Source: Escherichia coli
Lineage (GTDB): Bacteria; Pseudomonadota; Gammaproteobacteria; Enterobacterales; Enterobacteriaceae
Assembly: GCF_036507355.1 (NCBI RefSeq)
Contig: NZ_AP027877.1
DNA length: 64,000 bases
Direction: 5' to 3' (one strand)
In this document: one piece after another, positions 1-64,000 of the stretch
Numbering within the stretch: the first letter of the stretch is position 1
Layout of the letters: every line of letters begins with the position of its first letter
Notes under the pieces: generated by a model
What the model was told of the DNA's origin: nothing
The model's database searches: none
What the model saw: the letters and a program-made list of their open reading frames with translations, nothing else
Position numbers and translations under genes: made by a program

Positions 1-279
1 AACCGGTTGGCCATTGGCATCTGTTTGATACGTTACCAGACGCTTGCCCAGCCAGTTTTCTGCAAAAGCACGGATGTCTTCTTTACTGTTTACAACTTTC
101 ACACCGCCCGCTTTACCGCGGCCACCAGCGTGAACCTGACATTTCACTACCCACGGACCGGCACCGATTTTTGAAGCGGCTTCTTCTGCTTCGCGCGGAG
201 TAGTACAGGCATAACCCACCGGTGCTGGTAAGCCATAGCGGGCAAAAAGTTGTTTTGCCTGATATTCATGTAAGTTCAT
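1..279 (-). CDS. sucC: Succinyl-CoA synthetase beta subunit, 5' part only (gene continues beyond window start)
   Basis: Reverse complement of 241-279 reads ATGAACTTACATGAATATCAGGCAAAACAACTTTTTGCC = [13 protein letters not shown], the SucC N-terminus; no stop inside the window; follows sucB on the same strand. Confidence 0.85.
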
Positions 280-372
280 GTGTTCTGTCCATCCTTCAGT
301 AATCGTTATCTTTTAAACCGTAGACCGACACCCTATCCACGTCGGTCTACAGTGCAGGTGAAACTTAAACTA

Positions 373-1590
373 CTACACGTCCAGCAGCAGACGCGTCGGA
401 TCTTCCAGCAACTCTTTGATCGTTACCAGGAAGCCCACGGATTCGCGACCATCGATCAGACGGTGATCGTAGGACAGCGCCAGGTACATCATCGGCAGGA
501 TCTCAACCTGACCATTCACCGCCATCGGACGATCTTTGATAGCGTGCATACCCAGAATTGCGCTCTGCGGCGGGTTGATGATCGGCGTAGACATCAGGGA
601 ACCGAACACACCACCGTTGGTGATGGTGAAGTTACCACCGGTCAGATCTTCAACCGTCAGCTTGCCATCACGGCCTTTGACTGCCAGCTCTTTGATTTTC
701 TTCTCGATGTCTGCCATGCCGAGGGTATCGACATCACGCAGAACCGGCGTCACCAGGCCGCGCGGCGTAGAAACCGCCATGCTGACGTCGAAATAGTTGT
801 GGTAAACCACGTCATCGCCGTCGATAGAAGCATTCACTTCCGGGTAACGTTTCAGGGCTTCAACCACCGCTTTCACGTAGAAGGACATAAAGCCCAGACG
901 GATGCCGTGGCGTTTTTCAAACGCTTCACCGTACTGCTTACGCAGATCCATAATCGGCTTCATGTTGACTTCGTTGAACGTGGTCAGCATGGCGGTGGAG
1001 TTTTTCGCTTCCAGCAGACGCTCTGCCACACGCTTACGCAGGCGAGTCATCGGGACACGTTTTTCACTACGTGCAGCCAGAGCCGGTTGCGCCGCCGAAG
1101 CAGCCGCTGCCGGAGCAGACTCTTTCGCCGGAGCTTTCGCCAGATGTTTTTCCACATCTTCACGGGTCAGACGACCACCCACACCGGTGCCTTTAATGGC
1201 GCTGGCGTCGAGGTTGTGTTCAGCCAGCAGGCGACGGATCGCCGGGCTTAACGCATCGTTGTTTTGCTCTTCCAGAGACGCCTGCTGGCGTTGCGCCGGA
1301 GTGGACGCTTTCTCTTCAGATTTGGCGCTGGTTTCTTTACCGGCGCTGTTGCCTTCACGCAGGCGACCAAGGATCTGACGAGACGTTACCGTTGTACCTT
1401 CATCTTCCAGAACCGCATCCAGAATGCCGTCTGCTGATGCCGGTACTTCCAGTACCACTTTGTCAGTTTCGATTTCTACCAGCACTTCATCACGTACGAC
1501 TGCGTCGCCGGGTTTTTTATGCCAGGTTGCGACGGTGGCATCGGCTACGGATTCAGGCAGGTCAGGGACCAGAATATCTACGCTACTCAT
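373..1590 (-). CDS. sucB: Dihydrolipoyllysine-residue succinyltransferase (E2 of 2-oxoglutarate dehydrogenase)
   Basis: 405-aa [32 protein letters not shown]..., lipoyl domain plus Ala/Pro linker plus catalytic domain; length matches SucB. Confidence 0.97.
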
Positions 1591-1604
1591 TGTGTATCCT
1601 TTAT

Positions 1605-4406
1605 TTATTCGACGTTCAGCGCGTCATTAACCAGATCTTGTTGCTGTTTCTGGTGAACGGACATATACCCTACCGCCGGAGAGGCGGAGGCCGGGCGGCC
1701 TGCATAACGCAGAGAAGCCCCAAACGGAATCACTTCACGGAAATGATGCTGGCTGCAGTACCATGCGCCCTGGTTGAGCGGCTCTTCCTGGCACCAGACA
1801 AAATCCTTGACGTGAGCAAACTGCTGCAACACTTCCTGCATCGCTTTATGCGGGAACGGGTAGAGTTGCTCGATACGCACAATGGCGACATCGTGTTGAT
1901 TGTTCTTACGACGCTGTTCCAGCAGGTCGTAATAAACCTTACCAGAACACATCACTACGCGCTTCACGCCCTTCGGATCAAGCTCGTCGATTTCACCGAT
2001 GGCTGGCAGGAAGGTGCCGTTCGCCAGTTCTTCGAGGCTGGAAACCGCCAGCGGATGACGCAGCAGGGATTTCGGCGACATCACGACCAGCGGACGACGC
2101 ATCCCGCGCAGCGCCTGACGACGCAGCATGTGGTAAACCTGTGCCGGGGTAGACGGTACGCAAACCTGCATGTTTTGCTCAGCACAAAGTTGCAGATAAC
2201 GTTCCAGACGCGCGGAGGAGTGCTCCGGCCCCTGCCCTTCGTAACCGTGCGGCAGCAACATCACCAGCCCACACATCCGGCCCCATTTCTGTTCGCCAGA
2301 GGAGATGAACTGGTCGATAACCACCTGCGCGCCGTTGGCGAAGTCACCGAACTGCGCTTCCCAGATAGTCAGAGTGCGTGGTTCTGCGGTGGCATAACCG
2401 TATTCAAACGCCAGCACTGCTTCTTCAGAAAGTACGGAGTCCCAGACACGGAACGCGCCCTGGCCGTTATGAATATGTTGCAGCGGCGTGTAAGTAGAAC
2501 CGTTAGACTGATTGTGGATCACCGCGTGGCGGTGGAAGAAGGTACCGCGACCGGAGTCTTCACCCGACAGGCGAACCGGAATGCCTTCATCAACCAGCGT
2601 GGCGTAAGCGAGGTTTTCCGCGCCGCCCCAGTCGAACAGTTTCTCACCGGCAGCCATCGCCTGGCGATCGCCATAAATCTTGGCAACGCGAGACTGCATT
2701 TCAACTGCTTCCGGCACCGTGCTGATGCGTTTCGCCAGCTCCTGCAGGCGCTTCATCTCAACTTTGTTCGGGTACTCTTCGTCCCATTCGTGGTTGAGGT
2801 ACGGCGACCAGGTGAAAGAGTGCATGTTCATCGGACGCCACTCTGCCACTACGCAATCGCCAGCATCCAGCGCATCGCGGTACAGGTTAACCATCTCGGT
2901 GGCATCTTCCAGCGTCGCCACTTTTTCCTGCTCCAGCTTGTCAGCGTAGATTTTGCGCGGTGTCGGATGTTTTTTGATTTTCTGATACATCAGCGGCTGG
3001 GTTGCGCTCGGCTCGTCGGCTTCGTTGTGGCCGTGACGGCGGTAGCACACCAGGTCGATGAAGACATCACGTTTAAAGGTGTTACGGAAATCGAGCGCCA
3101 GACGGGTCACAAAGGCAACGGCTTCCGGATCATCCGCGTTAACGTGGAAAATCGGTGCCTGAACCATCTTACCGATATCAGTACAGTACGGTGTAGAACG
3201 GGCATCCAGCGGGTTAGAGGTGGTGAAGCCAACTTGATTGTTGATAACGATACGTACCGTACCGCCAACTTCATAACCACGCGCTTTCGACATGTTCAGG
3301 GTTTCCTGAACCACGCCCTGCCCGGTCACTGCGGCGTCACCGTGGATGGTGATTGGCAGCACTTTGTTGCTGCTCGGCTCATCAAGTCTGTCCAGACGGG
3401 CACGAACAGAGCCGATAACAACCGGGCTTACAATCTCAAGGTGAGACGGGTTAAACGCCAGCGCCAGGTGTACCAGGCCGCCATCGGTCTGGAAGTCAGA
3501 CGAGAAGCCCATGTGGTATTTCACGTCACCCGTGCCGAGGTGTTCTTTATGTTTACCGGCGAACTCGTCGAACAAGTCTTGCGGTTTTTTACCCAGCACG
3601 TTCACCAGCACGTTCAGACGACCACGGTGCGCCATCCCGAGAACCACTTCCCGGGTGCCGCTGTTGCCAGCGTGGCGGATCATCTCTTTAAGCATCGGGA
3701 TTAACGCGTCACCGCCTTCCAGCGAGAAGCGTTTTGCACCAGGGAATTTTGCACCGAGGTAACGTTCAAGGCCTTCAGCGGCGGTCAGTTCGCTTAAGAA
3801 GCGTTTTTTCTCTTCGCTATTGAAAGTCGCGCGACCAGACTCGATACGCTGTTGGATCCAGCGTTTTTCTTCGGTGCTGGTGATGTGCATATACTCGGCA
3901 CCAATCGGGCCGCAGTAGGTTTGCTTGAGGGCTTCCAGCAGCTCGCCGAGTTTCATGGTTTCTTTGCCGCTGGCAAATGAACCGACGTTGAAGGTCTCCT
4001 GGAAGTCTGCTTCGGTCAGATCGTGGAAAGACGGATCCAGATCGGCCACTTTATCTTGCTGCCACAGTCCCAGCGGATCGAGATTCGCATGCTGGTGACC
4101 ACGGAAGCGGTATGCGTTAATGAGCTGCAGGACTTTAACCTGCTTCACATTGGTGTCAGGGTCGGAGATCGTTGAAGAGTAACGTGAAGCGTCTTTCGCC
4201 AGGCGGCGGAAATATTCACGAGTTTGAGAGTGGAATTGATCCGGTTTGACTCCCGTACCAGGTAACTGCTGGAACGTCGAACGCCAGTTAGCGTCAACCG
4301 AGTCAGGATCGGTTAAGAAGTCTTCATAGAGCTGTTCTATCCAGCTCTGGTTTGCGCCAGAGAGGTAAGAAGAGTCCAACCAGGCTTTCAAAGCGCTGTT
4401 CTGCAT
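1605..4406 (-). CDS. sucA: 2-oxoglutarate dehydrogenase E1 component
   Basis: 933-aa [33 protein letters not shown]...; full-length SucA. Confidence 0.97.
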
Positions 4407-4585
4407 CGTGATCCCTTAAGCATCTTTTTTATGCTTACTTCGCCGTGGATACTACCACGCACAGTGATGTGCGTGCCGGGGTTCACTTGCGAGCTCTTGT
4501 CTACGTAGTGGCTCGCGAAGGAACCTTTAAAAACTGTCTTAGTGTCAGGGGCAGTTTTTAAAGATTTCCTGCATTTCTTTGTTAC

Positions 4586-4704
4586 GCCTGATGCGCTGCG
4601 CTTATCAGGCCTACGGGTAATGACTTGTAGGCCGGATAAGACGTTCACGCCGCATCCGGCACTGGTTGCCTGATGCGACGCTTGCGCGTCTTATCAGGCC
4701 TACG
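4586..4704. repeat. REP/BIME cluster (three REP units) in the sdhB-sucA intergenic region
   Basis: Imperfect palindromic units of the type gcctgatgcg...cttatcaggcctac and gtaggccggataag...gccgcatccggca, repeated in alternating orientation. Confidence 0.6.
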
Positions 4705-4706
4705 GT

Positions 4707-5423
4707 TTACGCATTACGTTGCAACAACATCGACTTGATATGGCCAATGGCGCGCGTCGGGTTCAGCCCCTTCGGACATACACTGACGCAGTTCATGATG
4801 CTGTGACAGCGGAATACACTGAATGCATCGCTCAAACCGTCGAGGCGGCTGTCAGTCTCGGTATCACGGCTATCGATCAGGAAACGATATGCCGCTAACA
4901 AGCCTGCCGGGCCGATAAACTTATCGGGATTCCACCAGAAAGACGGACAAGAGGTTGAACAACATGCGCAGAGAATACATTCATACAGCCCGTCGAGTTT
5001 TTCGCGCTGCTCTGGCATCTGTAAATGCTCACGAGCTGGCGGATTTTGTCCATTATTCAACAGGTAAGGCTTAATTTTCTCATATTGCGCATAGAATTGT
5101 CCCATGTCTACCACCAAATCGCGGATCACCGGTAAACCTGGCAGCGGGCGAATCACAATCTTCTTGCCCGGCTGGTTGAGTGCCGAAATAGGGGTAATAC
5201 AGGCCAGACCATTCTTGCCGTTCATGTTCAGACCGTCGGAACCGCACACACCTTCACGGCAGGAGCGACGGAACGACAGGCTGGGATCTTTCTCTTTTAG
5301 CTGGATAAGCGCATCCAGCAGCATCATGTCGCGACCTTCTTCCGCTTCCAGGGTGTAATCCTGCATACGCGGAGCATCATCAACATCCGGGTTATAGCGA
5401 TAAATTGAAAACTCGAGTCTCAT
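4707..5423 (-). CDS. sdhB: Succinate dehydrogenase iron-sulfur subunit
   Basis: 238-aa ORF MRLEFSIYRYNPDVDDAPRMQDYTLEAEEGRDMMLLDALIQLKEKDPSLSFRRSCREGVCGSDG...; 2Fe-2S and 4Fe-4S cysteine motifs. Confidence 0.97.
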   Translation of the reverse strand: MRLEFSIYRYNPDVDDAPRMQDYTLEAEEGRDMMLLDALIQLKEKDPSLSFRRSCREGVCGSDGLNMNGKNGLACITPISALNQPGKKIVIRPLPGLPVIRDLVVDMGQFYAQYEKIKPYLLNNGQNPPAREHLQMPEQREKLDGLYECILCACCSTSCPSFWWNPDKFIGPAGLLAAYRFLIDSRDTETDSRLDGLSDAFSVFRCHSIMNCVSVCPKGLNPTRAIGHIKSMLLQRNA

Positions 5424-5438
5424 TTTCCTGTCTCCGCA

Positions 5439-7205
5439 TTAGTAAGTACGAATCTTCGGCGGGAATGCCGGGCGCAGTTTCGGTTCCATGTTGACGCTTC
5501 GGCGCGTCATGGATTCCGACTCTGGCAGATACAGGGAGTGGCACAGCCAGTTTTCATCATCACGATCCGGGAAGTCGAAGCGGCTATGTGCGCCACGGCT
5601 TTCGGTACGGAAGTTGGCAGAAACAGCCGTTGCATACGCCGTTTCCATCAGGTTATCCAGTTCCAGGCACTCAACGCGCTGGGTGTTGAACTCGCTGGAA
5701 GTGTCATCCAGACGGGCATTTTTCAGACGCTCGCGGATAACTTTCAACTGCTCAAGCCCTTTCGCCATCGCATCACCTTCACGGAAGACCGAGAAGTTAT
5801 GCTGCATACATTCTTGCAGCGCTTTACGAATCGCCACCGGATCTTCACCGTTACGATTATTGTTCCAGCGGTTCAGACGATCCAGAGACGCTTCAACATC
5901 AGACTCGCTGGCATCGCGCAGTGCGCCCTGCTCGGCGATAGACTCTTGCAGATGCAGACCTGCCGCACGACCAAAGACCACCAGGTCCAGCAGCGAGTTG
6001 CCGCCCAGACGGTTAGCGCCGTGTACCGATACACAAGCGATTTCACCTACCGCGAACAGCCCCGGAACAACCACATCTTCGCCTTTCTCATTCACAGTCA
6101 GCGCCTGACCGGTAACTTTGGTCGGAATACCGCCCATCATGTAGTGACAGGTTGGGATAACCGGAATCGGCTCTTTCACCGGATCAACGTGAGCGAAGGT
6201 ACGGGAAAGCTCCAGGATACCCGGCAGACGGGATTCGAGAACTTCTTTACCCAGGTGATCGAGTTTCAGTTTCGCGTGTGGCCCCCACGGACCATCACAG
6301 CCGCGACCTTCACGGATTTCGATCATGATGGAACGCGCCACCACATCACGGCCCGCCAGGTCTTTGGCGTTCGGCGCATAACGCTCCATAAAGCGTTCGC
6401 CATGTTTGTTCAGCAGATAACCGCCTTCACCACGGCAACCTTCGGTGACCAGTACGCCCGCACCGGCAATGCCGGTCGGGTGGAATTGCCACATTTCCAT
6501 ATCCTGCACCGGTACACCTGCACGGATAGCCATGCCGACGCCGTCGCCAGTGTTAATGTGGGCGTTAGTGGTGGACTGATAAATACGCCCTGCTCCGCCA
6601 GTCGCCAGCACGGTAGCGCGGGCTTTGAAATAAACCACTTCACCGGTTTCGATGCACAGTGCGGTACAACCCACCACCGCGCCATCCTGGTTTTTCACCA
6701 GATCCAGCGCATACCACTCAGAGAAAATGGTGGTGTGGTTTTTCAGGTTCTGCTGATAAAGCGTGTGCAACAGTGCGTGACCGGTACGGTCAGCCGCTGC
6801 CGCAGTACGTGCCGCCTGCTCGCCGCCGAAGTTTTTCGACTGACCGCCAAACGGACGTTGATAGATACGACCATCATCAAGACGCGAGAACGGCAGGCCC
6901 ATGTGTTCGAGTTCCAGAATCGCTTCCGGCCCGGTTTTACACATATATTCAATCGCGTCCTGGTCACCGATATAGTCCGACCCTTTCACGGTGTCGTACA
7001 TATGCCATTCCCAGTTATCTTCATGGGTATTACCCAGCGCAACGGTAATGCCGCCTTGCGCAGAAACGGTATGGGAACGGGTCGGGAAGACTTTAGAGAG
7101 CAGCGCACAGGTCTGGCCGCTCTGGGAAATTTGCAGCGCCGCGCGCATACCTGCGCCGCCGGCACCAATCACAACTGCATCAAATTCTCTGACTGGCAAT
7201 TTCAT
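5439..7205 (-). CDS. sdhA: Succinate dehydrogenase flavoprotein subunit
   Basis: Track ORF 5439..7217 begins [26 protein letters not shown]...; start placed at MKLPVREF, giving 588 aa; FAD-binding GAGGAG motif. Confidence 0.96.
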
Positions 7206-7552
7206 CACACACCCCACACCACAACGAATCCATAAATCACGTAAACCACCAGTGCAACGACAATCACCAGTTGCAGCATCAGGCGCAAGGCCAGCGGTTT
7301 AACGTAGTCGGTCAACACCTGCCACATGCCGATCCAGGCATGGATCAAGATAGAAAACAGCGCCAGCAGGGTGAACACTTTGGTGAACGCAGAGGCGAAG
7401 AAACCGATCCAGACTTCATATGTCAGTTCGCCACTGGTAGCGAAAAAACCGACCATATAAATGATGTAGAGCGTCAGGACGATAGCGGTAGCGCGAACGA
7501 GGATGAAATCATGTACGCCATTGCGTCCTAATGCGGAGGCGTTGCTTACCAT
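7205..7552 (-). CDS. sdhD: Succinate dehydrogenase hydrophobic membrane anchor subunit
   Basis: 115-aa [40 protein letters not shown]...; its stop overlaps the sdhA start by 1 nt (TGATG). Confidence 0.95.
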
Positions 7553-7935
7553 ACGAGGACTCCTGCGAGAAGTGAAAGCACGACAGTAATAACAAAGGAG
7601 ATTTTGGCGGAGCGTTTACCCGCTTCGAATGTTTCTTCCAGATAGCCAAAATCCATCATCATGTGGCGAATACCTACGACGACGTGATACGCCAGAGCGG
7701 TAAGGATGCCCCACATGATAAATTTGACGAAGAAGCTGCCCATAATCGCGGAAGCTTGCTCGAAACCTTCAGGGGAAGAGAGGCTGGTACCCAGAAGCCA
7801 CAGCAGGATGCCCACTGCAACAAAGGTGATCACACCGGAAACGCGATGGAGAATGGACGCTATCGCCGTGATGGGGAACCGGATGGTCTGTAGGTCCAGA
7901 TTAACAGGTCTTTGTTTTTTCACATTTCTTATCAT
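7546..7935 (-). CDS. sdhC: Succinate dehydrogenase cytochrome b556 subunit
   Basis: Track ORF extends to 7950 ([10 protein letters not shown]...); start placed at [34 protein letters not shown], giving 129 aa. Confidence 0.92.
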
Positions 7936-8643
7936 GAATAACGCCCACATGCTGTTCTTATTATTCCCTGGGGACTACGGGCACAGAGGTTAACTTTCTG
8001 TTACCTGGAGACGTCGGGATTTCCTTCCTCCGGTCTGCTTGCGGGTCAGACAGCGTCCTTTCTATAACTGCGCGTCATGCAAAACACTGCTTCCAGATGC
8101 GAAAACGACACGTTACAACGCTGGGTGGCTCGGGATTGCAGGGTGTTCCGGAGACCTGGCGGCAGTATAGGCTGTTCACAAAATCATTACAATTAACCTA
8201 CATATAGTTTGTCGGGTTTTATCCTGAACAGTGATCCAGGTCACGATAACAACATTTATTTAATTTTTAATCATCTAATTTGACAATCATTCAACAAAGT
8301 TGTTACAAACATTACCAGGAAAAGCATATAATGCGTAAAAGTTATGAAGTCGGTATTTCACCTAAGATTAACTTATGTAACAGTGTGGAAGTATTGACCA
8401 ATTCATTCGGGACAGTTATTAGTGGTAGACAAGTTTAATAATTCGGATTGCTAAGTACTTGATTCGCCATTTATTCGTCATCAATGGATCCTTTACCTGC
8501 AAGCGCCCAGAGCTCTGTACCCAGGTTTTCCCCTCTTTCACAGAGTGGCGAGCCAAATAACAAACGGGTAAAGCCAGGTTGATGTGCGAAGGCAAATTTA
8601 AGTTCCGGCAGTCTTACGCAATAAGGCGCTAAGGAGACCTTAA
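7936..8643. promoter_or_regulatory. Divergent gltA / sdhCDAB promoter-regulatory region (about 700 bp, AT-rich)
   Basis: Long non-coding, AT-rich spacer between divergently oriented gltA (+) and sdhC (-). Established knowledge places multiple promoters and global-regulator sites here; individual sites were not mapped. Confidence 0.6.
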
Positions 8644-9927
8644 ATGGCTGATACAAAAGCAAAACTCACCCTCAACGGGGACACAGCTGTTGAACTGGAT
8701 GTGCTGAAAGGCACGCTGGGTCAAGATGTTATTGATATCCGTACTCTCGGTTCAAAAGGTGTGTTCACCTTTGACCCAGGCTTCACTTCAACCGCATCCT
8801 GCGAATCTAAAATTACTTTTATTGATGGTGATGAAGGTATTTTGCTGCACCGCGGTTTCCCGATCGATCAGCTGGCGACCGATTCTAACTACCTGGAAGT
8901 TTGTTACATCCTGCTGAATGGTGAAAAACCGACTCAGGAACAGTATGACGAATTTAAAACTACGGTGACCCGTCATACCATGATCCACGAGCAGATTACC
9001 CGTCTGTTCCACGCTTTCCGTCGCGACTCACATCCAATGGCAGTCATGTGTGGTATTACCGGCGCGCTGGCGGCGTTCTATCACGACTCGCTGGATGTTA
9101 ACAATCCTCGTCACCGTGAAATTGCCGCGTTCCGCCTGCTGTCGAAAATGCCGACCATGGCAGCGATGTGTTACAAGTATTCCATTGGTCAGCCATTTGT
9201 TTATCCGCGCAACGATCTCTCCTATGCCGGTAACTTCCTGAATATGATGTTCTCCACGCCGTGCGAACCGTATGAAGTTAATCCGATTCTGGAACGTGCT
9301 ATGGACCGTATTCTGATCCTGCACGCTGACCATGAACAGAACGCCTCTACCTCCACCGTGCGTACCGCTGGCTCTTCGGGTGCGAACCCGTTTGCCTGTA
9401 TCGCAGCAGGTATTGCTTCACTGTGGGGACCTGCGCACGGTGGTGCTAACGAAGCGGCGCTGAAAATGCTGGAAGAAATCAGCTCCGTTAAACACATTCC
9501 GGAATTTGTTCGTCGTGCGAAAGATAAAAATGATTCTTTCCGCCTGATGGGCTTCGGTCACCGCGTGTACAAAAATTACGACCCGCGCGCCACCGTAATG
9601 CGTGAAACCTGCCATGAAGTTCTGAAAGAGCTGGGCACCAAAGATGACCTGCTGGAAGTGGCTATGGAGCTGGAAAACATCGCGCTGAACGACCCGTACT
9701 TTATCGAGAAGAAACTGTACCCGAACGTCGATTTCTACTCTGGTATCATCCTGAAAGCGATGGGTATTCCGTCTTCCATGTTCACCGTCATTTTCGCAAT
9801 GGCACGTACCGTTGGCTGGATCGCCCACTGGAGCGAAATGCACAGTGACGGCATGAAGATCGCCCGTCCGCGCCAGTTGTACACCGGCTATGAAAAACGA
9901 GACTTTAAATCAGATGTTAAACATTAA
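8644..9927 (+). CDS. gltA: Citrate synthase
   Basis: 427-aa [50 protein letters not shown]...; full-length type II citrate synthase. Confidence 0.97.
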
Positions 9928-9954
9928 TTATCTGATTTGAACCATATATCGTTT

Positions 9955-9986
9955 AGCCCGCCTGAATATCTGGCGGGCTTTTTTTT
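9955..9986 (+). terminator. Rho-independent terminator downstream of gltA
   Basis: agcccgcc-tgaatatct-ggcgggct stem-loop followed by a T8 run, about 28 bp after the gltA stop. Confidence 0.75.
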
Positions 9987-10313
9987 GTTCGTTAGTTATG
10001 TCTATCGACAAAAAAACGTAATCGGACACAAATACATAATTACACGTTACAAGAATACATATCCGATAACTAAATAAAATCCTAATTTTTCATTCACCAC
10101 CACCGTTATCCCGCCAATCGATGTAGAATACATTGGGTAGCACCCACAATTAAATAAACTCGTAATAGGATTAATTCACTTTATTTATGATTCGAGAGCT
10201 TTGAGAAACTCTCAAACATAATGTAGCAACATTAATATTATTACATGAGCAAAAAACCACTATTCTGTCGGAATAATTAGTATACTTTATCATAGCCCAT
10301 GAAGGATTCATGT

Positions 10314-10880
10314 ATGTTTAAAGGACAAAAAACACTGGCCGCCCTGGCCATATCTCTACTATTCGCTTCACCTGTTTTTGCTGCAGATGAAGGATCTGGT
10401 GAAATCCACTTTAAAGGTGAAGTTATTGAAGCACCTTGTGAAATTCACCCTGATGACCTTGATATGAACATTGACCTGGGTGAAGTAACCACATCCCACA
10501 TAAATCGAGAACATCATAGCGAGAAAAAACCTGTCAATATTCGCTTAATCAACTGTGATATTGCAGACTGGGATGATGGCAACGGTGGCGTGGTCTCAAA
10601 GGTAGGCGTGACCTTCGACAGCACAGCTAAAACGACAGGTGCAACGCCGCTCCTTAGTAACATCAGTGCTGGCGAGGCTACCGGCGTTGGCGTACGTCTC
10701 ATGAACAAAGATGAATCATTTGTTGTATTGGGAACAGAAGCGCCAACAATTGACTTATTGGCAAGTTCAACAGAACAAACGTTAAACTTCTTTGCCTGGA
10801 TGGAACAGATGGATAACGCAGTTTCGGTTACCGCGGGGGCCGTTACTGCTAACGCAACTTACGTTCTGGATTACCAATAA
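10314..10880 (+). CDS. ybgD: Fimbrial subunit (type 1 / chaperone-usher family)
   Basis: Track ORF 10299..10880; start chosen at MFKGQKTLAALAISLLFASPVFA (signal peptide) giving 188 aa; C-terminal ...ANATYVLDYQ typical of fimbrial subunits. Confidence 0.85.
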   Translation: MFKGQKTLAALAISLLFASPVFAADEGSGEIHFKGEVIEAPCEIHPDDLDMNIDLGEVTTSHINREHHSEKKPVNIRLINCDIADWDDGNGGVVSKVGVTFDSTAKTTGATPLLSNISAGEATGVGVRLMNKDESFVVLGTEAPTIDLLASSTEQTLNFFAWMEQMDNAVSVTAGAVTANATYVLDYQ

Positions 10881-10888
10881 TCCTTTTT

Positions 10889-10914
10889 AAGGCGGCTGAT
10901 TAGCCGCCTTTTGC
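10889..10914 (+). terminator. Possible intra-operon attenuator hairpin between fimbrial subunit and usher genes
   Basis: aaggcggct-gatt-agccgcctt stem followed by a short T run (tttt). Confidence 0.45.
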
Positions 10915-10929
10915 GAATATTGTTCAGGT

Positions 10930-13389
10930 ATGGATGCCGTGAATATTTATCGACTCTCTGTTCTTTCCTGTCTGGCAATGGTAACCCCTCCTGCGCTGGC
11001 AGCTGAATTTAACCTTAACGTTCTCGATAAGTCGATTCGGGATAGCGTTGATATTTCGTTGCTCAATCAAAAAGGCGTCGTAGCTCCCGGCGATTACTTT
11101 GTTAGTGTTACGGTTAATAATAATAAAATCAGTAATGGGCAACAAATTCGCTGGCAAAAATCTGGCGATAAAATTATTCCTTGTATCAATGAATCGCTGA
11201 TCGAACTCTTCGGACTTAAATCCGACTTTCGTAAAAAATTACCGGCAATAAAAGAATGTGTCGATTTTAGTGTCTTCCCTAAAATCATCTTTACTTTCGA
11301 TCAGGCAAATCAACAGCTCAATATTACAATCCCGCAGGCATGGCTGGCGTGGCATTCAGAAAACTGGACGCCACCCTCAACGTGGAATAACGGTATTCCT
11401 GGCTTCCTGATGGATTACAACCTGTTTGCCAGCACTTATCGCCCACAAAGCGGCAGCAGCAGCAACAACCTGAACGCCTATGGCACCACGGGCCTCAACG
11501 CCGGGGCATGGCGTCTGCGCAGCGATTATCAGCTTAGCCAGTCCGATAGCGGCGACAACCGTGAACAATCCGGGGCGATTTCACGGACCTACCTGTTCCG
11601 CCCGTTACCGCAAATAGGTTCCCGATTAACCCTGGGCGAAACCGATTTTAGCTCTAACATTTTTGATGGTTTCTCCTATACCGGTGCGGCGTTAGCCAGC
11701 GACGATCGAATGCTCCCCTGGGAGTTACGCGGCTACGCGCCGCAAATCAGCGGCATCGCACAGACTAACGCCACGGTCACGATAAGCCATTCTGGTCGCG
11801 TGATTTACCAGAAAAAAGTTCCGCCAGGCCCATTTATTATTGATGACCTGAATCAGTCAGTGCAAGGTACACTGGATGTCAAAGTGAGCGAAGAAGATGG
11901 ACGGGGGAATAACTTCCAGGTTTCAGCGGCCTCTACCCCGTTCCTGACGCGTCAGGGCCAGGTGCGCTATAAACTGGCTGCCGGTCGCCCGCGTTCCTCT
12001 ATGTCGCACCACACCGAGGATGAAACCTTCATTAGCCATGAAGTCTCCTGGGGGATGCTCTCCAACACTTCACTATATGGCGGCATGCTTCTCGCAGGCG
12101 ATGACTATCGTTCCGGCGCGCTGGGTATTGGGAAAAATATGCTCTGGCTGGGGGCGCTGTCGTTTGACGTGACCTGGGCCGACAGCCATTTTGATACTCA
12201 ACAGGATGAGCAGGGTTACAGCTACCGCTTTAACTACAGCAAACAGGTTGATGCGACCAACAGCACCATCTCATTGGCAGCCTATCGCTTCTCCGATCGC
12301 CATTTTCACAGCTACGCTAACTACATTGATCACAAATACAATGACGCCGACGCGCAGGATGAAAAGCAAACCATCAGCCTCTCCTTCGGTCAGCCTATTA
12401 CTCCGCTGAATCTTAATCTCTACGCCAACATCCTGCATCAGAGCTGGTGGAATGCGGATACCTCCACCACGGCCAACATTACCGTCGGTTTTAACGTCGA
12501 CATTGGCGACTGGAAAGATATTTCTGTCTCGACCTCGTTCAACACCACCCATTATGAAGATAAAGATCGCGACAACCAGATTTACTTTTCGATCTCCTTA
12601 CCGATTGGGGAAAGTGGTCGACTGGGTTATGACATGCAGAACAACAGTAATACTACCACCCACCGCATGTCGTGGAACGATACCCTGGATGAACGAAACA
12701 GTTGGGGAATGTCGGCTGGAATACAATCCGATCGCCCGGATAACGGTGCGCAGGTCAGCGGCAATTACCAACACCTCAGTTCGGCGGGGGAATGGGATCT
12801 GACCGGAACCTATGCCGCCAATGATTACACTTCCGCCAGTGCCAGTTGGAGCGGCTCGTTTACCGCGACTCAACATGGCGCGGCATTCCATCGCCGCAGT
12901 TCCACCAATGAACCACGCCTGATGGTCAGCACCGACGGCGTGGGCGATATTCCGATTCAGGGCAATATTGACTACACCAACCGCTTTGGTATTACCGTGG
13001 TACCGTTTGTTTCCAGCTACCAGCCTACGACGGTGGCGGTCAATATGAACGACTTGCCTGACGGCGTTACCGTTTCCGAAAACGTGGTGAAAGAAACCTG
13101 GACCGAAGGCGCCATCGGCTTTAAATCGCTGGCGTCCCGCGCCGGGAAAGATCTCAACGTCATTATCAGCGATGCTAACGGGCATTTCCCGCCGCTCGGT
13201 GCCGATGTTCGCCAGGCTGAAGGCGGTGTCAGCGTCGGGATGGTTGGCGAAAACGGTCACGCATGGCTGAGTGGGGTCGATGAAAATCAACAATTTACCG
13301 TGCACTGGGGCGACCAGAAAACGTGTGCCATTCATCTGCCGGAACATCTGGAAGATGTGACTAAGCGCCTGATTTTACCCTGTCATTAA
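10930..13389 (+). CDS. ybgQ: Outer-membrane fimbrial usher protein
   Basis: 819-aa ORF with N-terminal signal peptide and usher-sized beta-barrel protein; sits between the subunit and chaperone genes. Confidence 0.9.
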   Translation: MDAVNIYRLSVLSCLAMVTPPALAAEFNLNVLDKSIRDSVDISLLNQKGVVAPGDYFVSVTVNNNKISNGQQIRWQKSGDKIIPCINESLIELFGLKSDFRKKLPAIKECVDFSVFPKIIFTFDQANQQLNITIPQAWLAWHSENWTPPSTWNNGIPGFLMDYNLFASTYRPQSGSSSNNLNAYGTTGLNAGAWRLRSDYQLSQSDSGDNREQSGAISRTYLFRPLPQIGSRLTLGETDFSSNIFDGFSYTGAALASDDRMLPWELRGYAPQISGIAQTNATVTISHSGRVIYQKKVPPGPFIIDDLNQSVQGTLDVKVSEEDGRGNNFQVSAASTPFLTRQGQVRYKLAAGRPRSSMSHHTEDETFISHEVSWGMLSNTSLYGGMLLAGDDYRSGALGIGKNMLWLGALSFDVTWADSHFDTQQDEQGYSYRFNYSKQVDATNSTISLAAYRFSDRHFHSYANYIDHKYNDADAQDEKQTISLSFGQPITPLNLNLYANILHQSWWNADTSTTANITVGFNVDIGDWKDISVSTSFNTTHYEDKDRDNQIYFSISLPIGESGRLGYDMQNNSNTTTHRMSWNDTLDERNSWGMSAGIQSDRPDNGAQVSGNYQHLSSAGEWDLTGTYAANDYTSASASWSGSFTATQHGAAFHRRSSTNEPRLMVSTDGVGDIPIQGNIDYTNRFGITVVPFVSSYQPTTVAVNMNDLPDGVTVSENVVKETWTEGAIGFKSLASRAGKDLNVIISDANGHFPPLGADVRQAEGGVSVGMVGENGHAWLSGVDENQQFTVHWGDQKTCAIHLPEHLEDVTKRLILPCH

Positions 13390-13403
13390 TTAAGGAAAAG
13401 ACG

Positions 13404-14135
13404 ATGACATTTGTTAAAGGATTCCCTTTGATTCTTCTGGTTGCCAGTATGTGCAGCCACGGCGCAGTGCAGCCTGACCGCACGCGCATCATCTTTAATA
13501 GCAAAGATAAAGCAACCAGCCTGCGCGTGGAAAACCGCAGCGATAAACTCCCCTACCTCGCCTATTCATGGATAGAAAATGAAAAGGGAGAGAAAAGCGA
13601 TGAATTTCTCGTCGCCCTGCCGCCTATCCAGCGACTGGAGCCAAAAGCGACTTCGCAGGTTCGGATCATGAAACAAGCCGCCACCGCGAAATTACCCACC
13701 GATCGCGAATCTCTCTTTTACTATAACCTGCGTGAAATTCCGCCTGTCCCGGAAGGCAGCGAGGGCCATGCGATCCTGCAAGTCGCCGTCCAAAGTCGCA
13801 TTAAGCTATTCTGGCGGCCCGCCGCATTACGCAAAAAAATGGGCGATCATGTTGAGCAACAGCTACAGGTTAGCCAGCAGAATAACCAGCTTACCCTGAA
13901 AAACCCGACCGGATACTATCTGACTATTGCCTATCTTGGGCGGGATGAGAAAGGCGTGCTGCCTGGCTTTAAAAGCACGATGGTCGCACCGTTCAGTTCG
14001 GTCACCACCAGCACGGGCAGCTATAGCGGCAAGCAGTTTTATATTGGCTACATGGACGACTACGGCGCATTGCGTATGAACACGCTCTCCTGCCAGCGGC
14101 AATGCCGCCTGCAGCCGGTGGAGAATAAAAAATGA
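13404..14135 (+). CDS. ybgP: Periplasmic fimbrial chaperone (PapD-like)
   Basis: 243-aa [65 protein letters not shown]...; chaperone family pattern. Confidence 0.9.
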
Positions 14136-15193
14136 GATTCGCCAAAGGCGTGTTGCTCGCCATCTGTCTGATTTTTTTGCCGCTAAAAGCGGCGCTGGCG
14201 CTGAACTGCTATTTTGGTACCACAAACGGTGCTGTAGAAAAATCGGAAGCTATTATGCCCTTCGCCGTTCCGGCCAATTCCAAACCCGGCGATAAAATCT
14301 GGGAATCTGACGATATAAAAATTCCGGTCTACTGTGACAACAACACAAACGGTAATTTTGAAAGCGAGCACGTCTACGCCTGGGTAAACCCTTACCCCGG
14401 TATTCAGGATCCCTATTATCAATTGGGCGTAACCTATGAAGGCGTGGACTATGACGCAAGCCTTGGGAAAAGCCGCATCGACACGAATCAGTGCATCGAC
14501 AGTAAGAATATTGATATTTACACCCCGGAGCAGATCATTGCGATGGGCTGGCAAAATAAACTTTGCTCCGGCGATCCAACCGTTATGCACAAATCGCGGA
14601 CGTTTGTGGCGCGTATGCGGCTTTACGTTAAAGTTCGCGCCATGCCGCCCCATGATTATCAGAGCAAACTCAGCGATTACATCGTCGTACAGTTTGATGG
14701 CGCAGGCAGCGTGAACGAAGACCCTACCGCGAAGAGTCTGAAATATCACATTACCGGTCTGGAAAATATCCGCGTGCTGGATTGCAGCGTCAACTTTGCT
14801 ATCTCACCTGAAACCCAGGTCGTTGATTTTGGCCGATTTAACGTGCTGGATATTCGTCGCCATACGATGTCGCAGCAATTTAAAATAACTACAACCAAAT
14901 CACAAAACGACCAGTGTACCGACGGTTTTAAAGTCAGCTCTTCGTTTTATACCGATGAAACCCTTATCGACGAAGATAAATCACTGCTCATTGGCAATGG
15001 CCTGAAGCTTCGATTGTTGGATGAAAATGCCTCACCCTATACTTTCAACAAATACAGTGAATATGCCGATTTTACCAGCGACCTGTTAGTGTATGAAAAA
15101 ACCTACACGGCAGAATTGTCATCCACGCCGGGTACGCCCATCGACGTTGGTCCCTTTGATACAGTGGTACTTTTCAAAATTAACTACAACTGA
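14132..15193 (+). CDS. ybgO: Fimbrial adhesin-like protein (putative tip adhesin)
   Basis: 353-aa ORF with signal peptide ([23 protein letters not shown]); start overlaps the chaperone stop (ATGA); last gene of the chaperone-usher cluster. Confidence 0.85.
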
Positions 15194-15341
15194 TTTAGCC
15201 TATTGCCCTTTCCAGCCGGAGAGGGCTTCTTCGGTTAATTGCCAATTTTCCGGCTTTTATTGATTACCGTTATTTTTTCCATGCCCGGCATTCTTTATGC
15301 TGTATCGATACACCAAAGAGTAAATAATGAGGGAGCAAAGG

Positions 15342-16388
15342 ATGCCAGTTTTGCAGTGGGGAATGTTATGTGTGCTATCACTTCTCCTTTCTATTGGTTT
15401 ACTCGCGGTACATCTCCCGGCGGCATTATTACTTGGGCCGATGATCGCCGGGATCATCTTCAGTATGCGCGGGGTTACCCTGCAACTCCCCCGCTCCGCT
15501 TTTCTCGCCGCGCAGGCCATTCTTGGCTGCATGATTGCGCAAAACTTGACCGGTTCGATCCTGACCACGCTGGCGGTTAACTGGCCGATTGTGTTAGCTA
15601 TTTTACTGGTGACGTTGCTTTCCAGCGCTATCGTGGGATGGCTACTGGTGCGCTATAGCTCACTGCCCGGAAATACTGGTGCCTGGGGCTCCTCGCCTGG
15701 CGGCGCGGCGGCAATGGTCGCTATGGCGCAAGATTACGGCGCAGATATTCGCCTGGTGGCGTTTATGCAATATCTGCGAGTGCTGTTCGTCGCGGGGGCC
15801 GCGGTCCTGGTCACCCGCATGATGCTGGGTGATAACGCTGAAGCGGTTAACCAGCAAATCGTCTGGTTCCCGCCAGTGAGCATTAATCTCCTGCTTACGA
15901 TTTTGCTCGCGGTCGTTGCCGGTACGGCGGGATGCCTGCTGCGTCTTCCTTCCGGCACGATGCTCATCCCGATGCTGGCGGGCGCAGTGCTCCAGTCTGG
16001 TCAGCTCATCACCATCGAACTACCAGAATGGCTGCTGGCGATGGCGTATATGGCAATTGGCTGGCGGATTGGTCTTGGTTTCGATAAACAAATCTTACTG
16101 CGGGCACTACGCCCGCTACCGCAAATCCTGCTGTCGATTTTTGCTCTGCTGGCTATTTGTGCGGGTATGGCGTGGGGGCTGACCCGGTTTATGCACATTG
16201 ATTTTATGACTGCCTACCTCGCCACCAGCCCCGGCGGGCTTGATACCGTGGCGGTCATCGCCGCAGGGAGCAATGCCGATATGGCGCTCATTATGGCGAT
16301 GCAAACCCTACGCCTGTTCAGTATTTTGCTGACAGGGCCTGCCATTGCGCGGTTTATTTCAACCTATGCACCGAAGCGATCGGCCTAG
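15342..16388 (+). CDS. abrB: AbrB-family inner-membrane protein (putative regulator of aidB expression)
   Basis: Track ORF 15327..16388; start placed at [37 protein letters not shown]; polytopic membrane protein of 348 aa. Confidence 0.85.
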
Positions 16389-17176
16389 TGCTGGCAGCCA
16401 GGGCACCAGTAAAACGGGCGAGATGACAGCGTGGTTTTCTCAATGATGCCGCCACAACGTTCGCACGGTTCTCCATCACGATGAAAAACCTTAAAGCGGA
16501 ACAGCGCGCCGTGATGTTTTTTCTCATCCACCTGCCCCCGCGTAGCGTAGGAAAATCGAGGAATATCCAGTAACGCGTGTGCGAGTGCATCCAGTTGCGC
16601 CGCATTGAGATCTTTCGCTTTATGATTTCCAGTCACCCCAACCTGCCAGAGGATCTCCACCCGCAAATAATTGCCAAGCCCAGCCAGAAACGCCTGATCG
16701 AGCAGTAATCCAGCAAACTGACGGTTACGAAAGCGCGGCGACAATAACCGTTCTTTCACCACCTCCGGCGTCAGATTCGGATCCAGCACATCGGGACCAA
16801 CGCGTTGTAAAAACGGATGCGTGGTCAGTTGTTCCGGGGTCAACATCTCAATATCCGAGGCGCTATAAAGCAGAATGGTTTTGTCAGCCGTTTGCAGTTT
16901 TACCCGCAATACTCGCGTGGTCTGCGGCTCTTCGCCGGTATCAACCACGCGCCAGACGCCGTAAAGCTGATTATGGCTGTAGAGCGTTAAGTCGTTGGAA
17001 AAATGAGTTAACAGCGCCTTACCACGCGTTTCCACATGGGTAACGTGTTGACCGATAAGTGGTGATTGATAAGATTTTAACTGCGGGAAAGCAAACCAGA
17101 CATCAGTTAGTGGTTTGCCTTTGATCGCCGCCTCCAGGTTATCCGCTGCACGGCGGATCTCCGGGCCTTCAGGCAT
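16385..17176 (-). CDS. nei: Endonuclease VIII (DNA glycosylase/AP lyase)
   Basis: 263-aa [36 protein letters not shown]... with C-terminal zinc finger [26 protein letters not shown]. Confidence 0.96.
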
Positions 17177-17211
17177 GGTGATATCCTTTTTTCATTCTTT
17201 ATTAAACGGGG

Positions 17212-17946
17212 TTATGCTGCGACAACAATCCCCTTTTCGGCAAATGCAGAGCGTAGTCGGCGGGCGAACGCCAGTGCGTGCTCGCCGTCGCCATGCAGGC
17301 AGACCGTTTGCGCCGTGACCGTTGCCCATTCGCCGGTGATACTTTTGACTCTGCCGTGTTGCACCATCTCCAACGTTTGCGCCAGCGCCTGTTCTTCGTT
17401 TTCAATCAACGCGCCTGACTGGCTTCGCGGCACCAGCGAGCCGTCAGCCTGATAACCGCGATCGGCAAACACTTCCTCGCGCGTTGTCAGGCCATATTGC
17501 TTGCCTGCACGAATCAGCTCGCTTCCTGCCAGCCCAACGAGAACCAATGCTGGATCGCAAGCGTATACCGCTCTGGCGATGGCGTCTGCCAGTTGTGCTT
17601 CTTTCGCCGCCTGGTTGTACAACATGCCGTGCGGTTTGACATGACGCATTACGCCGCCTTGCGCACGGGTAATCGTTGCCAGCGCGCCAATTTGATACAG
17701 CGTCTGGGCGTAAACGGTTTCTGGCGGCAGCTGCATAGCGCTGCGACCAAAATTTTCCCTGTCGGGAAAACTCGGATGAGCGCCAATCGCGACACCATTT
17801 TTTATTGCTTCACGCACGCAAGCCTGCATGGTTTGCGCATCGCCTGCATGAAATCCACAGGCAATATTGGCAGAGGAAACCAGCGTTAATAGCTCTGCGT
17901 CGCTGGTGCAGCCTTCGCCCAGATCGGCGTTCAGGTCAATTTTCAT
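17212..17946 (-). CDS. pxpA: 5-oxoprolinase subunit A (LamB/YcsF family)
   Basis: 244-aa [47 protein letters not shown]... Confidence 0.93.
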
Positions 17947-18868
17947 TGTGCAGCCGCCACGCTAATTGTTCGAAATAACGTTGCTGATCTTGCCGCGCTT
18001 TCAGTGCCTCTTCCAGTGAACACTGGACAAAATGAATCGGCTGACCGAGCGGAATTTGCGCCAGATGGTACATATCAGCCTCAATGATACAGGCAATACG
18101 CGGGTAACCACCGGTGGTCTGTGCGTCGTTCATCAACACAATGGGCTGCCCGTTATGCGGCACCTGCACCACGCCCGGTAACAAACCGTGAGATAACAGT
18201 TCGCGATCGGTGGTGCGTTTTAAAATTTGCCCCTGTAAGCGATAGCCCATGCGGTTACTTTGCGAGCTAAGCTGCCAGGGCGAACGCCAGAATGCATCCT
18301 GCGAGGCGCGATCGAACTCATGATATTCCGGGCCCGGCAAGGCGCGAATGCGGTTGCCCCACAGCAGCTGTTTAACGCCCTGCGCTTCCATAAAATCACG
18401 CTTCGATTTGCCAATCGGGAGTCGGTCACCATCCTTCAGTAAACGGCCTTCCAGCCCGCCAATCCCCACTTTGAGATCGGTGCTGCATGACCCCATTACC
18501 GGCGGAACATCAATACCACCCGCGACCGCCAGATAACTGCGCATCCCGTGCTGCGGGCGTTTAAGCGTTAAACGCTGGCCTGCTTTCATCGGCAATCGCC
18601 AGCCGGTCCAGACGGCATTATCATCCAGCAGCGCTTCGCAACCGGCACCCGTCAGAGCAAACCCCCCATCAGTTTCGAACTCAACCGTTAACTGACCGAG
18701 CGTGATCTCCAGCGCGGGGGCATTGGCGTCATTACCCACCAGCAGGTTAGCAATGCGCAGCGCAGGCATATCCAGTGCGCCGCAGTGGCTGATACCCGAC
18801 TGGCGAAAACCGTGACGACCGCCATCTTGCACAGTGGTATACATGCCCGCACGAATAATCTTCAGCAT
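17936..18868 (-). CDS. pxpC: 5-oxoprolinase subunit C
   Basis: 310-aa [50 protein letters not shown]...; overlaps pxpA and pxpB as in a translationally coupled operon. Confidence 0.93.
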
Positions 18869-19518
18869 ACTCCCTCCTTTTGCGGTACAAAGCGCACGCT
18901 GTCTCCCGGACGTAATAAGATGGGTTCGTCACGCGCCGGATCAAACAGGCTGAGTGAGGTATGACCAATCAACTGCCAGCCACCCGGCGTTGCCAGCGGA
19001 TAAACACCAGTCTGCGGCCCGCCGATCCCGACAGAACCTGCCGGAACGAGCAAGCGCGGTTCAGCGCGCCGTGGCGTGTGTAGTTGTTCCGGCAAACTCC
19101 CGAGATACGGGAAGCCCGGTTGAAAACCTAAAAACCAGACCACGTATTCCACGGAGGAGTGCAATTCAACAACCTGTTTTTCGCTCAACCCGCAATGCGC
19201 CGCGACCACCGCCAAATCCGGTCCGCCTGCACCACCGTAAACCACCGGAATTTCAATAAAGCGAGACTCAGGTTCCAGGGCCTCGCTCTCCTCCCACCAG
19301 CGTTGCAAACGCTCTATGGCATCCAGCGCCAGCGACTCAGGATTACGCAAAATCACCGTGATATTGTTCATGCCGGGAATGGCTTCAACCACATTCGGCA
19401 TATCCACCAGACGCTGCGCCAGTCGCCAGATCCGTTTCTGGCTAGCCAGCGTCACCGGCGGTTCCAGTTCCAGCACTACCGCCGTTTCACCTATCAGATA
19501 ACAACGCGCTCGTTGCAC
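18862..19518 (-). CDS. pxpB: 5-oxoprolinase subunit B
   Basis: 218-aa [42 protein letters not shown]... Confidence 0.93.
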
Positions 19519-19540
19519 TTTCGATCCCTCTGATTATTCG

Positions 19541-20284
19541 TTATGCAGGATTAGGAATATCAATAAAGGTCACATCAAGATCGGTATTTTCATTCAGCCA
19601 CTCGCTCAATGCGCGAATACCACCGCGTTCAGTGGCATGGTGACCTGCAGCATAAAAATGCAATCCCTGCTCGCGGGCTGAATGAATGGTCTGTTCAGAA
19701 ACTTCGCCAGTAATAAAAGCATCCACGCCAAAACGCGCGGCGCTATCGATAAAACTTTGCCCGCCGCCCGTGCACCAGGCGACGCGCTGGACCACCTCAG
19801 GTCCGGTATCGCCACACCATAACGGCTTACGTCCCAGACGCGCTTCAATCCAGGAAGCCAGCTCCAGTCCCGGCACAGGCATGGTCAGTTCGCCCCACGG
19901 CACCAACGGCTCAATTTCGCCCATGACCGTAATCCCCAGTAACGCCGCCAGCTGTGCGTTATTGCCCAGCTCAGGATGTGCGTCAAGCGGCAAATGCCAG
20001 CCATACAGGTTGATATCATTCGCCAGCAACGTTTTTAAACGGTTACGCTTCATGCCGCGAATGACCGGAGATTCGCCTTTCCAGAAGTAGCCATGATGCA
20101 CAATGACCGCATCCGCGCCCAGACGCACTGCCTCATCGAGCAAAGCCTGGCTGGCAGTGACACCGGTAACAATTTTTTGCACCGTCTCTTTGCCTTCCAC
20201 CTGCAAACCATTCGGCGCGTAATCACTAATCGCCGCGCTGTTCAGTTTTTCGTTAATCAGTTGTTCCAGTTCGGTGTTTTTCAT
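19541..20284 (-). CDS. ybgI: Nif3-family dinuclear metal-binding protein (GTP cyclohydrolase 1 type 2 homolog)
   Basis: 247-aa ORF MKNTELEQLINEKLNSAAISDYAPNGLQVEGKETVQKIVTGVTASQALLDEAVRLGADAVIVHHGYFW... Confidence 0.93.
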   Translation of the reverse strand: MKNTELEQLINEKLNSAAISDYAPNGLQVEGKETVQKIVTGVTASQALLDEAVRLGADAVIVHHGYFWKGESPVIRGMKRNRLKTLLANDINLYGWHLPLDAHPELGNNAQLAALLGITVMGEIEPLVPWGELTMPVPGLELASWIEARLGRKPLWCGDTGPEVVQRVAWCTGGGQSFIDSAARFGVDAFITGEVSEQTIHSAREQGLHFYAAGHHATERGGIRALSEWLNENTDLDVTFIDIPNPA

Positions 20285-20371
20285 CTTCGCGCCTTCCGTA
20301 TTCTGATAGCTACACCGTTAACATAGCGTTACCTCGCCTGTTCGTCGATAGCCAATCTTTTGACATATTAA

Positions 20372-22036
<1,665 letters not shown>

Positions 22037-22050
22037 CAGGTCAAACCGAT

Positions 22051-22165
22051 GCCTGATGCGACGCTTAACGCGTCTTATCAGGTCTACGTATTTCCTGCAA
22101 TTTATTGAATTTGCACAAATTTGTAGGCTGGATAAGGCGTTTACGCCGCATCCGGCATCTGGGCT
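22051..22165. repeat. REP/BIME units between convergent dtpD and phr
   Basis: gcctgatgcgacgcttaacgcgtcttatcaggtctac and gtaggctggataaggcgtttacgccgcatccggca palindromic units. Confidence 0.6.
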
Positions 22166-22184
22166 CGATTGCCTGACGCGTCTG

Positions 22185-23603
22185 TTATTTCCCCTTCCGC
22201 GCCGCCTCATACGCTGCCAACGTTTGTACTCTCGCCTCTTTGTGATCGACTATCGGTTGCGGATAATCCAGCGTCACACCTGCTTTCTGCGCCCACTTCC
22301 ACGGCTCATGCACCGCTTTCCCCGGTACATTGCGCAGTTCCGGTAGCCACTGGCGGATAAACTCGCCTTCGCGGTCAAATTTCTCGCCCTGGGTTGTCGG
22401 GTTGAAAATACGAAAATACGGCGCTGCATCAGTACCCGTAGAAGCCGCCCACTGCCAGCCACCGTTATTGGCTGCCAAATCACCATCAATCAGCTGCGAC
22501 ATGAAATATCGCTCGCCTTCGCGCCAGTCGATCAACAAATCTTTCACCAGAAAACTGGCTGTAATCATCCGTAGCCTGTTATGCATCCAGCCAGTGCTAT
22601 TAAGCTGACGCATGGCAGCATCGACAATCGGGTATCCCGTTATGCCTTCCTGCCAGGCCTTTAAATGGGCGGGATTGCTTTGCCACTGTACACGATCCGT
22701 CCAGGCAATAAACGGACAATGTTTACACAACGAGGGGTAATATGTCATCAGATGACGGTAAAACTCGCGCCAGATCAGCTCATTAAGCCAGACACTACCG
22801 GCCCCACCGTCCAGCGCCTGCGGCTGTTCCGCCAACAGGCGATGCAAACACTGGCGAGGTGATAACCCGCCCGTTGCCAGGCTGGCGGACAAACGACTGG
22901 TGCCTTCCACTGCCGGAAAATCTCGTTGTTGCTCATATTCTCCGGCACCGTTCTGGCAAAACTGGCGTAATTGCGCAATCGCCGCTTTTTCTTCCACCGG
23001 GAAATGCGCAGTATCGAAAGACTGACGAGGATAATTCAGCGTAATGGATGGCGCGGGCTTTATCGATCCGCTACTACGAACTTTTGGTGCAGCGACGCAC
23101 TCCGGCATCCCTTCCCGCAGCCGTTTCAGCCAGGCATTCTTAAAAGGCGTAAAGACTTTGTACATCTCATGATTGCCGGTCATCACCGCGCCAGGCGGCA
23201 GGATCACGCTGTCATCAAATCCTTCACACACCACGTTACGCAGCGTTCTCTCAACCTGCACATCCCGCGCCCGCTCATTCACCTCATACTGATAGTTATA
23301 AAAAAGATGAGTAACGCTGTTTTCCGCGCACACCTGTTTAACTATTTCGACGCTGGCGGCAAAGTCATCCACTTCACGGAACAATAAAGGAATGCCTTTT
23401 TCCGCCAGCGCGATTTGTAGCCCGTTCAGTTGAGCATTGATAAGTTCAGCCTGACGCGGCGACATATTATGCGCCGCCCACTGGCGTGGTGTAGCGATAT
23501 ACAACGCCAGCACGCGTGCAGACGAATTGCGGCAGGCGGCAGCCAGCGCGAGATTATCGTGCAGACGTAAATCCTGGCGAAACCAGACCAGATGAGTAGT
23601 CAT
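22185..23603 (-). CDS. phr: Deoxyribodipyrimidine photolyase
   Basis: 472-aa ORF MTTHLVWFRQDLRLHDNLALAAACRNSSARVLALYIATPRQW...; full length. Confidence 0.96.
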   Translation of the reverse strand: MTTHLVWFRQDLRLHDNLALAAACRNSSARVLALYIATPRQWAAHNMSPRQAELINAQLNGLQIALAEKGIPLLFREVDDFAASVEIVKQVCAENSVTHLFYNYQYEVNERARDVQVERTLRNVVCEGFDDSVILPPGAVMTGNHEMYKVFTPFKNAWLKRLREGMPECVAAPKVRSSGSIKPAPSITLNYPRQSFDTAHFPVEEKAAIAQLRQFCQNGAGEYEQQRDFPAVEGTSRLSASLATGGLSPRQCLHRLLAEQPQALDGGAGSVWLNELIWREFYRHLMTYYPSLCKHCPFIAWTDRVQWQSNPAHLKAWQEGITGYPIVDAAMRQLNSTGWMHNRLRMITASFLVKDLLIDWREGERYFMSQLIDGDLAANNGGWQWAASTGTDAAPYFRIFNPTTQGEKFDREGEFIRQWLPELRNVPGKAVHEPWKWAQKAGVTLDYPQPIVDHKEARVQTLAAYEAARKGK

Positions 23604-24109
23604 AAAACTCCTGAATGGCGCAAGTTAATCACACGCGGCCAAAGTTCGAAATAACGCTGCCCTGAAAGCCAGGCGTCAGGATAAAGCGCCATATAGTGTT
23701 TGATACGCATCAGCGGCGCAAGAAGTGGTTGCTCGCCACGGCGATAACTGTCGATAAGCGCAGCCAGCTGCTGGCGTTCTGTGGAATCAATATGCGGGCG
23801 AAAATAACCCTGAACGTGCATCAAAACGTTGGTGTGATCGCGCGGGTTGGCGGGATGAGAAAGCAAAACAATTACGCGTTGGCGGTACTGGCTGTAAAAA
23901 TCATCCAGATTTTGCCACTGATGAATATCAGCCACAAACGGGCCAAGTTTGCGGTATTCCGGCTGAGAATGAGCCAGAAAGACGAGTTTATAGCGGCTGT
24001 GATAATCGAGAAGCGCCCCGCGCGTTAAGCCATGTTCTTTCAGTCGATGTAACTCATGAAGGGCGAAGATACGGATTAGGGTGCTGTCATCAAATCGTTG
24101 CTGATTCAT
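23600..24109 (-). CDS. ybgA: DUF1722-family protein, co-transcribed with phr
   Basis: 169-aa ORF MNQQRFDDSTLIRIFALHELHRLKEHGLTRGALLDYHSRYKLVFLAHSQPEYRKLG...; stop overlaps the phr start (ATGA). Confidence 0.9.
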   Translation of the reverse strand: MNQQRFDDSTLIRIFALHELHRLKEHGLTRGALLDYHSRYKLVFLAHSQPEYRKLGPFVADIHQWQNLDDFYSQYRQRVIVLLSHPANPRDHTNVLMHVQGYFRPHIDSTERQQLAALIDSYRRGEQPLLAPLMRIKHYMALYPDAWLSGQRYFELWPRVINLRHSGVL

Positions 24110-24339
24110 TACTGCTCCTGAGATATTAACAGGAGTAAGTGTAGACGTTGGGAAATGATTTTTGTGAAGTTAATCCGCTAGCAGGGCAAGATTACGAAAG
24201 CGCGCTCCCCGCAAGCAACTCATCAAGGTAGTTAATCATGGCTTAACACGATATTACGCCAGAAGTCACCATTTCCAAAACACAGCGCCGCTATAAAGTC
24301 GGCTATGTCAGAGCCCGCCACATAAACAGCAAAACCTAC

Positions 24340-24567
24340 ATGACCACGTACTACTCACGACACCCCTGCCTGAACCTTAAGGGCGACTGGCTGAAAGAGG
24401 CCGGATTTGATACCGGGCGGGGTGTCACGGTGAAGATTTCGGAGGGGTGCCTGACCATTATCGCTGACAGTGACGAGGTGCAGGAGCTGCGGGAGGAACT
24501 TTATCAGGTTAAACAGGTGGTTAAGGGGATACGGAGCGGGATGTTTAGTGTGCTGGACGAGAGTTAA
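24340..24567 (+). CDS. SymE-like small protein (SymE/AbrB-fold type I toxin family); possibly N-terminally truncated
   Basis: 75-aa ORF MTTYYSRHPCLNLKGDWLKEAGFDTGRGVTVKISEGCLTIIADSDEVQELREELYQ... resembles the SymE core (..[33 protein letters not shown]..). The in-frame upstream sequence still looks SymE-like but has no start codon before the stop at 24244. Confidence 0.6.
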   Translation: MTTYYSRHPCLNLKGDWLKEAGFDTGRGVTVKISEGCLTIIADSDEVQELREELYQVKQVVKGIRSGMFSVLDES

Positions 24568-24572
24568 ATAAT

Positions 24573-24612
24573 AAAAAAGCCGGGAAGATGTTATTTTCTT
24601 CCCGGCTTTTTT
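24573..24612. terminator. Bidirectional rho-independent terminator shared by the SymE-like gene (+) and the Rhs immunity gene (-)
   Basis: gccgggaag-(10 nt loop)-cttcccggc stem flanked by an A run on one side and a T run on the other. Confidence 0.75.
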
Positions 24613-24904
24613 AAAGTTTATTTATAGCTTGGTTAATTTCAAATAATAATGAGACAATATCTTTCGCAGAACCATTATAAATGGGGGTATCCCAATCAAA
24701 GTCCTTTATTAAACAAATATAAAAATTCCCATTTAAATTAAAAGATGGTCGCCACCCAACATCCAAAAGATACCCACCAGGATATTCAACTTGGAGCATA
24801 TCTTCCTTAAGTTCATCTCGCTGTTCATTAAGAGGGATGCTTTGTTTCAGGGAGAAGTCATTAAAAATTACATTCCCTTTTTTTCCTAAGAAATCAATGT
24901 TCAT
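24611..24904 (-). CDS. Putative Rhs immunity protein (cognate to the toxin tip immediately upstream)
   Basis: 97-aa AT-rich ORF MNIDFLGKKGNVIFNDFSLKQSIPLNEQRDELKEDMLQVEYPGGYLLDVGW...; its ATG overlaps the toxin stop (ATGA at 24901-24904). Position and composition are typical of rhsI genes; no family assignment was possible. Confidence 0.6.
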   Translation of the reverse strand: MNIDFLGKKGNVIFNDFSLKQSIPLNEQRDELKEDMLQVEYPGGYLLDVGWRPSFNLNGNFYICLIKDFDWDTPIYNGSAKDIVSLLFEINQAINKL

Positions 24905-26151
24905 GGTGTTGTTAGCCTTCGGAATTCATCAAGTGATATGGGATGTCCATGTATTGTCCCACCGCTAAGTTCAACTCGAACCCATTGAGATTCTTTACCC
25001 TCACTGGCCCCAATAACTTTCCCCATATCTTTTACTTTCCATGGTTTACCGTTGGTAACAGGTGTGCCTGTATTAAAAACATCGTATTCCAGCGTTTTAA
25101 TATCAATATCGGGAGAATATTTTGCCGGGCCTGATTTTGTTGATTTAATTATATCCTTCCATGATTTGTTTTTTGGAGGAAAATGTTTGTATCCATGATT
25201 TGTCCATTCAGGTTGCCCACACTTTAAACCTAACGGGTCGATCCACCCCAACGGATTCGGCGCGTATTGGTATAAATTTAATCCACCAAGCAGCCCTATC
25301 GGATCCGTTACCATGAACCGCCCGACATCCGGATCATAGTACCTGTGCAGATTGTAGTGCAGCCCCGTTTCCCTGTCGAGGTACTGTCCCTGGTAGCGCA
25401 GGTTCTGCTCCACCCTGCCGTGGTCCTTCTCCTGTATCGTGTTACCCCAGACCTGATACCCCGTCTCCCACACGATTCTCCCGTCGCTGTCCGTCATCTC
25501 TTCCGGCGCACCGTTCACATCCGTGTGAAAATACAGTATCCGGTTCGGGCCCTCTTTGCCTGCCTTATCCACCCGCGCCAGCGGTTCATAACTCCCCGGG
25601 TCCCTGTAGATGTACAGGCTGCCTGTTCCCTCCGGCCTGCTCTCCTGCGCCAGCCGCATTCCGTCCCATAAAAATTTTGTCCGGTTGTACGGTTTACCGT
25701 CAGGGCTGATGTGCTGTTTTTCCGTCCGCCTCCCCAGTGCATCGTACACATACCGGTATGCCCCCCGCGCTGTCGTCACTTCCACCATCCGGTGTTCCGC
25801 ATCATAACGGTAACTCTGCGTTCCGCTCCGGCCCTCCTTTTCCACCGCACGGCCAAATTCGTCATAACGGTAGTGCACACCACGGTAAGACATCAGCCGG
25901 TTGAACGGCACCACGCTGTTTTCTGCCGTGGCCCTTTCCCCCGCGCGCCTCCCCAGCAGGTTTCCCGCCGCGTCGTACTGCCAGCTCGCCAGATACCCCT
26001 CATCCTCCGAACGGCACGCCGTGATGCGCCCCGTGGGGTCGTAGAAGTAATCCGTTTCCCCCCGCCGGCTGTGCCGCGTCTTCAGCAGTTCATCCTCGCC
26101 ACTGTAGCTGTACTGCCGGTCCGTGAACGTCTCCGGTACCACCCCGCGCAT
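24901..26151 (-). CDS. Rhs protein, C-terminal part: end of YD-repeat core, PxxxxDPxGL motif and a 107-aa toxin tip. Same frame as the upstream fragment, separated from it by an in-frame TAG
   Basis: ORF contains YD repeats (YRYDEFGR, YRYDAEHR, YVYDALGRR) and the hallmark YYDPDVGRFMVTDPIGLLGGLNLYQYAPNPLGWIDPLGL, followed by a low-GC tip KCGQPEWTNHGYKHF...TIHGHPISLDEFRRLTTP. Frame arithmetic: the TAG at 26221-26223 is in frame with this ORF. Confidence 0.85.
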   Translation of the reverse strand: MRGVVPETFTDRQYSYSGEDELLKTRHSRRGETDYFYDPTGRITACRSEDEGYLASWQYDAAGNLLGRRAGERATAENSVVPFNRLMSYRGVHYRYDEFGRAVEKEGRSGTQSYRYDAEHRMVEVTTARGAYRYVYDALGRRTEKQHISPDGKPYNRTKFLWDGMRLAQESRPEGTGSLYIYRDPGSYEPLARVDKAGKEGPNRILYFHTDVNGAPEEMTDSDGRIVWETGYQVWGNTIQEKDHGRVEQNLRYQGQYLDRETGLHYNLHRYYDPDVGRFMVTDPIGLLGGLNLYQYAPNPLGWIDPLGLKCGQPEWTNHGYKHFPPKNKSWKDIIKSTKSGPAKYSPDIDIKTLEYDVFNTGTPVTNGKPWKVKDMGKVIGASEGKESQWVRVELSGGTIHGHPISLDEFRRLTTP

Positions 26152-26220
26152 CCCGCTGTATGTCTCCCTGCGCTTCAGCCGCCCGCCGGGGTCGTAAAGC
26201 TGCCGCGTGCTCAGTCGCCC

Positions 26221-28380
26221 CTAGCTTCTGAGCACCTCACGGTGCAGGTGGTCGCGCGTGAACTCGCTGATGACCTCCCGGTCCAGATTTATCTGCTGGA
26301 GATGGCCGCTGCCGTAGTACAGATGGCGCTGCGTTCTGCCGTCCGGAAAGGTGGTGGCAGTCCGGTTGCCCAGTTCATCGTACTGGTGGGTCAGGATGCC
26401 CTGCGCCGTCTCCTCGCTCAGCATCCGCCCCAGTCTGTCGTAGCTGAAGCAGATAACTTCCGGCGCGTCAGTTTCGTGCCGCTGGCGGCGGATTTCACCG
26501 CCCCGGTCCCCGGTGAACACCACTTCCGTGACCGCGTTCAGCGCGTTGTAGCGGTACGACTGGCGGCAGCCGTCCGGATTTATCTGCTCCGCCAGACGGT
26601 CCAGCACGTCATGGCGGAACCGGTAGCGTTCTCCGTTCTCGTTCGTGAGCGTGACCAGACGCCCGTAAGCGTCGTACCCGAACGCCGTCCTGCGCCCCAT
26701 CGCGTCCGTCCGGCTGCGCACCCGGCCCTGCCCGTCCCGCTGCCAGCGCGTTATCCTCCCCATCGGGCTGGTGTACTTCACCAGACTGCCCGCCGCGTCT
26801 GACTGGTAATTCACCGTGCGGCCGTCCGCCAGTATCACCTCCGTCAGATGACCGCTGTCGTCATACCCGTAGCGCGTGCTGTGGCTCTCCGCATCCGTCA
26901 TTCTGATAAGCCGCGTGCGTTCGTCGTAGAACCACGCCGTCTGCGAGCCGGAGCAGTCCGTGTGCCGCATGAGCTGCCCGTCTTCATTCCACTGGAGGTG
27001 TTTATTCCCCCCGCGCGCATCCGTTATCTGCACCACCTGGCCGTGGTGGTCATACTGATACCGGGTGTTCTGCTGCAGCGGGTCGGTCACGGCAAGAAGG
27101 TTGCCGCGTTCATCGTACACACAGCGCCAGGTGTTTCCCGCCGCGTCCACCTCCGTTTCCGGCTGGTGCCACACCGGGTGCCACTGTGTCTGCGCCACCC
27201 GCCCCAGCGGGTCGTGCGTCTCCGTGATATGCCCCTGCCGGTCATACACATAGCGCCATTTGCCGCCCTGAGGGTCGGTCATCCCCAGCAACAGTCGTTC
27301 TTCGTCGCTCCAGCGGAATGTCGTCACCTGTCCGGCTTCGTCCTGGTACGCCGTCACCTGATTCTGCGCATCCCACTGGTGATAACGTGTGCGCCCCAGT
27401 CCGTCCGTCACGCACAGCCTGCGCTGCGCCAGGTCCCACGCCAGCCGGTACTGTTCACCGCTGTCCGTGTGGTGCCCCGTCACCCGCCATGCCGCGTCAT
27501 CCGGACCGTCATACCAGCCCCACTGGTAATAATACCCTTCGCCGCCCGGCTGGCGGTGCAGCGTCATGCAGTGGTTTTCGTCGTAAGCAAACTCACGCAG
27601 CAGGTGCCCCGTGCTGTCGTACACGCCGTTCAGGTGGCCGGCCTCGTCATAGCTGTAACGACGCAGCAGTAAAGGTGCAGTCTCAGGGAAATGCTGATAA
27701 ATCTGTGTCACCCGCCGGGGATGCGCCGCCAGTTCGTAATACAGACGGATGCACGGACGCTGCTGTTCGCCGCTGATTTCCACAATGCGGCCCCGGTCGT
27801 CGTAGTACAGATTCAGACAGTTGCTGTTACGGTCGCCCAGCATTTTCAGCCGCTGGCGCTGCGGGTGGTGCGGGTCGCCTTCAAACAACCAGTGGATACC
27901 ATCATCGCTGCTGATAAGCCAGTGCCCCTGCTCACCACGCCTTACCGCCAGCCCTTCACCGGGGCTGTAAAACCCGCCCCCCGGCAGTACGGCTTCCATA
28001 TCCAGGCGTCGCCCCATACCCGACACAAAGGTCATGCAGTTTTCGTCTGCGCCACCCGGCAATACAAATGCCACCTGACACTGGTACACCTGCTCGTTAT
28101 CACGGAGAAACTGGCTCTGTATTTCCAGCCCTTGTTCACCGTCATTAATCCCTACCCGTGTTACCTGAACTGGCGTGTAGTGAAGATCCTTTACCTGTTT
28201 CTCCAGTTTTTTCATTTGCTGTTCAATCTGGGAGGCTAATTCGTCTCCTTCCTGCATCTGGCCCCGACTGATAATGAGTGCAGCGTCGGGATCGCTGAGG
28301 CGCAGCATATTAATAGTGCTGTCCTGAATAATATTCCCGGGAAAAGTTACAACAGTTTCATTGAGATAATACTCCGTCAT
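26221..28380 (-). CDS. Rhs protein, N-terminal part: DUF1795-like N-terminal domain plus YD-repeat core, ended by an in-frame amber codon (probable pseudogene or disrupted gene)
   Basis: 719-aa ORF. Core shows classic Rhs repeats (YQYDHHGQVV, YGYDDSGHLTEV, FGYDAYGRLV) and ends ...FTRDHLHREVLRS*, where intact Rhs proteins continue ...TRDRLHRETLRSFG.... Confidence 0.85.
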   Translation of the reverse strand: MTEYYLNETVVTFPGNIIQDSTINMLRLSDPDAALIISRGQMQEGDELASQIEQQMKKLEKQVKDLHYTPVQVTRVGINDGEQGLEIQSQFLRDNEQVYQCQVAFVLPGGADENCMTFVSGMGRRLDMEAVLPGGGFYSPGEGLAVRRGEQGHWLISSDDGIHWLFEGDPHHPQRQRLKMLGDRNSNCLNLYYDDRGRIVEISGEQQRPCIRLYYELAAHPRRVTQIYQHFPETAPLLLRRYSYDEAGHLNGVYDSTGHLLREFAYDENHCMTLHRQPGGEGYYYQWGWYDGPDDAAWRVTGHHTDSGEQYRLAWDLAQRRLCVTDGLGRTRYHQWDAQNQVTAYQDEAGQVTTFRWSDEERLLLGMTDPQGGKWRYVYDRQGHITETHDPLGRVAQTQWHPVWHQPETEVDAAGNTWRCVYDERGNLLAVTDPLQQNTRYQYDHHGQVVQITDARGGNKHLQWNEDGQLMRHTDCSGSQTAWFYDERTRLIRMTDAESHSTRYGYDDSGHLTEVILADGRTVNYQSDAAGSLVKYTSPMGRITRWQRDGQGRVRSRTDAMGRRTAFGYDAYGRLVTLTNENGERYRFRHDVLDRLAEQINPDGCRQSYRYNALNAVTEVVFTGDRGGEIRRQRHETDAPEVICFSYDRLGRMLSEETAQGILTHQYDELGNRTATTFPDGRTQRHLYYGSGHLQQINLDREVISEFTRDHLHREVLRS

Positions 28381-29163
28381 AATGATATGAGTCCTTTTTA
28401 ATTAATAAATTATTTAATGATGGTTTTTGTTTATTTTTAGTCATGAAAATGATACCCATCACTGCTTTACAGCACACTTTATCTTTCCAGCCATAATCAC
28501 TAATAATATTAAGCAATTACCAATATTTACACCGACCAGAGCGGATACATAGTTATGTATTTAACAATCCCAATATATTCACTATGCAAATAAAACCACT
28601 AGTAACAGACACGCTACCGCCTCCATATAAAAATGGACACCTTATAAAATTGTATCTTGCATAGAAAAAGCTGAAATATCGGATGCGTTTTAATTATCCA
28701 CTATAAGTCTATAAGCTTTTTATTAACAACAAAACATCTTATTGGATTAGATATGTTAACAATTAATTATTCTTAATATATCAATAAAGTATATATTACT
28801 CTCTTTACTATCTGCTTTTCTTGCGGTAGCGATACTAATAGCAAAATTCGGAATTTATTTAGATGCTGGAATTAGAAAAAGGGATGGCGGCCTTCTCACC
28901 TTACCCTGAAGTCTCAGGAAAGTGTGTAAGGAAGTATGCAACCTAACTGGAGATTTCTGATGATCTAGCCGCTTAGAGCGACAATGAAGGTGACCGCATC
29001 CTGGGTAGCCCTATGAAAGGATACTATTGAAACTTGATGCTAAAACAGTGATGAAATGAATAACACGATGGAAACGTCTTCCATGTTAATTATCATGGAA
29101 GACGTTGATGTAAAATACCTAAACCAGCCCCCTGATACGAGGCTGGCTTAAGCGCGCAGGCAA

Positions 29164-29370
29164 TCAATAAAAATCACCGGTTGCCTTTTCGGCCTGATCC
29201 ATCCAAACCGGTTTATCGCTGGTTTTCGACCAGACGCGATGCAGGTAGCTGTAAAAGCGGGCGCGGTCTTTCCAGAAAAGCATGAAAGGCAGCGCCAGAA
29301 CGCCCGCTGCAACCGCATAAGTACGGCGTAAAAAGATAAGCCATGCAGGATATTCTCTGTAGAGTTCCAT
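29164..29370 (-). CDS. ybfA: DUF2517-family small protein
   Basis: 68-aa [71 protein letters not shown]. Confidence 0.85.
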
Positions 29371-29579
29371 ACTTTTCTCCCCCTTTTGTATCTACCCGGT
29401 GAATAGCACCGGAAAAATGAATTTGTTTATCTGATGAAAATAGTACCGCTTTTTGTGTAATTTTACTACTCATCCGACCACTTATTTTTGCTTATTGATG
29501 GTTTATTTACATTCACCCTGTAATTAAGTTACACAAAAGTTAAATTAATACTAAACATTAGTTAAATCATGGCTTTTGC

Positions 29580-29682
29580 CATTTTTATACTTTTTTTACA
29601 CCCCGCCCGCAGATTTTTGCGAAATCTTTGCAGCCAGAATTCTACCCTTCCGGTATCACTTTTAGGCCACTGGAGGTGCACT
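29580..29682 (+). promoter_or_regulatory. kdpFABC promoter region with T-rich KdpE-binding sequence
   Basis: atttttatactttttttacaccccgcccg at 29581-29609 matches the KdpE operator as I recall it, lying just upstream of kdpF; exact -35/-10 not assigned. Confidence 0.5.
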
Positions 29683-29772
29683 GTGAGTGCAGGCGTGATA
29701 ACCGGCGTATTGCTGGTGTTTTTATTACTGGGTTATCTGGTTTATGCCCTGATCAATGCGGAGGCGTTCTGA
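29683..29772 (+). CDS. kdpF: K+-transporting ATPase small subunit F
   Basis: In-frame within track ORF 29569..29772: (GTG)[28 protein letters not shown], a 29-aa hydrophobic peptide; stop overlaps the kdpA ATG. Start codon inferred as GTG at 29683. Confidence 0.8.
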
Positions 29773-31445
29773 TGGCTGCGCAAGGGTTCTTACTGATCGC
29801 CACGTTTTTACTGGTGTTAATGGTGCTGGCGCGTCCTTTAGGCAGCGGGCTGGCGCGGCTGATTAATGACATTCCTCTTCCAGGTACAGCGGGCGTTGAA
29901 CGCGTACTCTTTCGTTTACCTGGCGTCTCTGACCATGAGATGAACTGGAAGCAATATCTCTGTGCCATTCTCGGCCTGAACATGCTGGGGCTGGCGGTGC
30001 TTTTTTTTATGTTGCTCGGTCAGCACTATCTGCCGCTTAATCCACAGCAGTTGCCGGGGCTGTCATGGGATCTGGCGCTGAATACCGCCGTCAGCTTTGT
30101 CACGAATACCAACTGGCAATCTTATAGCGGTGAAACCACGTTGAGCTATTTCAGCCAGATGGCGGGCTTAACGGTGCAAAACTTTCTTTCTGCCGCCAGC
30201 GGGATTGCGGTGATTTTTGCCTTCATCCGTGCATTTACTCGCCAGAGCATGAGCACACTCGGGAATGCCTGGGTCGATCTGCTACGCATCACGTTATGGG
30301 TGCTAGTCCCTGTGGCGTTGTTGATCGCACTGTTTTTTATTCAACAAGGTGCGCTGCAAAACTTTCTGCCCTATCAGGCAGTGAATACCGTTGAAGGAGC
30401 GCAACAGCTGTTACCCATGGGTCCGGTGGCTTCTCAGGAAGCGATCAAGATGCTCGGTACTAACGGCGGTGGCTTCTTTAATGCCAACTCGTCGCATCCG
30501 TTTGAAAACCCAACCGCACTGACCAACTTCGTGCAGATGCTGGCGATCTTCTTGATCCCAACAGCGCTGTGCTTTGCCTTTGGTGAAGTGACGGGCGATC
30601 GCCGCCAGGGGCGCATGTTGCTGTGGGCGATGTCAGTGATTTTTGTCATCTGCGTAGGCGTGGTGATGTGGGCAGAAGTTCAGGGTAATCCTCATCTGCT
30701 GGCGCTCGGCGCAGACAGCAGCATCAATATGGAAGGTAAAGAGAGCCGTTTCGGCGTGCTGGTCAGTAGCCTGTTTGCGGTCGTGACTACGGCGGCTTCC
30801 TGTGGCGCGGTGATTGCGATGCATGATTCGTTTACCGCTCTCGGTGGCATGGTGCCGATGTGGCTGATGCAAATTGGTGAAGTGGTATTCGGCGGTGTCG
30901 GTTCTGGTCTTTACGGCGTGATGCTGTTTGTCCTGCTGGCGGTGTTTATTGCCGGGCTGATGATTGGTCGTACACCGGAATATCTGGGTAAAAAAATCGA
31001 CGTACGTGAGATGAAATTGACTGCACTGGCGATTCTGGTTACTCCAACACTGGTGCTGATGGGCGCGGCGCTGGCGATGATGACCGACGCCGGACGTAGC
31101 GCCATGCTCAACCCTGGCCCGCATGGTTTTAGCGAAGTGCTGTACGCCGTGTCATCCGCCGCTAACAACAACGGCAGCGCCTTTGCCGGATTAAGCGCCA
31201 ACTCTCCGTTCTGGAACTGTTTACTGGCGTTCTGCATGTTTGTCGGTCGCTTCGGGGTGATTATCCCGGTGATGGCAATTGCCGGTTCGCTGGTGAGTAA
31301 AAAGAGCCAACCCGCCAGCTCCGGCACGCTGCCAACGCACGGCCCGCTGTTTGTTGGCCTGTTAATCGGCACCGTGTTGCTGGTTGGCGCACTGACCTTT
31401 ATCCCTGCCCTGGCGCTTGGTCCGGTGGCGGAATATCTCTCCTGA
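29772..31445 (+). CDS. kdpA: K+-transporting ATPase subunit A
   Basis: Start placed at [33 protein letters not shown]... (557 aa) inside track ORF 29628..31445. Confidence 0.95.
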
Positions 31446-31467
31446 TGATATTGAGTGAGCACTGAAT

Positions 31468-33516
31468 ATGAGTCGTAAACAACTGGCGCTATTCGAACCA
31501 ACACTTGTCGTTCAGGCGCTGAAAGAAGCGGTGAAAAAATTAAACCCGCAGGCGCAATGGCGCAATCCGGTGATGTTTATCGTCTGGATCGGCAGTCTGC
31601 TGACCACCTGTATTAGCATCGCGATGGCAAGCGGTACGATGCCTGGCAATGCGCTGTTTAGTGCGGCAATTAGCGGTTGGCTGTGGATCACCGTACTGTT
31701 CGCTAATTTCGCCGAGGCGCTGGCAGAAGGCCGCAGTAAAGCGCAGGCCAACAGTCTGAAAGGGGTGAAAAAAACTGCCTTTGCCCGCAAGCTGCGTGAG
31801 CCGAAATATGGCGCTGTGGCAGACAAAGTTCCTGCCGATCAACTGCGTAAAGGCGATATCGTACTGGTAGAAGCTGGCGATATTATCCCCTGCGATGGTG
31901 AAGTTATTGAAGGGGGTGCATCGGTGGATGAAAGCGCCATCACCGGGGAATCGGCACCGGTGATCCGTGAATCCGGCGGCGATTTTGCCTCCGTCACTGG
32001 CGGCACGCGTATTCTTTCTGACTGGCTGGTGATTGAGTGTAGCGTTAACCCCGGCGAGACATTTCTGGATCGGATGATCGCGATGGTGGAAGGCGCACAG
32101 CGACGTAAAACGCCGAACGAGATTGCCCTGACTATTCTGCTGATTGCCCTGACTATCGTCTTTTTACTGGCAACCGCCACGCTGTGGCCGTTTTCCGCGT
32201 GGGGCGGTAATGCAGTCAGTGTAACGGTACTGGTGGCGCTGCTGGTCTGTCTGATCCCAACCACTATTGGCGGCCTGTTGTCAGCGATCGGCGTCGCCGG
32301 GATGAGTCGGATGCTGGGCGCGAATGTGATTGCCACCAGCGGACGTGCAGTTGAAGCGGCAGGTGACGTTGACGTTCTGCTACTGGATAAAACCGGCACC
32401 ATCACACTCGGTAACCGTCAGGCATCGGAGTTTATCCCCGCGCAGGGCGTGGATGAAAAAACGCTGGCTGACGCCGCACAACTGGCTTCGCTGGCTGATG
32501 AAACGCCGGAAGGCCGCAGTATTGTGATCCTCGCCAAGCAACGTTTTAACCTGCGCGAGCGCGATGTGCAGTCGCTCCATGCCACCTTTGTACCGTTTAC
32601 TGCGCAAAGCCGGATGAGCGGGATAAACATCGACAACCGCTTGATCCGTAAAGGTTCTGTCGATGCCATTCGCCGCCATGTTGAGGCTAACGGTGGTCAC
32701 TTCCCTGCCGATGTTGATCAAAAAGTCGATCAGGTTGCGCGTCAGGGAGCCACGCCGCTGGTGGTGGTGGAAGGTTCTCGTGTGCTGGGCGTTATTGCGC
32801 TGAAAGATATCGTCAAAGGCGGTATTAAAGAGCGCTTCGCCCAGCTGCGTAAAATGGGCATTAAAACGGTGATGATTACCGGCGATAACCGTCTGACTGC
32901 CGCCGCGATTGCTGCGGAAGCGGGTGTCGATGATTTTCTCGCCGAAGCGACACCGGAGGCCAAGCTGGCATTGATCCGTCAGTATCAGGCGGAAGGCCGT
33001 TTGGTGGCGATGACCGGCGACGGCACCAACGATGCTCCGGCGCTGGCGCAGGCAGATGTCGCGGTGGCGATGAACTCCGGTACTCAGGCGGCGAAAGAAG
33101 CGGGCAATATGGTGGATCTCGACTCTAACCCGACCAAGTTGATCGAGGTGGTGCACATTGGCAAACAGATGCTGATGACCCGTGGCTCGCTAACCACCTT
33201 CAGCATTGCCAACGATGTGGCGAAATACTTCGCCATTATTCCGGCGGCATTCGCGGCAACGTATCCACAGTTAAATGCGCTGAACATCATGCGCCTGCAT
33301 TCGCCCGACTCAGCCATTCTCAGTGCGGTCATTTTCAACGCCTTGATTATCGTCTTTTTGATTCCCCTGGCGTTAAAAGGCGTGAGTTATAAACCGCTTA
33401 CCGCTTCTGCCATGTTGCGCCGTAACTTATGGATTTACGGTCTGGGTGGGCTGCTGGTGCCGTTTATTGGTATCAAAGTCATTGATTTACTGCTGACCGT
33501 TTGCGGTCTGGTGTGA
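31468..33516 (+). CDS. kdpB: K+-transporting P-type ATPase subunit B
   Basis: 682-aa ORF with P-type ATPase motifs ([23 protein letters not shown]). Confidence 0.97.
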
Positions 33517-33524
33517 GGTTTACC

Positions 33525-34097
33525 ATGAGTGGATTACGTCCGGCATTATCGACATTTATCTTTCTGTTATTGATTACTGGCGGCGTTTACCCGCTGCTGA
33601 CCACTGTGCTGGGGCAATGGTGGTTTCCCTGGCAGGCCAATGGTTCGTTGATTCGTGAAGGTGATACGGTGCGCGGTTCGGCATTAATCGGGCAGAATTT
33701 TACCGGCAACGGCTATTTTCAGGGTCGCCCGTCGGCAACGGCAGAAATGCCCTATAATCCACAGGCTTCTGGCGGGAGCAATCTGGCAGTCAGTAACCCT
33801 GAGCTGAATAAACTAATAGCCGCACGCGTTGCTGCATTACGGGCCACTAACCCGGATGCCAGCGCGAACGTTCCGGTTGAACTGGTGACGGCGTCGGCAA
33901 GCGGGCTGGACAATAACATCACCCCGCAAGCGGCGGCCTGGCAGATCCCACGCGTAGCGAAAGCGCGTAATCTCAGCGTTGAACAGCTCACGCAACTGAT
34001 CGCAAAATACAGCCAACAACCGCTGGTGAAATATATCGGCCAGCCGGTCGTCAACATTGTCGAACTCAATCTGGCGCTGGATAAACTTGATGAATAA
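33525..34097 (+). CDS. kdpC: K+-transporting ATPase subunit C
   Basis: Start placed at [41 protein letters not shown] (190 aa) inside track ORF 33501..34097. Confidence 0.93.
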
Positions 34098-36774
34098 CGA
34101 ACCCTTACGTCCCGACCCCGATCGTCTGCTGGAACAAACTGCCGCGCCGCATCGGGGGAAGCTGAAAGTTTTCTTCGGTGCCTGCGCAGGCGTCGGGAAG
34201 ACCTGGGCGATGCTGGCAGAAGCCCAGCGACTGCGGGCGCAAGGGCTGGATATTGTGGTTGGCGTGGTAGAAACCCACGGGCGGAAAGATACCGCCGCCA
34301 TGCTGGAAGGGCTGGCTGTTCTGCCGCCAAAACGCCTGGCGTACCGTGGGCGGCACATCAGCGAGTTTGATCTCGATGCCGCCCTCGCCCGCCGTCCGGC
34401 GCTGATCTTAATGGACGAACTGGCGCACAGTAATGCGCCAGGTTCTCGTCATCCTAAACGCTGGCAGGATATCGAAGAACTGCTGGAAGCTGGCATTGAT
34501 GTTTTCACAACCGTCAACGTTCAGCATCTGGAAAGTCTGAATGATGTGGTCAGCGGCGTCACCGGAATTCAGGTACGGGAAACCGTGCCCGATCCTTTTT
34601 TCGATGCCGCCGACGACGTGGTGCTGGTGGACTTGCCCCCGGACGATCTGCGCCAGCGGCTGAAAGAAGGCAAAGTCTATATTGCCGGGCAGGCGGAGCG
34701 CGCCATTGAACATTTTTTCCGCAAAGGCAATCTGATCGCCCTGCGCGAACTGGCACTGCGCCGTACTGCCGATCGCGTTGATGAGCAAATGCGCGCCTGG
34801 CGGGGGCATCCTGGCGAAGAGAAAGTGTGGCACACGCGCGACGCGATCCTTTTATGCATCGGGCATAACACCGGCAGTGAGAAACTGGTCCGCGCGGCGG
34901 CGCGGCTGGCGTCGCGGCTGGGTAGCGTCTGGCACGCGGTGTATGTTGAAACCCCTGCCCTGCATCGCTTACCGGAGAAAAAACGTCGGGCAATTCTCAG
35001 CGCCTTACGTCTGGCGCAGGAGCTGGGCGCGGAGACGGCAACACTTTCTGATCCAGCGGAAGAGAAAGCGGTAGTGCGTTATGCCCGTGAACATAATCTC
35101 GGCAAGATTATTCTCGGTCGCCCAGCCTCGCGCCGCTGGTGGCGTCGGGAAACGTTTGCTGACCGACTGGCGCGCATCGCCCCCGATCTCGATCAGGTGC
35201 TGGTCGCGCTTGATGAACCACCCGCCCGCACGATTAACAACGCGCCGGATAGCCGCTCTTTTAAAGACAAGTGGCGGGTACAGATTCAGGGATGCGTGGT
35301 TGCCGCCGCGTTATGCGCCGTTATCACCTTAATTGCCATGCAGTGGCTGATGGCGTTTGATGCCGCCAATCTGGTGATGCTGTATCTGCTTGGCGTGGTG
35401 GTGGTGGCGCTATTTTATGGACGCTGGCCTTCGGTGGTTGCCACCGTCATTAATGTGGTGAGTTTCGATCTCTTTTTTATCGCCCCACGCGGCACGCTCG
35501 CCGTCTCTGATGTGCAATATCTGCTGACCTTCGCGGTGATGTTAACCGTCGGGCTGGTGATCGGGAACCTTACTGCTGGCGTGCGTTATCAGGCGCGGGT
35601 AGCCCGTTACCGCGAACAACGCACACGGCACTTATATGAAATGTCGAAAGCTCTGGCGGTGGGCCGCAGTCCGCAGGACATCGCCGCCACCAGCGAACAA
35701 TTTATTGCCTCCACGTTTCATGCCCGCAGCCAGGTATTGTTACCCGATGACAACGGTAAATTGCAGCCGTTAACGCATCCGCAAGGAATGACGCCGTGGG
35801 ACGATGCCATCGCGCAGTGGAGTTTTGATAAAGGCCTGCCTGCGGGTGCGGGCACCGACACGTTACCCGGCGTGCCATACCAGATTTTGCCGTTAAAAAG
35901 CGGTGAGAAAACTTACGGGCTGGTGGTGGTGGAACCGGGGAATCTGCGCCAGTTGATGATCCCGGAACAGCAGCGCCTGCTGGAGACGTTTACGCTGTTA
36001 GTCGCCAATGCCCTTGAGCGGCTGACGCTGACCGCCAGCGAAGAACAGGCGCGGATGGCAAGTGAACGTGAACAGATCCGCAACGCTCTGCTGGCGGCGC
36101 TTTCGCACGATTTACGCACTCCGCTCACGGTGTTGTTCGGTCAGGCAGAAATCTTAACGCTCGATCTGGCAAGCGAAGGATCGCCCCACGCCCGCCAGGC
36201 CAGCGAGATTCGTCAGCATGTGCTGAACACTACCCGACTGGTGAATAATCTACTGGATATGGCGCGAATTCAGTCCGGCGGCTTTAATTTGAAGAAAGAG
36301 TGGTTAACGCTGGAAGAAGTAGTCGGCAGCGCGCTGCAAATGCTGGAACCGGGTTTATCGTCGCCCATCAATCTTTCTCTGCCAGAACCGCTGACCTTAA
36401 TCCACGTTGACGGGCCACTCTTTGAACGGGTGCTGATTAATCTGCTGGAGAACGCGGTGAAATATGCGGGTGCGCAGGCCGAAATTGGTATCGATGCCCA
36501 CGTTGAGGGCGAAAATCTACAACTGGATGTCTGGGATAACGGCCCCGGCCTTCCGCCAGGCCAGGAGCAGACGATATTTGATAAGTTTGCTCGCGGGAAT
36601 AAAGAGTCGGCAGTACCGGGGGTAGGGCTTGGACTGGCAATTTGTCGGGCGATAGTGGATGTACACGGGGGCACTATTACCGCGTTCAACCGACCGGAAG
36701 GTGGTGCCTGTTTTCGTGTTACACTTCCCCAGCAAACTGCCCCTGAACTTGAAGAATTTCATGAGGATATGTGA
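34090..36774 (+). CDS. kdpD: Sensor histidine kinase KdpD
   Basis: Start placed at [42 protein letters not shown] (894 aa); overlaps kdpC by 8 nt; histidine kinase HDLRTPL motif present. Confidence 0.95.
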
Positions 36775-37448
36775 CAAACGTTCTGATTGTTGAAGATGAA
36801 CAAGCTATTCGTCGCTTTCTGCGCACGGCGCTGGAGGGCGACGGTATGCGCGTCTTTGAGGCCGAAACGCTGCAACGCGGCTTGCTGGAAGCGGCAACCC
36901 GTAAGCCAGATTTGATTATTCTCGATCTCGGCCTGCCCGATGGTGATGGGATTGAGTTTATCCGCGACCTGCGCCAGTGGAGCGCGGTGCCGGTGATAGT
37001 GCTTTCCGCACGCAGCGAAGAGAGCGACAAAATCGCCGCGCTGGATGCCGGAGCGGATGATTATCTGAGTAAGCCGTTTGGCATTGGCGAATTGCAGGCC
37101 CGTCTGCGCGTCGCATTACGCCGCCATTCAGCCACTGCCGCGCCCGATCCGCTGGTGAAATTTTCCGATGTGACCGTCGATTTAGCCGCCCGCGTGATCC
37201 ATCGGGGCGAGGAAGAGGTGCATCTCACGCCGATTGAGTTCCGCCTGCTGGCGGTGCTGCTCAACAATACCGGAAAAGTGCTCACCCAGCGCCAGCTCCT
37301 TAACCAGGTGTGGGGGCCAAACGCGGTCGAACACAGTCATTATTTGCGTATTTATATGGGGCATCTGCGACAAAAACTGGAGCAGGATCCCGCCCGCCCC
37401 CGCCATTTCATTACCGAAACCGGTATTGGGTATCGGTTTATGCTTTAG
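36771..37448 (+). CDS. kdpE: Response regulator KdpE (OmpR family)
   Basis: 225-aa ORF (GTG start overlapping the kdpD stop) [39 protein letters not shown]...ITETGIGYRFML. Confidence 0.95.
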   Translation: MTNVLIVEDEQAIRRFLRTALEGDGMRVFEAETLQRGLLEAATRKPDLIILDLGLPDGDGIEFIRDLRQWSAVPVIVLSARSEESDKIAALDAGADDYLSKPFGIGELQARLRVALRRHSATAAPDPLVKFSDVTVDLAARVIHRGEEEVHLTPIEFRLLAVLLNNTGKVLTQRQLLNQVWGPNAVEHSHYLRIYMGHLRQKLEQDPARPRHFITETGIGYRFML

Positions 37449-37740
37449 GGGTTGAAATGCCGGATGCGGCGTAAACGCCTTATCCAGCCTACTCATCGTC
37501 CCGTAGGCATGATAAGACGCGTCAGCGTCGCATCAGGCATGGCTCTGTGAATAACGTCGGCAAAAACTGGAAAAAGACCCCGCCCTCGCCATTTTATTAC
37601 CGAAACCGGTATTGGGTATCGGTTTATGCTTTAGGGGCTGACTTGCCGGATGCGGCGTGAACGCCTTATCCAGCCTACTCATCGTCCCGTAGGCATGATA
37701 AGACGCGTCAGCGTCGCATCAGGCATTGGCACTCATGGCT
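37449..37740. repeat. REP/BIME cluster containing an imperfect tandem duplication of the kdpE 3' end
   Basis: Segment 37371-37542 recurs at 37561-37728 at roughly 90% identity, including REP units gccggatgcggcgtaaacgccttatccagcctac and gtaggcatgataagacgcgtcagcgtcgcatcaggca. Confidence 0.7.
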
Positions 37741-37747
37741 AAATATT

Positions 37748-38242
37748 TTAATGTGTATTTATCGCTTTCAACTCTTGCTGGCATTTTTCTGACTGGCAGC
37801 GTCGCAACTCAATAATCCCGACATGCATCATCGAGCCAATAAAGCCGCTTTCGCTGACATAATCCTCATTAACTATCGGTCGAGTGCCGGGCTTGCCCTG
37901 GCAAACCAGCATAAAAAATGAGGTGTAGCACTGCCAGCCGGGATTTAAACCGGCTTTTTCTTGTGCTGACATATCGTGAAGATAAATAAGTTCTTTTTCG
38001 TTCCCGCCTGACAACTGCCAGCGGCGGGTATTATCAGGTAAGTTATCGCTACAACAATTTGTCTTACACCGGGAAGGCGCAATATTTACCGCAATGCTAC
38101 CCTTTAACCCTCTGGTTTTATCTTTAGGGGTCAGTAACCAGTCGCCAGCTAATGATGATTGTTCAGGTTGGGCACATGCAGTCAGCAGTAGTGTGGCGGC
38201 AATGAATGTTACTCTTACGACCAGACTCCTTTTGGTCTTCAT
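37748..38242 (-). CDS. ybfP: Putative lipoprotein
   Basis: 164-aa ORF MKTKRSLVVRVTFIAATLLLTACAQPEQSS... with lipobox LLTAC; position next to pgm as in K-12. Confidence 0.75.
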   Translation of the reverse strand: MKTKRSLVVRVTFIAATLLLTACAQPEQSSLAGDWLLTPKDKTRGLKGSIAVNIAPSRCKTNCCSDNLPDNTRRWQLSGGNEKELIYLHDMSAQEKAGLNPGWQCYTSFFMLVCQGKPGTRPIVNEDYVSESGFIGSMMHVGIIELRRCQSEKCQQELKAINTH

Positions 38243-38292
38243 TTTGAATTCCCTTGAGCTATTCAGTTTGTTGGCAAAGTGCGCGTTGTTTT

Positions 38293-38333
<41 letters not shown>

Positions 38334-38371
38334 ATGCAAATTCAATATATTGCACCATCAGGCAGTCATAC

Positions 38372-38406
38372 GTAAAAAAGGGCGATCTTCCGACCGCCCT
38401 TTTTCT
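38372..38406 (-). terminator. Rho-independent terminator downstream of pgm
   Basis: On the minus strand: agggcggtcggaagatcgccct stem followed by a T run; also T-rich on the plus side. Confidence 0.7.
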
Positions 38407-38418
38407 TATTTAATGTGT

Positions 38419-40059
38419 TTACGCGTTTTTCAGAACTTCGCTAACAATCTCAACCGCTTCTTTCTCAATCTGCTTGCGATGTTCTTCACCGAGGAAGCTT
38501 TCGCAGTAGATCTTATATGCGTCTTCCGTGCCTGACGGACGCGCGGCGAACCAGCCGTTGTCAGTCATCACTTTCAGACCGCCAATAGAAGCACCGTTGC
38601 CCGGAGCAGCAGTCAGGCGCGCGGTGATCGGGTCACCTGCCAGGGTGCTGGCGCTCACCATTTCCGGAGACAGCTTAGACAGCGCCGCTTTTTGTGCGGA
38701 AGTCGCAGCTGCCTGCAAACGGTTGTAGCTCGGCGCACCAAAGCGTTTTGCCAGTTCGTTGTAGTGTTCCTGCGGGTTCTTACCGGTGACAGCGGTGATT
38801 TCCGCCGCCAGCAGACACATGATGATGCCGTCTTTGTCGGTGGACCACGGCGTGCCGTCGAAACGCAGGAAGGAAGCCCCTGCGCTCTCTTCGCCGCCAA
38901 AGCCGAAGCTGCCGTCGAACAGACCATCAACAAACCATTTGAAACCTACCGGGACTTCTACCAGCTTACGACCCAAGTCATTGACCACACGGTCGATCAT
39001 CGCAGAAGAAACCAGCGTTTTACCAACGGCAACATCTTTGCCCCACTGCGGACGATGCTGGAACAGGTAATTGATCGCCACCGCCAGGTAGTGGTTCGGA
39101 TTCATCAAACCTGCCGGAGTGACGATACCGTGACGGTCATAATCCGGGTCGTTAGCAAAAGCCAGATCGAACTTATCACGCAGTGCCAGCAGGCCCGCCA
39201 TCGCACACTCGGAGGAGCAGTCCATACGGATCGCGCCGTCTTTATCAAGGTGCATAAAGCGGAAGGTTTGATCGACCTGATTGTTAACGATGGTCAGGTT
39301 GAGGTTGTAATACTCGCCAATACGCTTCCAGTATTCGATACCGGAACCGCCCAGCGGATCAACGCCAAGCGTCAGGCCCGCTTTCTGAATCGCCGCCATA
39401 TCAACGATATCGGCCAGCCCTTCCACGAACGGCTGCACCAGATCCTGCTCTTTCACATGACCGGATGCCATCGCTTCGTCGAGGGAGATACGCTTCACGC
39501 CTTTCAGGCCATCGGCCAGCAGTGCGTTGGCTCTGTCTTCCACCACTTTAGTGACGTTGGTATCTGCCGGGCCACCATTTGGCGGATTGTATTTGATTCC
39601 ACCATCTTCCGGCGGGTTATGGGACGGTGTAATCACGATACCGTCTGCCAGCGGGCCACCTTTTTTATTGTGAACCAGGATGGCATTGGAAACGGCAGGC
39701 GTCGGGGTGAAGCCATTGTTTTCCTGCACAATAACATCTACGCCGTTCGCTGCCAGCACTTCCAGAACGGAAATAAATGCAGGTTCGGACAGGGCGTGAG
39801 TATCTTTACCCACATAGCAAGGGCCAGTGATGCCGTTTTTCGCACGTTCTTCAGCAATTGCCTGAGCGATCGCCAGAATGTGCGGCTCGTTAAAGCTGTG
39901 GCGCGCTGCACTGCCACGGTGACCGGAAGTACCGAATTTCACCGCGTGCTCCGCATTCCCTGCTTCTGGTTTCAGTACATAATATTGCGCCGTCAGTTGG
40001 GCGACGTTAATCAAATCACTCTGTTGTGCAGGTTGGCCTGCACGATTGTGGATTGCCAT
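38419..40059 (-). CDS. pgm: Phosphoglucomutase
   Basis: Start placed at [49 protein letters not shown] (546 aa) inside track ORF 38419..40110; phosphoserine loop TPSHNP present. Confidence 0.96.
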
Positions 40060-40084
40060 TGCTTTGTCCTTTGTCTGCAACGTT

Positions 40085-40630
40085 TTAGATAGTTCCGCAA
40101 ACCTTCTCAATCAATTCCGCCGGGAATTGCATCGACTGCATGATGTGTTCGATCATGCTGCATTTACGGCCGGTGTTGGTGTTGGTGATCACCCAATACG
40201 GCGTGCCTGGCACATGTTTCGGCTTGGTCTGATTACCATTTTTCAGCAGCGTTTGTTCATCTGCCGCAAAGTAAACGCGTGTACGACCGTGCAACGATTC
40301 CGTTGCTTCGGCAAACGCCTGGGCGTCAAGAGAATATAGTGTAGACAACAGCAGCATAAAGCGATTGACCGCTCGCTTTTGCTCTGCGTATTCATCCGAA
40401 AGCAGAAGTTCACGCATTGCGCGAACCTTGTCTTTAATCGTTTTGACCGGCTTCGCTTCGACGATAGCAGGTGACGCAACGCGAACCTCTTTCGTCACCG
40501 GAGCAGCAGGCTGTGATGCGGCGGAAAATTTCAACATACGCCGTAAAATGTCGGATGCGCTCTCGCCGATATGCTTAGTGTGGCTGGCAATATAGCTGTA
40601 GAGTTCATCATCAACTTCAATCGTTTTCAT
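40085..40630 (-). CDS. seqA: Negative modulator of replication initiation, binds hemimethylated GATC
   Basis: Start placed at [35 protein letters not shown] (181 aa) inside track ORF 40085..40765. Confidence 0.95.
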
Positions 40631-40814
40631 CTTAATCCAGTGCAGTGTCTTAGCTGAATACAAGTCGCCAGGAGTATATGAATAAATCCCGGCAGCGGAT
40701 AGCGTCAAGCCTGGCTTGCAGAAAAACTCGGAATAAACCTTATTTGTTGCAGCCCTGTGGCACAATGGTCAACATAATACCCTAACCCGACAACGCGAAA
40801 AAAAGAACTTTGCC

Positions 40815-41579
40815 ATGAAATTGAATATCCGCGCGCAAACTGCACAAAACCAGCACAATAATTCTCCCATCGTTCTTGTCCATGGTCTGTTTGGCAGCCT
40901 CGACAACCTTGGCGTACTGGCTCGCGATCTGGTAAACGATCACAATACCATCCAGGTTGATATGCGTAACCACGGTCTTTCACCGAGAGATCCGGTAATG
41001 AATTACCCGACGATGGCGCAGGATCTTGTTGATACCCTGGATGCACTGCAGATCGACAAAGCAACATTTATCGGTCACTCCATGGGCGGTAAAGCGGTAA
41101 TGGCACTTACTGCACTGGCCCCCGATCGCATCGATAAACTGGTGGCGATCGATATCGCACCGGTCGACTATCACGTACGCCGTCATGATGAGATTTTCGC
41201 GGCTATCAACGCGGTCAGTGAATCGGACGCACAAACTCGCCAGCAAGCAGCAGCAATAATGCGCCAGCATCTTAATGAAGAAGGGGTGATTCAGTTTCTG
41301 TTGAAATCTTTTGTTGACGGGGAGTGGCGCTTTAACGTGCCGGTATTGTGGGATCAGTATCCGCATATTGTGGGTTGGGAGAAAATCCCGGCATGGGATC
41401 ACCCTGCCCTGTTTATCCCTGGTAGTAATTCTCCGTATGTTAGCGAGCAGTACCGTGATGATTTACTGGCACAATTTCCACAGGCACGGGCGCATGTGAT
41501 TGCAGGCGCGGGTCACTGGGTCCATGCTGAAAAACCGGATGCGGTATTACGCGCTATCCGTCGCTATCTCAATGATTAA
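40815..41579 (+). CDS. ybfF: Alpha/beta-hydrolase esterase
   Basis: 254-aa ORF MKLNIRAQTAQNQHNNSPIVLVHGLFGSLDNLGVLARDL... with GHSMGG nucleophile elbow. Confidence 0.93.
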   Translation: MKLNIRAQTAQNQHNNSPIVLVHGLFGSLDNLGVLARDLVNDHNTIQVDMRNHGLSPRDPVMNYPTMAQDLVDTLDALQIDKATFIGHSMGGKAVMALTALAPDRIDKLVAIDIAPVDYHVRRHDEIFAAINAVSESDAQTRQQAAAIMRQHLNEEGVIQFLLKSFVDGEWRFNVPVLWDQYPHIVGWEKIPAWDHPALFIPGSNSPYVSEQYRDDLLAQFPQARAHVIAGAGHWVHAEKPDAVLRAIRRYLND

Positions 41580-41582
41580 CGC

Positions 41583-41602
41583 AACTGATTAAAAACCCAG
41601 CG
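41583..41602 (+). promoter_or_regulatory. Candidate LexA box upstream of ybfE
   Basis: aaCTGattaaaaacCCAGcg fits the CTG-N10-CAG spacing with an AT-rich centre; ybfE is reported as SOS-regulated. Assignment is tentative. Confidence 0.4.
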
Positions 41603-41718
41603 TCCGCGTCGCTTTCCGCGCGTGGGCGTTGGCGTGACTCATCGCGCTGATGTATTATGGCGCGCTATCCATCCGGGCAGAGGCCTGGCTGATTGTTTCC
41701 CCCGAAGTCACCAAGATC

Positions 41719-42012
41719 ATGGCCAAAGAACAAACGGACCGTACGACATTAGATCTGTTCGCGCACGAGCGTCGACCGGGACGACCGAAAACAAATCCGC
41801 TTTCGCGCGATGAACAGCTGCGTATTAATAAACGCAACCAGCTAAAACGCGACAAAGTACGTGGCCTTAAGCGTGTCGAACTGAAGCTGAACGCGGAAGC
41901 TGTCGAGGCGCTGAACGAGCTGGCGGAATCGCGCAATATGAGCCGTAGCGAACTGATCGAAGAGATGTTAATGCAGCAACTGGCGGCGCTGCGTAGTCAG
42001 GGCATCGTTTAA
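41719..42012 (+). CDS. ybfE: LexA-regulated small protein (CopG/ribbon-helix-helix-like)
   Basis: Start placed at [47 protein letters not shown] (97 aa) inside track ORF 41650..42012. Confidence 0.8.
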
Positions 42013-42151
42013 ATTTCCACTTTCATGTAGCACAGTGTGCAGTCCTGCTCGTTTGCTGATTCCGCAAGACTGCCTGTTCTGCTATGATTGCCTTTATCCG
42101 TGGGCAATTTTCCACCCCCATTTCAATAAGTTTCAAGAGGTTATTTCACTC

Positions 42152-42682
42152 ATGGCTATCACTGGCATCTTTTTCGGCAGCGACACCGGTAATACCGAAA
42201 ATATCGCAAAAATGATTCAAAAACAGCTTGGTAAAGACGTTGCCGATGTCCATGACATTGCAAAAAGCAGCAAAGAAGATCTGGAAGCTTATGACATTCT
42301 GCTGCTGGGCATCCCAACCTGGTATTACGGCGAAGCGCAGTGTGACTGGGATGACTTCTTCCCGACTCTCGAAGAGATTGATTTCAATGGCAAACTGGTT
42401 GCGCTGTTTGGTTGTGGTGACCAGGAAGATTACGCCGAATATTTCTGCGACGCATTGGGCACCATCCGCGACATCATTGAACCGCGCGGTGCAACCATCG
42501 TTGGTCACTGGCCAACTGCGGGCTATCATTTCGAAGCATCAAAAGGTCTGGCAGATGACGACCACTTTGTCGGTCTGGCTATCGACGAAGACCGTCAGCC
42601 GGAACTGACCGCTGAACGTGTAGAAAAATGGGTTAAACAGATTTCTGAAGAGTTGCATCTCGACGAAATTCTCAATGCCTGA
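42152..42682 (+). CDS. fldA: Flavodoxin 1
   Basis: Start placed at [48 protein letters not shown] (176 aa) inside track ORF 42035..42682. Confidence 0.96.
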
Positions 42683-42887
42683 TGTGATGCGGCGTAGACT
42701 CATGTCTACGCCGTATTAATAGATAATGCCAATCAAAATAATTGCTACAAATTTGTAACTTTTGCTGTTGTACCTGTACAATGTTCCGGTGTTCAAGTGG
42801 CCTTGCCGTTGTAAATGTAAGCTGTGCCACGTTTTTATTAACAATATTTGCCAGGGACTTGTGGTTTTCATTTAGGCGTGGCAATTC

Positions 42888-42906
42888 TATAATGATACGC
42901 ATTATC
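42888..42906 (+). promoter_or_regulatory. Fur box (autoregulatory iron box) in the fur promoter region
   Basis: tATAATGATAcgCATTATC matches the GATAATGATAATCATTATC consensus at about 15 of 19 positions and overlaps a TATAAT hexamer. Confidence 0.65.
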
Positions 42907-42978
42907 TCAAGAGCAAATTCTGTCACTTCTTCTAATGAAGTGAACCGCTTAGTAACAGGACAGATTCCGCATGACTGA
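42892..42978 (+). CDS. uof: uof leader peptide (28 codons), translationally coupled to fur
   Basis: ATG at 42892 gives MIRIISRANSVTSSNEVNRLVTGQIPHD; its stop overlaps the fur start (ATGACTGA). Length matches the reported 28-codon uof. Confidence 0.6.
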   Translation: MIRIISRANSVTSSNEVNRLVTGQIPHD

Positions 42979-43417
42979 TAACAATACCGCCCTAAAGAAA
43001 GCTGGCCTGAAAGTAACGCTTCCACGTTTAAAAATCCTGGAAGTTCTTCAGGAGCCGGACAACCATCACGTCAGTGCGGAAGATTTATACAAACGTCTGA
43101 TCGATATGGGTGAAGAAATTGGTCTGGCTACGGTATATCGCGTACTGAACCAGTTTGACGACGCTGGTATCGTCACCCGCCACAATTTTGAAGGCGGTAA
43201 ATCCGTATTTGAACTGACACAGCAACATCACCACGATCACCTGATCTGCCTCGACTGCGGCAAGGTTATCGAATTTAGTGATGATTCCATCGAAGCGCGT
43301 CAGCGTGAAATTGCCGCAAAACATGGCATTCGCCTGACTAACCACAGTCTCTATCTTTACGGTCACTGTGCCGAAGGCGATTGCCGCGAAGATGAGCACG
43401 CGCACGAAGGCAAATAA
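42971..43417 (+). CDS. fur: Ferric uptake regulator
   Basis: 148-aa ORF MTDNNTALKKAGLKVTLPRLKILEVLQEPDNHHVSAEDLYKRLIDMGEEIGLATVYRVLNQFDDAGIVTRHNFEGG... Confidence 0.97.
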   Translation: MTDNNTALKKAGLKVTLPRLKILEVLQEPDNHHVSAEDLYKRLIDMGEEIGLATVYRVLNQFDDAGIVTRHNFEGGKSVFELTQQHHHDHLICLDCGKVIEFSDDSIEARQREIAAKHGIRLTNHSLYLYGHCAEGDCREDEHAHEGK

Positions 43418-43435
43418 GCCAGTCTGAACGAGAAA

Positions 43436-43461
43436 AGCCAACCTGCGGGTTGGCTTTTTTA
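43436..43461 (+). terminator. Rho-independent terminator downstream of fur
   Basis: agccaacc-tgcg-ggttggct stem followed by tttttt. Confidence 0.75.
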
Positions 43462-43500
43462 TGCAAGGGAAATAAGAAAAGCGAGAGTTACAGCTCTCAC

Positions 43501-43827
43501 TTATTTGTTATTACTGCGAATTTCCTGCCAGACCTTATCACAATCGGCTTTCACCGCCTGATCATTTCCGGTTTGCGTTGCACGCAGACACTGCTGATAA
43601 TCCAGTACGCGTACACTTTCCTGGTCGGCAAACTGCTGATGTTGTTTCTCTTTCTTCAGCACGTTTAACACGCTCTGGCAGGCTTCAATTTTTTCTGGCG
43701 AACCTTGTGCGGTGTTGATACAGGCGCTGTATGCCTCTTTCAGACGGCTGTCTTCCTGTGGCGCGGTTGATTGCGCACAAGCCACCAGCCCCGATGCCAT
43801 CATGGCGATGAGAATCAGTTTTTTCAT
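43501..43827 (-). CDS. chiQ: Lipoprotein encoded downstream of the chitoporin gene
   Basis: 108-aa ORF MKKLILIAMMASGLVACAQSTAPQEDSRLKEAYSACINTAQGSPEKIEACQ... with lipobox LVAC. Confidence 0.85.
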   Translation of the reverse strand: MKKLILIAMMASGLVACAQSTAPQEDSRLKEAYSACINTAQGSPEKIEACQSVLNVLKKEKQHQQFADQESVRVLDYQQCLRATQTGNDQAVKADCDKVWQEIRSNNK

Positions 43828-43876
43828 AGCAAATTCCTCAAACGTGCGGCAGGCACAAAACCTGCCGCGTCGGGCA

Positions 43877-45283
43877 TCAGAAGATGGTGAATGGTGCGAT
43901 TACCATAAATTTCACGTCACGCTCATCCTGGAAGATGTTGCCGTAACCACCGCCCCAGCTTGGGATGTCGGAGTGGTTGTCGTATTCGGTGAAATGCAGT
44001 TTGAACATCGTGCCTTTGGCGCGGCCGTCCTGAATGGTGTAGACCGCATCCAGGCTGTATGCAGACTCTTCAATAGTCCGGTTTTTGTCGTAGTACGCAT
44101 CCGGATTGCTCTGCCAGGTCGCAGGTTTAGCATCCCATGCGTAAACGTAGGAAGCGCCGATGGCGAAGCCTGGAAGATTCCAGTTTTTCAGGTCATACAT
44201 CGCACCGAAGAAGACCGCTTTTTCGCCGTTGGCGTTGAAGTCAGAACGGTTATCCCACCAGATATCCAGGCGACCGTTCGAGGAAGCGTAGGTTGGAGTC
44301 ATACGTTGCAGGAAGTATCCCTGCTGACCGTCAGCTTTAACCCAGGTGCCTTCGAGGCGCAAATCCACTACGTCAGCCGCCCGGTAACCAAAGGTCAACG
44401 CTTGCAGCCAGGCGGTGCCGTCATAAAGATCGTTGACGCTGCGATCGTCAACTTTATCGCGCGTACCGTAGAACTGGTAGCTGGTGGTTAACGGGCTACC
44501 GGCGATATCAAATTTGTAGCTGGCTTTGGCAAAGTATTGATCGATATACCCTTCCGCCTGACCAAATGCCGCTTCCAGTACGAAGTTATTTTTGAAGTCG
44601 TATTTCGCACCGATGGAGTGCAGATAATCAACTTTGGTAGTTTTATCGTTCTGATAAAACTCATCCATTTCCAGATGCCACGGTGCTTTGTATTCGTTGG
44701 TCCACATGTAGGAGAAACTCAACGCACCGGCATCGCCGTAATCAAAATTCGCTCCGGCTTCCGCACCCTGATAGGTACCTGGCATAAAGCTCCAGTGCGG
44801 CGCTAACAGCGTCTGACCGGTTGGCTGAATATAACCTGCCCTCGCCCAAACCGGACCGTATTTAAATTTGGCCGCAGCTTTATACAGGCTTATACCGCTT
44901 TTGTCGCCGGACCAGTCTTCGTCATAGGCTTTATTACTTTTTGAAAACGCGATTTCGTTCGGGTGAGAGCTGTCGCCGTTTTCCGCCATTTCAATCGCCG
45001 TAAACGCAGCAATATCAAGGCCGAACATATCAGCAGCATAACCGGACTGAAAATCGAGGTTGGCATTCCAGGTGGAGTGAGAAAGGTTGGTTTTGTATTT
45101 GTCGCCGTCGGTAACATCTTTACGGTCGCGTTCACGCTGCCAGTAATATATACCGCCGGTTAAGGTTGAATCGTCGATGAATCCTTCGGCGCGAGCCTCC
45201 GGCATTGCCATAAAGCCCGACATTGCTGTAACACCGGCGATAGCCAGCGCCAGCGTACTACGTTTGCCACTAAACGTACGCAT
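43877..45283 (-). CDS. chiP: Chitoporin (OprD-family outer-membrane porin)
   Basis: 468-aa [56 protein letters not shown]... ending in aromatic C-terminal ...VIAPFTIF. Confidence 0.95.
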
Positions 45284-45684
45284 GGGTTAATCCTCTTTGA
45301 CGTATAAATTGCTGCACCAAAGGTGAACAGCGAAAAAAAATAAAAATTAAAAAAGTAGCGTTGAGAAAAGTCTCGCTGACTACAGGAACAGACTATTTTT
45401 CGCGACGCGAATTATCAATCTCTTTCTGTAACCAGAATGTAAGAACATGAGCAACCGCACATATTTTGATGATTTTTGTTACAAGGCTTAAGTTTGCGGT
45501 TGAAAGGCTTGCAGAAGAATAAAAGCGTGAATTTCCAGCAAGATGAAAGCGGTTACATTTTATTTAATTATGTTTTGTTATTTTAAATTTATTTTATGGA
45601 TAAATTGCGAAGCGGAATTAATTCGCGAAGAAAAGCAGAAAAAACGCCGCTGAACGCGGCGTTTTGGATTGTTTGCATATTTCT

Positions 45685-45850
45685 TGCCGGATGCGGCGTG
45701 AACGCCTTATCCGGCCTACAAAAGCACGCAAACTCAATATATTGCAGAGATCATGTAGGCCTGATAAGCGTAGCGCATCAGGCAATTTAGCGTTTGAAAC
45801 TGTTTGTCTGTTCCTTGCCGGATGTGGCGTAAATGCCTCACCCGGCCTGG
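45685..45850. repeat. REP/BIME cluster between glnS and the chiP upstream region
   Basis: ttgccggatgcggcgtgaacgccttatccggcctac, gtaggcctgataagcgtagcgcatcaggca and ttgccggatgtggcgtaaatgcctcacccggcct units. Confidence 0.6.
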
Positions 45851-45862
45851 TAGAACTTAAAA

Positions 45863-47527
45863 TTACTCGCCTACTTTCGCCCAGGTATCACGCAGCCCAA
45901 CGGTGCGGTTAAATACCGGTTTTTCCGCCGTGGAATGGCGACTGTCGAGGCAGAAGTAACCTTCACGCTCAAACTGGAATGCTTTACCCGCTACCGCATC
46001 TTTCAGCGACGGTTCAGCAAAGCCCTGTTTGATCACCAGCGATTCAGGGTTAATCACCGACAGGAAATCATCCGCAGCACCTGGGTTCGGCACGCTGAAC
46101 AGACGGTCATACAAACGGATTTCAACCGGCAGCGCATGTGCCGCGCTCACCCAGTGAATAACGCCTTTCACTTTACGACCATCAGCCGGATCTTTGCTTA
46201 AGGTGTCGGCGTCATAAGTACAGAAGATGGTGGTGATATTACCTTCGGCATCTTTCTCGACGCGTTCTGCCTTAATCACATAAGCATTACGCAGACGCAC
46301 TTCTTTACCGAGCACCAGACGTTTGTACTGCTTGTTAGCTTCTTCGCGGAAATCGGCGCGATCGATCCAAATCTCACCGCTAAACGGCACCTGACGGCTC
46401 CCCATTTCCGGTTTGTTCGGATGGTTCGGCATGGTAACCATTTCGCCTTCGCCCTGATAGTTTTCGATAACCAGTTTCACCGGATCGATAACCGCCATTG
46501 CGCGCGGGGCGTTTTCGTTGAGATCTTCACGGATGCAGGATTCCAGCGACGCCATCTCAATGGTGTTGTCCTGCTTGGTCACGCCGATGCGTTTGCAGAA
46601 CTCACGAATAGAAGCCGCAGTGTAACCACGACGACGCAGACCGGAAATGGTCGGCATACGCGGGTCATCCCAGCCTTCAACGTGCTTATCGGTCACCAGC
46701 AGGTTCAGCTTACGCTTGGACATCACAGTGTATTCCAGATTCAGGCGCGAGAATTCGTATTGGCGCGGGTGAACAGGAATGGTGATGTTGTCCAGTACCC
46801 AGTCGTACAGACGACGGTTATCCTGGAACTCAAGCGTACACAGAGAGTGCGTAATACCTTCCAGGGCATCGCTGATGCAGTGGGTGAAGTCGTACATCGG
46901 GTAGATGCACCACTTGTTGCCAGTCTGGTGGTGTTCAGCAAATTTAATGCGGTACAGCACCGGATCGCGCATCACGATAAACGGTGAAGCCATGTCGATT
47001 TTCGCACGCAGGCAGGCTTTACCTTCTTCAAAACCGCCGGTACGCATTTTCTCGAACAGCGCCAGGTTCTCTTCAACGCTACGGTCGCGGTACGGGCTGT
47101 TTTTACCCGGCTGCGTCAGGGTGCCGCGGTATTCGCGGATCTGTTCCGGCGTCAGTTCATCAACGTACGCCAGGCCTTTATTGATCAGTTCGATCGCATA
47201 GGCGTGGAGCTGATCAAAATAATCGGAGGAGTAACGGACGTTACCAGACCAGTGAAAACCTAACCACTCTACGTCGTTTTTGATCGAATCGACATACTCG
47301 ATATCTTCTTTTACCGGGTTAGTGTCGTCGAAACGCAGGTTGCACTGGCCTTTATAGTCCTGGGCGATCCCGAAGTTCAGGCAGATAGATTTCGCATGGC
47401 CAATATGCAGATAGCCATTCGGCTCCGGCGGGAAACGGGTGTGTACTGTGGTGTGCTTACCACTGGCCAGATCTTCATCGATGATCTGACGGATAAAGTT
47501 AGTCGGGCGGGCTTCTGCCTCACTCAT
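45863..47527 (-). CDS. glnS: Glutaminyl-tRNA synthetase
   Basis: 554-aa [51 protein letters not shown]... with HIGH and VMSKR class I motifs. Confidence 0.97.
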
Positions 47528-47647
47528 CGTGGATTCCTCAAAGCGTAAACAACGTATAACGGCGTATGATCTTATAAGCGGGACAGGCTGACAACTGTTA
47601 GTTAGCGAAAATCGAAAATCTCACTGAGATTATGGGGATGATTGACG

Positions 47648-47682
47648 AAAAAAAAAGCGGCAGAGAAGATCTCCACCGCTTT
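47648..47682 (-). terminator. Rho-independent terminator downstream of nagE
   Basis: On the minus strand: aagcggtggagatcttctctgccgctt stem followed by a T9 run. Confidence 0.7.
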
Positions 47683-47739
47683 TGCCAGTCCCGCGTCATT
47701 GTTGGATGCGCGTCTTATCCAACCAGGACTGAGCTTTTG

Positions 47740-47778
47740 TAGGCCTGATAAGACGCGTCAAGCGTCGCATCAGGCATA
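47740..47778. repeat. REP unit downstream of nagE
   Basis: gtaggcctgataagacgcgtcaagcgtcgcatcaggca. Confidence 0.55.
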
Positions 47779-47785
47779 AAGCAGA

Positions 47786-49732
47786 TTACTTTTTGATTTC
47801 ATACAGCGGCGTTTGACCCGCCACAACATGCCCCTGAGCTTTAATGATAAGGCCACTGAAATCGTCGATATTGCTGCAAACCACCGGGCTAATCATCGAA
47901 CGGGCGTTAGCGTTCAGGTAATCCAGATCCATTTCCAGAATCGGTTGCCCTGCGCTTACCTGCGCGCCCTCTTCCACCAGACGTTTAAAGCCTTTACCTT
48001 CCAGCGCTACGGTGTCGATACCCATGTGGACGACAATCTCCGCGCCTTTTTCGGTTTCCAGGCAGAACGCGTGGTTGGTGTTGAAGATTTTCACGATTGT
48101 CCCTGCGGCTGGTGATACGACGATTTTATCTGTCGGTTTCACCGCCACACCGTCACCCACCGCTTTGCTGGCGAATGCTTCGTCAGGAACCTGATCCAGT
48201 GCCACGACATCACCGGTAATCGGCGATACCAGCTCCGCGATAGATACCGCGTTTGGTACAGCCTGCGGTTTTGCTACAGGAGCGGCAGTTGCCGGAGTTG
48301 CTTCAGCAGAGGCAGCTGCTACCGGGCCACGGGCAACGACTTTCTTCATCGCATCGCCGATGGATTCTGCTTTCGCGCCAACAATCACCTGAATAGTCTG
48401 TTTGTTCAGTTTTACTACCCCAGAAGCCCCCAGACGTTTACACATCGTATCGTTAACGCGGGCAGAGTCAGCCACTGTAAGGCGCAGACGGGTGATACAG
48501 GCGTCAATTGCTTTCAGGTTGTCAGTGCCGCCAACCGCAGCAATATAGTTGGTCGCCAGTTGATTGAGGCCTTCTTCAGTGTTGCTGTTGGCTTCTTCAG
48601 TAACGATCTCATCTTCTTTATCTTCACGACCCGGCGTTTTCAGGTTGAACATGCGGATAACCAAACTGAACACCACGAAGTAGATAGCGAAGAAGACAAC
48701 ACCCATCACCAGCAGCATCCAGACGTTCTGGCTGGCGGCCGGCAGGTTATACATCAACGCGTAGTCGATAGCCCCCGCAGAGAAAGAGAAGCCGGCATGG
48801 ATACCCAGCAGCGTTGCCACAAACAGGCTGATACCGGTCAGCAGTGCGTGCAGGAGGTACAGCAGCGGAGCAAGGAACATGAACAGGAATTCCAGCGGCT
48901 CAGTCACACCGGTCAGGAACGCAGTAACAGCAACAGAAAGCAGCATCCCGCCAACCATCGGACGACGCTCTTTCGGTGCTGCGAAGTACATCGCCAGCGC
49001 CGCACCCGGCAGACCGAACATCATGATCGGGAAGAAGCCGGACATGAACATCCCCGCGGTGCCGTCACCAGCGTAGAAACGGTTGATGTCGCCGTGGAAA
49101 ACCGTACCCGCCGCGTTGGTGAATTCACCAATCTGGAACCAGGCGATGGTGTTCAGCACCTGATGCAGACCGGTTGGGATCAGCAGACGGTTGATGAAAC
49201 CAAAGATACCGGAACCCAGCGCGCCCGCAGAAACGATCCACTCGCCGCCTGCATGGATAGCGTGCTGTACCGGCGGCCAGACATAACCAAAAATGGCCGC
49301 CAGCACCAGGCAGAAGAAGCCGGTGGCGATCGGCACAAAGCGTTTGCCGCCAAAGAAGCTCAGGAAGTCCGGCAGTTTAATATCGGACCAACGGTTATAG
49401 GCTGCGCCACCAACCAGACCGGTAATGATACCCGCCAGTACACCCATGTTAATTTCTGGGTTGATGGTCACCATCGCTTTGGTTAACACAAAGTAACCTA
49501 CCGCACCCGCCAGCGCCGCCGCACCTGCGCTGTCTTTCGACCAGCTGGATGCCACACCGATGGCGAAGATTAATGCGAGGTTATCAAAAATCGCACCGCC
49601 CGCCTGGGCAATAAACGCAACGTTAAGTAAATCTGGCTGACCGAATCGCAGCAACAGTGCCGCCACCGGCAGCACCGCGATAGGGAGCTGTAACGCCCTA
49701 CCGAGTCGCTGGAAAAAACCTAAAATATTCAT
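47786..49732 (-). CDS. nagE: PTS N-acetylglucosamine-specific EIICBA component
   Basis: 648-aa ORF MNILGFFQRLGRALQLPIAVLPVAALLLRFGQPDLLNVAFIAQAGGAIFDN...; membrane EIIC followed by EIIB and EIIA domains. Confidence 0.96.
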   Translation of the reverse strand: MNILGFFQRLGRALQLPIAVLPVAALLLRFGQPDLLNVAFIAQAGGAIFDNLALIFAIGVASSWSKDSAGAAALAGAVGYFVLTKAMVTINPEINMGVLAGIITGLVGGAAYNRWSDIKLPDFLSFFGGKRFVPIATGFFCLVLAAIFGYVWPPVQHAIHAGGEWIVSAGALGSGIFGFINRLLIPTGLHQVLNTIAWFQIGEFTNAAGTVFHGDINRFYAGDGTAGMFMSGFFPIMMFGLPGAALAMYFAAPKERRPMVGGMLLSVAVTAFLTGVTEPLEFLFMFLAPLLYLLHALLTGISLFVATLLGIHAGFSFSAGAIDYALMYNLPAASQNVWMLLVMGVVFFAIYFVVFSLVIRMFNLKTPGREDKEDEIVTEEANSNTEEGLNQLATNYIAAVGGTDNLKAIDACITRLRLTVADSARVNDTMCKRLGASGVVKLNKQTIQVIVGAKAESIGDAMKKVVARGPVAAASAEATPATAAPVAKPQAVPNAVSIAELVSPITGDVVALDQVPDEAFASKAVGDGVAVKPTDKIVVSPAAGTIVKIFNTNHAFCLETEKGAEIVVHMGIDTVALEGKGFKRLVEEGAQVSAGQPILEMDLDYLNANARSMISPVVCSNIDDFSGLIIKAQGHVVAGQTPLYEIKK

Positions 49733-50064
49733 CTTATTCCCCCTACGAGAACCCTATTTGGCTCGTTTAAAGCCGTATTTTTATTGTGCTGCAAATTGTA
49801 CTGCCGATGTTCTGTAATCAGATTGTTAGATCATCTGCCACAGAGTGTGTGAAAATTTAATTCGTATCGCAAATTAAACGCGTGTCTTTTGTGAGTTTTG
49901 TCACCAAATATCGTTATCATCACTCCCTTTTACTGGCTAAATCAGAAAACTTATTTTATCATTCAAAAAATCAGGTCGGATTGACGCCTGTCTGCGCAAA
50001 TCCAAGTTACGCTTAAAGATGCCTAATCCGCCAACGGCTTACATTTTACTTATTGAGGTGAATA
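49733..50064. promoter_or_regulatory. Divergent nagE / nagBACD promoter-operator region
   Basis: Non-coding spacer between divergent nagE (-) and nagB (+). Established knowledge places NagC operators and a CRP site here; not mapped base-by-base. Confidence 0.6.
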
Positions 50065-52073
<2,009 letters not shown>

Positions 52074-52081
52074 GAGAAAGT

Positions 52082-53302
52082 ATGACACCAGGCGGACAAG
52101 CTCAGATAGGTAATGTTGATCTCGTAAAACAGCTTAACAGCGCGGCGGTTTATCGCCTGATTGACCAGTACGGGCCAATCTCGCGGATTCAGATTGCCGA
52201 GCAAAGCCAGCTTGCCCCCGCCAGCGTAACCAAAATTACGCGTCAGCTTATCGAACGCGGGCTGATCAAAGAAGTTGATCAGCAGGCCTCCACCGGGGGC
52301 CGCCGCGCTATCTCTATCGTCACCGAAACCCGCAATTTCCACGCAATCGGCGTACGGCTTGGTCGTCACGACGCCACCATCACCCTGTTTGATCTCAGCA
52401 GCAAAGTGCTGGCAGAAGAACATTACCCGCTGCCGGAACGTACCCAGCAGACGCTGGAACATGCCCTGCTGAATGCCATTGCTCAGTTTATTGATAGCTA
52501 CCAGCGCAAACTGCGCGAGCTGATCGCCATTTCCGTTATCCTGCCAGGGCTTGTTGACCCGGACAGCGGCAAAATTCATTACATGCCGCATATTCAGGTA
52601 GAAAACTGGGGGCTGGTAGAAGCACTGGAAGAGCGTTTTAAAGTGACCTGTTTCGTTGGTCACGATATCCGTAGTCTGGCGCTGGCGGAGCACTACTTCG
52701 GTGCAAGTCAGGATTGCGAAGACTCCATTCTGGTGCGTGTCCATCGCGGAACCGGGGCCGGGATTATCTCTAACGGGCGCATTTTTATTGGCCGCAACGG
52801 TAACGTCGGTGAAATTGGCCATATTCAGGTCGAACCGCTGGGTGAACGCTGCCACTGCGGCAACTTTGGCTGCCTGGAAACTATCGCTGCCAACGCCGCT
52901 ATTGAACAACGGGTGTTGAATCTGTTAAAGCAGGGCTACCAGAGCCGCGTGCCGCTGGACGACTGCACCATCAAAACTATCTGCAAAGCCGCGAACAAAG
53001 GCGATAGCCTGGCCTCGGAAGTGATTGAGTATGTCGGTCGTCATCTGGGCAAAACCATCGCCATTGCCATCAACCTGTTTAACCCGCAAAAAATTGTTAT
53101 TGCCGGAGAAATCACGGAAGCCGATAAAGTGCTGCTCCCTGCTATTGAAAGCTGCATTAATACTCAGGCGCTGAAGGCGTTTCGTACTAATCTGCCGGTG
53201 GTACGTTCTGAGCTGGATCACCGCTCGGCAATCGGCGCTTTTGCGCTGGTAAAACGCGCCATGCTCAACGGTATTTTGCTCCAGCATTTGCTGGAAAATT
53301 AA
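52082..53302 (+). CDS. nagC: ROK-family transcriptional repressor of the nag regulon
   Basis: 406-aa ORF MTPGGQAQIGNVDLVKQLNSAAVYRLIDQYGPISRIQIAEQSQLAPASVTKITRQLIERGLI... with N-terminal HTH and ROK sugar-kinase-like domain. Confidence 0.96.
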   Translation: MTPGGQAQIGNVDLVKQLNSAAVYRLIDQYGPISRIQIAEQSQLAPASVTKITRQLIERGLIKEVDQQASTGGRRAISIVTETRNFHAIGVRLGRHDATITLFDLSSKVLAEEHYPLPERTQQTLEHALLNAIAQFIDSYQRKLRELIAISVILPGLVDPDSGKIHYMPHIQVENWGLVEALEERFKVTCFVGHDIRSLALAEHYFGASQDCEDSILVRVHRGTGAGIISNGRIFIGRNGNVGEIGHIQVEPLGERCHCGNFGCLETIAANAAIEQRVLNLLKQGYQSRVPLDDCTIKTICKAANKGDSLASEVIEYVGRHLGKTIAIAINLFNPQKIVIAGEITEADKVLLPAIESCINTQALKAFRTNLPVVRSELDHRSAIGAFALVKRAMLNGILLQHLLEN

Positions 53303-53349
53303 TGTGCTTTTATAGTGGCGCTTATTGTTGTCAATATTCTGGGTAGTCC

Positions 53350-54102
53350 ATGACCATTAAAAATGTAATTTGCGATATCGACGGCGTGCTGATGCACGAT
53401 AACGTCGCCGTACCGGGTGCAGCGGAATTTTTGCACGGGATTATGGATAAAGGCCTGCCGCTGGTGTTGCTGACCAACTATCCTTCGCAGACCGGGCAAG
53501 ATCTGGCGAACCGCTTTGCCACTGCCGGTGTCGATGTACCTGACAGCGTGTTTTATACCTCTGCGATGGCGACCGCCGATTTCCTGCGTCGCCAGGAAGG
53601 CAAGAAAGCGTATGTGGTGGGCGAAGGCGCGCTGATTCATGAGCTGTACAAAGCCGGTTTCACTATTACCGATGTGAACCCTGATTTTGTGATTGTTGGC
53701 GAAACTCGTTCCTACAACTGGGACATGATGCATAAAGCAGCTTATTTCGTCGCTAACGGTGCACGCTTTATCGCCACCAACCCGGACACCCACGGGCGCG
53801 GTTTTTATCCGGCCTGTGGCGCGTTGTGTGCAGGGATTGAGAAAATCTCCGGGCGCAAACCATTCTATGTGGGTAAGCCGAGTCCGTGGATCATCCGCGC
53901 GGCATTAAACAAAATGCAGGCCCACTCGGAAGAAACGGTGATTGTCGGCGATAACCTGCGTACCGACATTCTGGCGGGCTTCCAGGCGGGTCTGGAGACG
54001 ATTCTGGTGCTTTCTGGTGTTTCATCGCTCGACGATATCGACAGTATGCCTTTCCGCCCAAGCTGGATTTACCCGTCAGTCGCTGAAATCGACGTTATCT
54101 GA
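53350..54102 (+). CDS. nagD: UMP phosphatase (HAD superfamily)
   Basis: 250-aa ORF MTIKNVICDIDGVLMHDNVAVPGAAEFLHGIMDKGLPLVLLTNYPSQTG... with DxDG HAD motif. Confidence 0.95.
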   Translation: MTIKNVICDIDGVLMHDNVAVPGAAEFLHGIMDKGLPLVLLTNYPSQTGQDLANRFATAGVDVPDSVFYTSAMATADFLRRQEGKKAYVVGEGALIHELYKAGFTITDVNPDFVIVGETRSYNWDMMHKAAYFVANGARFIATNPDTHGRGFYPACGALCAGIEKISGRKPFYVGKPSPWIIRAALNKMQAHSEETVIVGDNLRTDILAGFQAGLETILVLSGVSSLDDIDSMPFRPSWIYPSVAEIDVI

Positions 54103-54107
54103 ATAGC

Positions 54108-54140
54108 AACCACGTCTCAGGACGTGGTTTCTTATTTTTA
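54108..54140 (+). terminator. Rho-independent terminator downstream of nagD
   Basis: aaccacgtc-tcag-gacgtggtt stem followed by a T-rich run. Confidence 0.7.
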
Positions 54141-54358
54141 CCCATCATTAAAATCATTCCATTCAATAAAACCCGCCAAAAATTATCGATCCATCAATAA
54201 ATACATCACCGCACCCTCCCCTTTTTCACAAATCAGCAATCACCATTACGTTTTTTATTTTTTCACCGCCAAATCGCTTGCGCACAGTGCTGCTTTGCGG
54301 CATTTTTTTAAACAAGCAAACACAACAAGCAACAAATACCAGGTTAACGGAGAAGGTT

Positions 54359-56023
54359 ATGTGTTCAATTTTTGGCGTATTCGATATCAAAACAGACGCA
54401 GTTGAGCTGCGGAAGAAAGCACTCGAGCTGTCACGCCTGATGCGTCATCGTGGCCCGGACTGGTCCGGTATTTATGCCAGCGATAACGCCATTCTCGCCC
54501 ACGAACGTCTGTCAATTGTTGACGTTAACGCGGGGGCGCAACCTCTCTATAACCAACAAAAAACTCATGTACTGGCGGTAAACGGTGAAATCTACAACCA
54601 CCAGGCATTGCGCGCTGAATATGGCGATCGTTATCAGTTCCAGACAGGGTCTGACTGTGAAGTGATCCTCGCGCTGTATCAGGAAAAAGGGCCGGAATTT
54701 CTCGACGACTTGCAGGGCATGTTTGCCTTTGCCCTGTACGACAGCGAAAAAGATGCCTACCTGATTGGTCGCGACCATCTGGGGATCATCCCACTGTATA
54801 TGGGCTATGACGAACACGGTCAGCTGTATGTGGCCTCAGAAATGAAAGCGCTGGTGCCAGTTTGCCGCACGATTAAAGAGTTCCCGGCGGGGAGCTATTT
54901 GTGGAGCCAGGACGGCGAAATCCGTTCTTACTATCATCGCGACTGGTTCGACTACGATGCGGTGAAAGATAACGTGACCGACAAAAACGAGCTGCGTCAG
55001 GCTCTGGAAGATTCCGTTAAAAGCCATCTGATGTCTGATGTGCCTTACGGTGTGCTGCTTTCTGGTGGTCTGGATTCCTCAATTATTTCCGCTATCACCA
55101 AGAAATACGCAGCCCGTCGCGTGGAAGATCAGGAACGCTCTGAAGCCTGGTGGCCGCAGTTACACTCCTTTGCTGTAGGCCTGCCGGGTTCACCGGATCT
55201 GAAAGCAGCCCAGGAAGTGGCAAACCATCTGGGCACGGTGCATCACGAAATTCACTTCACTGTACAGGAAGGTCTGGATGCCATCCGCGACGTGATTTAC
55301 CACATCGAAACCTATGATGTGACCACTATTCGCGCTTCAACACCGATGTATTTAATGTCGCGTAAGATCAAAGCGATGGGCATTAAAATGGTGCTGTCCG
55401 GTGAAGGTTCTGATGAAGTGTTTGGCGGTTATCTTTACTTCCACAAAGCGCCGAACGCTAAAGAACTGCATGAAGAGACGGTGCGTAAATTGCTAGCCCT
55501 GCATATGTATGACTGCGCCCGTGCCAACAAAGCGATGTCCGCCTGGGGCGTGGAAGCACGCGTTCCGTTCCTCGATAAGAAATTCCTTGATGTGGCGATG
55601 CGTATTAACCCACAGGATAAAATGTGCGGTAACGGCAAGATGGAAAAACACATCCTGCGTGAATGTTTTGAGTCGTACCTGCCTGCAAGTGTTGCCTGGC
55701 GGCAGAAAGAGCAGTTCTCCGATGGCGTCGGTTACAGTTGGATCGACACCCTGAAAGAAGTGGCGGCGCAGCAGGTTTCTGATCAGCAACTGGAAACTGC
55801 CCGCTTCCGCTTCCCGTACAACACGCCGACCTCAAAAGAAGCGTATCTGTACCGGGAGATCTTTGAAGAACTGTTCCCGCTTCCAAGCGCCGCTGAGTGC
55901 GTGCCGGGCGGTCCTTCCGTCGCGTGTTCTTCCGCTAAAGCGATCGAATGGGATGAAGCGTTCAAGAAAATGGACGATCCGTCTGGTCGTGCGGTTGGTG
56001 TTCACCAGTCGCCGTATAAGTAA
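54359..56023 (+). CDS. asnB: Asparagine synthetase B (glutamine-hydrolysing)
   Basis: Start placed at MCSIFGVFDIKTDAVELRKKALELSRLMRHRGPDWSGIYASD (554 aa; the catalytic Cys follows the initiator Met) inside track ORF 54278..56023. Confidence 0.96.
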   Translation: MCSIFGVFDIKTDAVELRKKALELSRLMRHRGPDWSGIYASDNAILAHERLSIVDVNAGAQPLYNQQKTHVLAVNGEIYNHQALRAEYGDRYQFQTGSDCEVILALYQEKGPEFLDDLQGMFAFALYDSEKDAYLIGRDHLGIIPLYMGYDEHGQLYVASEMKALVPVCRTIKEFPAGSYLWSQDGEIRSYYHRDWFDYDAVKDNVTDKNELRQALEDSVKSHLMSDVPYGVLLSGGLDSSIISAITKKYAARRVEDQERSEAWWPQLHSFAVGLPGSPDLKAAQEVANHLGTVHHEIHFTVQEGLDAIRDVIYHIETYDVTTIRASTPMYLMSRKIKAMGIKMVLSGEGSDEVFGGYLYFHKAPNAKELHEETVRKLLALHMYDCARANKAMSAWGVEARVPFLDKKFLDVAMRINPQDKMCGNGKMEKHILRECFESYLPASVAWRQKEQFSDGVGYSWIDTLKEVAAQQVSDQQLETARFRFPYNTPTSKEAYLYREIFEELFPLPSAAECVPGGPSVACSSAKAIEWDEAFKKMDDPSGRAVGVHQSPYK

Positions 56024-56032
56024 GAAATGCGA

Positions 56033-56066
56033 AACAGCCCCGGTGAAATCCGGGGCTGTTTCAGTT
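56033..56066 (+). terminator. Rho-independent terminator downstream of asnB
   Basis: aacagccccgg-tgaaat-ccggggctgtt stem with a weak T tract. Confidence 0.65.
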
Positions 56067-56333
56067 ATTGAGGTGCTTGTTGATTCTGATATGCAGTAAG
56101 GAAATGTTCCGGGTTTGCCACATCACTGTTTGACAACTCATCACTGTAGGCCAGTATTTCATAGATTAATTTCCCACCACTATTGTTTAATTCCGAATTT
56201 CATCCTGTATGACAAAAGAATGGCTGTAGGGTGGGAAAAAACACAAAGTAAACAATAATTGACGAATATAGCGCCACGCTGTTCGCAACCTAACCAAACA
56301 GTCACTTTCGAGCAATTTTCCTTGAAAAAGAGG

Positions 56334-56362
56334 TTGACGCTGCAAGGCTCTATACGCATAAT
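56334..56362 (+). promoter_or_regulatory. Promoter of the metT tRNA operon (sigma70 type, GC-rich discriminator)
   Basis: TTGACG, 17-bp spacer, CATAAT, followed by gcgccccgc; typical stable-RNA promoter architecture about 40 bp upstream of the first tRNA. Confidence 0.55.
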
Positions 56363-56402
56363 GCGCCCCGCAACGCCGATAAGGTATCGCGAAAAAAAAG
56401 AT

Positions 56403-56479
56403 GGCTACGTAGCTCAGTTGGTTAGAGCACATCACTCATAATGATGGGGTCACAGGTTCGAATCCCGTCGTAGCCACCA
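56403..56479 (+). tRNA. metT: tRNA-Met (elongator, anticodon CAU)
   Basis: ggctacgtagctcagttggttagagcacatcactcataatgatggggtcacaggttcgaatcccgtcgtagccacca; cloverleaf with CAT anticodon and encoded CCA. Confidence 0.95.
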
Positions 56480-56487
56480 TCTTTTTT

Positions 56488-56572
56488 GCGGGAGTGGCGA
56501 AATTGGTAGACGCACCAGATTTAGGTTCTGGCGCCGCAAGGTGTGCGAGTTCAAGTCTCGCCTCCCGCACCA
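56488..56572 (+). tRNA. leuW: tRNA-Leu (anticodon UAG, long variable arm)
   Basis: gcgggagtggcgaaattggtagacgcaccagatttaggttctggcgccgcaaggtgtgcgagttcaagtctcgcctcccgcacca. Confidence 0.93.
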
Positions 56573-56595
56573 TTCACCAGAAAGCGTTGTACGGA

Positions 56596-56670
56596 TGGGG
56601 TATCGCCAAGCGGTAAGGCACCGGTTTTTGATACCGGCATTCCCTGGTTCGAATCCAGGTACCCCAGCCA
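56596..56670 (+). tRNA. glnU: tRNA-Gln (anticodon UUG)
   Basis: tggggtatcgccaagcggtaaggcaccggtttttgataccggcattccctggttcgaatccaggtaccccagcca; anticodon loop ttTTGat. Confidence 0.93.
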
Positions 56671-56704
56671 TCTTCTTCGAGTAAGCGGTTCACCGCCCGG
56701 TTAT

Positions 56705-56779
56705 TGGGGTATCGCCAAGCGGTAAGGCACCGGTTTTTGATACCGGCATTCCCTGGTTCGAATCCAGGTACCCCAGCCA
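56705..56779 (+). tRNA. glnW: tRNA-Gln (anticodon UUG), second copy
   Basis: Identical to the preceding tRNA-Gln(UUG) sequence. Confidence 0.93.
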
Positions 56780-56794
56780 TCGAAGAAACAATCT

Positions 56795-56871
56795 GGCTAC
56801 GTAGCTCAGTTGGTTAGAGCACATCACTCATAATGATGGGGTCACAGGTTCGAATCCCGTCGTAGCCACCA
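56795..56871 (+). tRNA. metU: tRNA-Met (elongator), second copy
   Basis: Identical to the metT sequence. Confidence 0.93.
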
Positions 56872-56919
56872 AATTCTGAATGTGTCGAATATGTTCGGCA
56901 AATTCAAAAACCAATTTGT

Positions 56920-56994
56920 TGGGGTATCGCCAAGCGGTAAGGCACCGGATTCTGATTCCGGCATTCCGAGGTTCGAATCCTCGTACCCCAGCCA
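56920..56994 (+). tRNA. glnV: tRNA-Gln (anticodon CUG; wild-type, not the supE amber-suppressor allele)
   Basis: tggggtatcgccaagcggtaaggcaccggattctgattccggcattccgaggttcgaatcctcgtaccccagcca; anticodon loop ttCTGat. Confidence 0.93.
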
Positions 56995-57031
56995 ATTTAT
57001 TCAAGACGCTTACCTTGTAAGTGCACCCAGT

Positions 57032-57106
57032 TGGGGTATCGCCAAGCGGTAAGGCACCGGATTCTGATTCCGGCATTCCGAGGTTCGAATCCTCGTACCC
57101 CAGCCA
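57032..57106 (+). tRNA. glnX: tRNA-Gln (anticodon CUG), second copy
   Basis: Identical to the glnV sequence. Confidence 0.93.
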
Positions 57107-57113
57107 CATTAAA

Positions 57114-57146
57114 AAAGCTCGCTTCGGCGAGCTTTTTGCTTTTCTG
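57114..57146 (+). terminator. Rho-independent terminator of the tRNA operon
   Basis: aagctcgc-ttcg-gcgagctt stem followed by tttttgcttttct. Confidence 0.75.
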
Positions 57147-57189
57147 CGTTCATTCAATGTCGAATGCGATGTTGACACGTCTTATCCTT

Positions 57190-57250
57190 CAATGTCGGAT
57201 GCGACGCTGCCGCGTCTTATCCGACCTACGGTTGGCACGCATCCGGCAAT
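57190..57250. repeat. REP-like palindromic units between the tRNA operon and ubiF
   Basis: atgtcggatgcgacgctgccgcgtcttatccgacctac and ggcacgcatccggca. Confidence 0.5.
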
Positions 57251-57259
57251 GTTGTAAGG

Positions 57260-58435
57260 CTACAACCCTAACGCATATTTCAGCGCCTGACGTTTCAACA
57301 CGCCAGCACGCTCCGCCGCCATCAAACCAAGATTACGCACAAAACGCAGCGGCGGCAGATTATTACTGAATCCGGCATAAAACAGATCCATACCGCTCTG
57401 CATAATGAAGTTATCCGCCATGCGCCGCATCTGGTAGCGCTTGAGGACAGGATAACTGGCCCACGCTTCGCCGTAGCTGCGGGCATTCACCAGAACATCA
57501 ATCAGGGCATCGACATCACGATAACCAAGATTCACCCCCTGCCCCGCCAGCGGATGGATGGTATGCGCGGCATCGCCCACCAGCGCAAGCCCTGGCTGCA
57601 CATACTGCAACGCATGGCGACGCGTCAGCGGAAACGCACCAGCGGCAAGCGGTGTAACGTAACCCAGACGCGACGGGAAATGCTTCGCGATTTCCGCCTG
57701 TAACTGCGCCATGTTCATATTCTGCAACTGGCGAATACGCGCCGGAGAGTCATACCACACCAGCGATGCCCAGTTATCAAACAACGGCAGAAACGCACGC
57801 GGTCCGTCCGGAGTAAATTGCTGCCAGGTGCTATCGCCGGGATCGTTCTCGCACTGGACGCTAATCAACATGCACGACTGCGCATACTGCCATGCATGAA
57901 CGCCAATTCCCGCCATCTGCCGCACCTGCGAATTTGCGCCGTCGGCACCAATCACCAGCTTCGCGCGAATCACTTCACCGCCTTTCAGCTCCAGCTCCTG
58001 AAGATCATTATCTCGATGTAATGCAATCAGCGAGGTTGGCACACGTAACGTTACTTTCGGATGCGCTTCCAGCGCCTGCCACAATGCCTGTTGCAGGACA
58101 GTGTTTTCTACCATATAGCCAAGCAACGGCAACTTTAATTCGGCTGCGTCAAATACCACATGCGCCGTTTCCCACTCCCACGTTTCCAGTCTGCGGTAAG
58201 GATGGCAACGCATAGCCTGTACTGCATCCCAGACCCCTAACCCTTTAAGCAATGATACCGAAGCCGCGCTGATCGCCGAGATCCGCACGTCCGGTTGGCT
58301 ATCAGCGACAAACGGTGCAGGTTCTGCGTGCTCGATCACCGTTACCGTAAATCCGTGCTGTGCCAGCCCCAGCGCCAGTGCGCCGCCGACCATTCCTCCG
58401 CCGACAATGGCAATTTCCGTTGGTTGATTTGTCAT
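57260..58435 (-). CDS. ubiF: 3-demethoxyubiquinol 3-hydroxylase (FAD-dependent monooxygenase)
   Basis: Start placed at MTNQPTEIAIVGGGMVGGALALGLAQHGF (391 aa; the track ORF begins two codons earlier at MTMTNQ); Rossmann GxGxxG motif. Confidence 0.93.
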   Translation of the reverse strand: MTNQPTEIAIVGGGMVGGALALGLAQHGFTVTVIEHAEPAPFVADSQPDVRISAISAASVSLLKGLGVWDAVQAMRCHPYRRLETWEWETAHVVFDAAELKLPLLGYMVENTVLQQALWQALEAHPKVTLRVPTSLIALHRDNDLQELELKGGEVIRAKLVIGADGANSQVRQMAGIGVHAWQYAQSCMLISVQCENDPGDSTWQQFTPDGPRAFLPLFDNWASLVWYDSPARIRQLQNMNMAQLQAEIAKHFPSRLGYVTPLAAGAFPLTRRHALQYVQPGLALVGDAAHTIHPLAGQGVNLGYRDVDALIDVLVNARSYGEAWASYPVLKRYQMRRMADNFIMQSGMDLFYAGFSNNLPPLRFVRNLGLMAAERAGVLKRQALKYALGL

Positions 58436-58580
58436 GGTCAATCATCCTGTTAGCAATATGCTTTAAGTTTACAGGATTTTTACCCCCAAGGGCTGATAAC
58501 GCTCATACTGGTCACAACGGCAGCAAAGCATTACACTATGCGCCCTGCATTCCTGGCTACTATTTCGCAAGAGCAAGTCG

Positions 58581-60005
58581 ATGACCAAAAAACTCCATAT
58601 TAAAACCTGGGGCTGTCAGATGAACGAGTACGATTCATCGAAGATGGCCGATCTGCTGGATGCCACCCACGGCTATCAACTGACCGACGTGGCGGAAGAA
58701 GCGGATGTGCTGCTGCTGAACACCTGCTCAATCCGCGAGAAGGCTCAGGAAAAAGTCTTCCATCAGTTGGGTCGCTGGAAACTGTTAAAAGAGAAGAATC
58801 CAGACCTGATTATCGGCGTCGGTGGCTGCGTGGCATCGCAAGAAGGCGAGCACATTCGCCAGCGCGCCCACTATGTCGATATTATTTTTGGGCCGCAAAC
58901 GCTGCACCGTCTGCCGGAGATGATCAACTCCGTGCGCGGCGACCGCAGCCCGGTTGTAGATATCAGCTTCCCGGAAATCGAGAAGTTTGACCGTCTACCG
59001 GAACCGCGCGCCGAAGGGCCGACCGCGTTTGTCTCCATCATGGAAGGCTGCAATAAATATTGCACCTACTGCGTGGTGCCTTACACCCGTGGTGAAGAGG
59101 TAAGCCGTCCGTCTGACGATATTCTGTTTGAGATTGCCCAGCTTGCGGCTCAGGGCGTGCGTGAAGTCAACCTGCTCGGTCAGAACGTGAACGCCTGGCG
59201 TGGTGAAAACTACGACGGCACCACCGGATCGTTTGCCGATCTGTTGCGTCTGGTTGCTGCGATCGACGGGATCGATCGTATTCGCTTTACCACCAGCCAT
59301 CCGATCGAATTCACCGACGATATCATCGAAGTGTATCGCGACACGCCGGAGCTGGTGAGCTTCCTGCACCTGCCGGTACAGAGCGGTTCCGATCGTATTC
59401 TGAACCTGATGGGACGTACCCATACGGCGCTGGAGTACAAAGCGATCATCCGTAAACTGCGTGCGGCGCGTCCGGATATTCAGATCAGTTCTGACTTCAT
59501 CGTTGGCTTCCCTGGCGAAACCACCGAAGACTTCGAGAAAACGATGAAGCTGATTGCCGACGTCAATTTCGACATGAGCTACAGCTTTATCTTCTCTGCA
59601 CGTCCAGGAACGCCTGCCGCTGATATGGTTGATGATGTTCCGGAAGAAGAGAAGAAGCAGCGTCTGTATATTCTGCAAGAACGTATCAATCAGCAAGCGA
59701 TGGCATGGAGCCGTCGGATGCTCGGCACCACCCAGCGTATTCTGGTAGAAGGGACTTCACGTAAGAGCATCATGGAGCTTTCCGGGCGTACCGAAAATAA
59801 TCGTGTGGTCAACTTCGAGGGCACACCGGATATGATCGGTAAATTCGTCGATGTAGAAATTACCGACGTCTACCCGAACTCTCTGCGCGGTAAAGTGGTG
59901 CGAACTGAAGATGAAATGGGTCTGCGCGTGGCAGAAACACCGGAATCGGTGATTGCCCGTACTCGCAAAGAAAACGACCTTGGTGTGGGTTATTATCAGC
60001 CGTAA
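58581..60005 (+). CDS. miaB: tRNA-2-methylthio-N6-dimethylallyladenosine synthase (radical SAM methylthiotransferase)
   Basis: 474-aa [61 protein letters not shown]... with CxxxCxxC radical-SAM motif (CNKYCTYC). Confidence 0.96.
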
Positions 60006-60157
60006 TTCTCAGGCCCGCCGTTCCGGTGGGCCTTGTTTTTTCTCTCTTTATCCCCATCTTTATCGCAATGCTTGCGCCTTTTTCCTGTGGCGTGAATAAT
60101 TTCCTTATAGGCCGGTGAATGTTCAGCTTCCGGCGGCATACAGATAAGAGGAACGGT

Positions 60158-61198
60158 TTGAACATAGACACTCGCGAAATCACCCTGGAGCCAGCAGACA
60201 ATGCGCGTCTGTTGAGCCTGTGCGGCCCGTTTGATGACAACATCAAGCAGCTCGAACGCCGTCTCGGCATCGAGATCAATCGCCGCGATAACCACTTTAA
60301 ACTGACCGGCCGTCCGATTTGCGTCACCGCTGCGGCAGACATTCTGCGTAGCCTGTATGTCGATACTGCCCCGATGCGCGGTCAGATTCAGGATATCGAA
60401 CCGGAACAGATCCACCTTGCGATTAAAGAAGCGCGGGTATTGGAGCAAAGTGCGGAGAGCGTGCCGGAGTACGGCAAAGCGGTCAATATCAAAACCAAAC
60501 GCGGCGTAATTAAGCCGCGCACGCCAAACCAGGCGCAGTACATCGCCAATATTCTCGACCATGACATTACCTTCGGCGTTGGCCCGGCGGGTACGGGTAA
60601 AACCTACCTGGCAGTGGCTGCAGCAGTTGATGCCCTGGAGCGTCAGGAAATTCGCCGTATTCTGCTGACTCGTCCGGCGGTCGAAGCCGGTGAGAAACTG
60701 GGCTTCCTGCCTGGCGATTTAAGCCAGAAAGTAGCCCCGTATCTGCGCCCACTGTACGACGCGCTGTTTGAAATGCTGGGCTTTGAGAAAGTCGAGAAAC
60801 TGATTGAGCGCAACGTTATTGAAGTCGCGCCGCTGGCCTATATGCGTGGTCGTACGCTGAATGACGCCTTTATCATTCTCGATGAGAGCCAGAACACCAC
60901 CATCGAACAGATGAAGATGTTCCTGACCCGTATCGGTTTTAACTCAAAAGCGGTTATCACCGGCGACGTCACACAGATCGACCTGCCGCGTAATACTAAA
61001 TCAGGCTTACGTCATGCCATCGACGTGCTGGCCGATGTCGAAGAGATCAGCTTTAACTTCTTCCACAGCGAAGACGTGGTTCGTCACCCGGTGGTGGCGC
61101 GTATCGTTAACGCCTATGAAGCCTGGGAAGAAGCCGAACAAAAACGTAAAGCGGCGCTGGCGGCAGAACGCAAGCGCGAAGAACAGGAACAAAAATGA
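60158..61198 (+). CDS. ybeZ: PhoH-like ATPase
   Basis: Track ORF 60119..61198 (359 aa from ATG). Start chosen at the in-frame TTG at 60158 giving (M)[23 protein letters not shown]... of 346 aa, my recollection of the annotated protein; the ATG at 60119 is the alternative. Walker A GPAGTGKT present. Confidence 0.88.
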
Positions 61199-61662
61199 GT
61201 CAGGTGATCCTCGATTTACAACTGGCATGTGAAGATAACTCCGGATTGCCGGAAGAGAGCCAGTTTCAAACATGGCTGAATGCGGTGATCCCGCAGTTTC
61301 AGGAAGAGTCGGAAGTGACGATTCGCGTGGTCGATACCGCCGAAAGCCACAGTCTCAATCTGACCTATCGCGGTAAGGATAAGCCAACCAACGTGCTCTC
61401 CTTCCCGTTTGAAGTGCCGCCCGGCATGGAGATGTCGCTACTGGGCGATCTGGTTATCTGCCGTCAGGTGGTTGAGAAGGAAGCACAGGAGCAAGGCAAA
61501 CCACTGGAGGCGCACTGGGCGCATATGGTGGTGCACGGCAGTCTGCATTTGTTAGGTTACGATCACATCGAAGATGACGAAGCAGAAGAAATGGAAGCCC
61601 TCGAAACAGAGATTATGCTTGCTCTGGGCTATGAGGATCCGTACATTGCCGAGAAAGAATAA
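61195..61662 (+). CDS. ybeY: Endoribonuclease YbeY (rRNA maturation factor)
   Basis: 155-aa [58 protein letters not shown]... with HxxxH..H zinc motif ([11 protein letters not shown]); start overlaps the ybeZ stop. Confidence 0.95.
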
Positions 61663-61751
61663 TTTGCCAGGCATTTGACTGGCAGACGTCCCCGCCGTTG
61701 GTGATTAACGACGGCGTTTTGATTAACTAACATGAGAACCCATACGACGCC

Positions 61752-62630
61752 ATGAGCGACGACAATTCACACAGTAGTGACACGATAAGCAACAAGAAGG
61801 GATTTTTCTCCCTGTTACTCAGCCAACTTTTCCACGGTGAACCGAAAAACCGTGACGAACTGCTGGCGCTGATCCGTGATTCCGGGCAGAACGACCTTAT
61901 CGACGAAGATACGCGCGATATGCTCGAAGGGGTGATGGACATCGCAGACCAACGCGTCCGCGACATCATGATCCCCCGCTCCCAGATGATTACCCTGAAA
62001 CGCAACCAGACGCTGGACGAATGCCTTGATGTCATCATCGAGTCCGCCCACTCACGTTTCCCGGTGATTAGCGAAGACAAAGATCACATTGAAGGGATTC
62101 TGATGGCGAAAGACTTGCTGCCGTTTATGCGCAGCGATGCTGAAGCCTTCAGCATGGACAAAGTGTTACGTCAGGCGGTTGTCGTTCCTGAAAGTAAGCG
62201 CGTAGACCGAATGCTGAAAGAGTTTCGCTCTCAGCGTTACCACATGGCGATCGTCATTGACGAATTCGGTGGGGTTTCCGGTCTGGTGACCATTGAAGAC
62301 ATCCTGGAACTGATTGTTGGTGAGATTGAAGACGAGTATGACGAAGAAGATGATATCGACTTCCGTCAGCTGAGTCGTCATACCTGGACCGTGCGCGCAC
62401 TGGCTTCCATTGAAGACTTCAACGAAGCGTTCGGCACCCACTTTAGCGATGAAGAAGTCGACACTATCGGTGGTCTGGTGATGCAGGCATTCGGGCATCT
62501 TCCAGCGCGTGGTGAAACCATCGACATCGACGGTTACCAGTTCAAAGTGGCGATGGCTGACAGTCGGCGTATTATTCAGGTTCATGTCAAAATCCCGGAT
62601 GACTCACCCCAGCCGAAGCTGGATGAATAA
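61752..62630 (+). CDS. corC: CBS-domain Mg2+/Co2+ efflux-associated protein CorC
   Basis: 292-aa [82 protein letters not shown]... Confidence 0.93.
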
Positions 62631-62654
62631 AACCGAAACTGGATAGATAACTAC

Positions 62655-64000
62655 ATGGCTTTTGCCTCATTAATTGAACGCCAGCGCATTCGCCTGCTGC
62701 TGGCGTTATTATTCGGTGCCTGCGGAACGCTGGCCTTCTCTCCTTACGACGTCTGGCCTGCGGCGATTATTTCGCTGATGGGGCTTCAGGCGCTGACCTT
62801 TAATCGCCGTCCACTCCAGTCTGCCGCTATTGGCTTTTGCTGGGGATTTGGCCTCTTTGGCAGCGGTATTAACTGGGTCTATGTCAGCATCGCGACCTTT
62901 GGCGGAATGCCTGGCCCGGTTAACATCTTCCTGGTGGTACTGCTGGCGGCGTATTTGTCGCTGTATACCGGACTGTTTGCTGGCGTGCTGTCGCGCCTGT
63001 GGCCGAAAACCACCTGGCTGCGCGTGGCGATTGCCGCTCCTGCTCTCTGGCAAGTGACCGAGTTTCTGCGCGGTTGGGTACTGACAGGCTTCCCGTGGTT
63101 ACAGTTCGGCTATAGCCAGATTGACGGCCCGTTAAAAGGGCTGGCACCGATAATGGGCGTGGAAGCCATTAACTTCCTGCTGATGATGGTTAGTGGCCTG
63201 CTGGCACTGGCGTTGGTCAAACGCAACTGGCGTCCGCTGGTAGTGGCCGTCGTGCTGTTTGCCCTACCCTTCCCGCTGCGTTACATCCAATGGTTTACCC
63301 CGCAACCGGAGAAAACCATTCAGGTTTCGATGGTTCAGGGCGATATTCCGCAATCGCTGAAATGGGACGAAGGCCAGCTTCTTAATACGCTGAAGATTTA
63401 CTACAACGCAACGGCACCGCTGATGGGCAAATCATCGTTGATTATCTGGCCGGAGTCGGCGATAACCGATCTGGAAATTAATCAGCAACCGTTCCTCAAA
63501 GCACTGGACGGTGAGTTGCGTGATAAAGGGAGTACGCTGGTGACCGGGATTGTTGACGCGCGTCTTAATAAGCAGAACCGTTACGATACCTACAACACCA
63601 TCATCACACTGGGTAAAGGTGCACCGTACAGCTACGAATCAGCCGATCGCTATAACAAAAACCATCTGGTGCCGTTTGGCGAGTTTGTCCCGCTGGAGTC
63701 GATTCTGCGTCCGTTAGCACCGTTCTTTGATCTGCCGATGTCGTCGTTCAGCCGTGGGCCATATATCCAGCCGCCGCTGTCGGCAAATGGTATTGAGCTT
63801 ACTGCGGCTATTTGCTACGAGATCATTCTCGGCGAGCAAGTGCGCGATAACTTCCGCCCGGATACCGACTATCTGCTGACTATCTCCAACGATGCGTGGT
63901 TTGGTAAGTCTATTGGTCCATGGCAGCACTTCCAGATGGCGCGAATGCGTGCGCTGGAGCTGGCGCGCCCACTGTTGCGCAGCACCAACAACGGCATTAC
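62655..64000 (+). CDS. lnt: Apolipoprotein N-acyltransferase, 5' part (gene continues past window end)
   Basis: ATG at 62655 opens [49 protein letters not shown]...; reading frame open to the window end, which is why it is missing from the stop-delimited ORF track. Confidence 0.9.

Follow-up and report, generated by a model that had tools for sequence, protein, structure and literature searches.

In the window, a stretch of 64,000 nt of Escherichia coli DNA, the suc operon stands as its reverse complement: sucB (odhB in the RefSeq annotation) occupies positions 373-1590 of the minus strand, and sucC begins at 279 on the same strand and runs beyond the window edge. The 93-nt spacer between these two genes, which lies inside the sdhCDAB-sucABCD operon, contains at positions 320-350 two 10-bp arms in perfect inverted repeat, 11 nt apart (+ strand gtagaccgac-accctatccac-gtcggtctac). 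A perfect 10-bp stem-loop had been pointed out at this position in a sequence-only reading of the window, and our analysis confirmed its sequence exactly; what had been quoted is the non-transcribed strand, which leaves the arms unaffected and changes the loop sequence alone. Since the suc genes are on the minus strand, the transcript carries the hairpin as GUAGACCGAC-GUGGAUAGGGU-GUCGGUCUAC (Table 1).

The arms are complementary at 10 of 10 positions, with no mismatch in the stem, and in RNA the predicted helix grows beyond the 10-bp stem, outward by ACU/GGU and inward by two G-U pairs. Folded alone, the 31-mer gives -15.7 kcal/mol; the extended helix (353-317) reaches -20.9 kcal/mol (z = -5.27), and none of 200 dinucleotide shuffles folds equally well. 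The hairpin is the dominant structure of the sucB-sucC spacer, whose best hairpin outscores all 100 of 100 spacer shuffles. Its arm pattern occurs once in the 64-kb window, against 0.00 expected from shuffles. Short-range inverted repeats of at least 10 nt number 22 in the same 64 kb, the hairpin among them, so repeats of this sort are not rare overall.

Table 1. Features of the sucB-sucC spacer in the window, and components of the long alleles found at the same site in other genomes (transcript sense).
Feature	Window position	Strand	Sequence or remark
31-nt perfect palindrome	320..350	-	GTAG at 5' end, CTAC at 3' end
Hairpin 5' arm	350-341	-	GUAGACCGAC
Hairpin loop	340-330	-	GUGGAUAGGGU
Loop variants among short alleles	330..340	-	AUGGAUAGGGU, GUGGAUAGGGG
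Hairpin 3' arm	329-320	-	GUCGGUCUAC
Extended 15-bp RNA helix (predicted)	353-339 pairs with 331-317	-	ACUGUAGACCGACGU / GUGUCGGUCUACGGU; 7-nt loop; includes G-U pairs
sucB stop UAG (375-373) and second in-frame UAG (372-370)	370..375	-	
CACCUG motif	355..360	-	1 nt 5' of the extended helix; kept in eight sampled Enterobacteriaceae lineages
Predicted stable RNA 3' end	312..312	-	Homologous to K-12 762981; predicted for the short allele
sucC ribosome-binding region	277..296	-	SD AAGGAUGG at 296-289; start codon AUG at 279-277
y-type REP of the long array			GTAGACCGGATAAGGCATTATCGCCTTCTCCGGC, then AATTGAA
z2-type REP of the long array			GCCTGATGCGACGCTGACGCGTCTTATCAGGCCTAC
91-bp repeat unit			GGGACCACCAAT, y REP, AAGCGAT, z2 REP
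Degenerate array tail			GG-GTGACCGAC-25 nt-TCGGTCTAC

The hairpin had also been described as stable, as standing after the sucB stop and ahead of the sucC ribosome-binding site, and as having no U tract behind it, and the distances, the tail and a scan for terminators all agree with this description. From the sucB stop to the stem there are 19 nt if the 15-bp helix is counted and 22 nt if the perfect stem is counted; from the stem to the sucC Shine-Dalgarno (SD) sequence the corresponding distances are 20 and 23 nt, and folding predicts that the hairpin leaves this SD unoccluded. The stem is followed by GGUUUAAAAG, with 3 U and no U-tract, and a terminator and promoter scan called the hairpin on neither strand. 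An Rfam scan of window positions 1-2000 at a permissive E value returned nothing at the hairpin and two chance-level lncRNA matches (E ~3) elsewhere. The sucC ribosome-binding region CUGAAGGAUGGACAGAACAC (window 280-300, minus strand) is almost invariant among Enterobacteriaceae genera, and Spot 42 is linked to this region in PMC6393394. At the other end of the spacer, the engineered RF1-free strain B95.deltaA has TAA CGA CC in place of the sucB double UAG; sucB is mentioned 18 times in a paper on UAG reassignment (PMC4434889).

Short and long alleles of the sucB-sucC spacer

We compared a 301-nt query around the hairpin with 5,426 complete E. coli genomes, and found a match in 5,425 of them, with a span that differed by strain and was 301, 392, 482 or 573 bp. 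Examples of each length class, when read, revealed a REP array at sucB-sucC in K-12 and many other strains. These long alleles contain 2, 4 or 6 REPs and a degenerate tail, for an intergenic region (IGR) of 184-365 nt, and consist in transcript order of GTAGACCG, one y REP and one z2 REP, a 91-bp y+z2 unit present 0, 1 or 2 times, and the tail (Table 1). The y and z2 nomenclature is reportedly that of Gilson and Bachellier.

Both allele classes start with GTAGACCG and finish with CGGUCUAC, and their flanks are identical; the array terminates in CGGTCTAC, as does the window hairpin, and the array tail contains the arm cores of the hairpin, GACCGAC and TCGGTC. The hairpin is the short allele of the E. 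coli sucB-sucC REP/BIME site, a context that the earlier description lacked and in which ~35% of genomes carry 2-6 REPs. The left junction of the long allele is found in 1,875 of 5,426 genomes (~35%) and 2,562 E. coli genomes contain an exact match to the 28-nt hairpin core; a looser search for the core recovered 3,395 genomes and 3,398 places (median 1, maximum 2 per genome). Judged by these matches, the short hairpin is the majority allele (~63-65%) and K-12 has the minority form. By strain name only, the short allele is known from O157:H7 and O6:K2:H1 and the long one from K-12, B and H10407.

Variation among the short alleles is restricted to two SNPs in the loop and one in the flank, with an invariant stem, and forms intermediate between the two classes were looked for in two ways. 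The product of a deletion through GACCG microhomology, with no REPs and the 25-nt tail as its loop, matched no genome, and a REP array combined with the 11-nt loop was found in 0 genomes at a coverage of at least 80%. The number of tandem copies in BIME-2 elements varies from strain to strain and REP sites turn over fast (PMC3333891), and length variation by 91-bp units at sucB-sucC is typical BIME-2 polymorphism. In E. coli PSJ-07 (L090:320-345) the first REP is a hybrid, with the 5' part of REP-a and the 3' part of REP-c; its sequence indicates unequal recombination within the BIME, and it adds one more length variant.

The two allele classes also have a predicted structure in common. Whole spacers of K-12 (274 nt), LZHX12 (184 nt) and E. 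albertii (261 nt) were folded, and in all three the MFE and the centroid both contain a 15-bp helix (ACUGUAGACCGGAUA / UAUUCGGUCUACGGU) that starts at spacer position 20 and encloses the entire REP array. The outer 11 bp of this closing helix (ACUGUAGACCG / CGGUCUACGGU) are identical to those at the base of the window hairpin, and the alleles can be modelled as one predicted stem that encloses a 7-nt loop in one class and 150-330 nt of REPs in the other. For the sucC SD, numerically identical pairing probabilities are predicted in the short, K-12 and E. albertii alleles; given a common closing helix, the size of the insert would be structurally neutral for the sucC ribosome-binding site. Conservation of the pairing in related species, on which the earlier reading had been made to depend, is confined to part of the structure: the outer 11 bp are conserved in all E. 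coli alleles and in E. albertii, the inner pairing and the loop are unconserved between alleles, and other genera differ. Because the helix is invariant in E. coli and E. albertii, no covariation is available, and since DNA palindromes and REPs pair by construction, conserved pairing is no proof of selection on the RNA.

The long alleles bear directly on the proposal that the palindrome is a protein site at the DNA level, either an operator or a site of the gyrase/IHF type. Its 10-bp inverted repeats are separated by 11 bp, and REPs and BIMEs bind proteins at the DNA level according to PMC2817692. However, ~35% of genomes, and E. albertii as well, have 150-330 bp between the half-sites, a distance incompatible with a dimeric operator, and the hairpin is without the REP sequence that such proteins recognise. 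We regard a role of this kind as scarcely conceivable.

The same folds are relevant to the earlier suggestion that the hairpin modulates coupling between the two cistrons. A translational device could work by stalling ribosomes after sucB, or by bringing the CACCUG motif upstream of the stem against the sucC SD, so that sucC is coupled or masked. CACCUG, which resembles the 16S rRNA 3' end (AUCACCUCC), is present, among the matches listed, in E. coli, E. albertii, Citrobacter, two Enterobacter spp., Pseudocitrobacter, Superficieibacter and a soil MAG; it is missing in the sampled Mangrovibacter and Klebsiella sp. BIGb0407, whose sucC SD region differs too, and two Yersinia species have UACCUG in its place. 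The motif pairs with AGGAUG in the long-allele centroids. Deletion of the hairpin in silico raises the pairing of the sucC SD from 0.07-0.34 to 0.24-0.82, and a scramble of the 3' arm brings it to 0.55-0.72 at 6 of 7 SD nucleotides. Against these shifts, CACCUG pairs with the SD at a predicted probability of only ~0.15 in E. coli, and between genera this value varies from 0 to 0.77. Moreover, translational down-regulation by REPs has been described for stems less than 16 nt after the stop codon (Liang, Rudd and Deutscher 2015, as cited in PMC12306157), and the stem here, 19 or 22 nt past the sucB stop, is beyond this rule. In silico, the case for coupling is weak, and we consider a translational device very improbable; the specific idea of anti-SD pairing or coupling through CACCUG:AGGAUG was not adopted, as this pairing is weak and inconsistent between genera.

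Hairpins after sucB in relatives and the age of the two alleles

A genome scan with the SucB C-terminus yielded at least 80 loci from a broad gammaproteobacterial sample (Salmonella and E. fergusonii are absent from it), 57 of them with a recognisable sucB-sucC spacer. Among the matches listed, the best spacer hairpin exceeds at least 95% of its shuffles in 40 of these 57 IGRs. In the Enterobacteriaceae that can be aligned, a palindrome is found just 3' of the conserved CACCUG and its sequence differs by genus: it reads CCC-GUAGGUCUG...CAGGCCUAC-GGG in Citrobacter sp. FP75, GCCGGAUG...CAUCCGGC in Superficieibacter, and UCAGACCGGAUG-ACUCUG-CAUCCUGUCUGA in Enterobacter sp. BIGb0383 (-15.0 kcal/mol, z -5.2), where the GTAG is lost and the pairing retained. 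Across these alignments the specific pairing appears to be conserved within Escherichia only, and there in the outer helix only, while some hairpin at the site is widespread. This wide occurrence of a hairpin after sucB supports, but does not prove, a role as an RNA stem.

A scan of metagenomes for the same arms with other loops gave 40 matches, of which 17 are E. coli, and no new loop in a suc context. The other matches are unrelated longer palindromes in environmental contigs. In four soil and wetland contigs (L106:53-88, L119:1381-1412, L123:168-204 and L126:829-865) they are longer perfect palindromes built on these 10-nt arms (GTAGACCGACGCGGTCTTAAGACCGCGTCGGTCTAC and close variants of it, for example), and may represent a GTAG-tagged family of another organism, unrelated to suc.

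E. albertii has the long form, in an IGR of 261 nt with the same ends as the E. coli alleles. It shares 94.5% (sucB) and 94.3% (sucC) identity with the window in the flanks and 93.5% identity with K-12 in the IGR, figures that look like ordinary vertical divergence with no recent import; a further SucB protein cluster among the relatives (P0005) again has an E. albertii-type IGR of 261 nt. Since the long form of E. albertii is at ordinary divergence, we regard the short hairpin as probably derived, by collapse of the array onto its closing stem, and think it likely that the array is older than the split between E. coli and E. albertii and that the 31-nt palindrome arose from it within E. coli. 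The short allele most likely retained the two outermost ends of the array and acquired a new 11-nt loop, giving the perfect GTAG...CTAC palindrome. The coding sequence that flanks the site differs by less than 1% between the window and K-12, so the linked divergence expected of an ancient balanced polymorphism is absent. Two observations fit this order of events less well. The short-allele interior AC-GUGGAUAGGGU-GU is not obtainable from the long allele by a single deletion, and no donor copy was found elsewhere; in addition, Citrobacter and Enterobacter have simple hairpins at the site, so a simple hairpin may be the older state. As a separate observation, every contig examined that encodes the 402-aa SucB of cluster P0009 (L131-L133) stops at most 2 nt from the sucB stop codon, a pattern suggesting that short-read assemblies of that organism break where its sucB-sucC spacer is repetitive.

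A derived origin raises the question of whether the palindrome is a neutral relic, left over from the deletion of a REP array, that folds in RNA and has no selected role. The element is single-copy and probably derived, ~35% of genomes have a wholly different interior, SNPs are tolerated in the loop, and palindromic pairing is maintained by construction; the rapid turnover of REP sites and the strain-variable copy number of BIME-2 (PMC3333891; PSJ-07 at this site) also agree with such an origin. Against a relic stand the significant hairpins after sucB in 40 of the 57 gammaproteobacterial IGRs and the position of the stable K-12 3' end, which maps at the common stem (see below). A further point against it is the conservation of the 78 nt formed by the IGR flanks and the outer helix, in which E. 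coli and E. albertii have 0 differences, whereas the adjoining coding sequence differs by 5.5%; the chance of 78 unchanged nucleotides would be 0.945^78, or ~0.01, although the ribosome-binding and Spot 42 region accounts for part of this constraint. Taken with the evidence on both sides, a neutral relic seems to us unlikely, while deserving appreciable weight. What looked like a unique perfect hairpin is a trace of REP/BIME turnover at a classic site, which matters mainly for annotation.

RNA 3' ends and a probable protective role

RNA 3' ends at the site were taken from the MG1655 Term-seq data of Adams et al. 2021 (supplementary file 1, PMC7815308). The rows of this table give 50 nt upstream, the 3' end and 10 nt downstream, a layout that we checked against the row for the sgrS terminator and against the sucC start at 763014. 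One K-12 3' end, at 762981(+) of NC_000913.3 in the LB OD 0.4 tab, has ~1,569 reads and the context ...AUAUUCGGUCUACGGUUUAA[A] (PMC7815308); it lies 8 nt past the CUAC of CGGUCUAC and 5 nt past the extended helix. A second, at 762937(+) in another growth tab, apparently LB OD 2.0 by its position in the file, lies 9 nt past the last z2 REP (PMC7815308). The data also contain a 3' end internal to sucB, at 762343 (+), in two of three growth tabs (PMC7815308). The 3' arm and the 40 nt downstream of it are identical in K-12 and the window, so the 762981 end is homologous to window position 312, and we infer that the short allele yields the same 3' end as K-12, with a consequence for expression.

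Stable stems without a U-tract mark steady-state 3' ends genome-wide and block PNPase and RNase II, and REPs are a subclass of these U-less protective stems (Dar and Sorek 2018, PMC6061677). In the same vein, 3' ends at BIMEs within operons stabilise the upstream genes, according to PMC9023263; one such end on a BIME in an operon, T3PE-226, was not counted as evidence, as its locus is unnamed in the text of that paper. The earlier proposal of an RNA stability or processing element thus names the best-supported class, with the K-12 Term-seq end at the shared 3' arm as its main evidence and homology as the bridge to the short allele. We favour, with some reserve, the interpretation that the short allele of the REP/BIME site acts as a U-less protective stem-loop for RNA ending after sucAB.

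According to this proposal, the stem would fold in the sdhCDAB-sucABCD mRNA just past the region covered by a ribosome that terminates at the sucB stop. As it has no U-tract, RNA polymerase would mostly continue into sucCD, and a downstream endonucleolytic cut or an occasional termination event would free a 3' end, which PNPase and RNase II would trim in the 3'-to-5' direction until they stall a few nt 3' of the stem. The sucAB-ending RNA would be stabilised and the levels of the sucAB and sucCD messages may then diverge, as with REP stabilisers. On the other side, the K-12 3' ends are modest (~1,500 reads) and each is seen in a single growth condition, and it may be the REPs, not the closing helix, that give rise to them.

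The position of the K-12 3' end could also be read as that of a partial terminator or attenuator, in which the stem and a short UUU halt some RNA polymerases and lower sucCD relative to sucAB. A strong stem is followed here by GGUUUAAAA, the distance of 8 nt from stem to 3' end is also typical of intrinsic termination, and in several distant relatives the hairpin behind sucB is followed by a U-rich tail (e.g. L033, L052 and L062). These points are countered by the 3 U only after the stem and by a scan that is negative on both strands. Expression of sucCD is, moreover, said to rely on read-through from Psdh and Psuc, a result attributed to Cunningham and Guest in 1998. Attenuation associated with BIMEs has been reported (Espeli 2001, as cited in PMC6061677), but in reporter assays 3' ends without a terminator motif are far weaker than intrinsic terminators, according to PMC9023263, and no Rho-region coordinate of Adams et al. 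2021 (PMC7815308) falls within the sucB-sucC IGR. A partial terminator is, in our view, improbable.

A highly speculative extension, to which we give still less credence than to attenuation, is that selection keeps the two haplotype classes as two SucAB:SucCD set-points, with the short form as a selected minimal stabiliser that arose when a BIME collapsed onto its stem. If true, E. coli lineages would differ in heritable set-points for the ratio of 2-oxoglutarate dehydrogenase to succinyl-CoA synthetase; both alleles would keep one closing helix and with it the same geometry at the sucC ribosome-binding site, and could yet differ in sucAB protection or attenuation. The natural dimorphism offers a ready allele swap for comparing the contribution of a REP array to mRNA protection with that of a plain stem-loop, and it is relevant whenever K-12 transcript maps or sucB-sucC constructs are carried over to EHEC or ExPEC. 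The REPs of K-12 at sucB-sucC, the copy-number polymorphism of BIME-2 and the existence of REP stabilisers are already established. What may not have been described before is this particular short allele, its being the majority form, the lack of intermediates, and the closing helix that both alleles are predicted to share.

Comparison with REPs, terminators and other GTAG-tagged palindromes

E. coli REPs are imperfect palindromes of 30-40 nt with a GTAG 5' of the foot of the stem, belong to the y, z1 and z2 types and occur in hundreds of copies (PMC3333891). The window hairpin resembles them in its length of 31 nt and in having GTAG at its 5' end and CTAC at its 3' end, and, like REPs and BIMEs in general, it is extragenic, transcribed and near the 3' end of the upstream ORF. 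Unlike a REP, its palindrome is perfect and the GTAG lies within the stem. Global alignment of the hairpin with the y and z2 REPs of the K-12 allele gave scores of 2-5, against shuffle means of 2.6-3.1 (sd ~1.4), while the controls scored 14 (y vs y) and 26 (z2 vs z2). The locus is nearly always found in one place (median 1, maximum 2), both in the 5,425 genomes of the allele survey and in the 3,395 of the core search. Membership among canonical REPs, for which y and z2 were compared, was rejected on copy number, stem mismatch and sequence, and these three differences make the hairpin a remnant of a REP array rather than a REP. The idea of a dispersed repeat was likewise rejected, with one copy in the window and a single place in nearly all E. 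coli genomes.

The TnpA_REP protein needs the GTAG and a stem mismatch, and REP mutants made into perfect palindromes are neither bound nor cleaved (PMC3333891); by these published requirements, the hairpin should not be a substrate. BIME-2 elements have y and z2 REPs that alternate in inverse orientation and vary in tandem number, as do the long alleles, and the window allele has no REP; it does occupy exactly the site of the K-12 BIME-2 and keeps the terminal 8 nt of the array on each side. Canonical REP motifs have 18 and 14 matches in the same 64-kb window, and the strain has a normal REP population although its sucB-sucC site lost its REPs. One cluster with y and z2 motifs, at window 4598-4703, lies between sdhB and sucA in the same operon, and further REP/BIME clusters lie at 22071-22156, 37459-37705, 38294-38327, 45686-45829, 47709-47757 and 57213-57229.

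An intrinsic terminator shares with the hairpin a GC-containing stem of similar energy and, in K-12, a 3' end 8 nt past the stem; the hairpin differs in its tail GGUUUAAAAG, which has no U-tract, in the negative scan, and in the need for read-through into the sucCD genes downstream. The nearest functional parallel is with REP stabilisers and other U-less protective stem-loops, which are also stable intercistronic stem-loops without a U-tract; the hairpin departs from the former in that its stem is not a canonical REP, and a stabilising effect at this locus is predicted by analogy. REP stabilisers were reportedly described by Newbury in 1987 for malE-malF and by Khemici and Carpousis in 2004.

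Finally, short palindromes that terminate in GTAG are known from other bacteria (Di Nocera et al. 2013, PMC3733652), and the hairpin resembles them in this respect; those palindromes form multi-copy families, whereas the sucB-sucC hairpin is a unique, locus-specific remnant. Among them, HH dimers of REPs, which have their GTAG termini on the outside, can form one large stem-loop (PMC3733652), and the long sucB-sucC allele is predicted to fold as these dimers do, into one large stem-loop.

Follow-up and report, generated by a model that had tools for sequence, protein, structure and literature searches.

The analysed stretch of Escherichia coli DNA (64,000 nucleotides, referred to as the window) carries at positions 10314-15193 the E. 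coli ybgDQPO operon for the Ybg fimbriae, an operon that is already catalogued, in its O157:H7-type allele. Genes for a pilin, an usher, a chaperone and an adhesin follow in this order on the + strand, directly 3' of gltA (citrate synthase; 8644-9927, + strand) and of the intrinsic gltA terminator (AGCCCGCC-loop-GGCGGGCT followed by eight T; 9955-9987, + strand; -17.3 kcal/mol). The location between gltA and abrB and the gene order D-Q-P-O are those of the Ybg fimbriae, and loci 99.7% identical to the window carry the annotations fimbrial protein, usher, chaperone, ybgO and abrB. Four co-oriented fimbrial genes behind the gltA terminator had been recognised in the first-pass annotation, and domain matches as well as synteny with K-12 agree with that description.

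The first gene, ybgD (10314-10880, + strand), encodes a pilin of 188 aa, presumably the major subunit, with a signal-peptide-like N-terminus and a match to PF00419 (Fimbrial; E = 1e-28, residues 36-193). The start originally proposed for it, 10299, lies 15 nt too far upstream. The correct start is the ATG at 10314, which is preceded at a distance of 7 nt by an AAGGA Shine-Dalgarno sequence (10302-10306), matches the RefSeq start and opens an N-terminus (MFKGQKT) that is kept in all alleles. The second gene, ybgQ (10930-13389, + strand), encodes the outer-membrane usher with the domains PapC_N, Usher and PapC_C (E = 1e-181, 5e-35 and 7e-14, respectively, all exceeding the Pfam cut-offs); its start is ambiguous between ATG 10930 (PGAP) and GTG 10939, the equivalent of the curated K-12 start. 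It is followed by ybgP (13404-14135, + strand), encoding a PapD-like periplasmic chaperone (PapD_N, E = 4e-36; PapD_C, E = 1.5e-13), and by ybgO (14132-15193, + strand; 353 aa), the start of which overlaps the ybgP stop codon (ATGA). Residues 24-222 of YbgO align with 9RX0/9RWW (E = 1e-119), in which this domain of another YbgO allele was solved on its own, and residues 218-353 show a weak Fimbrial (pilin) match under the Pfam cut-off (E = 5e-4). Judged from these alignments, YbgO has the predicted architecture of a two-domain tip adhesin, with an N-terminal putative receptor-binding domain and a C-terminal pilin domain. A paper describing the lectin-domain structures 9RX0/9RWW was not found in the literature searched.

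Divergence of the ybg alleles and the upstream region

The K-12 operon (ybgDQPO, b0719-b0716) has its locus, gene order, protein lengths, AT-rich upstream region and the core of the hairpin described below in common with the window; it differs by deep divergence of the allele, with dS values of 1.6-2.1 and a promoter region that is not alignable. Amino-acid identities to K-12 over the full length are 80% for YbgD, 83% for YbgQ, 79% for YbgP and 88% for YbgO, whereas the flanking genes are 98-99.5% identical, the final ~50 nt of gltA already belonging to the diverged allelic block. The allele of the window occurs in O157:H7, in O145 and in 411 of 5426 complete genomes. Between alleles, at saturated synonymous divergence, all four ybg genes show dN/dS ratios of 0.04-0.08, and the operon as a whole is an allelic cassette of ancient origin, subject to purifying selection. 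Such strong purifying selection on four genes across deeply diverged alleles speaks for a use of the cryptic operon somewhere in nature, and we regard it as a more interesting lead than the hairpin. As a separate observation, one ybg allele also occurs in a non-coli Escherichia species, with an identity higher than that of the flanking core genes.

The gltA-ybgD intergenic region (9988-10313, + strand) presumably contains the promoter and the 5' UTR. Its AT-richness, pointed out in the first-pass annotation, is evident from a GC content of 31.8% in 9990-10300 compared to 52.4% for the whole window, the K-12 allele having 29%. A consensus scan of the + strand from 9990 to 10313 gave no promoter. 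The literature characterises the Ybg operon as core-associated, cryptic and regulated by H-NS. For the K-12 allele, this includes Wurpel 2013, citing Korea 2010 (PMC3559732); the ybgD promoter carries an HNS flag in Shimada 2014 (PMC3946193), and a list of H-NS-regulated genes includes ybgQ (PMC12455589). The proposal of a cryptic, H-NS-silenced operon consequently holds for the K-12 allele by the literature. In the window, the upstream sequence is not homologous to that of K-12 (~50% identity), and targeting of 9988-10313 by H-NS is presumed in this allele. Ybg fimbriae raise the adherence to bladder cells, according to Korea et al. 2010 as cited in PMC6033998. Both the catalogued operon and its published silence and H-NS control give the present locus little weight as a discovery. 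The adherence effect seen by Korea and coworkers was reportedly obtained with an upstream constitutive promoter driving the ybg operon.

The hairpin between ybgD and ybgQ

A stem-loop had been postulated between the subunit and usher genes and is indeed present, its exact position being 10889-10910 on the + strand. This intercistronic hairpin, AAGGCGGCT-GATT-AGCCGCCTT, is conserved and folds stably. It consists of a 5' arm (10889-10897), the GATT loop (10898-10901) and a 3' arm (10902-10910) with a T run at 10909-10912, begins 8 nt past the ybgD stop codon and is separated from the usher ATG by 19 nt. The GC-rich stem of 9 bp is built from a 6-bp all-GC core, GGCGGC (10891-10896) pairing with GCCGCC (10903-10908), plus U-A pairs. 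The calculated energy in the window is -15.6 kcal/mol (z = -4.6), none of 200 shuffles folding equally well, and across all alleles the values range from -13 to -17 kcal/mol with z from -2.9 to -5.2. Perfect hairpins of at least 9 bp number 11 in the 64-kb window compared to 1.5 expected under a first-order Markov model. The ybgD-ybgQ hairpin is not a chance feature. It is unique within the window and occurs at a median of one place per genome; being single-copy, it is neither REP/BIME nor another dispersed repeat. Rfam yielded no family at threshold for the hairpin, weak matches falling on the gltA terminator, and no published description of it was found in the literature searched.

That hairpins commonly follow the subunit gene in fimbrial operons, another statement of the first-pass annotation, was confirmed in K-12. 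Of seven other chaperone-usher operons checked, six have a hairpin there; that at fimA is weaker, the remaining five are strong, and yehD-yehC has none. The hairpins of yadN, sfmA, elfA, yfcV, yraH and fimA are like that of ybg in position and type, and their operons belong to the same cryptic, H-NS-repressed class. They amount to roughly -15 to -25 kcal/mol and are located in spacers of 64-219 nt, the ybg spacer with its 49 nt being the shortest among those bearing a hairpin. Sequence similarity between them is lacking, and several (e.g., yraH and elfA) have longer stems and better U-tracts. The ybg hairpin is a previously uncharacterised, ordinary instance of a well-known design of fimbrial operons, by which much pilin and little usher are obtained from one promoter.

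Seven Escherichia genome alleles, from E. coli and E. whittamii, all have the sequence GGCGGC...GCCGCC followed by TTT, and it is equally unchanged in the 10 junction variants seen on 46 metagenome contigs. Only seven loci were obtained when the genome collection was scanned for orthologues; of the 52 contigs that matched the pattern in metagenomes, 48 contained ybg junctions and four were chance matches without fimbrial genes. Despite the dS of 1.6-2.1 the core stem did not change among Escherichia alleles, whereas the loop varies freely, as do the 10 nt upstream. The Ybg family is essentially confined to Escherichia, Superficieibacter and Nissabacter, and a 9-bp hairpin was detected at the same place in Ybg-like operons of E. 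albertii, two Superficieibacter species and Nissabacter. In these distant relatives compensatory changes are found, one C-G pair being replaced by U-A and the stem of Nissabacter being wholly different, and the loop ranges from 3 to 6 nt among all versions. Covariation within the E. coli alleles alone was not significant (score reached by 75 of 500 shuffles), as the six core pairs never vary, and gained modest support when the distant members were added (12 of 500).

As the core stem is invariant in Escherichia, sequence-specific recognition is conceivable. As a palindrome, GGCGGC-N6-GCCGCC would fit the site of a DNA-binding protein that acts as a dimer, but the hairpin of Nissabacter is unrelated in sequence, which favours structure over a sequence motif; moreover, a loop varying from 3 to 6 nt would shift the spacing of the half-sites, and the motif has no further copies in the window. 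Alternatively, the inverted repeat might control translation of the usher. The adjacent ybgQ initiation region (10913-10960, + strand; AGG 10926-10928, ATG 10930, GTG 10939) is unusually conserved, with 83% invariant columns between alleles versus about 50% elsewhere, and is predicted to fold into a weak hairpin over the Shine-Dalgarno sequence and the AUG with GGA in the loop. We consider it very improbable that the repeat serves either of these functions instead of 3'-end formation.

The invariance of the ybg stem in sequence, beyond structure, might also be expected of a regulatory small RNA originating from the 3' UTR of ybgD or from the spacer. An analogue would be FimR2: the fim operon of K-12 has the ncRNA fimR2 annotated in precisely the corresponding place, the fimA-fimI spacer, and FimR2 thus likewise represents a structured RNA after the major pilin gene; FimR2 is processed by RNase E (PMC9723502). 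Nevertheless, the ybg hairpin has no sequence similarity to fimR2 and no Rfam match, a stable RNA from the ybg spacer would have to be postulated, conservation is lowest in the single-stranded parts that could serve as seed (loop and 5' flank), and the ybg operon is normally silent. A regulatory RNA with the hairpin as its core therefore appears hardly likely.

Possible roles of the hairpin in expression of the operon

We think it rather probable that the hairpin is a selected cis-acting RNA element which functions as a leaky terminator and as an exonuclease block, with ybgQPO being expressed by read-through. Transcription of the operon would start in the AT-rich, presumably H-NS-targeted region past the gltA terminator, and the hairpin would form or protect a 3' end of the ybgD mRNA, the pilin message thereby exceeding those for usher, chaperone and adhesin. 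In the E. coli alleles, the hairpin is most likely a leaky intrinsic terminator, with a GC stem of 6-9 bp and only 3-5 U. It may additionally block 3'-to-5' exonucleases, thereby stabilising the upstream segment, and the ybgQPO transcripts would be supplied by polymerases reading through it. Strong purifying selection on ybgQ, ybgP and ybgO (dN/dS 0.04-0.08) counts as support for read-through. Both the lower levels of the downstream transcripts and the route by which they arise, termination or protection, are what we infer from these features.

The U-tract bears directly on this point. It comprises 3-5 U in the E. coli alleles (in the window four U after the GC stem, then GCGAAUAUU), while E. 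albertii, Superficieibacter and Nissabacter keep the hairpin but lack a U-tract, so that the feature conserved in the family is the hairpin and not a canonical terminator. A simple terminator rule was passed by the BL21 allele, whereas those of the window, K-12 and L010 failed (one out of four). With a U-tract that is short in E. coli and lacking in the other genera, a partial intrinsic terminator is no more than plausible, and a barrier that stabilises the 3' end is an equally good fit. The E. coli supplements on Term-seq of PMC7815308 list neither ybgD nor ybgQ.

It is very unlikely that the hairpin is instead an efficient terminator, rendering ybgD monocistronic and leaving ybgQPO to a separate internal promoter. 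The strong GC stem would be in line with this, as would a weak promoter-like site inside ybgD of the L010 allele and the list of fimbrial genes induced by BolA overproduction, which contains ybgD and no other ybg gene (PMC4337573). However, the U-tract is short, and the distance of 19 nt from the hairpin to the ATG of the usher gene is too small for a promoter. Neither the window allele nor that of BL21 showed a sigma-70-like site within ybgD on the + strand, and transcripts begun there would still have to cross the hairpin. Furthermore, all four ybg genes go up together in RNA-seq transcriptomes of STEC (PMC6033998).

A stronger competitor, to which we nevertheless assign a clearly lower probability than to the leaky terminator with exonuclease block, is a pure RNA-stability element without any termination, causing a differential decay of ybgD like that of papA and CFA/I. 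The transcript would then be terminated by Rho or cleaved by RNase E further downstream, and 3' exonucleases would trim the RNA back to the hairpin, leaving a long-lived ybgD message; this detailed version we rate as possible to the same limited degree. Maintenance of the hairpin without a U-tract in E. albertii, Superficieibacter and Nissabacter argues for it, as does the AU-rich AATATT 3' of the stem, a candidate RNase E site that the Escherichia alleles have in common. Precedents are given in PMC5927463, and the fimA-fimI spacer is also processed by RNase E according to PMC9723502. On the other hand, TTT directly follows the stem in all E. coli and E. whittamii alleles, which a barrier to exonucleases alone would not need, and the BL21 allele satisfies the terminator rule.

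As summarised in PMC5927463, the 3' end of papA mRNA is protected by a terminator structure, and mRNA decay in the CFA/I operon is differential (Baga 1988; Jordi 1993). Like ybg, both pap and CFA/I have a stable hairpin right 3' of the most needed subunit gene and assembly genes downstream that require read-through. They differ in the gene that comes next, a minor pilin or chaperone in pap and CFA/I compared to the usher in ybg. In pap, according to the same paper, cleavage by RNase E and a hairpin at the 5' end are further requirements for the stabilised papA message. Since the stem is invariant across saturated alleles and the hairpin occurs without a U-tract elsewhere, the ybg junction offers a clean natural test case for termination versus 3'-end protection. 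The practical value of the comparative result on the hairpin is modest.

Two further ideas go beyond this, and we regard them as unlikely: the hairpin might be more than a polarity signal, namely the source of a stable, processed FimR2-like regulatory RNA or the recognition site of a specific RNA-binding factor, or the ybg operon might be an ancient polymorphism under balancing selection. If the latter were true, the function of the cryptic Ybg fimbria in its natural habitat would be important and frequency-dependent.

By NCBIfam profile matches, the closest named homologues of the ybg usher and chaperone are those of Salmonella Std/Ste/Stf. The matches are far under the equivalog cut-offs, e.g., 640 bits versus 1289 for StdB, which places Ybg outside these named families. 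The Salmonella Std/Ste/Stf operons share with ybg the uncommon order of usher before chaperone. At the end of the operon, 12 nt past the ybgO stop codon, a second hairpin (GCCCUUUCC-AGCC-GGAGAGGGC; 15205-15226, + strand) is a candidate for a weak operon-end terminator or 3'-end protector, and K-12 has one too.

The ybg operon and its allelic divergence

The ORF list and Pfam scan of the window revealed four closely packed + strand genes downstream of gltA (8644-9927, + strand), encoding a 188-aa pilin (YbgD; PF00419, E 1e-28), an 816-819-aa usher (YbgQ; PapC_N, Usher and PapC_C, E 1e-181), a 243-aa PapD-like chaperone (YbgP) and a 353-aa protein (YbgO), the C-terminal third of which shows weak pilin likeness (E 5e-4). 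The ybgP stop overlaps the ybgO start, and abrB, nei and pxpA follow. Megablast matched the 5.5-kb stretch at 99.7% identity in complete E. coli genomes, where it is annotated as fimbrial protein, usher, chaperone, ybgO and abrB. Since in addition K-12 carries ybgD, ybgQ, ybgP and ybgO (b0719-b0716) at the equivalent position, this is the already known Ybg fimbrial operon; the co-oriented subunit, usher, chaperone and adhesin-like genes reported after gltA by the first-pass annotation were confirmed.

YbgO residues 24-222 (14201-14797) align to the solved stand-alone domains 9RX0/9RWW (E 1e-119, about 88% identical), deposited under the name "Fimbrial protein". An N-terminal domain combined with a pilin-like C-terminal part is the usual architecture of two-domain tip adhesins. 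The PDB entries 9RX0, 9RWW, 9RWU/9RWV and 9RWE each represent an isolated N-terminal domain of a YbgO-like adhesin. Together they look like a recent structural series; no paper describing them came up in the searchable literature.

The operon had been placed at 10299-15193. Fimbrial genes are indeed present there, but the start lies too far upstream, as AAGGA 7 nt upstream, the RefSeq start and the MFKGQKT conserved in all alleles set the pilin ATG at 10314. For ybgQ annotations differ between ATG 10930 (PGAP) and GTG 10939 (equivalent to the curated K-12 start), the latter being better spaced from the AGG at 10926-10928. The ybgQ initiation region with the first ~10 codons (10913-10960) showed 83% invariant columns between alleles compared to about 50% elsewhere, and a weak hairpin with GGA in its loop is predicted as possible over the Shine-Dalgarno sequence and AUG.

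Compared to K-12, the flanks of the operon are 99-100% identical, whereas identity is just 75-80% from about 9880 to about 15300. Flanking genes have a dS of 0.08 (gltA), 0.05 (nei) and 0.15 (abrB); for ybgD, ybgQ, ybgP and ybgO dS is saturated (1.6-2.1), with amino-acid identities of 79-88% and dN/dS of just 0.04-0.08. On this comparison, the whole operon is to be regarded as a deeply diverged allelic cassette. It begins within the final ~50 nt of gltA (GltA ending in KSDVKH rather than KSDIKR) and extends to just upstream of abrB. Complete genomes contain at least three ybgD allele classes: one matching the window at ≥99% identity in 411 genomes, a K-12 type (about 74%) and a BL21 type (about 72%). 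Within 7313-13877, the window and the non-coli Escherichia sp. E1V33 share 98-100% identity in ybg, but just 86-98% in the adjoining sdhC/gltA region, which suggests transfer of the cassette across a species boundary. This deep divergence under purifying selection, together with an allele shared with one non-coli Escherichia species, is the most notable by-product of the analysis.

The hairpin between ybgD and ybgQ

The stem-loop noticed earlier between the subunit and usher genes was located at 10889-10910 (AAGGCGGCU-GAUU-AGCCGCCUU), with a computed folding energy of -15.6 kcal/mol (z -4.6). Perfect stems of at least 9 bp occur at 11 loci in 64 kb versus 1.5 expected, the remaining ones being mostly terminator-like. 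The hairpin is present in one copy per genome and matched no Rfam family. GGCGGC...GCCGCC and the TTT are invariant in seven Escherichia genome alleles and all 10 junction variants (46 metagenome contigs); the loop (six positions) and the 10-nt stretch separating the ybgD stop codon from the stem vary freely, and an extra apical pair, formed in only part of the alleles, is U-A, G-C or A-U. Judged against the saturated synonymous divergence of the four genes, this invariance argues that the hairpin is real and selected. The E. whittamii spacer (L011 1747-1840) contains an extra ~50 nt between ybgD stop codon and hairpin, leaving hairpin and downstream spacer unchanged.

Covariation within the Escherichia coli/whittamii alleles was not significant, as the core never varies. 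A second set additionally included Ybg-like operons of E. albertii, two Superficieibacter species and Nissabacter, which have the same gene order and each carry a 9-bp GC hairpin in the equivalent position. In this set a core C-G pair is replaced by U-A, and Nissabacter has a stem of unrelated sequence. With 81% paired cells, three pairs with double changes and a score reached by only 12 of 500 shuffles, covariation lends modest but consistent support.

Seven other K-12 chaperone-usher operons were compared in the spacer that follows their first pilin gene. As had been expected for fimbrial operons in general, a hairpin directly follows this gene in six of them. Those after yadN, sfmA, elfA, yfcV and yraH are strong; the fimA-fimI spacer (2175-2209 of the fim locus, L072) has a weaker structure annotated as sRNA fimR2, and no hairpin was found in the 34-nt yehD-yehC spacer. 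The ybg operon is one more case of an ordinary post-pilin hairpin.

Possible action of the hairpin

The usher ATG follows the hairpin at a distance of only 19 nt, leaving no room for a promoter, and no sigma-70-like site was found on the + strand inside ybgD of the window and BL21 alleles. Purifying selection on ybgQ, ybgP and ybgO is strong (dN/dS 0.04-0.08). Korea and coworkers reportedly obtained their bladder-cell adherence phenotype with the operon driven from an upstream constitutive promoter. All four ybg genes change together in STEC transcriptomes (PMC6033998), and that article cites Korea et al. 2010 for adherence to bladder cells being raised by Ybg fimbriae. Given these observations, transcription must pass the hairpin, and a complete stop is impossible.

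The U-tract after the hairpin is short (UUUU then GCG in the window, UUUC in K-12, UUUCUUC in BL21), in contrast to the 8 U of the gltA terminator, and only the BL21 allele passed the terminator rule of the tool among the window, BL21, K-12 and L010 alleles. Beyond E. coli and E. whittamii (E. albertii, Superficieibacter, Nissabacter) it is entirely missing. The main rival explanation, a pure RNA-stability element, has published precedents in the RNase-resistant 3′ terminator of the papA message and the differential decay in the CFA/I operon (PMC5927463), by analogy with which the ybg hairpin might act; we consider it rather unlikely. We somewhat favour a combination, in which the 3′ end of the pilin message would be formed or shielded at the hairpin. 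In E. coli, leaky intrinsic termination and a block of 3′ exonucleases would both contribute, and the outcome would be an excess of pilin mRNA over assembly-gene mRNA. The original observation was confirmed with small coordinate corrections and its interpretation is partly supported: the hairpin is a conserved, selected but typical element, with leaky termination or 3′-end protection as candidate mechanisms.

Upstream region, relatives and operon end

The region 9990-10300 is AT-rich as described before (31.8% GC compared to 52.4% for the whole window). The accompanying view of a cryptic, H-NS-silenced operon agrees with the literature on the K-12 allele, but the upstream sequence of the window allele is unrelated apart from its AT-richness. 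Ybg is listed among core-associated fimbriae by Wurpel 2013 (PMC3559732), which refers to Korea 2010 for its cryptic and H-NS-repressed expression (K-12 allele). Shimada 2014 (PMC3946193) gives a constitutive RpoD promoter with HNS flag for K-12 ybgD (TAAACA-16-TAAAAT), which our promoter scan located just downstream of the gltA terminator; ybgQ is listed as H-NS-regulated in a 2025 study (PMC12455589), BolA overproduction induces ybgD (PMC4337573), and an RpoE-dependent promoter is also mentioned. All these reports concern alleles other than that of the window. The gltA-ybgD regions (window 9988-10313; K-12 locus L002 7797-8185) are not alignable (about 50% identity), with spacers of nearly equal length (386 nt in the window, 389 nt in K-12) and both AT-rich (33% and 29% GC, respectively). 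The K-12 promoter has no counterpart in this region of the window allele, and a consensus scan (+ strand, 9990-10313) placed no promoter.

Some lineages show decay of the operon. In strain VG888-46E9 an IS1B-associated deletion has reduced ybgD to 90 nt and ybgO to about 195 nt, E200086 carries IS1A upstream of ybgD, ybgD is frameshifted in CFSAN027343, and about 1240 of 5426 complete genomes gave no ybgD match. The YbgD family is almost restricted to Escherichia, Superficieibacter and Nissabacter. Both Superficieibacter species carry the operon at the gltA locus, as in E. coli. Since the pilin-usher-chaperone-adhesin operons of E. albertii (beside a GntR-family regulator) and Nissabacter sp. 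(beside cheA/cheW) lie at unrelated loci, the cassette has evidently moved between chromosomal sites.

A second conserved hairpin (GCCCUUUCC-AGCC-GGAGAGGGC; 15205-15226, + strand) with a weak U-rich tail lies 12 nt after the ybgO stop and probably marks where the operon ends, ahead of the abrB promoter.

Follow-up and report, generated by a model that had tools for sequence, protein, structure and literature searches.

The nei and abrB genes of E. coli converge on one another and end within the same few bases. This raises the question of whether such a junction is simply the result of how the two genes came to be neighbours, or a device by which one gene acts on the other, and of how transcription of either gene would then be brought to a halt. 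We addressed this question in a 64-kb stretch of E. coli DNA (the window). A sequence-only reading of the window had noted the shared stop codons and the lack of a terminator at this position.

Geometry and identity of the overlapping genes

We observed that positions 16385-16388 of the window read CTAG (C at 16385, T at 16386, A at 16387 and G at 16388; context tcggcCTAGtgctgg), bases 16380-16389 being tcggcCTAGt. In the list of open reading frames, the plus-strand frame that stops here encodes 353 residues and ends in ...STYAPKRSA, and the minus-strand frame encodes 263 residues and ends in ...FYWCPGCQH. The central TA (16386-16387) is common to both stop codons, the coding sequences overlap by 4 bp, and the intergenic DNA between the two genes is zero. 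Position 16385 is the third base of the last abrB codon (GCC, Ala), and 16388 pairs with the third base of the last nei codon (CAC, His). The sequence-only reading had placed a TAG stop for each gene and a 4-bp convergent overlap in a CTAG palindrome; the sequence and the reading frames bear out both stops, and the coordinates are exact (Table 1).

Table 1. Positions in the window of the genes, the overlap and the terminator-related features
Feature	Position	Strand	Remarks
abrB CDS	15327..16388	+	longest-ORF start 15327; RefSeq-equivalent start 15342 (348 aa); stop TAG 16386-16388
nei CDS (endonuclease VIII, 263 aa)	16385..17176	-	stop TAG = reverse complement of 16385-16387 (read 16387 to 16385)
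CTAG tetramer, 4-bp tail-to-tail overlap	16385..16388	strand-neutral	from the sequence
Weak terminator-like element within nei	16474..16524	+ (antisense to nei)	relaxed scans
C-rich, G-poor stretch, predicted abrB read-through RNA (antisense to nei)	16597..16726	+	C/G 1.4-2.07
C>G stretches, predicted nei read-through RNA (antisense to abrB)	16021..16202	-	C/G up to 1.56-1.64
pgm/kdpE terminator	38376-38405	bidirectional	single-hairpin scan
chiQ/fur terminators, two	43433-43458 and 43477-43504	bidirectional	single-hairpin scan
ubiF/tRNA terminator	57112-57140	bidirectional	single-hairpin scan
phrB/dtpD REP-like hairpin	22050-22085		single-hairpin scan

The names given to the two genes were upheld by Pfam searches and by the RefSeq annotation of orthologues. 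AbrB matched PF05145 over residues 34-344 of 353 (E 8e-99). Nei carried the Fapy_DNA_glyco, H2TH and zf-FPG_IleRS domains; its Fpg/Nei zinc finger (PF06827) occupies residues 235-263 of 263 and reaches the last residue, so that the stop codon directly follows the domain. Both ORF ends are thus supported by domain models. The RefSeq product name for abrB is 'AbrB family transcriptional regulator'. The protein encoded at 15327-16388 is very hydrophobic, with PF05145 covering nearly its whole length; it looks like a polytopic membrane protein, and the regulator label looks like an inherited misnomer.

The plus-strand genes of the region run in the order gltA, ybgD, ybgQ, ybgP, ybgO, abrB, and the minus-strand genes facing abrB are nei, pxpA, pxpC, pxpB and ybgI. 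By this gene order nei is the last member of a co-directional pxpB-pxpC-pxpA-nei run. Gifford and Wallace are said to have reported in 2000 an operon in which nei comes last.

When a 2.1-kb segment around the junction was compared with 5426 complete E. coli genomes, 5424 of them matched; identity was highest in strain 33F4 (98.7%) and was 96.1% in MG1655. In the RefSeq annotation of MG1655 (locus L001), abrB lies at 1642-2688 (+) and nei at 2685-3476 (-), which is again a 4-bp overlap. The identical overlap was found in the RefSeq/PGAP annotation of eight E. coli genomes, including MG1655 and 33F4; five of the annotated genomes were picked to span the identity range. Re-annotation therefore left the stops of the sequence-only reading where they were, since RefSeq gives the same ends.

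The overlap is of a common class with an uncommon tetramer

Four tetramers, namely CTAA, TTAA, CTAG and TTAG, permit a 4-bp convergent overlap, and overlaps between prokaryotic genes are most often 4 bp long (Lillo & Krakauer 2007, PMC2174442). Among convergently overlapping E. coli genes TAG is enriched, at 19% vs 8% (Table 5 of PMC2174442). The nei/abrB junction has the features of this YTAR class: the genes are genuine, the tetramer is one of those permitted, and the overlap is conserved in orthologous pairs.

Among the five convergent junctions of the window, with spacings taken from the strain 33F4 annotation, phrB/dtpD and ubiF/tRNA are each separated by about 150 bp, pgm/kdpE by about 160 bp and chiQ/fur by about 85 bp, and nei/abrB has its 4-bp overlap. 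It is the odd one out locally, yet of a globally common type.

CTAG was about 15-fold depleted in the 64 kb, with 8 sites against 124 +/- 10 expected from dinucleotide-preserving shuffles. As the tetramer is avoided in the window, chance does not account for it at the junction, where it results from two TAG stops set back to back. The other sites are at 19442, 24178, 26221, 28599, 28965, 30303 and 55493. Five of the 8 are grouped at 24.1-30.4 kb, in or around an Rhs region, and this clustering fits a foreign or atypical composition.

The Rhs element itself (24901-28380, minus strand) is GC-rich, with 63-65% GC at 26-28 kb vs about 52% around it. Two ORFs make it up, one of 719 aa and one of 416 aa; RHS repeats occur in each, and the RHS core motif in the second. 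The 719-aa ORF stops at a TAG within the CTAG at 26221-26224. This division into two ORFs, with the longer one ending in TAG, suggests that the element is probably an interrupted rhsC-like gene. Between it and an ORF at 23600-24109 (probably ybgA) sits a very strong, perfect, bidirectional terminator-like hairpin (24572-24613; 17-bp stem, TAAAAAAGCCGGGAAGA...TCTTCCCGGCTTTTTTA). The closest genome, 33F4, is without about 5.8 kb between phrB/dtpD (about 22.1 kb) and pgm/kdpE (about 38.4 kb).

The neighbourhood of nei across Enterobacterales

We collected 120 loci from species-representative genomes with a degenerate pattern for the Nei C-terminus, and sorted them by tblastn mapping. In 61 of the loci a convergent gltA was no more than 250 bp from the nei stop (median 73 bp), and in 25 it lay farther off, with something inserted. 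We found abrB directly adjoining nei in 9 loci; gltA was not seen in 21, and 4 had no usable nei match. Judging from these loci, nei facing gltA across a short spacer is the common Enterobacterales state, and it is probably the ancestral one. In Escherichia, Intestinirhabdus and some Citrobacter, nei is separated from gltA by abrB; the Escherichia loci have the ybgDQPO fimbrial operon in addition, on the gltA side of abrB. From this distribution we infer that abrB entered the nei/gltA junction by insertion and that ybgDQPO was a further addition in Escherichia, placed between abrB and gltA.

The two arrangements also differed in their terminators. A canonical terminator was present within 250 nt after nei in 53/106 loci without abrB, and many of these were clearly bidirectional (e.g. 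Citrobacter freundii, AACGCGCCCTGAGGCGCGTT-TTTTCGTG). After nei in the 12 abrB-adjacent loci (these include the window and two RefSeq E. coli), we obtained just 2 weak terminator matches. The comparison provides a small example of an insertion leaving a gene pair without a dedicated terminator.

The exact 4-bp overlap was kept in 11 of the 12 abrB-adjacent loci, down to 75% AbrB identity. The junction reads CTAG in E. coli, a cryptic-clade 'E. coli' and E. whittamii; TTAG in E. albertii, Citrobacter sp. Cu233 and one MAG; CTAA in C. youngae CCUG 30791; and TTAA in Citrobacter sp. MGH106. Intestinirhabdus alba has a 16-bp spacer and TGA/TGA stops. Since all four tetramers are seen among relatives, the palindrome itself is not conserved, and the conserved feature is, on this comparison, the abutment of abrB and nei. 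The outer bases of the tetramer are third-codon positions in E. coli, so neither protein changes whichever of the four YTAR forms is present.

We also asked whether the CTAG palindrome itself is under selection. CTAG was present in eight of eight E. coli genomes, with neighbouring third positions variable, and in all in 10 E. coli-labelled sequences and E. whittamii. Two invariant silent sites in 11 closely related Escherichia sequences are too little to argue selection, and we rejected this idea on the TTAG of E. albertii and the CTAA, TTAG and TTAA of Citrobacter; the palindrome as such has no apparent significance.

Two further loci showed other arrangements. In Superficieibacter electus, nei faces a convergent ybgO-like fimbrial gene (71% identity) at 131-472 nt downstream, with no abrB between. 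Other insertions displace gltA at the 25 loci counted above, and across Enterobacterales the nei/gltA junction looks like a hotspot for repeated insertion. In Phytobacter massiliensis (positions 4336-4441 of locus L025), the nei frame runs about 35 codons past its usual end into the 3' end of a convergent gltA, the gltA match ending 27 nt inside. This extension is either a genuine stop-loss or a sequencing error.

No canonical terminator at the junction

We searched for intrinsic terminators using a standard terminator scan and two additional rule-based scans, of which one was relaxed and one demanded a single hairpin abutting a T-rich tail. The standard scan reported no terminator-like site on either strand at 16000-17000, and the three scans together gave no canonical hairpin with a U-tract on either strand within about 700 nt of either stop. 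This agrees with the sequence-only reading, which had noted that nei and abrB have no terminator between them. A GC hairpin flanked by an A-tract and a T-tract, as in a bidirectional intrinsic terminator, was likewise missing from nei/abrB, and no Rfam match at E<=1 was obtained in 14800-18000. A hairpin spanning the junction was also considered for the role of bidirectional terminator. The stability of four folded segments from this region did not exceed that of shuffled sequence (z +0.55, -0.26, +1.18 and -1.49), and the candidate was rejected.

As a positive control, the single-hairpin scan recovered textbook A-tract/GC-hairpin/T-tract bidirectional terminators at three other junctions of the window (pgm/kdpE, chiQ/fur and ubiF/tRNA). 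As the scan finds real terminators elsewhere in the window, the absence of one at nei/abrB holds. Rule-based scans could overlook unusual terminators, such as the two elements that follow. On the plus strand, the element within nei has a 7-bp stem (CATCACG/CGTGATG) and a 29-nt loop, followed by TTTTTTCT at 16517. Its dG is about -10 kcal/mol, the loop is oversized, it was absent from the standard scan output, and we judged it non-canonical. On the minus strand, a 6-bp GC hairpin (GCGGGCGTAGTGCCCGC) ends about two bases upstream of 16097 and is followed by AGTAAGATTTG; its U-tract is poor and it too is non-canonical.

Candidate Rho-loading regions in the predicted read-through RNAs

The C/G ratio of the predicted read-through RNAs was computed in a 78-nt sliding window. 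On the plus strand, the C-rich, G-poor stretch falls 210-340 nt beyond the abrB stop, with a maximum of 2.07 at 16623-16700. On the minus strand, the C>G stretches fall 180-360 nt beyond the nei stop and peak at 1.64 (16098-16021). Ratios such as these two maxima are common in coding antisense. The C>G tracts on both strands are candidate Rho-loading regions; they are compatible with Rho-type release and non-diagnostic of it, the C/G ratios that would suggest Rho dependence here being modest (at most 2.07).

Origin of the overlap and the fate of the transcripts

Our preferred account, to which we assign a probability of about 0.7, is that of an ordinary 4-bp overlap that arose as a by-product of an insertion, has no intrinsic terminator, is relieved by Rho-type release and serves no dedicated function. 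The insertion of abrB between nei and gltA would have brought the abrB 3' end against nei, with no spacer left. The shared TA would then be doubly constrained, as a single change there destroys both stops, and this may be why the overlap persists. The outer two positions are silent for both proteins, which would explain why all four YTAR tetramers occur among relatives. With no intrinsic terminator, each RNA polymerase would pass its stop codon and continue into the antisense of the partner gene. Rho, acting on the untranslated RNA, would then probably release it at the C>G tracts, which lie 200-350 nt downstream; a head-on encounter with the opposing polymerase may also cause release while both genes are active. 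The two mRNAs would as a result be complementary at their 3' ends, over as much as a few hundred nt.

Read-through of each transcription unit into the other, as proposed here, is in line with a published survey of RNA-seq data. Its 165 convergent excludons, each detected in 50% or more of 58 MG1655 transcriptomes, include nei-abrB (ExcludonFinder, NAR 2025, PMC12288877). Calls in that survey depend on coverage boundaries, placed where the signal drops under 50% of the mean for the gene (PMC12288877). For nei and abrB, once transcribed, the call is nearly automatic, because the coding sequences already overlap by 4 bp.

The presence of the pair in this published E. coli 'excludome' (PMC12288877) could also be read as a sign of function. 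In a functional convergent excludon, loss of the terminator would have been selected, pxp-nei and abrB would antagonise each other via collision and/or RNase III cleavage, and the repair glycosylase and AbrB would be expressed in a mutually exclusive way. The overlap is indeed kept in 11 of 12 abrB-adjacent loci of Escherichia and Citrobacter, no terminator insulates the two units, and work on convergent E. coli genes has shown that head-on collisions help to terminate transcription (Wang, Watters, Ju & Liu, bioRxiv 10.1101/2022.10.23.513370). However, the excludon call is coverage-based and comes almost automatically with overlapping coding sequences, and the doubly constrained TA, together with selection on both C-termini, accounts equally well for the conservation. 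The programmed collision sites so far described require an intergenic stem-loop for positioning (bioRxiv 10.1101/2022.10.23.513370), whereas nei/abrB has none (fold z near zero). Moreover, the two genes are 16 bp apart in Intestinirhabdus alba, and abrB is absent from this position in most Enterobacterales. We consider a functional excludon unlikely. A stronger form of the idea is that the junction is a selected device making pxp-nei (oxidised-pyrimidine repair) and abrB expression mutually exclusive, via collision together with RNase III. We take the name abrB to go back to an altered expression of aidB, which belongs to the alkylation-damage response; if this form were true, two DNA-damage-related functions would be coupled purely by gene geometry. 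We regard it as a decidedly long shot. A dedicated regulatory function is most likely absent, the overlap being a by-product of insertion and of purifying selection on both C-termini. 'No dedicated function' is here the default position, and the overlap is conserved nonetheless; the synteny of excludon pairs has been reported to be higher than that of other pairs (PMC12288877).

Both transcripts might instead be ended by cryptic intrinsic terminators inside the partner coding sequence, namely the 16474-16524 (+) element and the GCGGGCGTAGTGCCCGC hairpin on the minus strand. If these work, the transcript overlap would be limited to about 130-300 nt and Rho would be unnecessary. Both were picked up downstream of the respective stops by relaxed scans, and 146/165 convergent excludons have overlapping terminators predicted by TransTermHP (PMC12288877). 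Against them stand the 29-nt loop of the one and the AGTAAGATTTG that takes the place of a U-tract in the other; neither passes the standard scan or resembles the clear terminators elsewhere in the window, and the folding energy of the region is no better than that of shuffled sequence. We think it very improbable that they end the two transcripts. The remaining possibility, that one stop is misplaced and the genes do not truly overlap, had no point in its support. The stops are fixed by the reading frames, the domain models reach or nearly reach both C-termini, RefSeq gives these ends in eight genomes, protein length is kept over the 120 loci, and a deletion of abrB through ybgD in strain DGF-298 altered the end of Nei (PMC10652928). 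An annotation artefact is thus refuted as far as sequence evidence allows, and we give it next to no credence.

Other observations at the locus

In E. coli OkiPb01694, abrB is interrupted by a P2-family prophage of about 33.7 kb, integrated about 100 bp upstream of the junction with nei. The prophage spans integrase to ogrK and carries an ISEc12 insertion. The insertion site corresponds to about 16288-16291 of the window, in the abrB 3' end (L130, 4088-4100; L131, 4476-39292), and the homology to the window stops at ...GATATGGCGCT. What is left of abrB is a 5' part of 957 nt and a 3' remnant of 108 nt, the latter still overlapping nei by 4 bp. The abrB 3' end thus serves as a phage attachment site. 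Such an integration is rare; 3/5424 genomes did not cover the whole query.

We looked for a sigma-28-type promoter for abrB, prompted by the genomic-SELEX peaks that fall within ybgO (PMC5493296). A motif search near 15000-15340 gave nothing convincing, and this candidate was dropped.

Consequences and relation to known systems

The practical consequence of the arrangement can be seen in the genome-reduced strain DGF-298. Deletion of abrB-ybgO-ybgP-ybgQ-ybgD in this strain resulted in a Nei protein with His263Gln and a 9-residue extension, and its nei is now annotated as a pseudogene (PMC10652928). This change provides independent confirmation that the nei stop lies inside the end of abrB. When abrB is to be deleted or replaced, its last bases should be kept, as nei otherwise loses its stop codon; this is the only real hazard of the arrangement.

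The overlap is real, ordinary and already known: it is present in every E. coli annotation, it falls in a described class, and the pair has been published as transcriptionally overlapping. The scientific weight of this further instance of the commonest convergent overlap class is small.

Compared with the 4-bp convergent overlaps of prokaryotes (PMC2174442), the geometry of nei/abrB is the same, with stops on opposite strands sharing the central TA, and we found no structural difference. Its CTAG variant requires two TAG stops, TAG being the rarest stop codon of E. coli. With respect to convergent excludons, nei-abrB is itself a listed pair with overlapping transcription units (PMC12288877). 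Classical excludons have long regulated antisense UTRs (3' or 5') and demonstrated reciprocal expression, whereas for nei-abrB it is coverage that overlaps. With collision-assisted termination at bidirectional terminators (bioRxiv 10.1101/2022.10.23.513370), the pair shares the convergent arrangement and the head-on situation of the polymerases. The A-tract/GC hairpin/T-tract element of that system is absent at nei/abrB, but it is present at pgm/kdpE, chiQ/fur and ubiF/tRNA, and after nei in many of the species in which nei faces gltA.

Follow-up and report, generated by a model that had tools for sequence, protein, structure and literature searches.

A very probable decayed Rhs effector cassette, of a lineage other than K-12 rhsC, between ybgA and ybfA of Escherichia coli

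Class I prePAAR Rhs proteins with Eag (DUF1795) chaperones are represented by RhsA/EagR1 of P. protegens (7Q97), Rhs1/SciW of Salmonella (6XRB) and Rhs1-2/EagR of Serratia. In homologous Rhs systems, the PAAR domain mounts on VgrG and the cage is closed by N-terminal domains (PMC8765631); the available part of PMC4524185 also treats the mechanism of a homologous system. The PAAR-Rhs protein A464_2174 of S. bongori N268-08 (PDB 8QJB, 8QJC, 8QJD), encoded at a genomic site other than the one described here, carries a toxin that required co-expression of the antitoxin A464_2173; for this tip family, the preprint gives a co-expression that implies toxicity and a fold prediction, and RNase activity is predicted (10.1101/2024.02.26.582050). 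At the genomic level, Jackson et al. (2009, PMC2935791) report pseudogenes, relics and tip exchange by C-terminal displacement at Rhs loci. They listed the kdpA-phr interval as Rhs 'position 5', and found there a non-clade-I, Salmonella-like Rhs in some strains, the occupant in Sh. flexneri being a clade III Rhs. Finally, Salmonella IsrA is a cis-antisense RNA to STM0294.1n, with inverse expression of the two (PMC2330248).

The window analysed here, a 64-kb stretch of Escherichia coli DNA, holds an island at position 5, with the same flanking genes. The order ybgI, dtpD, phr, ybgA (23600-24109, minus strand), island, ybfA (29164-29370, minus strand), kdpFAB is that of the K-12 rhsC neighbourhood. 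We consider it very probable that the island is what decay has left of a type VI secretion (T6SS) Rhs effector cassette, of a lineage unrelated to K-12 rhsC. Homology to empty-site loci stops at 24147 and restarts at 29160 (blastn), the island standing in place of 59 bp between ybgA and ybfA, with no target-site duplication at its ends in this comparison. It ends 780 bp past 28380, the limit of the region originally flagged (24110-28380).

24148..29159, unstranded: whole island, 5,012 bp (blastn against three empty-site loci)
24182..24215, unstranded: 34-bp relic of an ISEc1 end (H-repeat, ISAs1 family; sequence match)

The ybgA-ybfA interval measures 5,054 bp, against 9.66 kb in K-12, where it contains rhsC (1397 aa), ybfB, ybfO, ybfC, ybfQ, ybfL and ybfD. 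An earlier note on this DNA had proposed that its content differs from the K-12 rhsC element, which is borne out: an alignment to K-12, set beforehand as the refuting test, contains no colinear, near-identical sequence. Megablast and word-7 blastn retrieved K-12 matches in the flanks, about 106 bp beside ybgA, a 36-bp repeat and the hyperconserved 55 bp at the end of the Rhs core, which encode DPxGL in both RhsC and the window Rhs; beyond these, the searches found no K-12 rhsC-element DNA in the interval. The note's gene-level inventory was also correct, with about 5 kb containing an Rhs gene, one immunity ORF and a SymE-like gene, and no H-repeat or IS-like gene: tblastn with YbfD detected no H-repeat or ISAs1 gene in the whole 64-kb window. 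Instead of the H-repeat genes and orphan tip of K-12, the island has a chaperone gene and the SymE-like gene. Both elements occupy the same chromosomal site with an identical ybgA-side junction, and have in common the adjacent 68 bp or so, including the ISEc1 relic (94-97% identity to the ends of K-12 ybfL and ybfD and of two further ISEc1 copies). They differ at the ybfA side, where the ybfA terminator is kept in K-12 and absent from the window, and in N-terminus, tip and immunity gene. The window Rhs has no more than about 30% core identity with RhsC; it belongs to a different lineage and is not a shuffled rhsC. The composition of the island is the classic Rhs pattern, with 60-66% GC in the core, 36-40% in the tip and immunity gene, and 34% in the leader.

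Intact cassettes found at the same site in CUWW06, C10 and other strains consist of an AT-rich leader, a DUF1795/Eag chaperone gene, a gene for an Rhs protein of about 1545 aa, the cognate immunity gene, and, together with its IsrA-like antisense RNA, a SymE-like gene. The intact allele shares the order chaperone, Rhs, immunity with class I prePAAR systems. Its Rhs protein comprises a prePAAR motif, transmembrane helices, PAAR, a DUF6531 plug, a YD-repeat cage, a PxxxxDPxGL autoprotease and a toxin of about 108 aa; the N-terminus resembles class I proteins in its AARxxDxxxH-type motif, transmembrane helices, split PAAR and plug. If it works like P. protegens RhsA/EagR1 and Salmonella Rhs1/SciW, the chaperone of the intact system would shield the transmembrane helices, the cage would be mounted through PAAR on the VgrG spike and fired by the T6SS into a neighbouring cell, and the self-cleaved tip, a predicted BECR-fold RNase, would there kill a cell lacking RhsI.

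We took CUWW06, with a 150-aa chaperone followed by a 1544-aa prePAAR-TM-PAAR Rhs, as the intact reference for the window Rhs region, which breaks down as follows.

28054..28380, minus: codons 1-109 (of 150) of a DUF1795/DcrB-type Eag chaperone gene, a 5' fragment that continues in frame into the Rhs remnant (Pfam, CUWW06 alignment)
28054..28059, minus: deletion junction with CCGGGT microhomology (alignment to both parental sites in CUWW06)
26224..28053, minus: portion of the 719-codon fusion ORF that derives from Rhs, YD-repeat shell (blastp against CUWW06 Rhs)
26489..26496, unstranded: position of an in-frame deletion of 105 bp (35 codons), with an 8-bp direct repeat at the junction (blastn against draft genomes, junction sequences)
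26221..26223, minus: in-frame TAG, CAG (Gln) in the intact allele (sequence and translation against CUWW06)
24901..26151, minus: 416-codon ORF downstream of the TAG, covering the final third of the shell, the RHS core (aspartyl-protease) domain and toxin (ORF list, Pfam)

The read-through size of about 1160 codons given by the earlier note is accurate (1159, with a single in-frame TAG), and its description as one shorter Rhs gene is incorrect. The reduced length results from a 1.5-kb deletion fusing a truncated Eag chaperone to an N-terminally truncated Rhs, and from the nonsense codon, which divides the read-through into ORFs of 719 and 416 codons. The first 109 or so codons of the supposed Rhs gene are a chaperone fragment (Pfam DcrB, PF08786, E 2.7e-13, residues 18-108), identical over residues 1-109 to the CUWW06 'DcrB-related protein' bar one substitution (D94 versus G94); the full-length chaperone matches SciW (6XRB, 6XRR; E 7e-4). 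At the junction, chaperone codon 109 is followed by the Rhs residues that come after '...VRTPG', and codon 110 (28051-28053) matches neither parent. The deleted segment corresponds to positions 5675-7175 of the CUWW06 locus. With it went the C-terminal 40 residues of the chaperone and Rhs residues 1 to about 456, i.e. the prePAAR (AARQGDALLH in CUWW06, whose N-terminus also has PAAR, DUF6531 and homology to RhsA 7Q97), transmembrane helices, PAAR and most of the plug, the fusion resuming in frame at Rhs residue 457 or so. The deletion being in frame and the fusion ORF long, a translated product is possible.

The remaining shell in the fusion ORF covers residues 457-1102, approximately, of the intact protein, and the read-through aligns with CUWW06 Rhs at 94% identity (blastp, window residues 102-1159 on 448-1544). 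RHS_repeat matches at E<=0.001 number 10 in this part and 11 in the whole read-through (Pfam). The closest solved core is RhsA (7Q97), with E-values of 6e-254 for the window remnant and 6e-54 for the intact N-terminus. At the stop, the window reads '...REVLRS*GRLS' and CUWW06 '...REVLRSQGRLS'; the same split into two ORFs occurs in independent assemblies (L006, L008 and L010). The 416-codon ORF has matches to RHS (PF03527) and RHS_repeat, and its exact protein is on record from E. coli (BED23265.1). A near-equivalent locus, in TB06052, is annotated as pseudogenes in RefSeq. Compared with class I prePAAR systems, the window cassette has its delivery half deleted, its chaperone truncated and fused and its cage cut by a stop; it also differs from them as an isolated island between housekeeping genes with no adjacent vgrG; the window contains neither T6SS genes nor a cognate VgrG. 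The window Rhs gene is thus best described as a pseudogene, a dead remnant and not a short allele, and because of the 1.5-kb deletion and the CAG-to-TAG change that cuts the cage, the cassette should no longer be able to deliver.

The toxin tip and the immunity gene have escaped this decay.

24904..25227, minus: 108-aa C-terminal toxin tip following the cleavage motif PLGWIDPLGL (predicted BECR-fold RNase)
24611..24904, minus: rhsI immunity gene, intact, 97 aa, directly downstream of Rhs (ORF list)

The 416-codon ORF still encodes autoprotease and toxin. Tip and rhsI carry no lesions. The tip shares 88% identity with the S. bongori Rhs toxin in PDB 8QJC, conserves its proposed catalytic H, K, H and H, and is predicted to be a BECR-fold RNase. 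Homology to A464_2174 covers the last 330 or so residues (E 7e-132), and the first two thirds of the core, counted from the N-terminus, resemble RhsA-type proteins more closely than the S. bongori protein; this difference suggests a mosaic, consistent with C-terminal displacement. The one immunity ORF reported by the earlier note is there, overlapping the Rhs stop codon by 4 bp. RhsI is identical in amino-acid sequence to the neighbour of intact Rhs in CUWW06 and to the TB06052 protein (WP_032280515.1), its termini (MNIDF... and ...AINKL) match primers for A464_2173 (preprint 10.1101/2024.02.26.582050), and it has no match in Pfam or PDB.

The remaining elements lie at either end of the island.

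24238..24567, plus: SymE-family (type I toxin-like) gene (sequence read, compared with the CUWW06 109-aa protein)
24309..24437, minus: isrA-like small RNA on the strand opposite the 5' part of the SymE-like gene (Rfam RF01385)
24572..24613, unstranded: bidirectional hairpin resembling a terminator (17-bp stem), located where the SymE-like and immunity genes converge (consensus scan)
28381..29159, unstranded: AT-rich non-coding leader, 34.5% GC
29117..29153, minus: terminator-like hairpin directly after ybfA (consensus scan, sequence comparison)

The SymE-like gene named by the earlier note stands as to family but not as an intact gene: codon 3 (24244-24246) is TAA, GAA in intact alleles, which inactivates or shortens it. 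The ORF left has 75 aa from Met35 (24340-24567), with PF08845 on record for its product. As in SymE/SymR and IsrA/STM0294.1n, a SymE-family ORF is overlain at its 5' end by a cis-antisense RNA, here matching RF01385 over its full length (1-129; 112.9 bits for a gathering score of 51). The likeness to SymE/SymR is limited by the interruption at codon 3 and by a score below the curated cut-off of the NCBIfam endoribonuclease SymE equivalog model (E 1.4e-13, 50.7 bits for a cut-off of 132). The leader, presumably containing a promoter or regulatory region, has no conserved ORF among the five alleles compared and no match in an Rfam scan. Its hairpin beside ybfA stands in place of the ybfA terminator hairpin common to K-12 and empty-site strains. 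Terminator-like sites in the region equal shuffle expectation, making the hairpin at 24572-24613 weak evidence.

The intact tip and rhsI invite another, though unlikely, reading: a residual intracellular toxin-immunity module, in which the 416-codon ORF, or a product begun internally close to the tip, is still expressed with rhsI like a type II toxin-antitoxin or a Salmonella orphan, rhsI also protecting against neighbours. Tip, cleavage motif and rhsI are intact against lesions in three other island genes or gene parts, RhsI matches its counterpart in intact loci exactly, the core contains a 10/12 sigma-70-like site upstream of the tip (25379-25351, minus strand), and there is a precedent in Salmonella Rhs orphans without delivery domains, reported in the available text of PMC7043789 to act intracellularly. 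However, promoter-like sites are no commoner than in shuffles (6 versus 5.5), and some 620 intact bp may reflect a short time since decay, the closest relatives being 100% identical. A functional, merely shorter effector of about 1160 aa, secreted and delivering its tip, perhaps by stop-codon read-through, is the reading implicit in the earlier note and is highly improbable. The frame is open but for one TAG, and the repeats of the cage, the autoprotease motif and the toxin are undamaged; yet the anatomy strongly disfavours it, since the 109 N-terminal residues are chaperone, itself truncated, and nothing is left to mount on VgrG or close the cage (PMC8765631), in line with the pseudogene annotation in TB06052. 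Equally improbable is that errors of sequencing or assembly, in a gene rich in repeats and GC, account for the apparent lesions: the 105-bp gap, unique to the window among otherwise 100% identical draft genomes and with an 8-bp repeat on its flanks within the YD repeats, may be genuine or reflect collapse during assembly, but four or more independent assemblies or read sets share the identical 1.5-kb deletion, TAG and TAA (GCA_905398585.1, GCA_016660925.1, GCA_021425525.1, SRR32181686). The ORF pattern of 754, 416, 97 and 75 aa recurs in independent assemblies, 100% identical over 12.3 kb, which argues that the lesions are real; the window has 719 codons in place of 754 because of its own 105-bp deletion.

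Occupancy of the site was surveyed in 5,426 complete E. coli genomes. A ybfA-rhsC type junction is present in 3,674 (about 68%), the empty arrangement (ybfA, 59 bp, ybgA) in 1,310 (24%), and the window-type island, scored by its leader, in 199 (3.7%), where the leader is never annotated. At the ybfA-ybgA site, the same chaperone-Rhs core (88-94% amino-acid identity) comes with no fewer than four unrelated sets of C-terminal tip and immunity gene in CUWW06, C10/L725 and APEC E12049. The hotspot proposed by the earlier note therefore holds for Rhs content varying between strains, with at least four tips on one core; exchange of cores as the mechanism is unsupported. The pattern is, on sequence comparison, that of two unrelated Rhs lineages which occupy one site in the alternative and have a common ybgA-side end. 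The window island is an unremarkable case of a locus already known to vary, bearing an already documented kind of Rhs, and immunity against kin still firing the same toxin is the one function that it probably retains.

The window preserves the gene order of the Escherichia coli K-12 rhsC neighbourhood: ybgI, dtpD, phr and ybgA, then an interval of 5.05 kb, then ybfA and kdpFAB. The island located between ybfA and ybgA carries what is left of an Eag-chaperone/PAAR-Rhs cassette, its Rhs gene fused by a deletion and interrupted by a nonsense codon. The features of the interval are:

23600-24109, minus strand: ybgA
24182-24215: 34-bp end relic of an ISEc1/H-repeat (ISAs1-family) element, between ybgA and the SymE-like gene
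24238-24567, plus strand: putative SymE-family ORF, beyond a hairpin and on the strand opposite to the immunity gene
24309-24437, minus strand: isrA-like RNA
24904-28380, minus strand: Rhs read-through frame, from 28380 down to 24904
28381-29159: AT-rich, non-coding leader (780 bp, 34.5% GC), upstream of the chaperone gene
29117-29153, minus strand: island hairpin, unrelated to the ybfA terminator and standing in its place
29164-29370, minus strand: ybfA

In MG1655 the ybfA-ybgA interval measures 9.66 kb and contains rhsC (1397 aa), ybfB, the pseudogene ybfO, ybfC and the H-repeat genes ybfQ, ybfL and ybfD. When positions 23501-29700 of the window are compared with the K-12 locus by megablast, the flanks alone align, up to 24233 and from 29160. 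With word size 7, blastn picks up nothing more than a 36-bp repeat and the hyperconserved last 55 bp of the core, so that, despite the identical location, the DNA match to the core of the K-12 element is confined to these 55 bp. At the protein level, the window core is 30% identical over 794 residues to RhsC, a clade I protein, and is not of the RhsA-D type. The K-12 element also has H-repeat genes and an orphan core-tip fragment downstream, whereas the window has neither: tblastn with YbfD finds no H-repeat (ISAs1-family) gene in the whole window, where the 34-bp relic alone remains. The earlier note had described an Rhs element different in content from that of K-12. ORF analysis and tblastn bear out its inventory of an Rhs frame, an immunity ORF, a SymE-like gene and no H-repeat, and blastn yields flanks and short stretches, not colinear, near-identical sequence. 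Its outline, a variable Rhs site with exchanged tips, also holds, but the note missed that the gene is a fused and interrupted remnant of a chaperone-dependent Rhs.

The nature of this remnant emerges from comparison with an intact allele. About 54 complete E. coli genomes contain at least 80% of the window interval. E. coli CUWW06 has at this site genes for a 'DcrB-related protein' of 150 aa and an Rhs of 1544 aa, followed by the 97-aa ORF seen in the window and by a SymE-family gene of 109 aa. The DcrB-related protein matches the Salmonella Eag chaperone SciW. The intact Rhs begins with MEEAFWAARQGDALLH, followed by hydrophobic helices, a split PAAR (PF05488) and DUF6531; it has an AARQGDALLH prePAAR-type motif, and its first 472 residues align with Pseudomonas protegens RhsA (7Q97), TM/PAAR region and plug included. 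An Eag-dependent mechanism is established for homologous class I prePAAR Rhs effectors of the type VI secretion system (PMC8765631) and, by analogy, we infer that this cassette would use the same one.

A segment of the CUWW06 locus (L001 5675-7175) is missing from the window, with a CCGGGT microhomology at the junction (28054-28059), where chaperone codon 109 is continued in frame by the Rhs residues downstream of '...VRTPG'. The deletion removed the last 40 residues of the chaperone and Rhs residues 1 to about 456, that is, the prePAAR, the TM helices, the PAAR, the seal and anchor and most of the plug, as these parts are defined for RhsA (PMC8765631). No separate complete DUF1795/Eag chaperone gene is present, codons 1-109 of 150 being left and fused to the Rhs remnant. 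Residues 1-109 of the window ORF are thus DcrB, without the N-terminal prePAAR motif, TM helices or PAAR (VgrG mounting); Pfam accordingly places DcrB at residues 18-108 and, beyond it, RHS repeats and an RHS core domain, but detects no PAAR. What follows the junction comprises the YD/RHS-repeat shell, with 11 RHS_repeat (PF05593) hits at E<=0.001 and homology to the core of RhsA 7Q97; the RHS core domain (PF03527, E 5.6e-14; TIGR03696 at 29.9 bits, just under its cut-off of 32.5); and, before the toxin, the PxxxxDPxGL autocleavage motif. The read-through frame, 1159 codons long, is not uninterrupted, as it contains one in-frame TAG (26221-26223) in place of the CAG of the intact allele.

The deletion, this TAG and the TAA of the SymE-like gene (below) are real, since all three recur in independent assemblies (L006-L010). 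One further gap is peculiar to the window: 105 bp (35 codons, reading frame kept) are missing at 26489-26496, where an 8-bp direct repeat marks the junction. Four E. coli assemblies of the L006-L010 set, 100% identical elsewhere, have these 105 bp. Either this strain has lost the codons from its pseudogene, or the YD repeats collapsed during assembly. The gap makes the 719-aa fusion protein unique, which explains why the protein look-up returned no exact match. In annotation, the 719-aa 'DcrB/RHS' ORF and the 416-aa ORF should be one pseudogene.

We considered whether the Rhs-side breakpoint lies at the point of N-terminal autocleavage in RhsA, but the alignment, in which the chain-to-residue numbering offset is estimated only, puts the breakpoint later, inside the plug domain, which speaks against such a link. 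A separate chaperone-Rhs deletion is seen in E. coli TB06052 (L002 5620-5700, compared with window 28020-28090): it is independent and out of frame, with its chaperone-side breakpoint near codon 72, and its Rhs-side breakpoint falls within about 4 bp of that of the window, in the CCGGGTAAC region. That the Rhs-side breakpoints nearly agree may be chance, or the end of the plug-coding sequence may be prone to deletion. Neither a T6SS nor a cognate VgrG is found within the 64-kb window.

The distal end of the cassette is undamaged: the cleavage motif (PLGWIDPLGL), the 108-aa tip and, directly downstream and overlapping the Rhs stop codon, the 97-aa immunity ORF, whose product is identical to that of intact loci. 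The tip is 88% identical to the toxin A464_2174 of Salmonella bongori (PDB 8QJC residues 1421-1529), and the termini of the 97-aa ORF match the primers used for the antitoxin A464_2173. The S. bongori toxin needed the co-expressed antitoxin, and an RNase fold was predicted for it (10.1101/2024.02.26.582050); the putative catalytic residues proposed in that preprint, H1437, K1458, H1515 and H1517, are all conserved in the window tip. An alignment of 28 homologues from Proteobacteria and Firmicutes, comprising Rhs, HINT-type and signal-peptide proteins, has W8, H15, T30, Y37, E86, G94, H95 and P96 invariant, and K14, K36 and H93 conserved in at least 90% of sequences. On the strength of these similarities and of an AlphaFold2 model with a pLDDT of 95, the tip is predicted to be a BECR-fold RNase toxin of the A464_2174 family; RNase activity of this family and its neutralisation by the immunity protein are likewise predictions, both here and in the preprint. 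Profile searches assign neither the tip nor the immunity protein to a Pfam or NCBIfam family, and a PDB sequence search gives no match for the immunity protein. In the alignment, the fusion partners of the tip are Rhs proteins, HINT-type polymorphic toxins of Paenibacillus and signal-peptide proteins, the last in Clostridia, Pseudomonas, Avibacterium and Morganella, and the family shows an HGH motif near its C-terminus (H93 to H95). It is therefore a widespread toxin-tip family that lacks a Pfam model and has a predicted RNase fold, of which a structural and bioinformatic description already exists.

The limits of the island can be drawn from genomes with an empty site (E. coli 042 and loci L004, L005 and L009), in which ybfA is followed by 59 bp including the ybfA terminator hairpin, and then by ybgA; some of these genomes carry an identical PhrB protein. 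Against them, the island spans 24148-29159. A target duplication is absent, so the island appears to have replaced resident DNA instead of simply inserting. The terminator hairpin (AAAAAACCGCCAGCG...CGCTGGCGGTTTT) is common to K-12 (L003, about 4345-4400) and to empty-site strains (L005 7398-7456); in the window it is replaced by the island hairpin, which places the island boundary within about 4 bp of the ybfA stop codon. On the other side, K-12 and the window have in common the ybgA-side junction and the next ~68 bp, inside which lies the 34-bp relic. The relic sequence also flanks ybfL and ybfD in K-12, as well as the ISEc1 copies in L725 and APEC E12049 (L012 and L013). The shared junction and relic hint that the right ends of the two elements descend from a common ancestor.

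No conserved small ORF and no known RNA (Rfam) were found in the leader. Among 5,426 complete E. coli genomes, 199 have the leader, 145 of them with 80% or more of its length, and none of the 199 has it annotated. Promoter and terminator scans of the region are uninformative, as their counts equal the shuffle expectation. A hairpin with a perfect 12-bp stem (acgtcttccatg...catggaagacgt) is seen in the leader near 29070-29105.

The ybgA-side end of the island bears the SymE-like gene, which is also broken: a GAA to TAA change at codon 3 (24244-24246) leaves a 75-aa ORF from Met35, to be annotated as a truncated gene. The ORF has PF08845 on record and scores 50.7 bits against NF010128, whose cut-off is 132. 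The isrA-like RNA matches Rfam isrA over its full length (112.9 bits, gathering score 51) and, judging from its position, would be an antisense RNA to the 5' region of the SymE-like gene. The IsrA of Salmonella is a cis-antisense RNA to STM0294.1n, which was then described as a gene 'with no clear functional annotation', and the two show inverse expression (PMC2330248, 2008). Together, the two arrangements make it appear that a SymE-like/IsrA pair travels at the end of these Rhs islands. They also suggest that IsrA and STM0294.1n form a type I toxin-antitoxin pair of SymE-like kind, linked to Rhs islands.

The window sequence comes from E. coli, in which the 416-aa and 75-aa products are recorded as BED23265.1 and BED23263.1. 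Over 12.3 kb it is matched at 100% identity by four draft assemblies or read sets; the exact allele is found in no RefSeq complete genome, the best match being 97%. In the same set of 5,426 genomes, ybfA and an rhsC-type element form a contiguous junction in 3,674, and the site is empty in 1,310. An exact 26-mer of the conserved Rhs core has no match in the species-representative genome collection, and so gives the island no placement in Sh. flexneri or other Escherichia species; only E. coli and E. marmotae are named among the members listed for the chaperone cluster. Island-type cores are 88-94% identical up to the DPxGL motif and unrelated beyond: CUWW06 and the window have the RNase-like tip with its 97-aa immunity protein; C10 and L725 have another tip with a 93-aa immunity protein; and a third tip is found in APEC E12049 next to an immunity protein of 108 aa, a strain that also has ISAs1 copies and an orphan fourth tip whose immunity protein measures 122 aa.

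Such diversity is familiar. Jackson et al. (2009) described 11 Rhs positions in E. coli and Shigella, of which position 5, kdpA-phr, is occupied in most strains by an Rhs of clade I and in Sh. flexneri by a Salmonella-like one of clade III; they also reported pseudogenes and relics at Rhs loci, and tip exchange by C-terminal displacement (PMC2935791). The present locus is no departure from known Rhs biology.

One could propose that the toxin-immunity half was kept by selection rather than chance, or that disarming deletions recur, a possible but unsupported reading that we consider improbable. What survives is the autoprotease together with the RNase tip and an undamaged immunity gene, to which the in-frame fusion of chaperone and cage may belong; this half could serve as an immunity 'orphan' against kin firing the same toxin, or act inside the cell as a toxin-antitoxin-like module. 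The chaperone-Rhs deletions of the window lineage and of TB06052, which are independent of each other, might represent a recurrent, favoured route by which the weapon is disarmed and the shield kept. As a decayed cassette, the locus matters little beyond annotation. It is nevertheless a clean and well-resolved example of the decay of an Rhs weapon, by microhomology deletion and nonsense mutations with retention of the immunity gene, and of a single chromosomal site that, depending on the E. coli strain, is occupied by unrelated Rhs lineages or empty.

What the first reader, a model, noticed from the sequence alone, without database searches (positions are those of the whole stretch)
24244..24567. 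SymE-like toxin-family gene next to the Rhs immunity gene, possibly a truncated relic
The 75-aa ORF has the SymE core (LKGDWLKEAGFDTGRGVTVKISEGCLTIIAD versus SymE [33 protein letters not shown]). SymE-like sequence continues in frame upstream of the ATG (..RYKVGYVRARHINSKTY..) back to a stop at 24244 without an alternative start codon, suggesting loss of the original N-terminus. It converges on the Rhs immunity gene and shares its terminator. I found no canonical LexA box (CTG-N10-CAG) upstream, unlike K-12 symE. Whether it is part of the polymorphic-toxin island or an independent SOS-type toxin relic is unclear; an antisense RNA analogous to SymR is conceivable but not shown.
Basis: partly seen in the sequence, partly recalled or inferred. 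Interest (0 to 1): 0.5.

Follow-up and report, generated by a model that had tools for sequence, protein, structure and literature searches.

The report
Inactivated SymE-family toxin gene capping Rhs cassette
This is a real but recently killed copy (stop codon at position 3) of a SymE-type toxin gene that regularly sits at the outer end of Rhs toxin/immunity cassettes in enterobacteria; it is an ordinary, already-annotated kind of gene, though its conserved 5' end may serve as a recombination handle for swapping Rhs toxin tips.

Summary
Window 24238-24567 (+) encodes a SymE-family protein (Pfam PF08845, E 2e-19; 42% identical to K-12 SymE). It runs tail-to-tail with the 97-aa ORF after the Rhs toxin tip and shares a bidirectional terminator with it. 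No LexA box is present.

The "lost N-terminus" reading is wrong. The original ATG (24238) and Shine-Dalgarno are intact, and codon 3 is GAA→TAA (24244). Strain CUWW06 has the same gene with GAA (109 aa) next to an intact Rhs. The TAA allele occurs in 4 of 5,426 complete E. coli genomes.

The gene belongs to the Rhs island. In 26 of 30 loci from other enterobacterial genera, and in most independently found metagenome loci, a SymE-like gene converges on an Rhs core-end/toxin/immunity cassette. Copies are often truncated and interleaved with orphan Rhs tips.

An antisense promoter lies exactly where K-12's symR promoter lies. HTH-linked paralogues keep a covarying SymR-like RNA that Rfam's SymR model detects at E about 1e-6. 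The window's copy has lost the 3' hairpin, with an ISAs1-type end in its place. The antisense strand also matches Rfam isrA (113 bits).

Verdict: a decaying type I toxin-antitoxin module at the edge of a decaying Rhs cassette. Known kind, modest interest.

The parts
24238..24567 (+). SymE-family toxin gene, 109 codons, pseudogene by nonsense at codon 3 (ATG 24238-24240; stop 24565-24567)
   Evidence: Pfam PF08845 E 2e-19. Alignment with the intact alleles of SCU-113 and CUWW06. RefSeq names the homologues 'SymE family type I addiction module toxin'.
24244..24246 (+). Premature stop TAA (GAA in intact alleles); it also lies at position -1 of the predicted antisense transcription start
   Evidence: The exact 60-mer carrying TAA occurs in 4 of 5,426 E. 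coli genomes, and 114 others differ.
24225..24231 (+). Shine-Dalgarno AAGGTAG of the original start codon
   Evidence: Read from the sequence; conserved in homologues.
24340..24567 (+). Residual 75-aa ATG ORF. It lacks the first beta-strand region (YKVGYV) of the SymE domain. PGAP instead calls an ATT-initiated 104-aa ORF from 24253 in strain XJ34.
24193..24299 (.). Conserved 5' block (about -45 to +62 relative to the ATG). It is the best conserved DNA of the gene across genera, and recombination breakpoints fall at its right edge (about +53).
   Evidence: Sliding identity is 0.80-0.88 here against 0.44-0.54 at +70 to +120.
24251..24278 (-). Antisense promoter-like element: -35 TTGGAA (complement of 24273-24278), 16-nt spacer, -10 TAATAT (complement of 24251-24256, which is CDS nt 14-19). 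The predicted start is 24243.
   Evidence: The position equals that of the K-12 symR -10 (complement of symE nt 14-19; SymR starts at nt 6). The -10 stays TAnnAT (TAATAT, TAGAAT, TACAAT) in 20 distinct 5' ends although the codons differ.
24173..24243 (-). Degenerate SymR-like antisense RNA region. Hairpin 1 keeps 10 of 13 pairs and hairpin 2 keeps 3 of 14.
   Evidence: No Rfam SymR hit here at E<=10, whereas paralogues score 47-50 bits.
24180..24215 (.). 36-nt copy of the 3' terminal sequence of ISAs1-family / H-repeat elements, lying where SymR hairpin 2 would be
   Evidence: The same sequence occurs at the end of ISEc1 (L040:12785-12818) and after ybfL and ybfD in K-12. Window homology to K-12 upstream of ybgA ends at 24215.
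24309..24437 (-). Match to Rfam isrA (RF01385), antisense to the SymE-like coding sequence
   Evidence: 112.9 bits against a gathering score of 51, E 3e-26. The model's structure shows no covariation on 21 homologues, so the match shows homology of the locus and not a conserved RNA fold.
24291..24375 (+). Mosaic, hypervariable patch of the coding sequence (aa 19-46)
24572..24613 (.). Bidirectional intrinsic terminator shared with the convergent 97-aa ORF
   Evidence: conserved across cassettes.
24611..24904 (-). 97-aa ORF overlapping the Rhs stop by 4 nt. It is a presumed immunity gene on position alone; no family match.
   Evidence: It travels with the same Rhs tip in CUWW06 and in L041.
24901..28380 (-). 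Decayed Rhs gene in two ORFs (24901-26151 and 26221-28380). It has a 112-bp internal deletion and a 1.5-kb 5' deletion relative to CUWW06.

Best explanation
The feature is a recently inactivated allele of an Rhs-cassette-linked SymE-family type I toxin gene.

The intact form is 109 aa, with a disordered N-terminal tail, an AbrB/MazE-like core and a C-terminal helix. By analogy with K-12 SymE it would be a DNA-binding protein that is toxic when over-made. Its synthesis would be held down by a short cis-antisense RNA (SymR-like). That RNA is made from a promoter buried in codons 5-14 and starts at CDS nucleotide 6, so it covers the start codon and the Shine-Dalgarno sequence.

In this subfamily the gene, with its terminator, forms the distal cap of each Rhs tip cassette: Rhs core end, C-terminal toxin, immunity gene, terminator, then the convergent SymE gene.

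In this window the module is dead on both sides. The toxin ORF stops at codon 3 (GAA>TAA). The antisense RNA gene keeps its promoter and pairing region but has lost its 3' stem-loop, with an ISAs1-type end in its place. The adjacent Rhs gene is itself broken.

Shown: family membership, the nonsense lesion, Rhs linkage, conservation of the antisense promoter position, the covarying SymR-like structure in paralogues, and its absence here. Inferred: toxicity, DNA binding, antisense repression, and lack of expression in this strain.
For: Family: Pfam E 2e-19 and 42% identity to K-12 SymE.

Lesion: alignment with SCU-113 and CUWW06 shows ATG GCT GAA > ATG GCT TAA. CUWW06 has an intact 109-aa gene next to an intact 1,544-aa Rhs. 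TAA is present in 4 of 5,426 genomes.

Rhs linkage: 26 of 30 loci found by protein homology in Citrobacter, Yersinia, Kosakonia, Enterobacter, Erwinia, Rahnella and others have an Rhs core end on the opposite strand 0.4-1.5 kb downstream. SymE fragments are interleaved with orphan tips. The same holds in Salmonella and in most metagenome loci selected only by a 5'-UTR motif.

Antisense RNA: the -10 lies at the complement of CDS nt 14-19, as in K-12 symE/symR. HTH-linked paralogues fold into the SymR two-hairpin shape with z from -4 to -7. On 11 sequences 96.6% of cells pair, 12 pairs carry compensatory changes and 0 of 500 shuffles reach this. The fold fits the antisense strand better than the sense strand (96.6% against 79%). 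Rfam SymR hits paralogues at E 3e-7 to 1.5e-6 and starts at CDS nt 6.

Decay here: hairpin 2 keeps 3 of 14 pairs, the fold z-score is +1.1, and there is no SymR hit. An IS end occupies 24180-24215.

Homologous loci give detectable antisense transcripts: IsrA in Salmonella, with expression inverse to STM0294.1n (PMC2330248), and Ssr1 next to an Rhs gene in Shigella (PMC4782007). SymE function is taken from Thompson 2022 as summarised in PMC11894785.
Against: There are no expression data for this strain. Weak re-initiation after the two-codon mini-ORF, for example at ATT 24253 as PGAP models it, cannot be excluded.

The antisense promoter matches only 8 of 12 consensus positions and fell below the threshold of the generic scan.

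The strong conservation of the 5' block could reflect recombination rather than RNA regulation.

Toxicity has been shown only for K-12 SymE. This protein scores 50.7 bits against a cut-off of 132 for the SymE equivalog.

The AlphaFold model was poor (pLDDT 57), so the fold was not confirmed.
Confidence: 0.75

Rival explanations
1. The main selected function of this sequence is at the DNA level. The conserved 5' block (about -45 to +53) would be a recombination handle or attachment site. Together with the 71-77-nt Rhs core end, it would bracket exchangeable toxin/immunity cassettes. XerC-type recombinase/primase/HTH elements would use it to deliver new Rhs tips. The SymE protein would then be dispensable. 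This is not exclusive of the best explanation.
For: SCU-113 carries two tandem units, each made of Rhs tail, hypC, xerC, primase, HTH and the 5' block, with different cargo (SymE body, immunity, toxin). GPEC709 equals SCU-113 with everything between two 71-nt Rhs-tail repeats removed. GF3-3 is 100% identical to the window up to CDS +53, including the TAA, and then switches to another SymE body and another toxin cassette. The same backbone recurs in Citrobacter and in metagenome contigs. The block is the most conserved part of the gene although it encodes a tail that is disordered in SymE. A dead toxin ORF survived at least one cassette swap.
Against: No circular intermediate, core site or empty/occupied pair at a single site was demonstrated. 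The breakpoints at the block edge are equally expected from ordinary homologous recombination. The conservation is also explained by the embedded antisense promoter, start codon and SD. The window itself contains no recombinase.
Confidence: 0.35
2. The gene is still functional: a 104-aa protein from ATT 24253 (as PGAP annotates in XJ34), or the 75-aa ATG product, is made and acts as a toxin or DNA-binding protein.
For: PGAP calls a 104-aa CDS with a non-canonical start. The frame is open from 24247 to 24567. The stop lies only 7 nt before the ATT, so termination-reinitiation is conceivable. The N-terminal tail is variable or shortened in some annotated homologues.
Against: ATT is a very poor initiator, and the SD lies 22 nt upstream of it. 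The 75-aa product lacks the conserved KVGYV strand region of the domain. TB06052 adds a frameshift to the same allele, which is a sign of relaxed selection. The neighbouring Rhs gene is also decaying.
Confidence: 0.1
3. The functional product is the antisense transcript itself: an IsrA/Ssr1-like sRNA acting in trans, or a leader/promoter feeding ybgA-phrB. The SymE reading frame would be incidental.
For: There is an Rfam isrA hit above the gathering score and a partial Ssr1 hit on the minus strand. Phenotypes have been reported for the Ssr1 deletion in Shigella (PMC4782007). No terminator lies on the minus strand between 24243 and the ybgA start at 24109.
Against: The isrA model structure shows no covariation (observed values equal the shuffled ones). 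The matched stretch is simply the complement of the best conserved protein-coding core. K-12 keeps the ybgA-proximal 105 nt without any SymE-like gene, so ybgA does not need it.
Confidence: 0.12
4. It is an independent SOS-induced SymE orthologue relic, unrelated to the Rhs island.
For: It belongs to the same protein family as K-12 SymE.
Against: There is no LexA box. The score is below the SymE equivalog cut-off. The true symE lies in the hsd-mcr region of K-12. Linkage to Rhs tips is systematic across genera.
Confidence: 0.03

Closest known systems
E. coli K-12 SymE/SymR type I toxin-antitoxin system (Kawano, Aravind & Storz 2007, PMC1891008; Thompson et al. 2022)
   Same: It shares the Pfam family and 42% identity over the core. 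The antisense promoter lies at the same codons, and the antisense start is predicted at CDS nt 6. Paralogues of this subfamily have a two-hairpin RNA that Rfam's SymR model recognises and that shares the 3' tail ACCGCG(C/U)UAAAUA.
   Different: There is no LexA box. The genomic context differs (Rhs tip rather than the hsd/mcr island). The N- and C-terminal tails differ. The score is below the SymE equivalog cut-off. In this window the ORF has a stop at codon 3 and the SymR-like 3' hairpin is missing.
Salmonella STM0294.1n / IsrA sense-antisense pair in SPI-6 (Padalon-Brauch et al. 2008, PMC2330248; Rfam RF01385)
   Same: The window's minus strand matches isrA at 113 bits. The complement of the isrA consensus translates to a SymE-like core (my translation of the consensus shown). 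Salmonella homologues also converge on an Rhs gene plus a small ORF.
   Different: IsrA was mapped as a 423-nt RNA whose ends I could not place on this locus. The Rfam structure is not supported by covariation. The paper describes STM0294.1n as having no clear functional annotation and does not mention SymE.
Shigella flexneri Ssr1 sRNA (Wang et al. 2016, PMC4782007; Rfam RF02627)
   Same: It is a partial match on the same strand, covering the terminator and the antisense of the SymE-like CDS. Ssr1 lies between an Rhs-family gene and a hypothetical gene. S. flexneri has a 105-aa SymE-family protein that is 85-86% identical.
   Different: The score is only 91 bits against a gathering score of 820. 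The upstream half of the model, which covers another immunity region, does not match.
Rhs C-terminal-tip displacement / orphan toxin-immunity arrays
   Same: The gene sits at the distal end of the tip cassette. In arrays, SymE-like fragments alternate with Rhs core-end orphans.
   Different: Descriptions of Rhs orphan arrays that I know of (from memory) do not treat the SymE-like gene as a cassette boundary. Kawano 2007 only lists RHS and haemagglutinin genes among SymE neighbourhoods.

Membership tests
SymE toxin family (Pfam PF08845) | Significant match to the SymE_toxin domain model | tested here: met
   E 2e-19, 69.9 bits, residues 16-75 of the restored protein against model positions 1-53 of 54. 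All 120 listed homologues carry PF08845.
SymE toxin family (Pfam PF08845) | AbrB/MazE-like swapped-hairpin fold | tested here: inconclusive
   The AlphaFold2 monomer has pLDDT 57. The order of its elements (beta, beta, alpha, beta, beta, then a C-terminal helix) is compatible with the fold. Foldseek against the PDB gave no match with E<=0.001, and a profile search of PDB sequences gave none.
SymE orthologue (NCBIfam NF010128 equivalog, endoribonuclease SymE) | Score at or above the curated cut-off of 132 bits | tested here: not met
   50.7 bits.
SymE/SymR type I toxin-antitoxin system | Intact toxin reading frame | tested here: not met
   TAA at codon 3.
SymE/SymR type I toxin-antitoxin system | Antisense promoter inside the first codons, so that the RNA covers the start codon and SD | tested here: met
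   By sequence only. The -10 TAATAT is the complement of CDS nt 14-19, as for K-12 symR. It is conserved as TAnnAT in 20 distinct 5' ends. No transcript data.
SymE/SymR type I toxin-antitoxin system | SymR RNA homologue (Rfam RF01809) with two hairpins | tested here: not met
   Window: no hit at E<=10, hairpin 2 keeps 3 of 14 pairs, z +1.1. K-12 control: 95.3 bits. Paralogues L041, L051 and L047: 47-50 bits, E 3e-7 to 1.5e-6, below the gathering score of 61. Covariation in paralogues is strong.
SymE/SymR type I toxin-antitoxin system | LexA (SOS) control of the toxin promoter | tested here: not met
   No CTG-N10-CAG in 23900-24400. The best 20-mer has 9 mismatches to the consensus.
SymE/SymR type I toxin-antitoxin system | Toxicity on over-expression, DNA binding / nucleoid condensation, Lon sensitivity | not testable with these tools
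   Known only for K-12 SymE (PMC1891008; Thompson 2022 as summarised in PMC11894785).
Rfam isrA (RF01385) | Score above the gathering threshold | tested here: met
   112.9 bits against 51, full length 1-129, minus strand 24437-24309.
Rfam isrA (RF01385) | Conserved secondary structure supported by covariation | tested here: not met
   73.3% of cells paired against 72.7% in shuffles. The covariation score equals the shuffled mean, reached by 234 of 500 shuffles.
Rhs polymorphic-toxin cassette (as an accessory component) | Consistent physical linkage to an Rhs core end + C-terminal toxin + small ORF | tested here: met
   Window. Other genera: 26 of 30 loci. Salmonella. Most metagenome loci.

The most novel reading that the evidence does not exclude
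The SymE-like gene is the outer recombination handle of Rhs tip cassettes. An integrative element (XerC-subfamily tyrosine recombinase, DnaG-type primase, RstR-like HTH repressor) would carry a cassette bounded by about 75 nt of Rhs core end and by the SymE 5' block. It would integrate at the resident SymE 5' block and then be resolved by recombination across the Rhs core end. The result is a new toxin/immunity tip on the chromosomal Rhs gene and a single HTH-less SymE copy, such as the one in this window. IsrA and Ssr1, described as island sRNAs, would then be antisense transcripts of this SymE cap.
Probability: 0.35. Interest if true: 0.6.

Novelty: new member of a known kind. Interest (0 to 1): 0.33.

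Why it matters
The feature itself is ordinary. RefSeq already names it a SymE-family toxin, and SymE-RHS neighbourhoods were listed in 2007.

Three by-products are worth noting.

First, the Rhs-linked SymE subfamily retains true SymR homologues. This extends the SymE/SymR type I system beyond the LexA-controlled K-12 locus.

Second, two published "island sRNAs", Salmonella IsrA and Shigella Ssr1, map to the antisense strand of SymE-like genes beside Rhs genes. This suggests reading their phenotypes as effects on a toxin-antitoxin/Rhs cassette.

Third, the conserved SymE 5' block and the Rhs core end bracket exchangeable toxin/immunity cassettes, and these cassettes also ride on XerC-primase elements. 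That points to a testable route by which Rhs toxin tips are acquired and displaced.

Tried and rejected
- AlphaFold2 on a 21-sequence alignment gave a low-confidence monomer (pLDDT 57). Foldseek against the PDB and a profile search of PDB sequences found nothing useful, so the fold test is inconclusive.
- The Rfam isrA structure was tested on 21 homologues and shows no covariation. I therefore use the hit only as evidence of locus homology.
- I tried to place the mapped IsrA ends (LT2 339338-339760) on the gene. The Salmonella contig I retrieved (L036) has a SymE copy that is 5'-truncated at a junction with an Rhs fragment and has no minus-strand terminator nearby. The mapping failed, and the LT2 record was not available.
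- A viral-contig scan for the 5'-UTR motif found nothing.
- The generic sigma-70 scan found no sense promoter upstream of the gene. It also missed the antisense promoter, which matches 8 of 12 positions.
- The first literature search (IsrA + SymE, word-start matching) returned only irrelevant papers. Whole-word searches found no paper linking IsrA to SymE, and none describing tyrosine-recombinase elements carrying Rhs tips in enterobacteria.
- A -10-like GATAAT on the minus strand at 24457-24462 was considered as an IsrA promoter. I rejected it because the spacing to Rfam model position 1 is wrong and it is not conserved in other alleles.
- The N9 'CTGAGATATTAACAG' at 24118 was considered as a LexA site. 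I rejected it because the spacing is wrong and it is a hairpin over the ybgA ribosome-binding site.

Full report
**What is in the sequence.** The window is E. coli chromosome at the rhsC locus (ybgA-phrB on one side, ybfA-kdp on the other). ybgA occupies 23600-24109 (-). An in-frame stretch on the + strand runs from the TAA at 24244-24246 to the stop at 24565-24567. Its first ATG is at 24340, giving 75 aa. Two codons upstream of that TAA there is an ATG (24238-24240) preceded by AAGGTAG (24225-24231).

Aligning the region with near-identical E. coli strains shows that the ancestral gene begins ATG GCT GAA CAC GAT (MAEHDITPEV...). The window has a single G>T change that turns codon 3 into TAA. 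Strain CUWW06 has the same gene with GAA (109 aa, WP_032280516.1) and otherwise two amino-acid differences. PGAP annotates the TAA allele in XJ34 from an ATT at the equivalent of 24253 (104 aa), and in TB06052 as a frameshifted pseudogene. The exact 60-mer with TAA occurs in 4 of 5,426 complete E. coli genomes (GF3-3, XJ34, XJ6-3, TB06052), and 114 other genomes carry the region with a difference.

**Family.** The restored protein hits Pfam SymE_toxin (PF08845) at E 2e-19. It aligns with K-12 SymE at 42% identity over 72 residues (E 1e-16). It reaches only 50.7 bits on NCBIfam's SymE equivalog model, whose cut-off is 132. It is thus a family member and not the symE orthologue, which lies in the hsd-mcr region of K-12. 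A database search returns 369 relatives, all with PF08845 and mostly named "SymE family type I addiction module toxin", in Escherichia, Shigella, Salmonella, Citrobacter, Erwinia, Kosakonia and others. AlphaFold2 gave a poor monomer model (pLDDT 57), with a beta-beta-alpha-beta-beta-helix order compatible with an AbrB/MazE-like fold, and fold searches were uninformative. K-12 SymE is now regarded as a DNA-binding, nucleoid-condensing protein rather than an RNase (Thompson 2022, as summarised in PMC11894785).

**Surroundings.** The gene converges on a 97-aa ORF (24611-24904, -) that overlaps by 4 nt the end of an Rhs C-terminal fragment (24901-26151). The Rhs fragment contains RHS repeats and the RHS core end, followed by about 100 residues with no family match. 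The 97-aa ORF has no family match either, so "immunity gene" rests on position alone. A 17-bp-stem bidirectional terminator (24572-24613) separates the two genes. Relative to CUWW06 the window's Rhs has a 112-bp internal deletion. It also has a 1.5-kb deletion that removes its N-terminus and the DcrB-related gene. The whole module is therefore decaying. No CTG-N10-CAG occurs in 23900-24400.

**Island component or independent relic?** A protein-based scan of one genome per species returned 30 loci in Citrobacter, Yersinia, Kosakonia, Enterobacter, Superficieibacter, Erwinia, Atlantibacter, Rahnella, Budvicia and others. In 26 of them an Rhs core end lies on the opposite strand 0.4-1.5 kb downstream of the SymE-like gene. 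In orphan arrays (L005, L008, L019, L021/L033, L027), SymE-like fragments alternate with Rhs core-end orphans. Only 5 of 47 copies keep both the canonical N-terminus and an open frame. Many are 5'-truncated exactly where the next Rhs fragment begins. Salmonella contigs show the same arrangement. So do most of the relevant metagenome contigs retrieved with a 5'-UTR motif alone. The gene is thus a regular distal cap of Rhs tip cassettes. Kawano et al. 2007 already listed RHS and haemagglutinin genes, cHTH regulators and primase-helicases among SymE neighbourhoods. Anecdotal reports exist for Erwinia and Pantoea.

**Antisense RNA.**

*Rfam matches.* The minus strand 24437-24309 matches isrA (RF01385) at 112.9 bits against a gathering score of 51. 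The stretch 24800-24268 partly matches Shigella Ssr1, and SymR does not match.

*What the literature says.* IsrA is a 423-nt Salmonella RNA, cis-antisense to STM0294.1n, with an expression pattern inverse to it (PMC2330248). Ssr1 lies between an Rhs-family gene and a hypothetical gene (PMC4782007). Homologous loci therefore do give antisense transcripts. However, the isrA consensus structure has no covariation support on 21 homologues. That hit therefore shows homology of the locus and nothing more.

*A SymR-type promoter.* The 5' end is more informative. The DNA from about -45 to +62 is the most conserved part of the gene across genera (0.80-0.88 pairwise identity, against 0.44-0.54 further in). 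On the minus strand it carries TTGGAA, a 16-nt spacer and TAATAT. The -10 is the complement of CDS nt 14-19, which is exactly the position of the symR -10 (TAGAAT) in K-12, where SymR starts at symE nt 6. In 20 distinct 5' ends the hexamer stays TAATAT, TAGAAT or TACAAT although the encoded residues change.

*The RNA in paralogues and in the window.* In paralogues preceded by an HTH gene, the predicted antisense RNA folds into two hairpins like SymR, with the anti-SD in loop 1 and z-scores from -4 to -7. On 11 sequences including SymR:
- 96.6% of cells pair;
- 12 of 27 pairs show compensatory changes;
- none of 500 shuffles reaches this;
- the fold fits the antisense strand better than the sense strand, 96.6% against 79%.

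Rfam's SymR model finds these paralogues at 47-50 bits (E 3e-7 to 1.5e-6), starting at CDS nt 6, with the K-12 control at 95 bits. The window's copy keeps the promoter and 10 of 13 pairs of hairpin 1, but only 3 of 14 pairs of hairpin 2, and it folds no better than shuffles. In place of hairpin 2 lies a 36-nt copy of the terminal sequence of ISAs1/H-repeat elements (24180-24215). K-12 retains the ybgA-proximal part up to that point, but there the SymE-like gene is replaced by the ybfD H-repeat. The nonsense mutation sits at -1 of the predicted antisense start.

**Cassette exchange (beyond the finding).** In strain SCU-113 the ybgA-rhsC interval holds two tandem units. Each unit is made of an Rhs core tail, a 160-aa ORF, a XerC-subfamily recombinase, a 910-aa DnaG-type primase, an RstR-like HTH gene and the SymE 5' block, and each carries different cargo (SymE body, small ORFs, toxin tip). 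GPEC709 equals SCU-113 with everything between two 71-nt Rhs-tail repeats removed, so the same cassette sits directly on the main Rhs gene there. GF3-3 is identical to the window from ybgA to CDS +53, TAA included, and then switches to another SymE body and an HNH/EndoVII-type cassette. Metagenome contig L041 carries the window's own tip, 97-aa ORF and SymE 3' part (96-98% identical). It differs in having GAA, an upstream HTH gene and a SymR hit, and its segment +54 to +135 is a diverged mosaic patch. These facts fit a model in which the SymE 5' block and the Rhs core end are the two handles for cassette exchange, possibly used by XerC-primase elements. They do not distinguish site-specific from homologous recombination.

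**Verdict.** The best explanation is a recently inactivated SymE/SymR-type module that caps an Rhs tip cassette. In this strain both the toxin frame and the antitoxin RNA's 3' structure are lost, next to a broken Rhs gene. It is a known kind of gene that is already annotated in RefSeq, so the interest is modest. The cassette-handle idea and the identification of IsrA and Ssr1 as antisense transcripts of SymE-like genes are the parts worth following up.

Noticed in passing
window 24901-28380 (junctions near 26475 and 28055): The Rhs gene is broken. Relative to strain CUWW06 it lacks 112 bp internally. It also lacks about 1.5 kb that removes the Rhs N-terminus and the DcrB-related upstream gene.
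   Followed up: partly
window 24180-24215: This is a 36-nt copy of the 3' terminal sequence of ISAs1-family / H-repeat elements. The same sequence lies at the end of ISEc1 in SCU-113 and after ybfL and ybfD in K-12. Here it sits between ybgA and the SymE-like gene, where SymR hairpin 2 lies in paralogues.
   Followed up: partly
L002:9129-18499 and L040:1-12654 (E. coli SCU-113); also L006, L043, L048, L059, L023: Tandem integrative units (XerC-subfamily recombinase, 910-aa DnaG-type primase, RstR-like HTH) each carry an Rhs core tail, a toxin tip, small ORFs and a SymE body. GPEC709 looks like the resolved state after recombination across a 71-nt Rhs-tail repeat.
   Followed up: partly
L062:5897-6400 (E. 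coli GF3-3) versus window 24110-24620: GF3-3 is identical to the window up to CDS +53, including the TAA. It then switches abruptly to a different SymE allele and an HNH/EndoVII-type cassette. The dead 5' end has therefore survived a cassette swap.
   Followed up: yes
window 24291-24375: This is a hypervariable, mosaic patch inside the SymE-like coding sequence (aa 19-46). It differs by about 30% between alleles whose flanks are nearly identical (SCU-113, L041).
   Followed up: partly
window 24116-24136: An inverted repeat CTCCTG-N9-CAGGAG overlaps the ybgA ribosome-binding site. It contains a CTG-N9-CAG that resembles a LexA box but has the wrong spacing.
   Followed up: partly
L036:4500-5060 (Salmonella enterica contig): The annotated 118-aa 'SymE family' protein P0069 is a fusion. 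Its first ~17 codons read through the complement of an Rhs fragment that has replaced the SymE 5' block, including the antisense -10.
   Followed up: partly
window 24253 / L001:9144: RefSeq (PGAP) rescues the nonsense allele by calling an ATT start codon (104 aa, WP_225388860.1). The same allele in TB06052 is flagged as a frameshifted pseudogene.
   Followed up: yes
L021 / L033 (Enterobacteriaceae MAG UBA5654): There are at least six SymE-like fragments within about 7.5 kb. Each is paired with an Rhs core-end orphan, and most carry stops or 5' truncations. This is an unusually long array of displaced cassettes.
   Followed up: no
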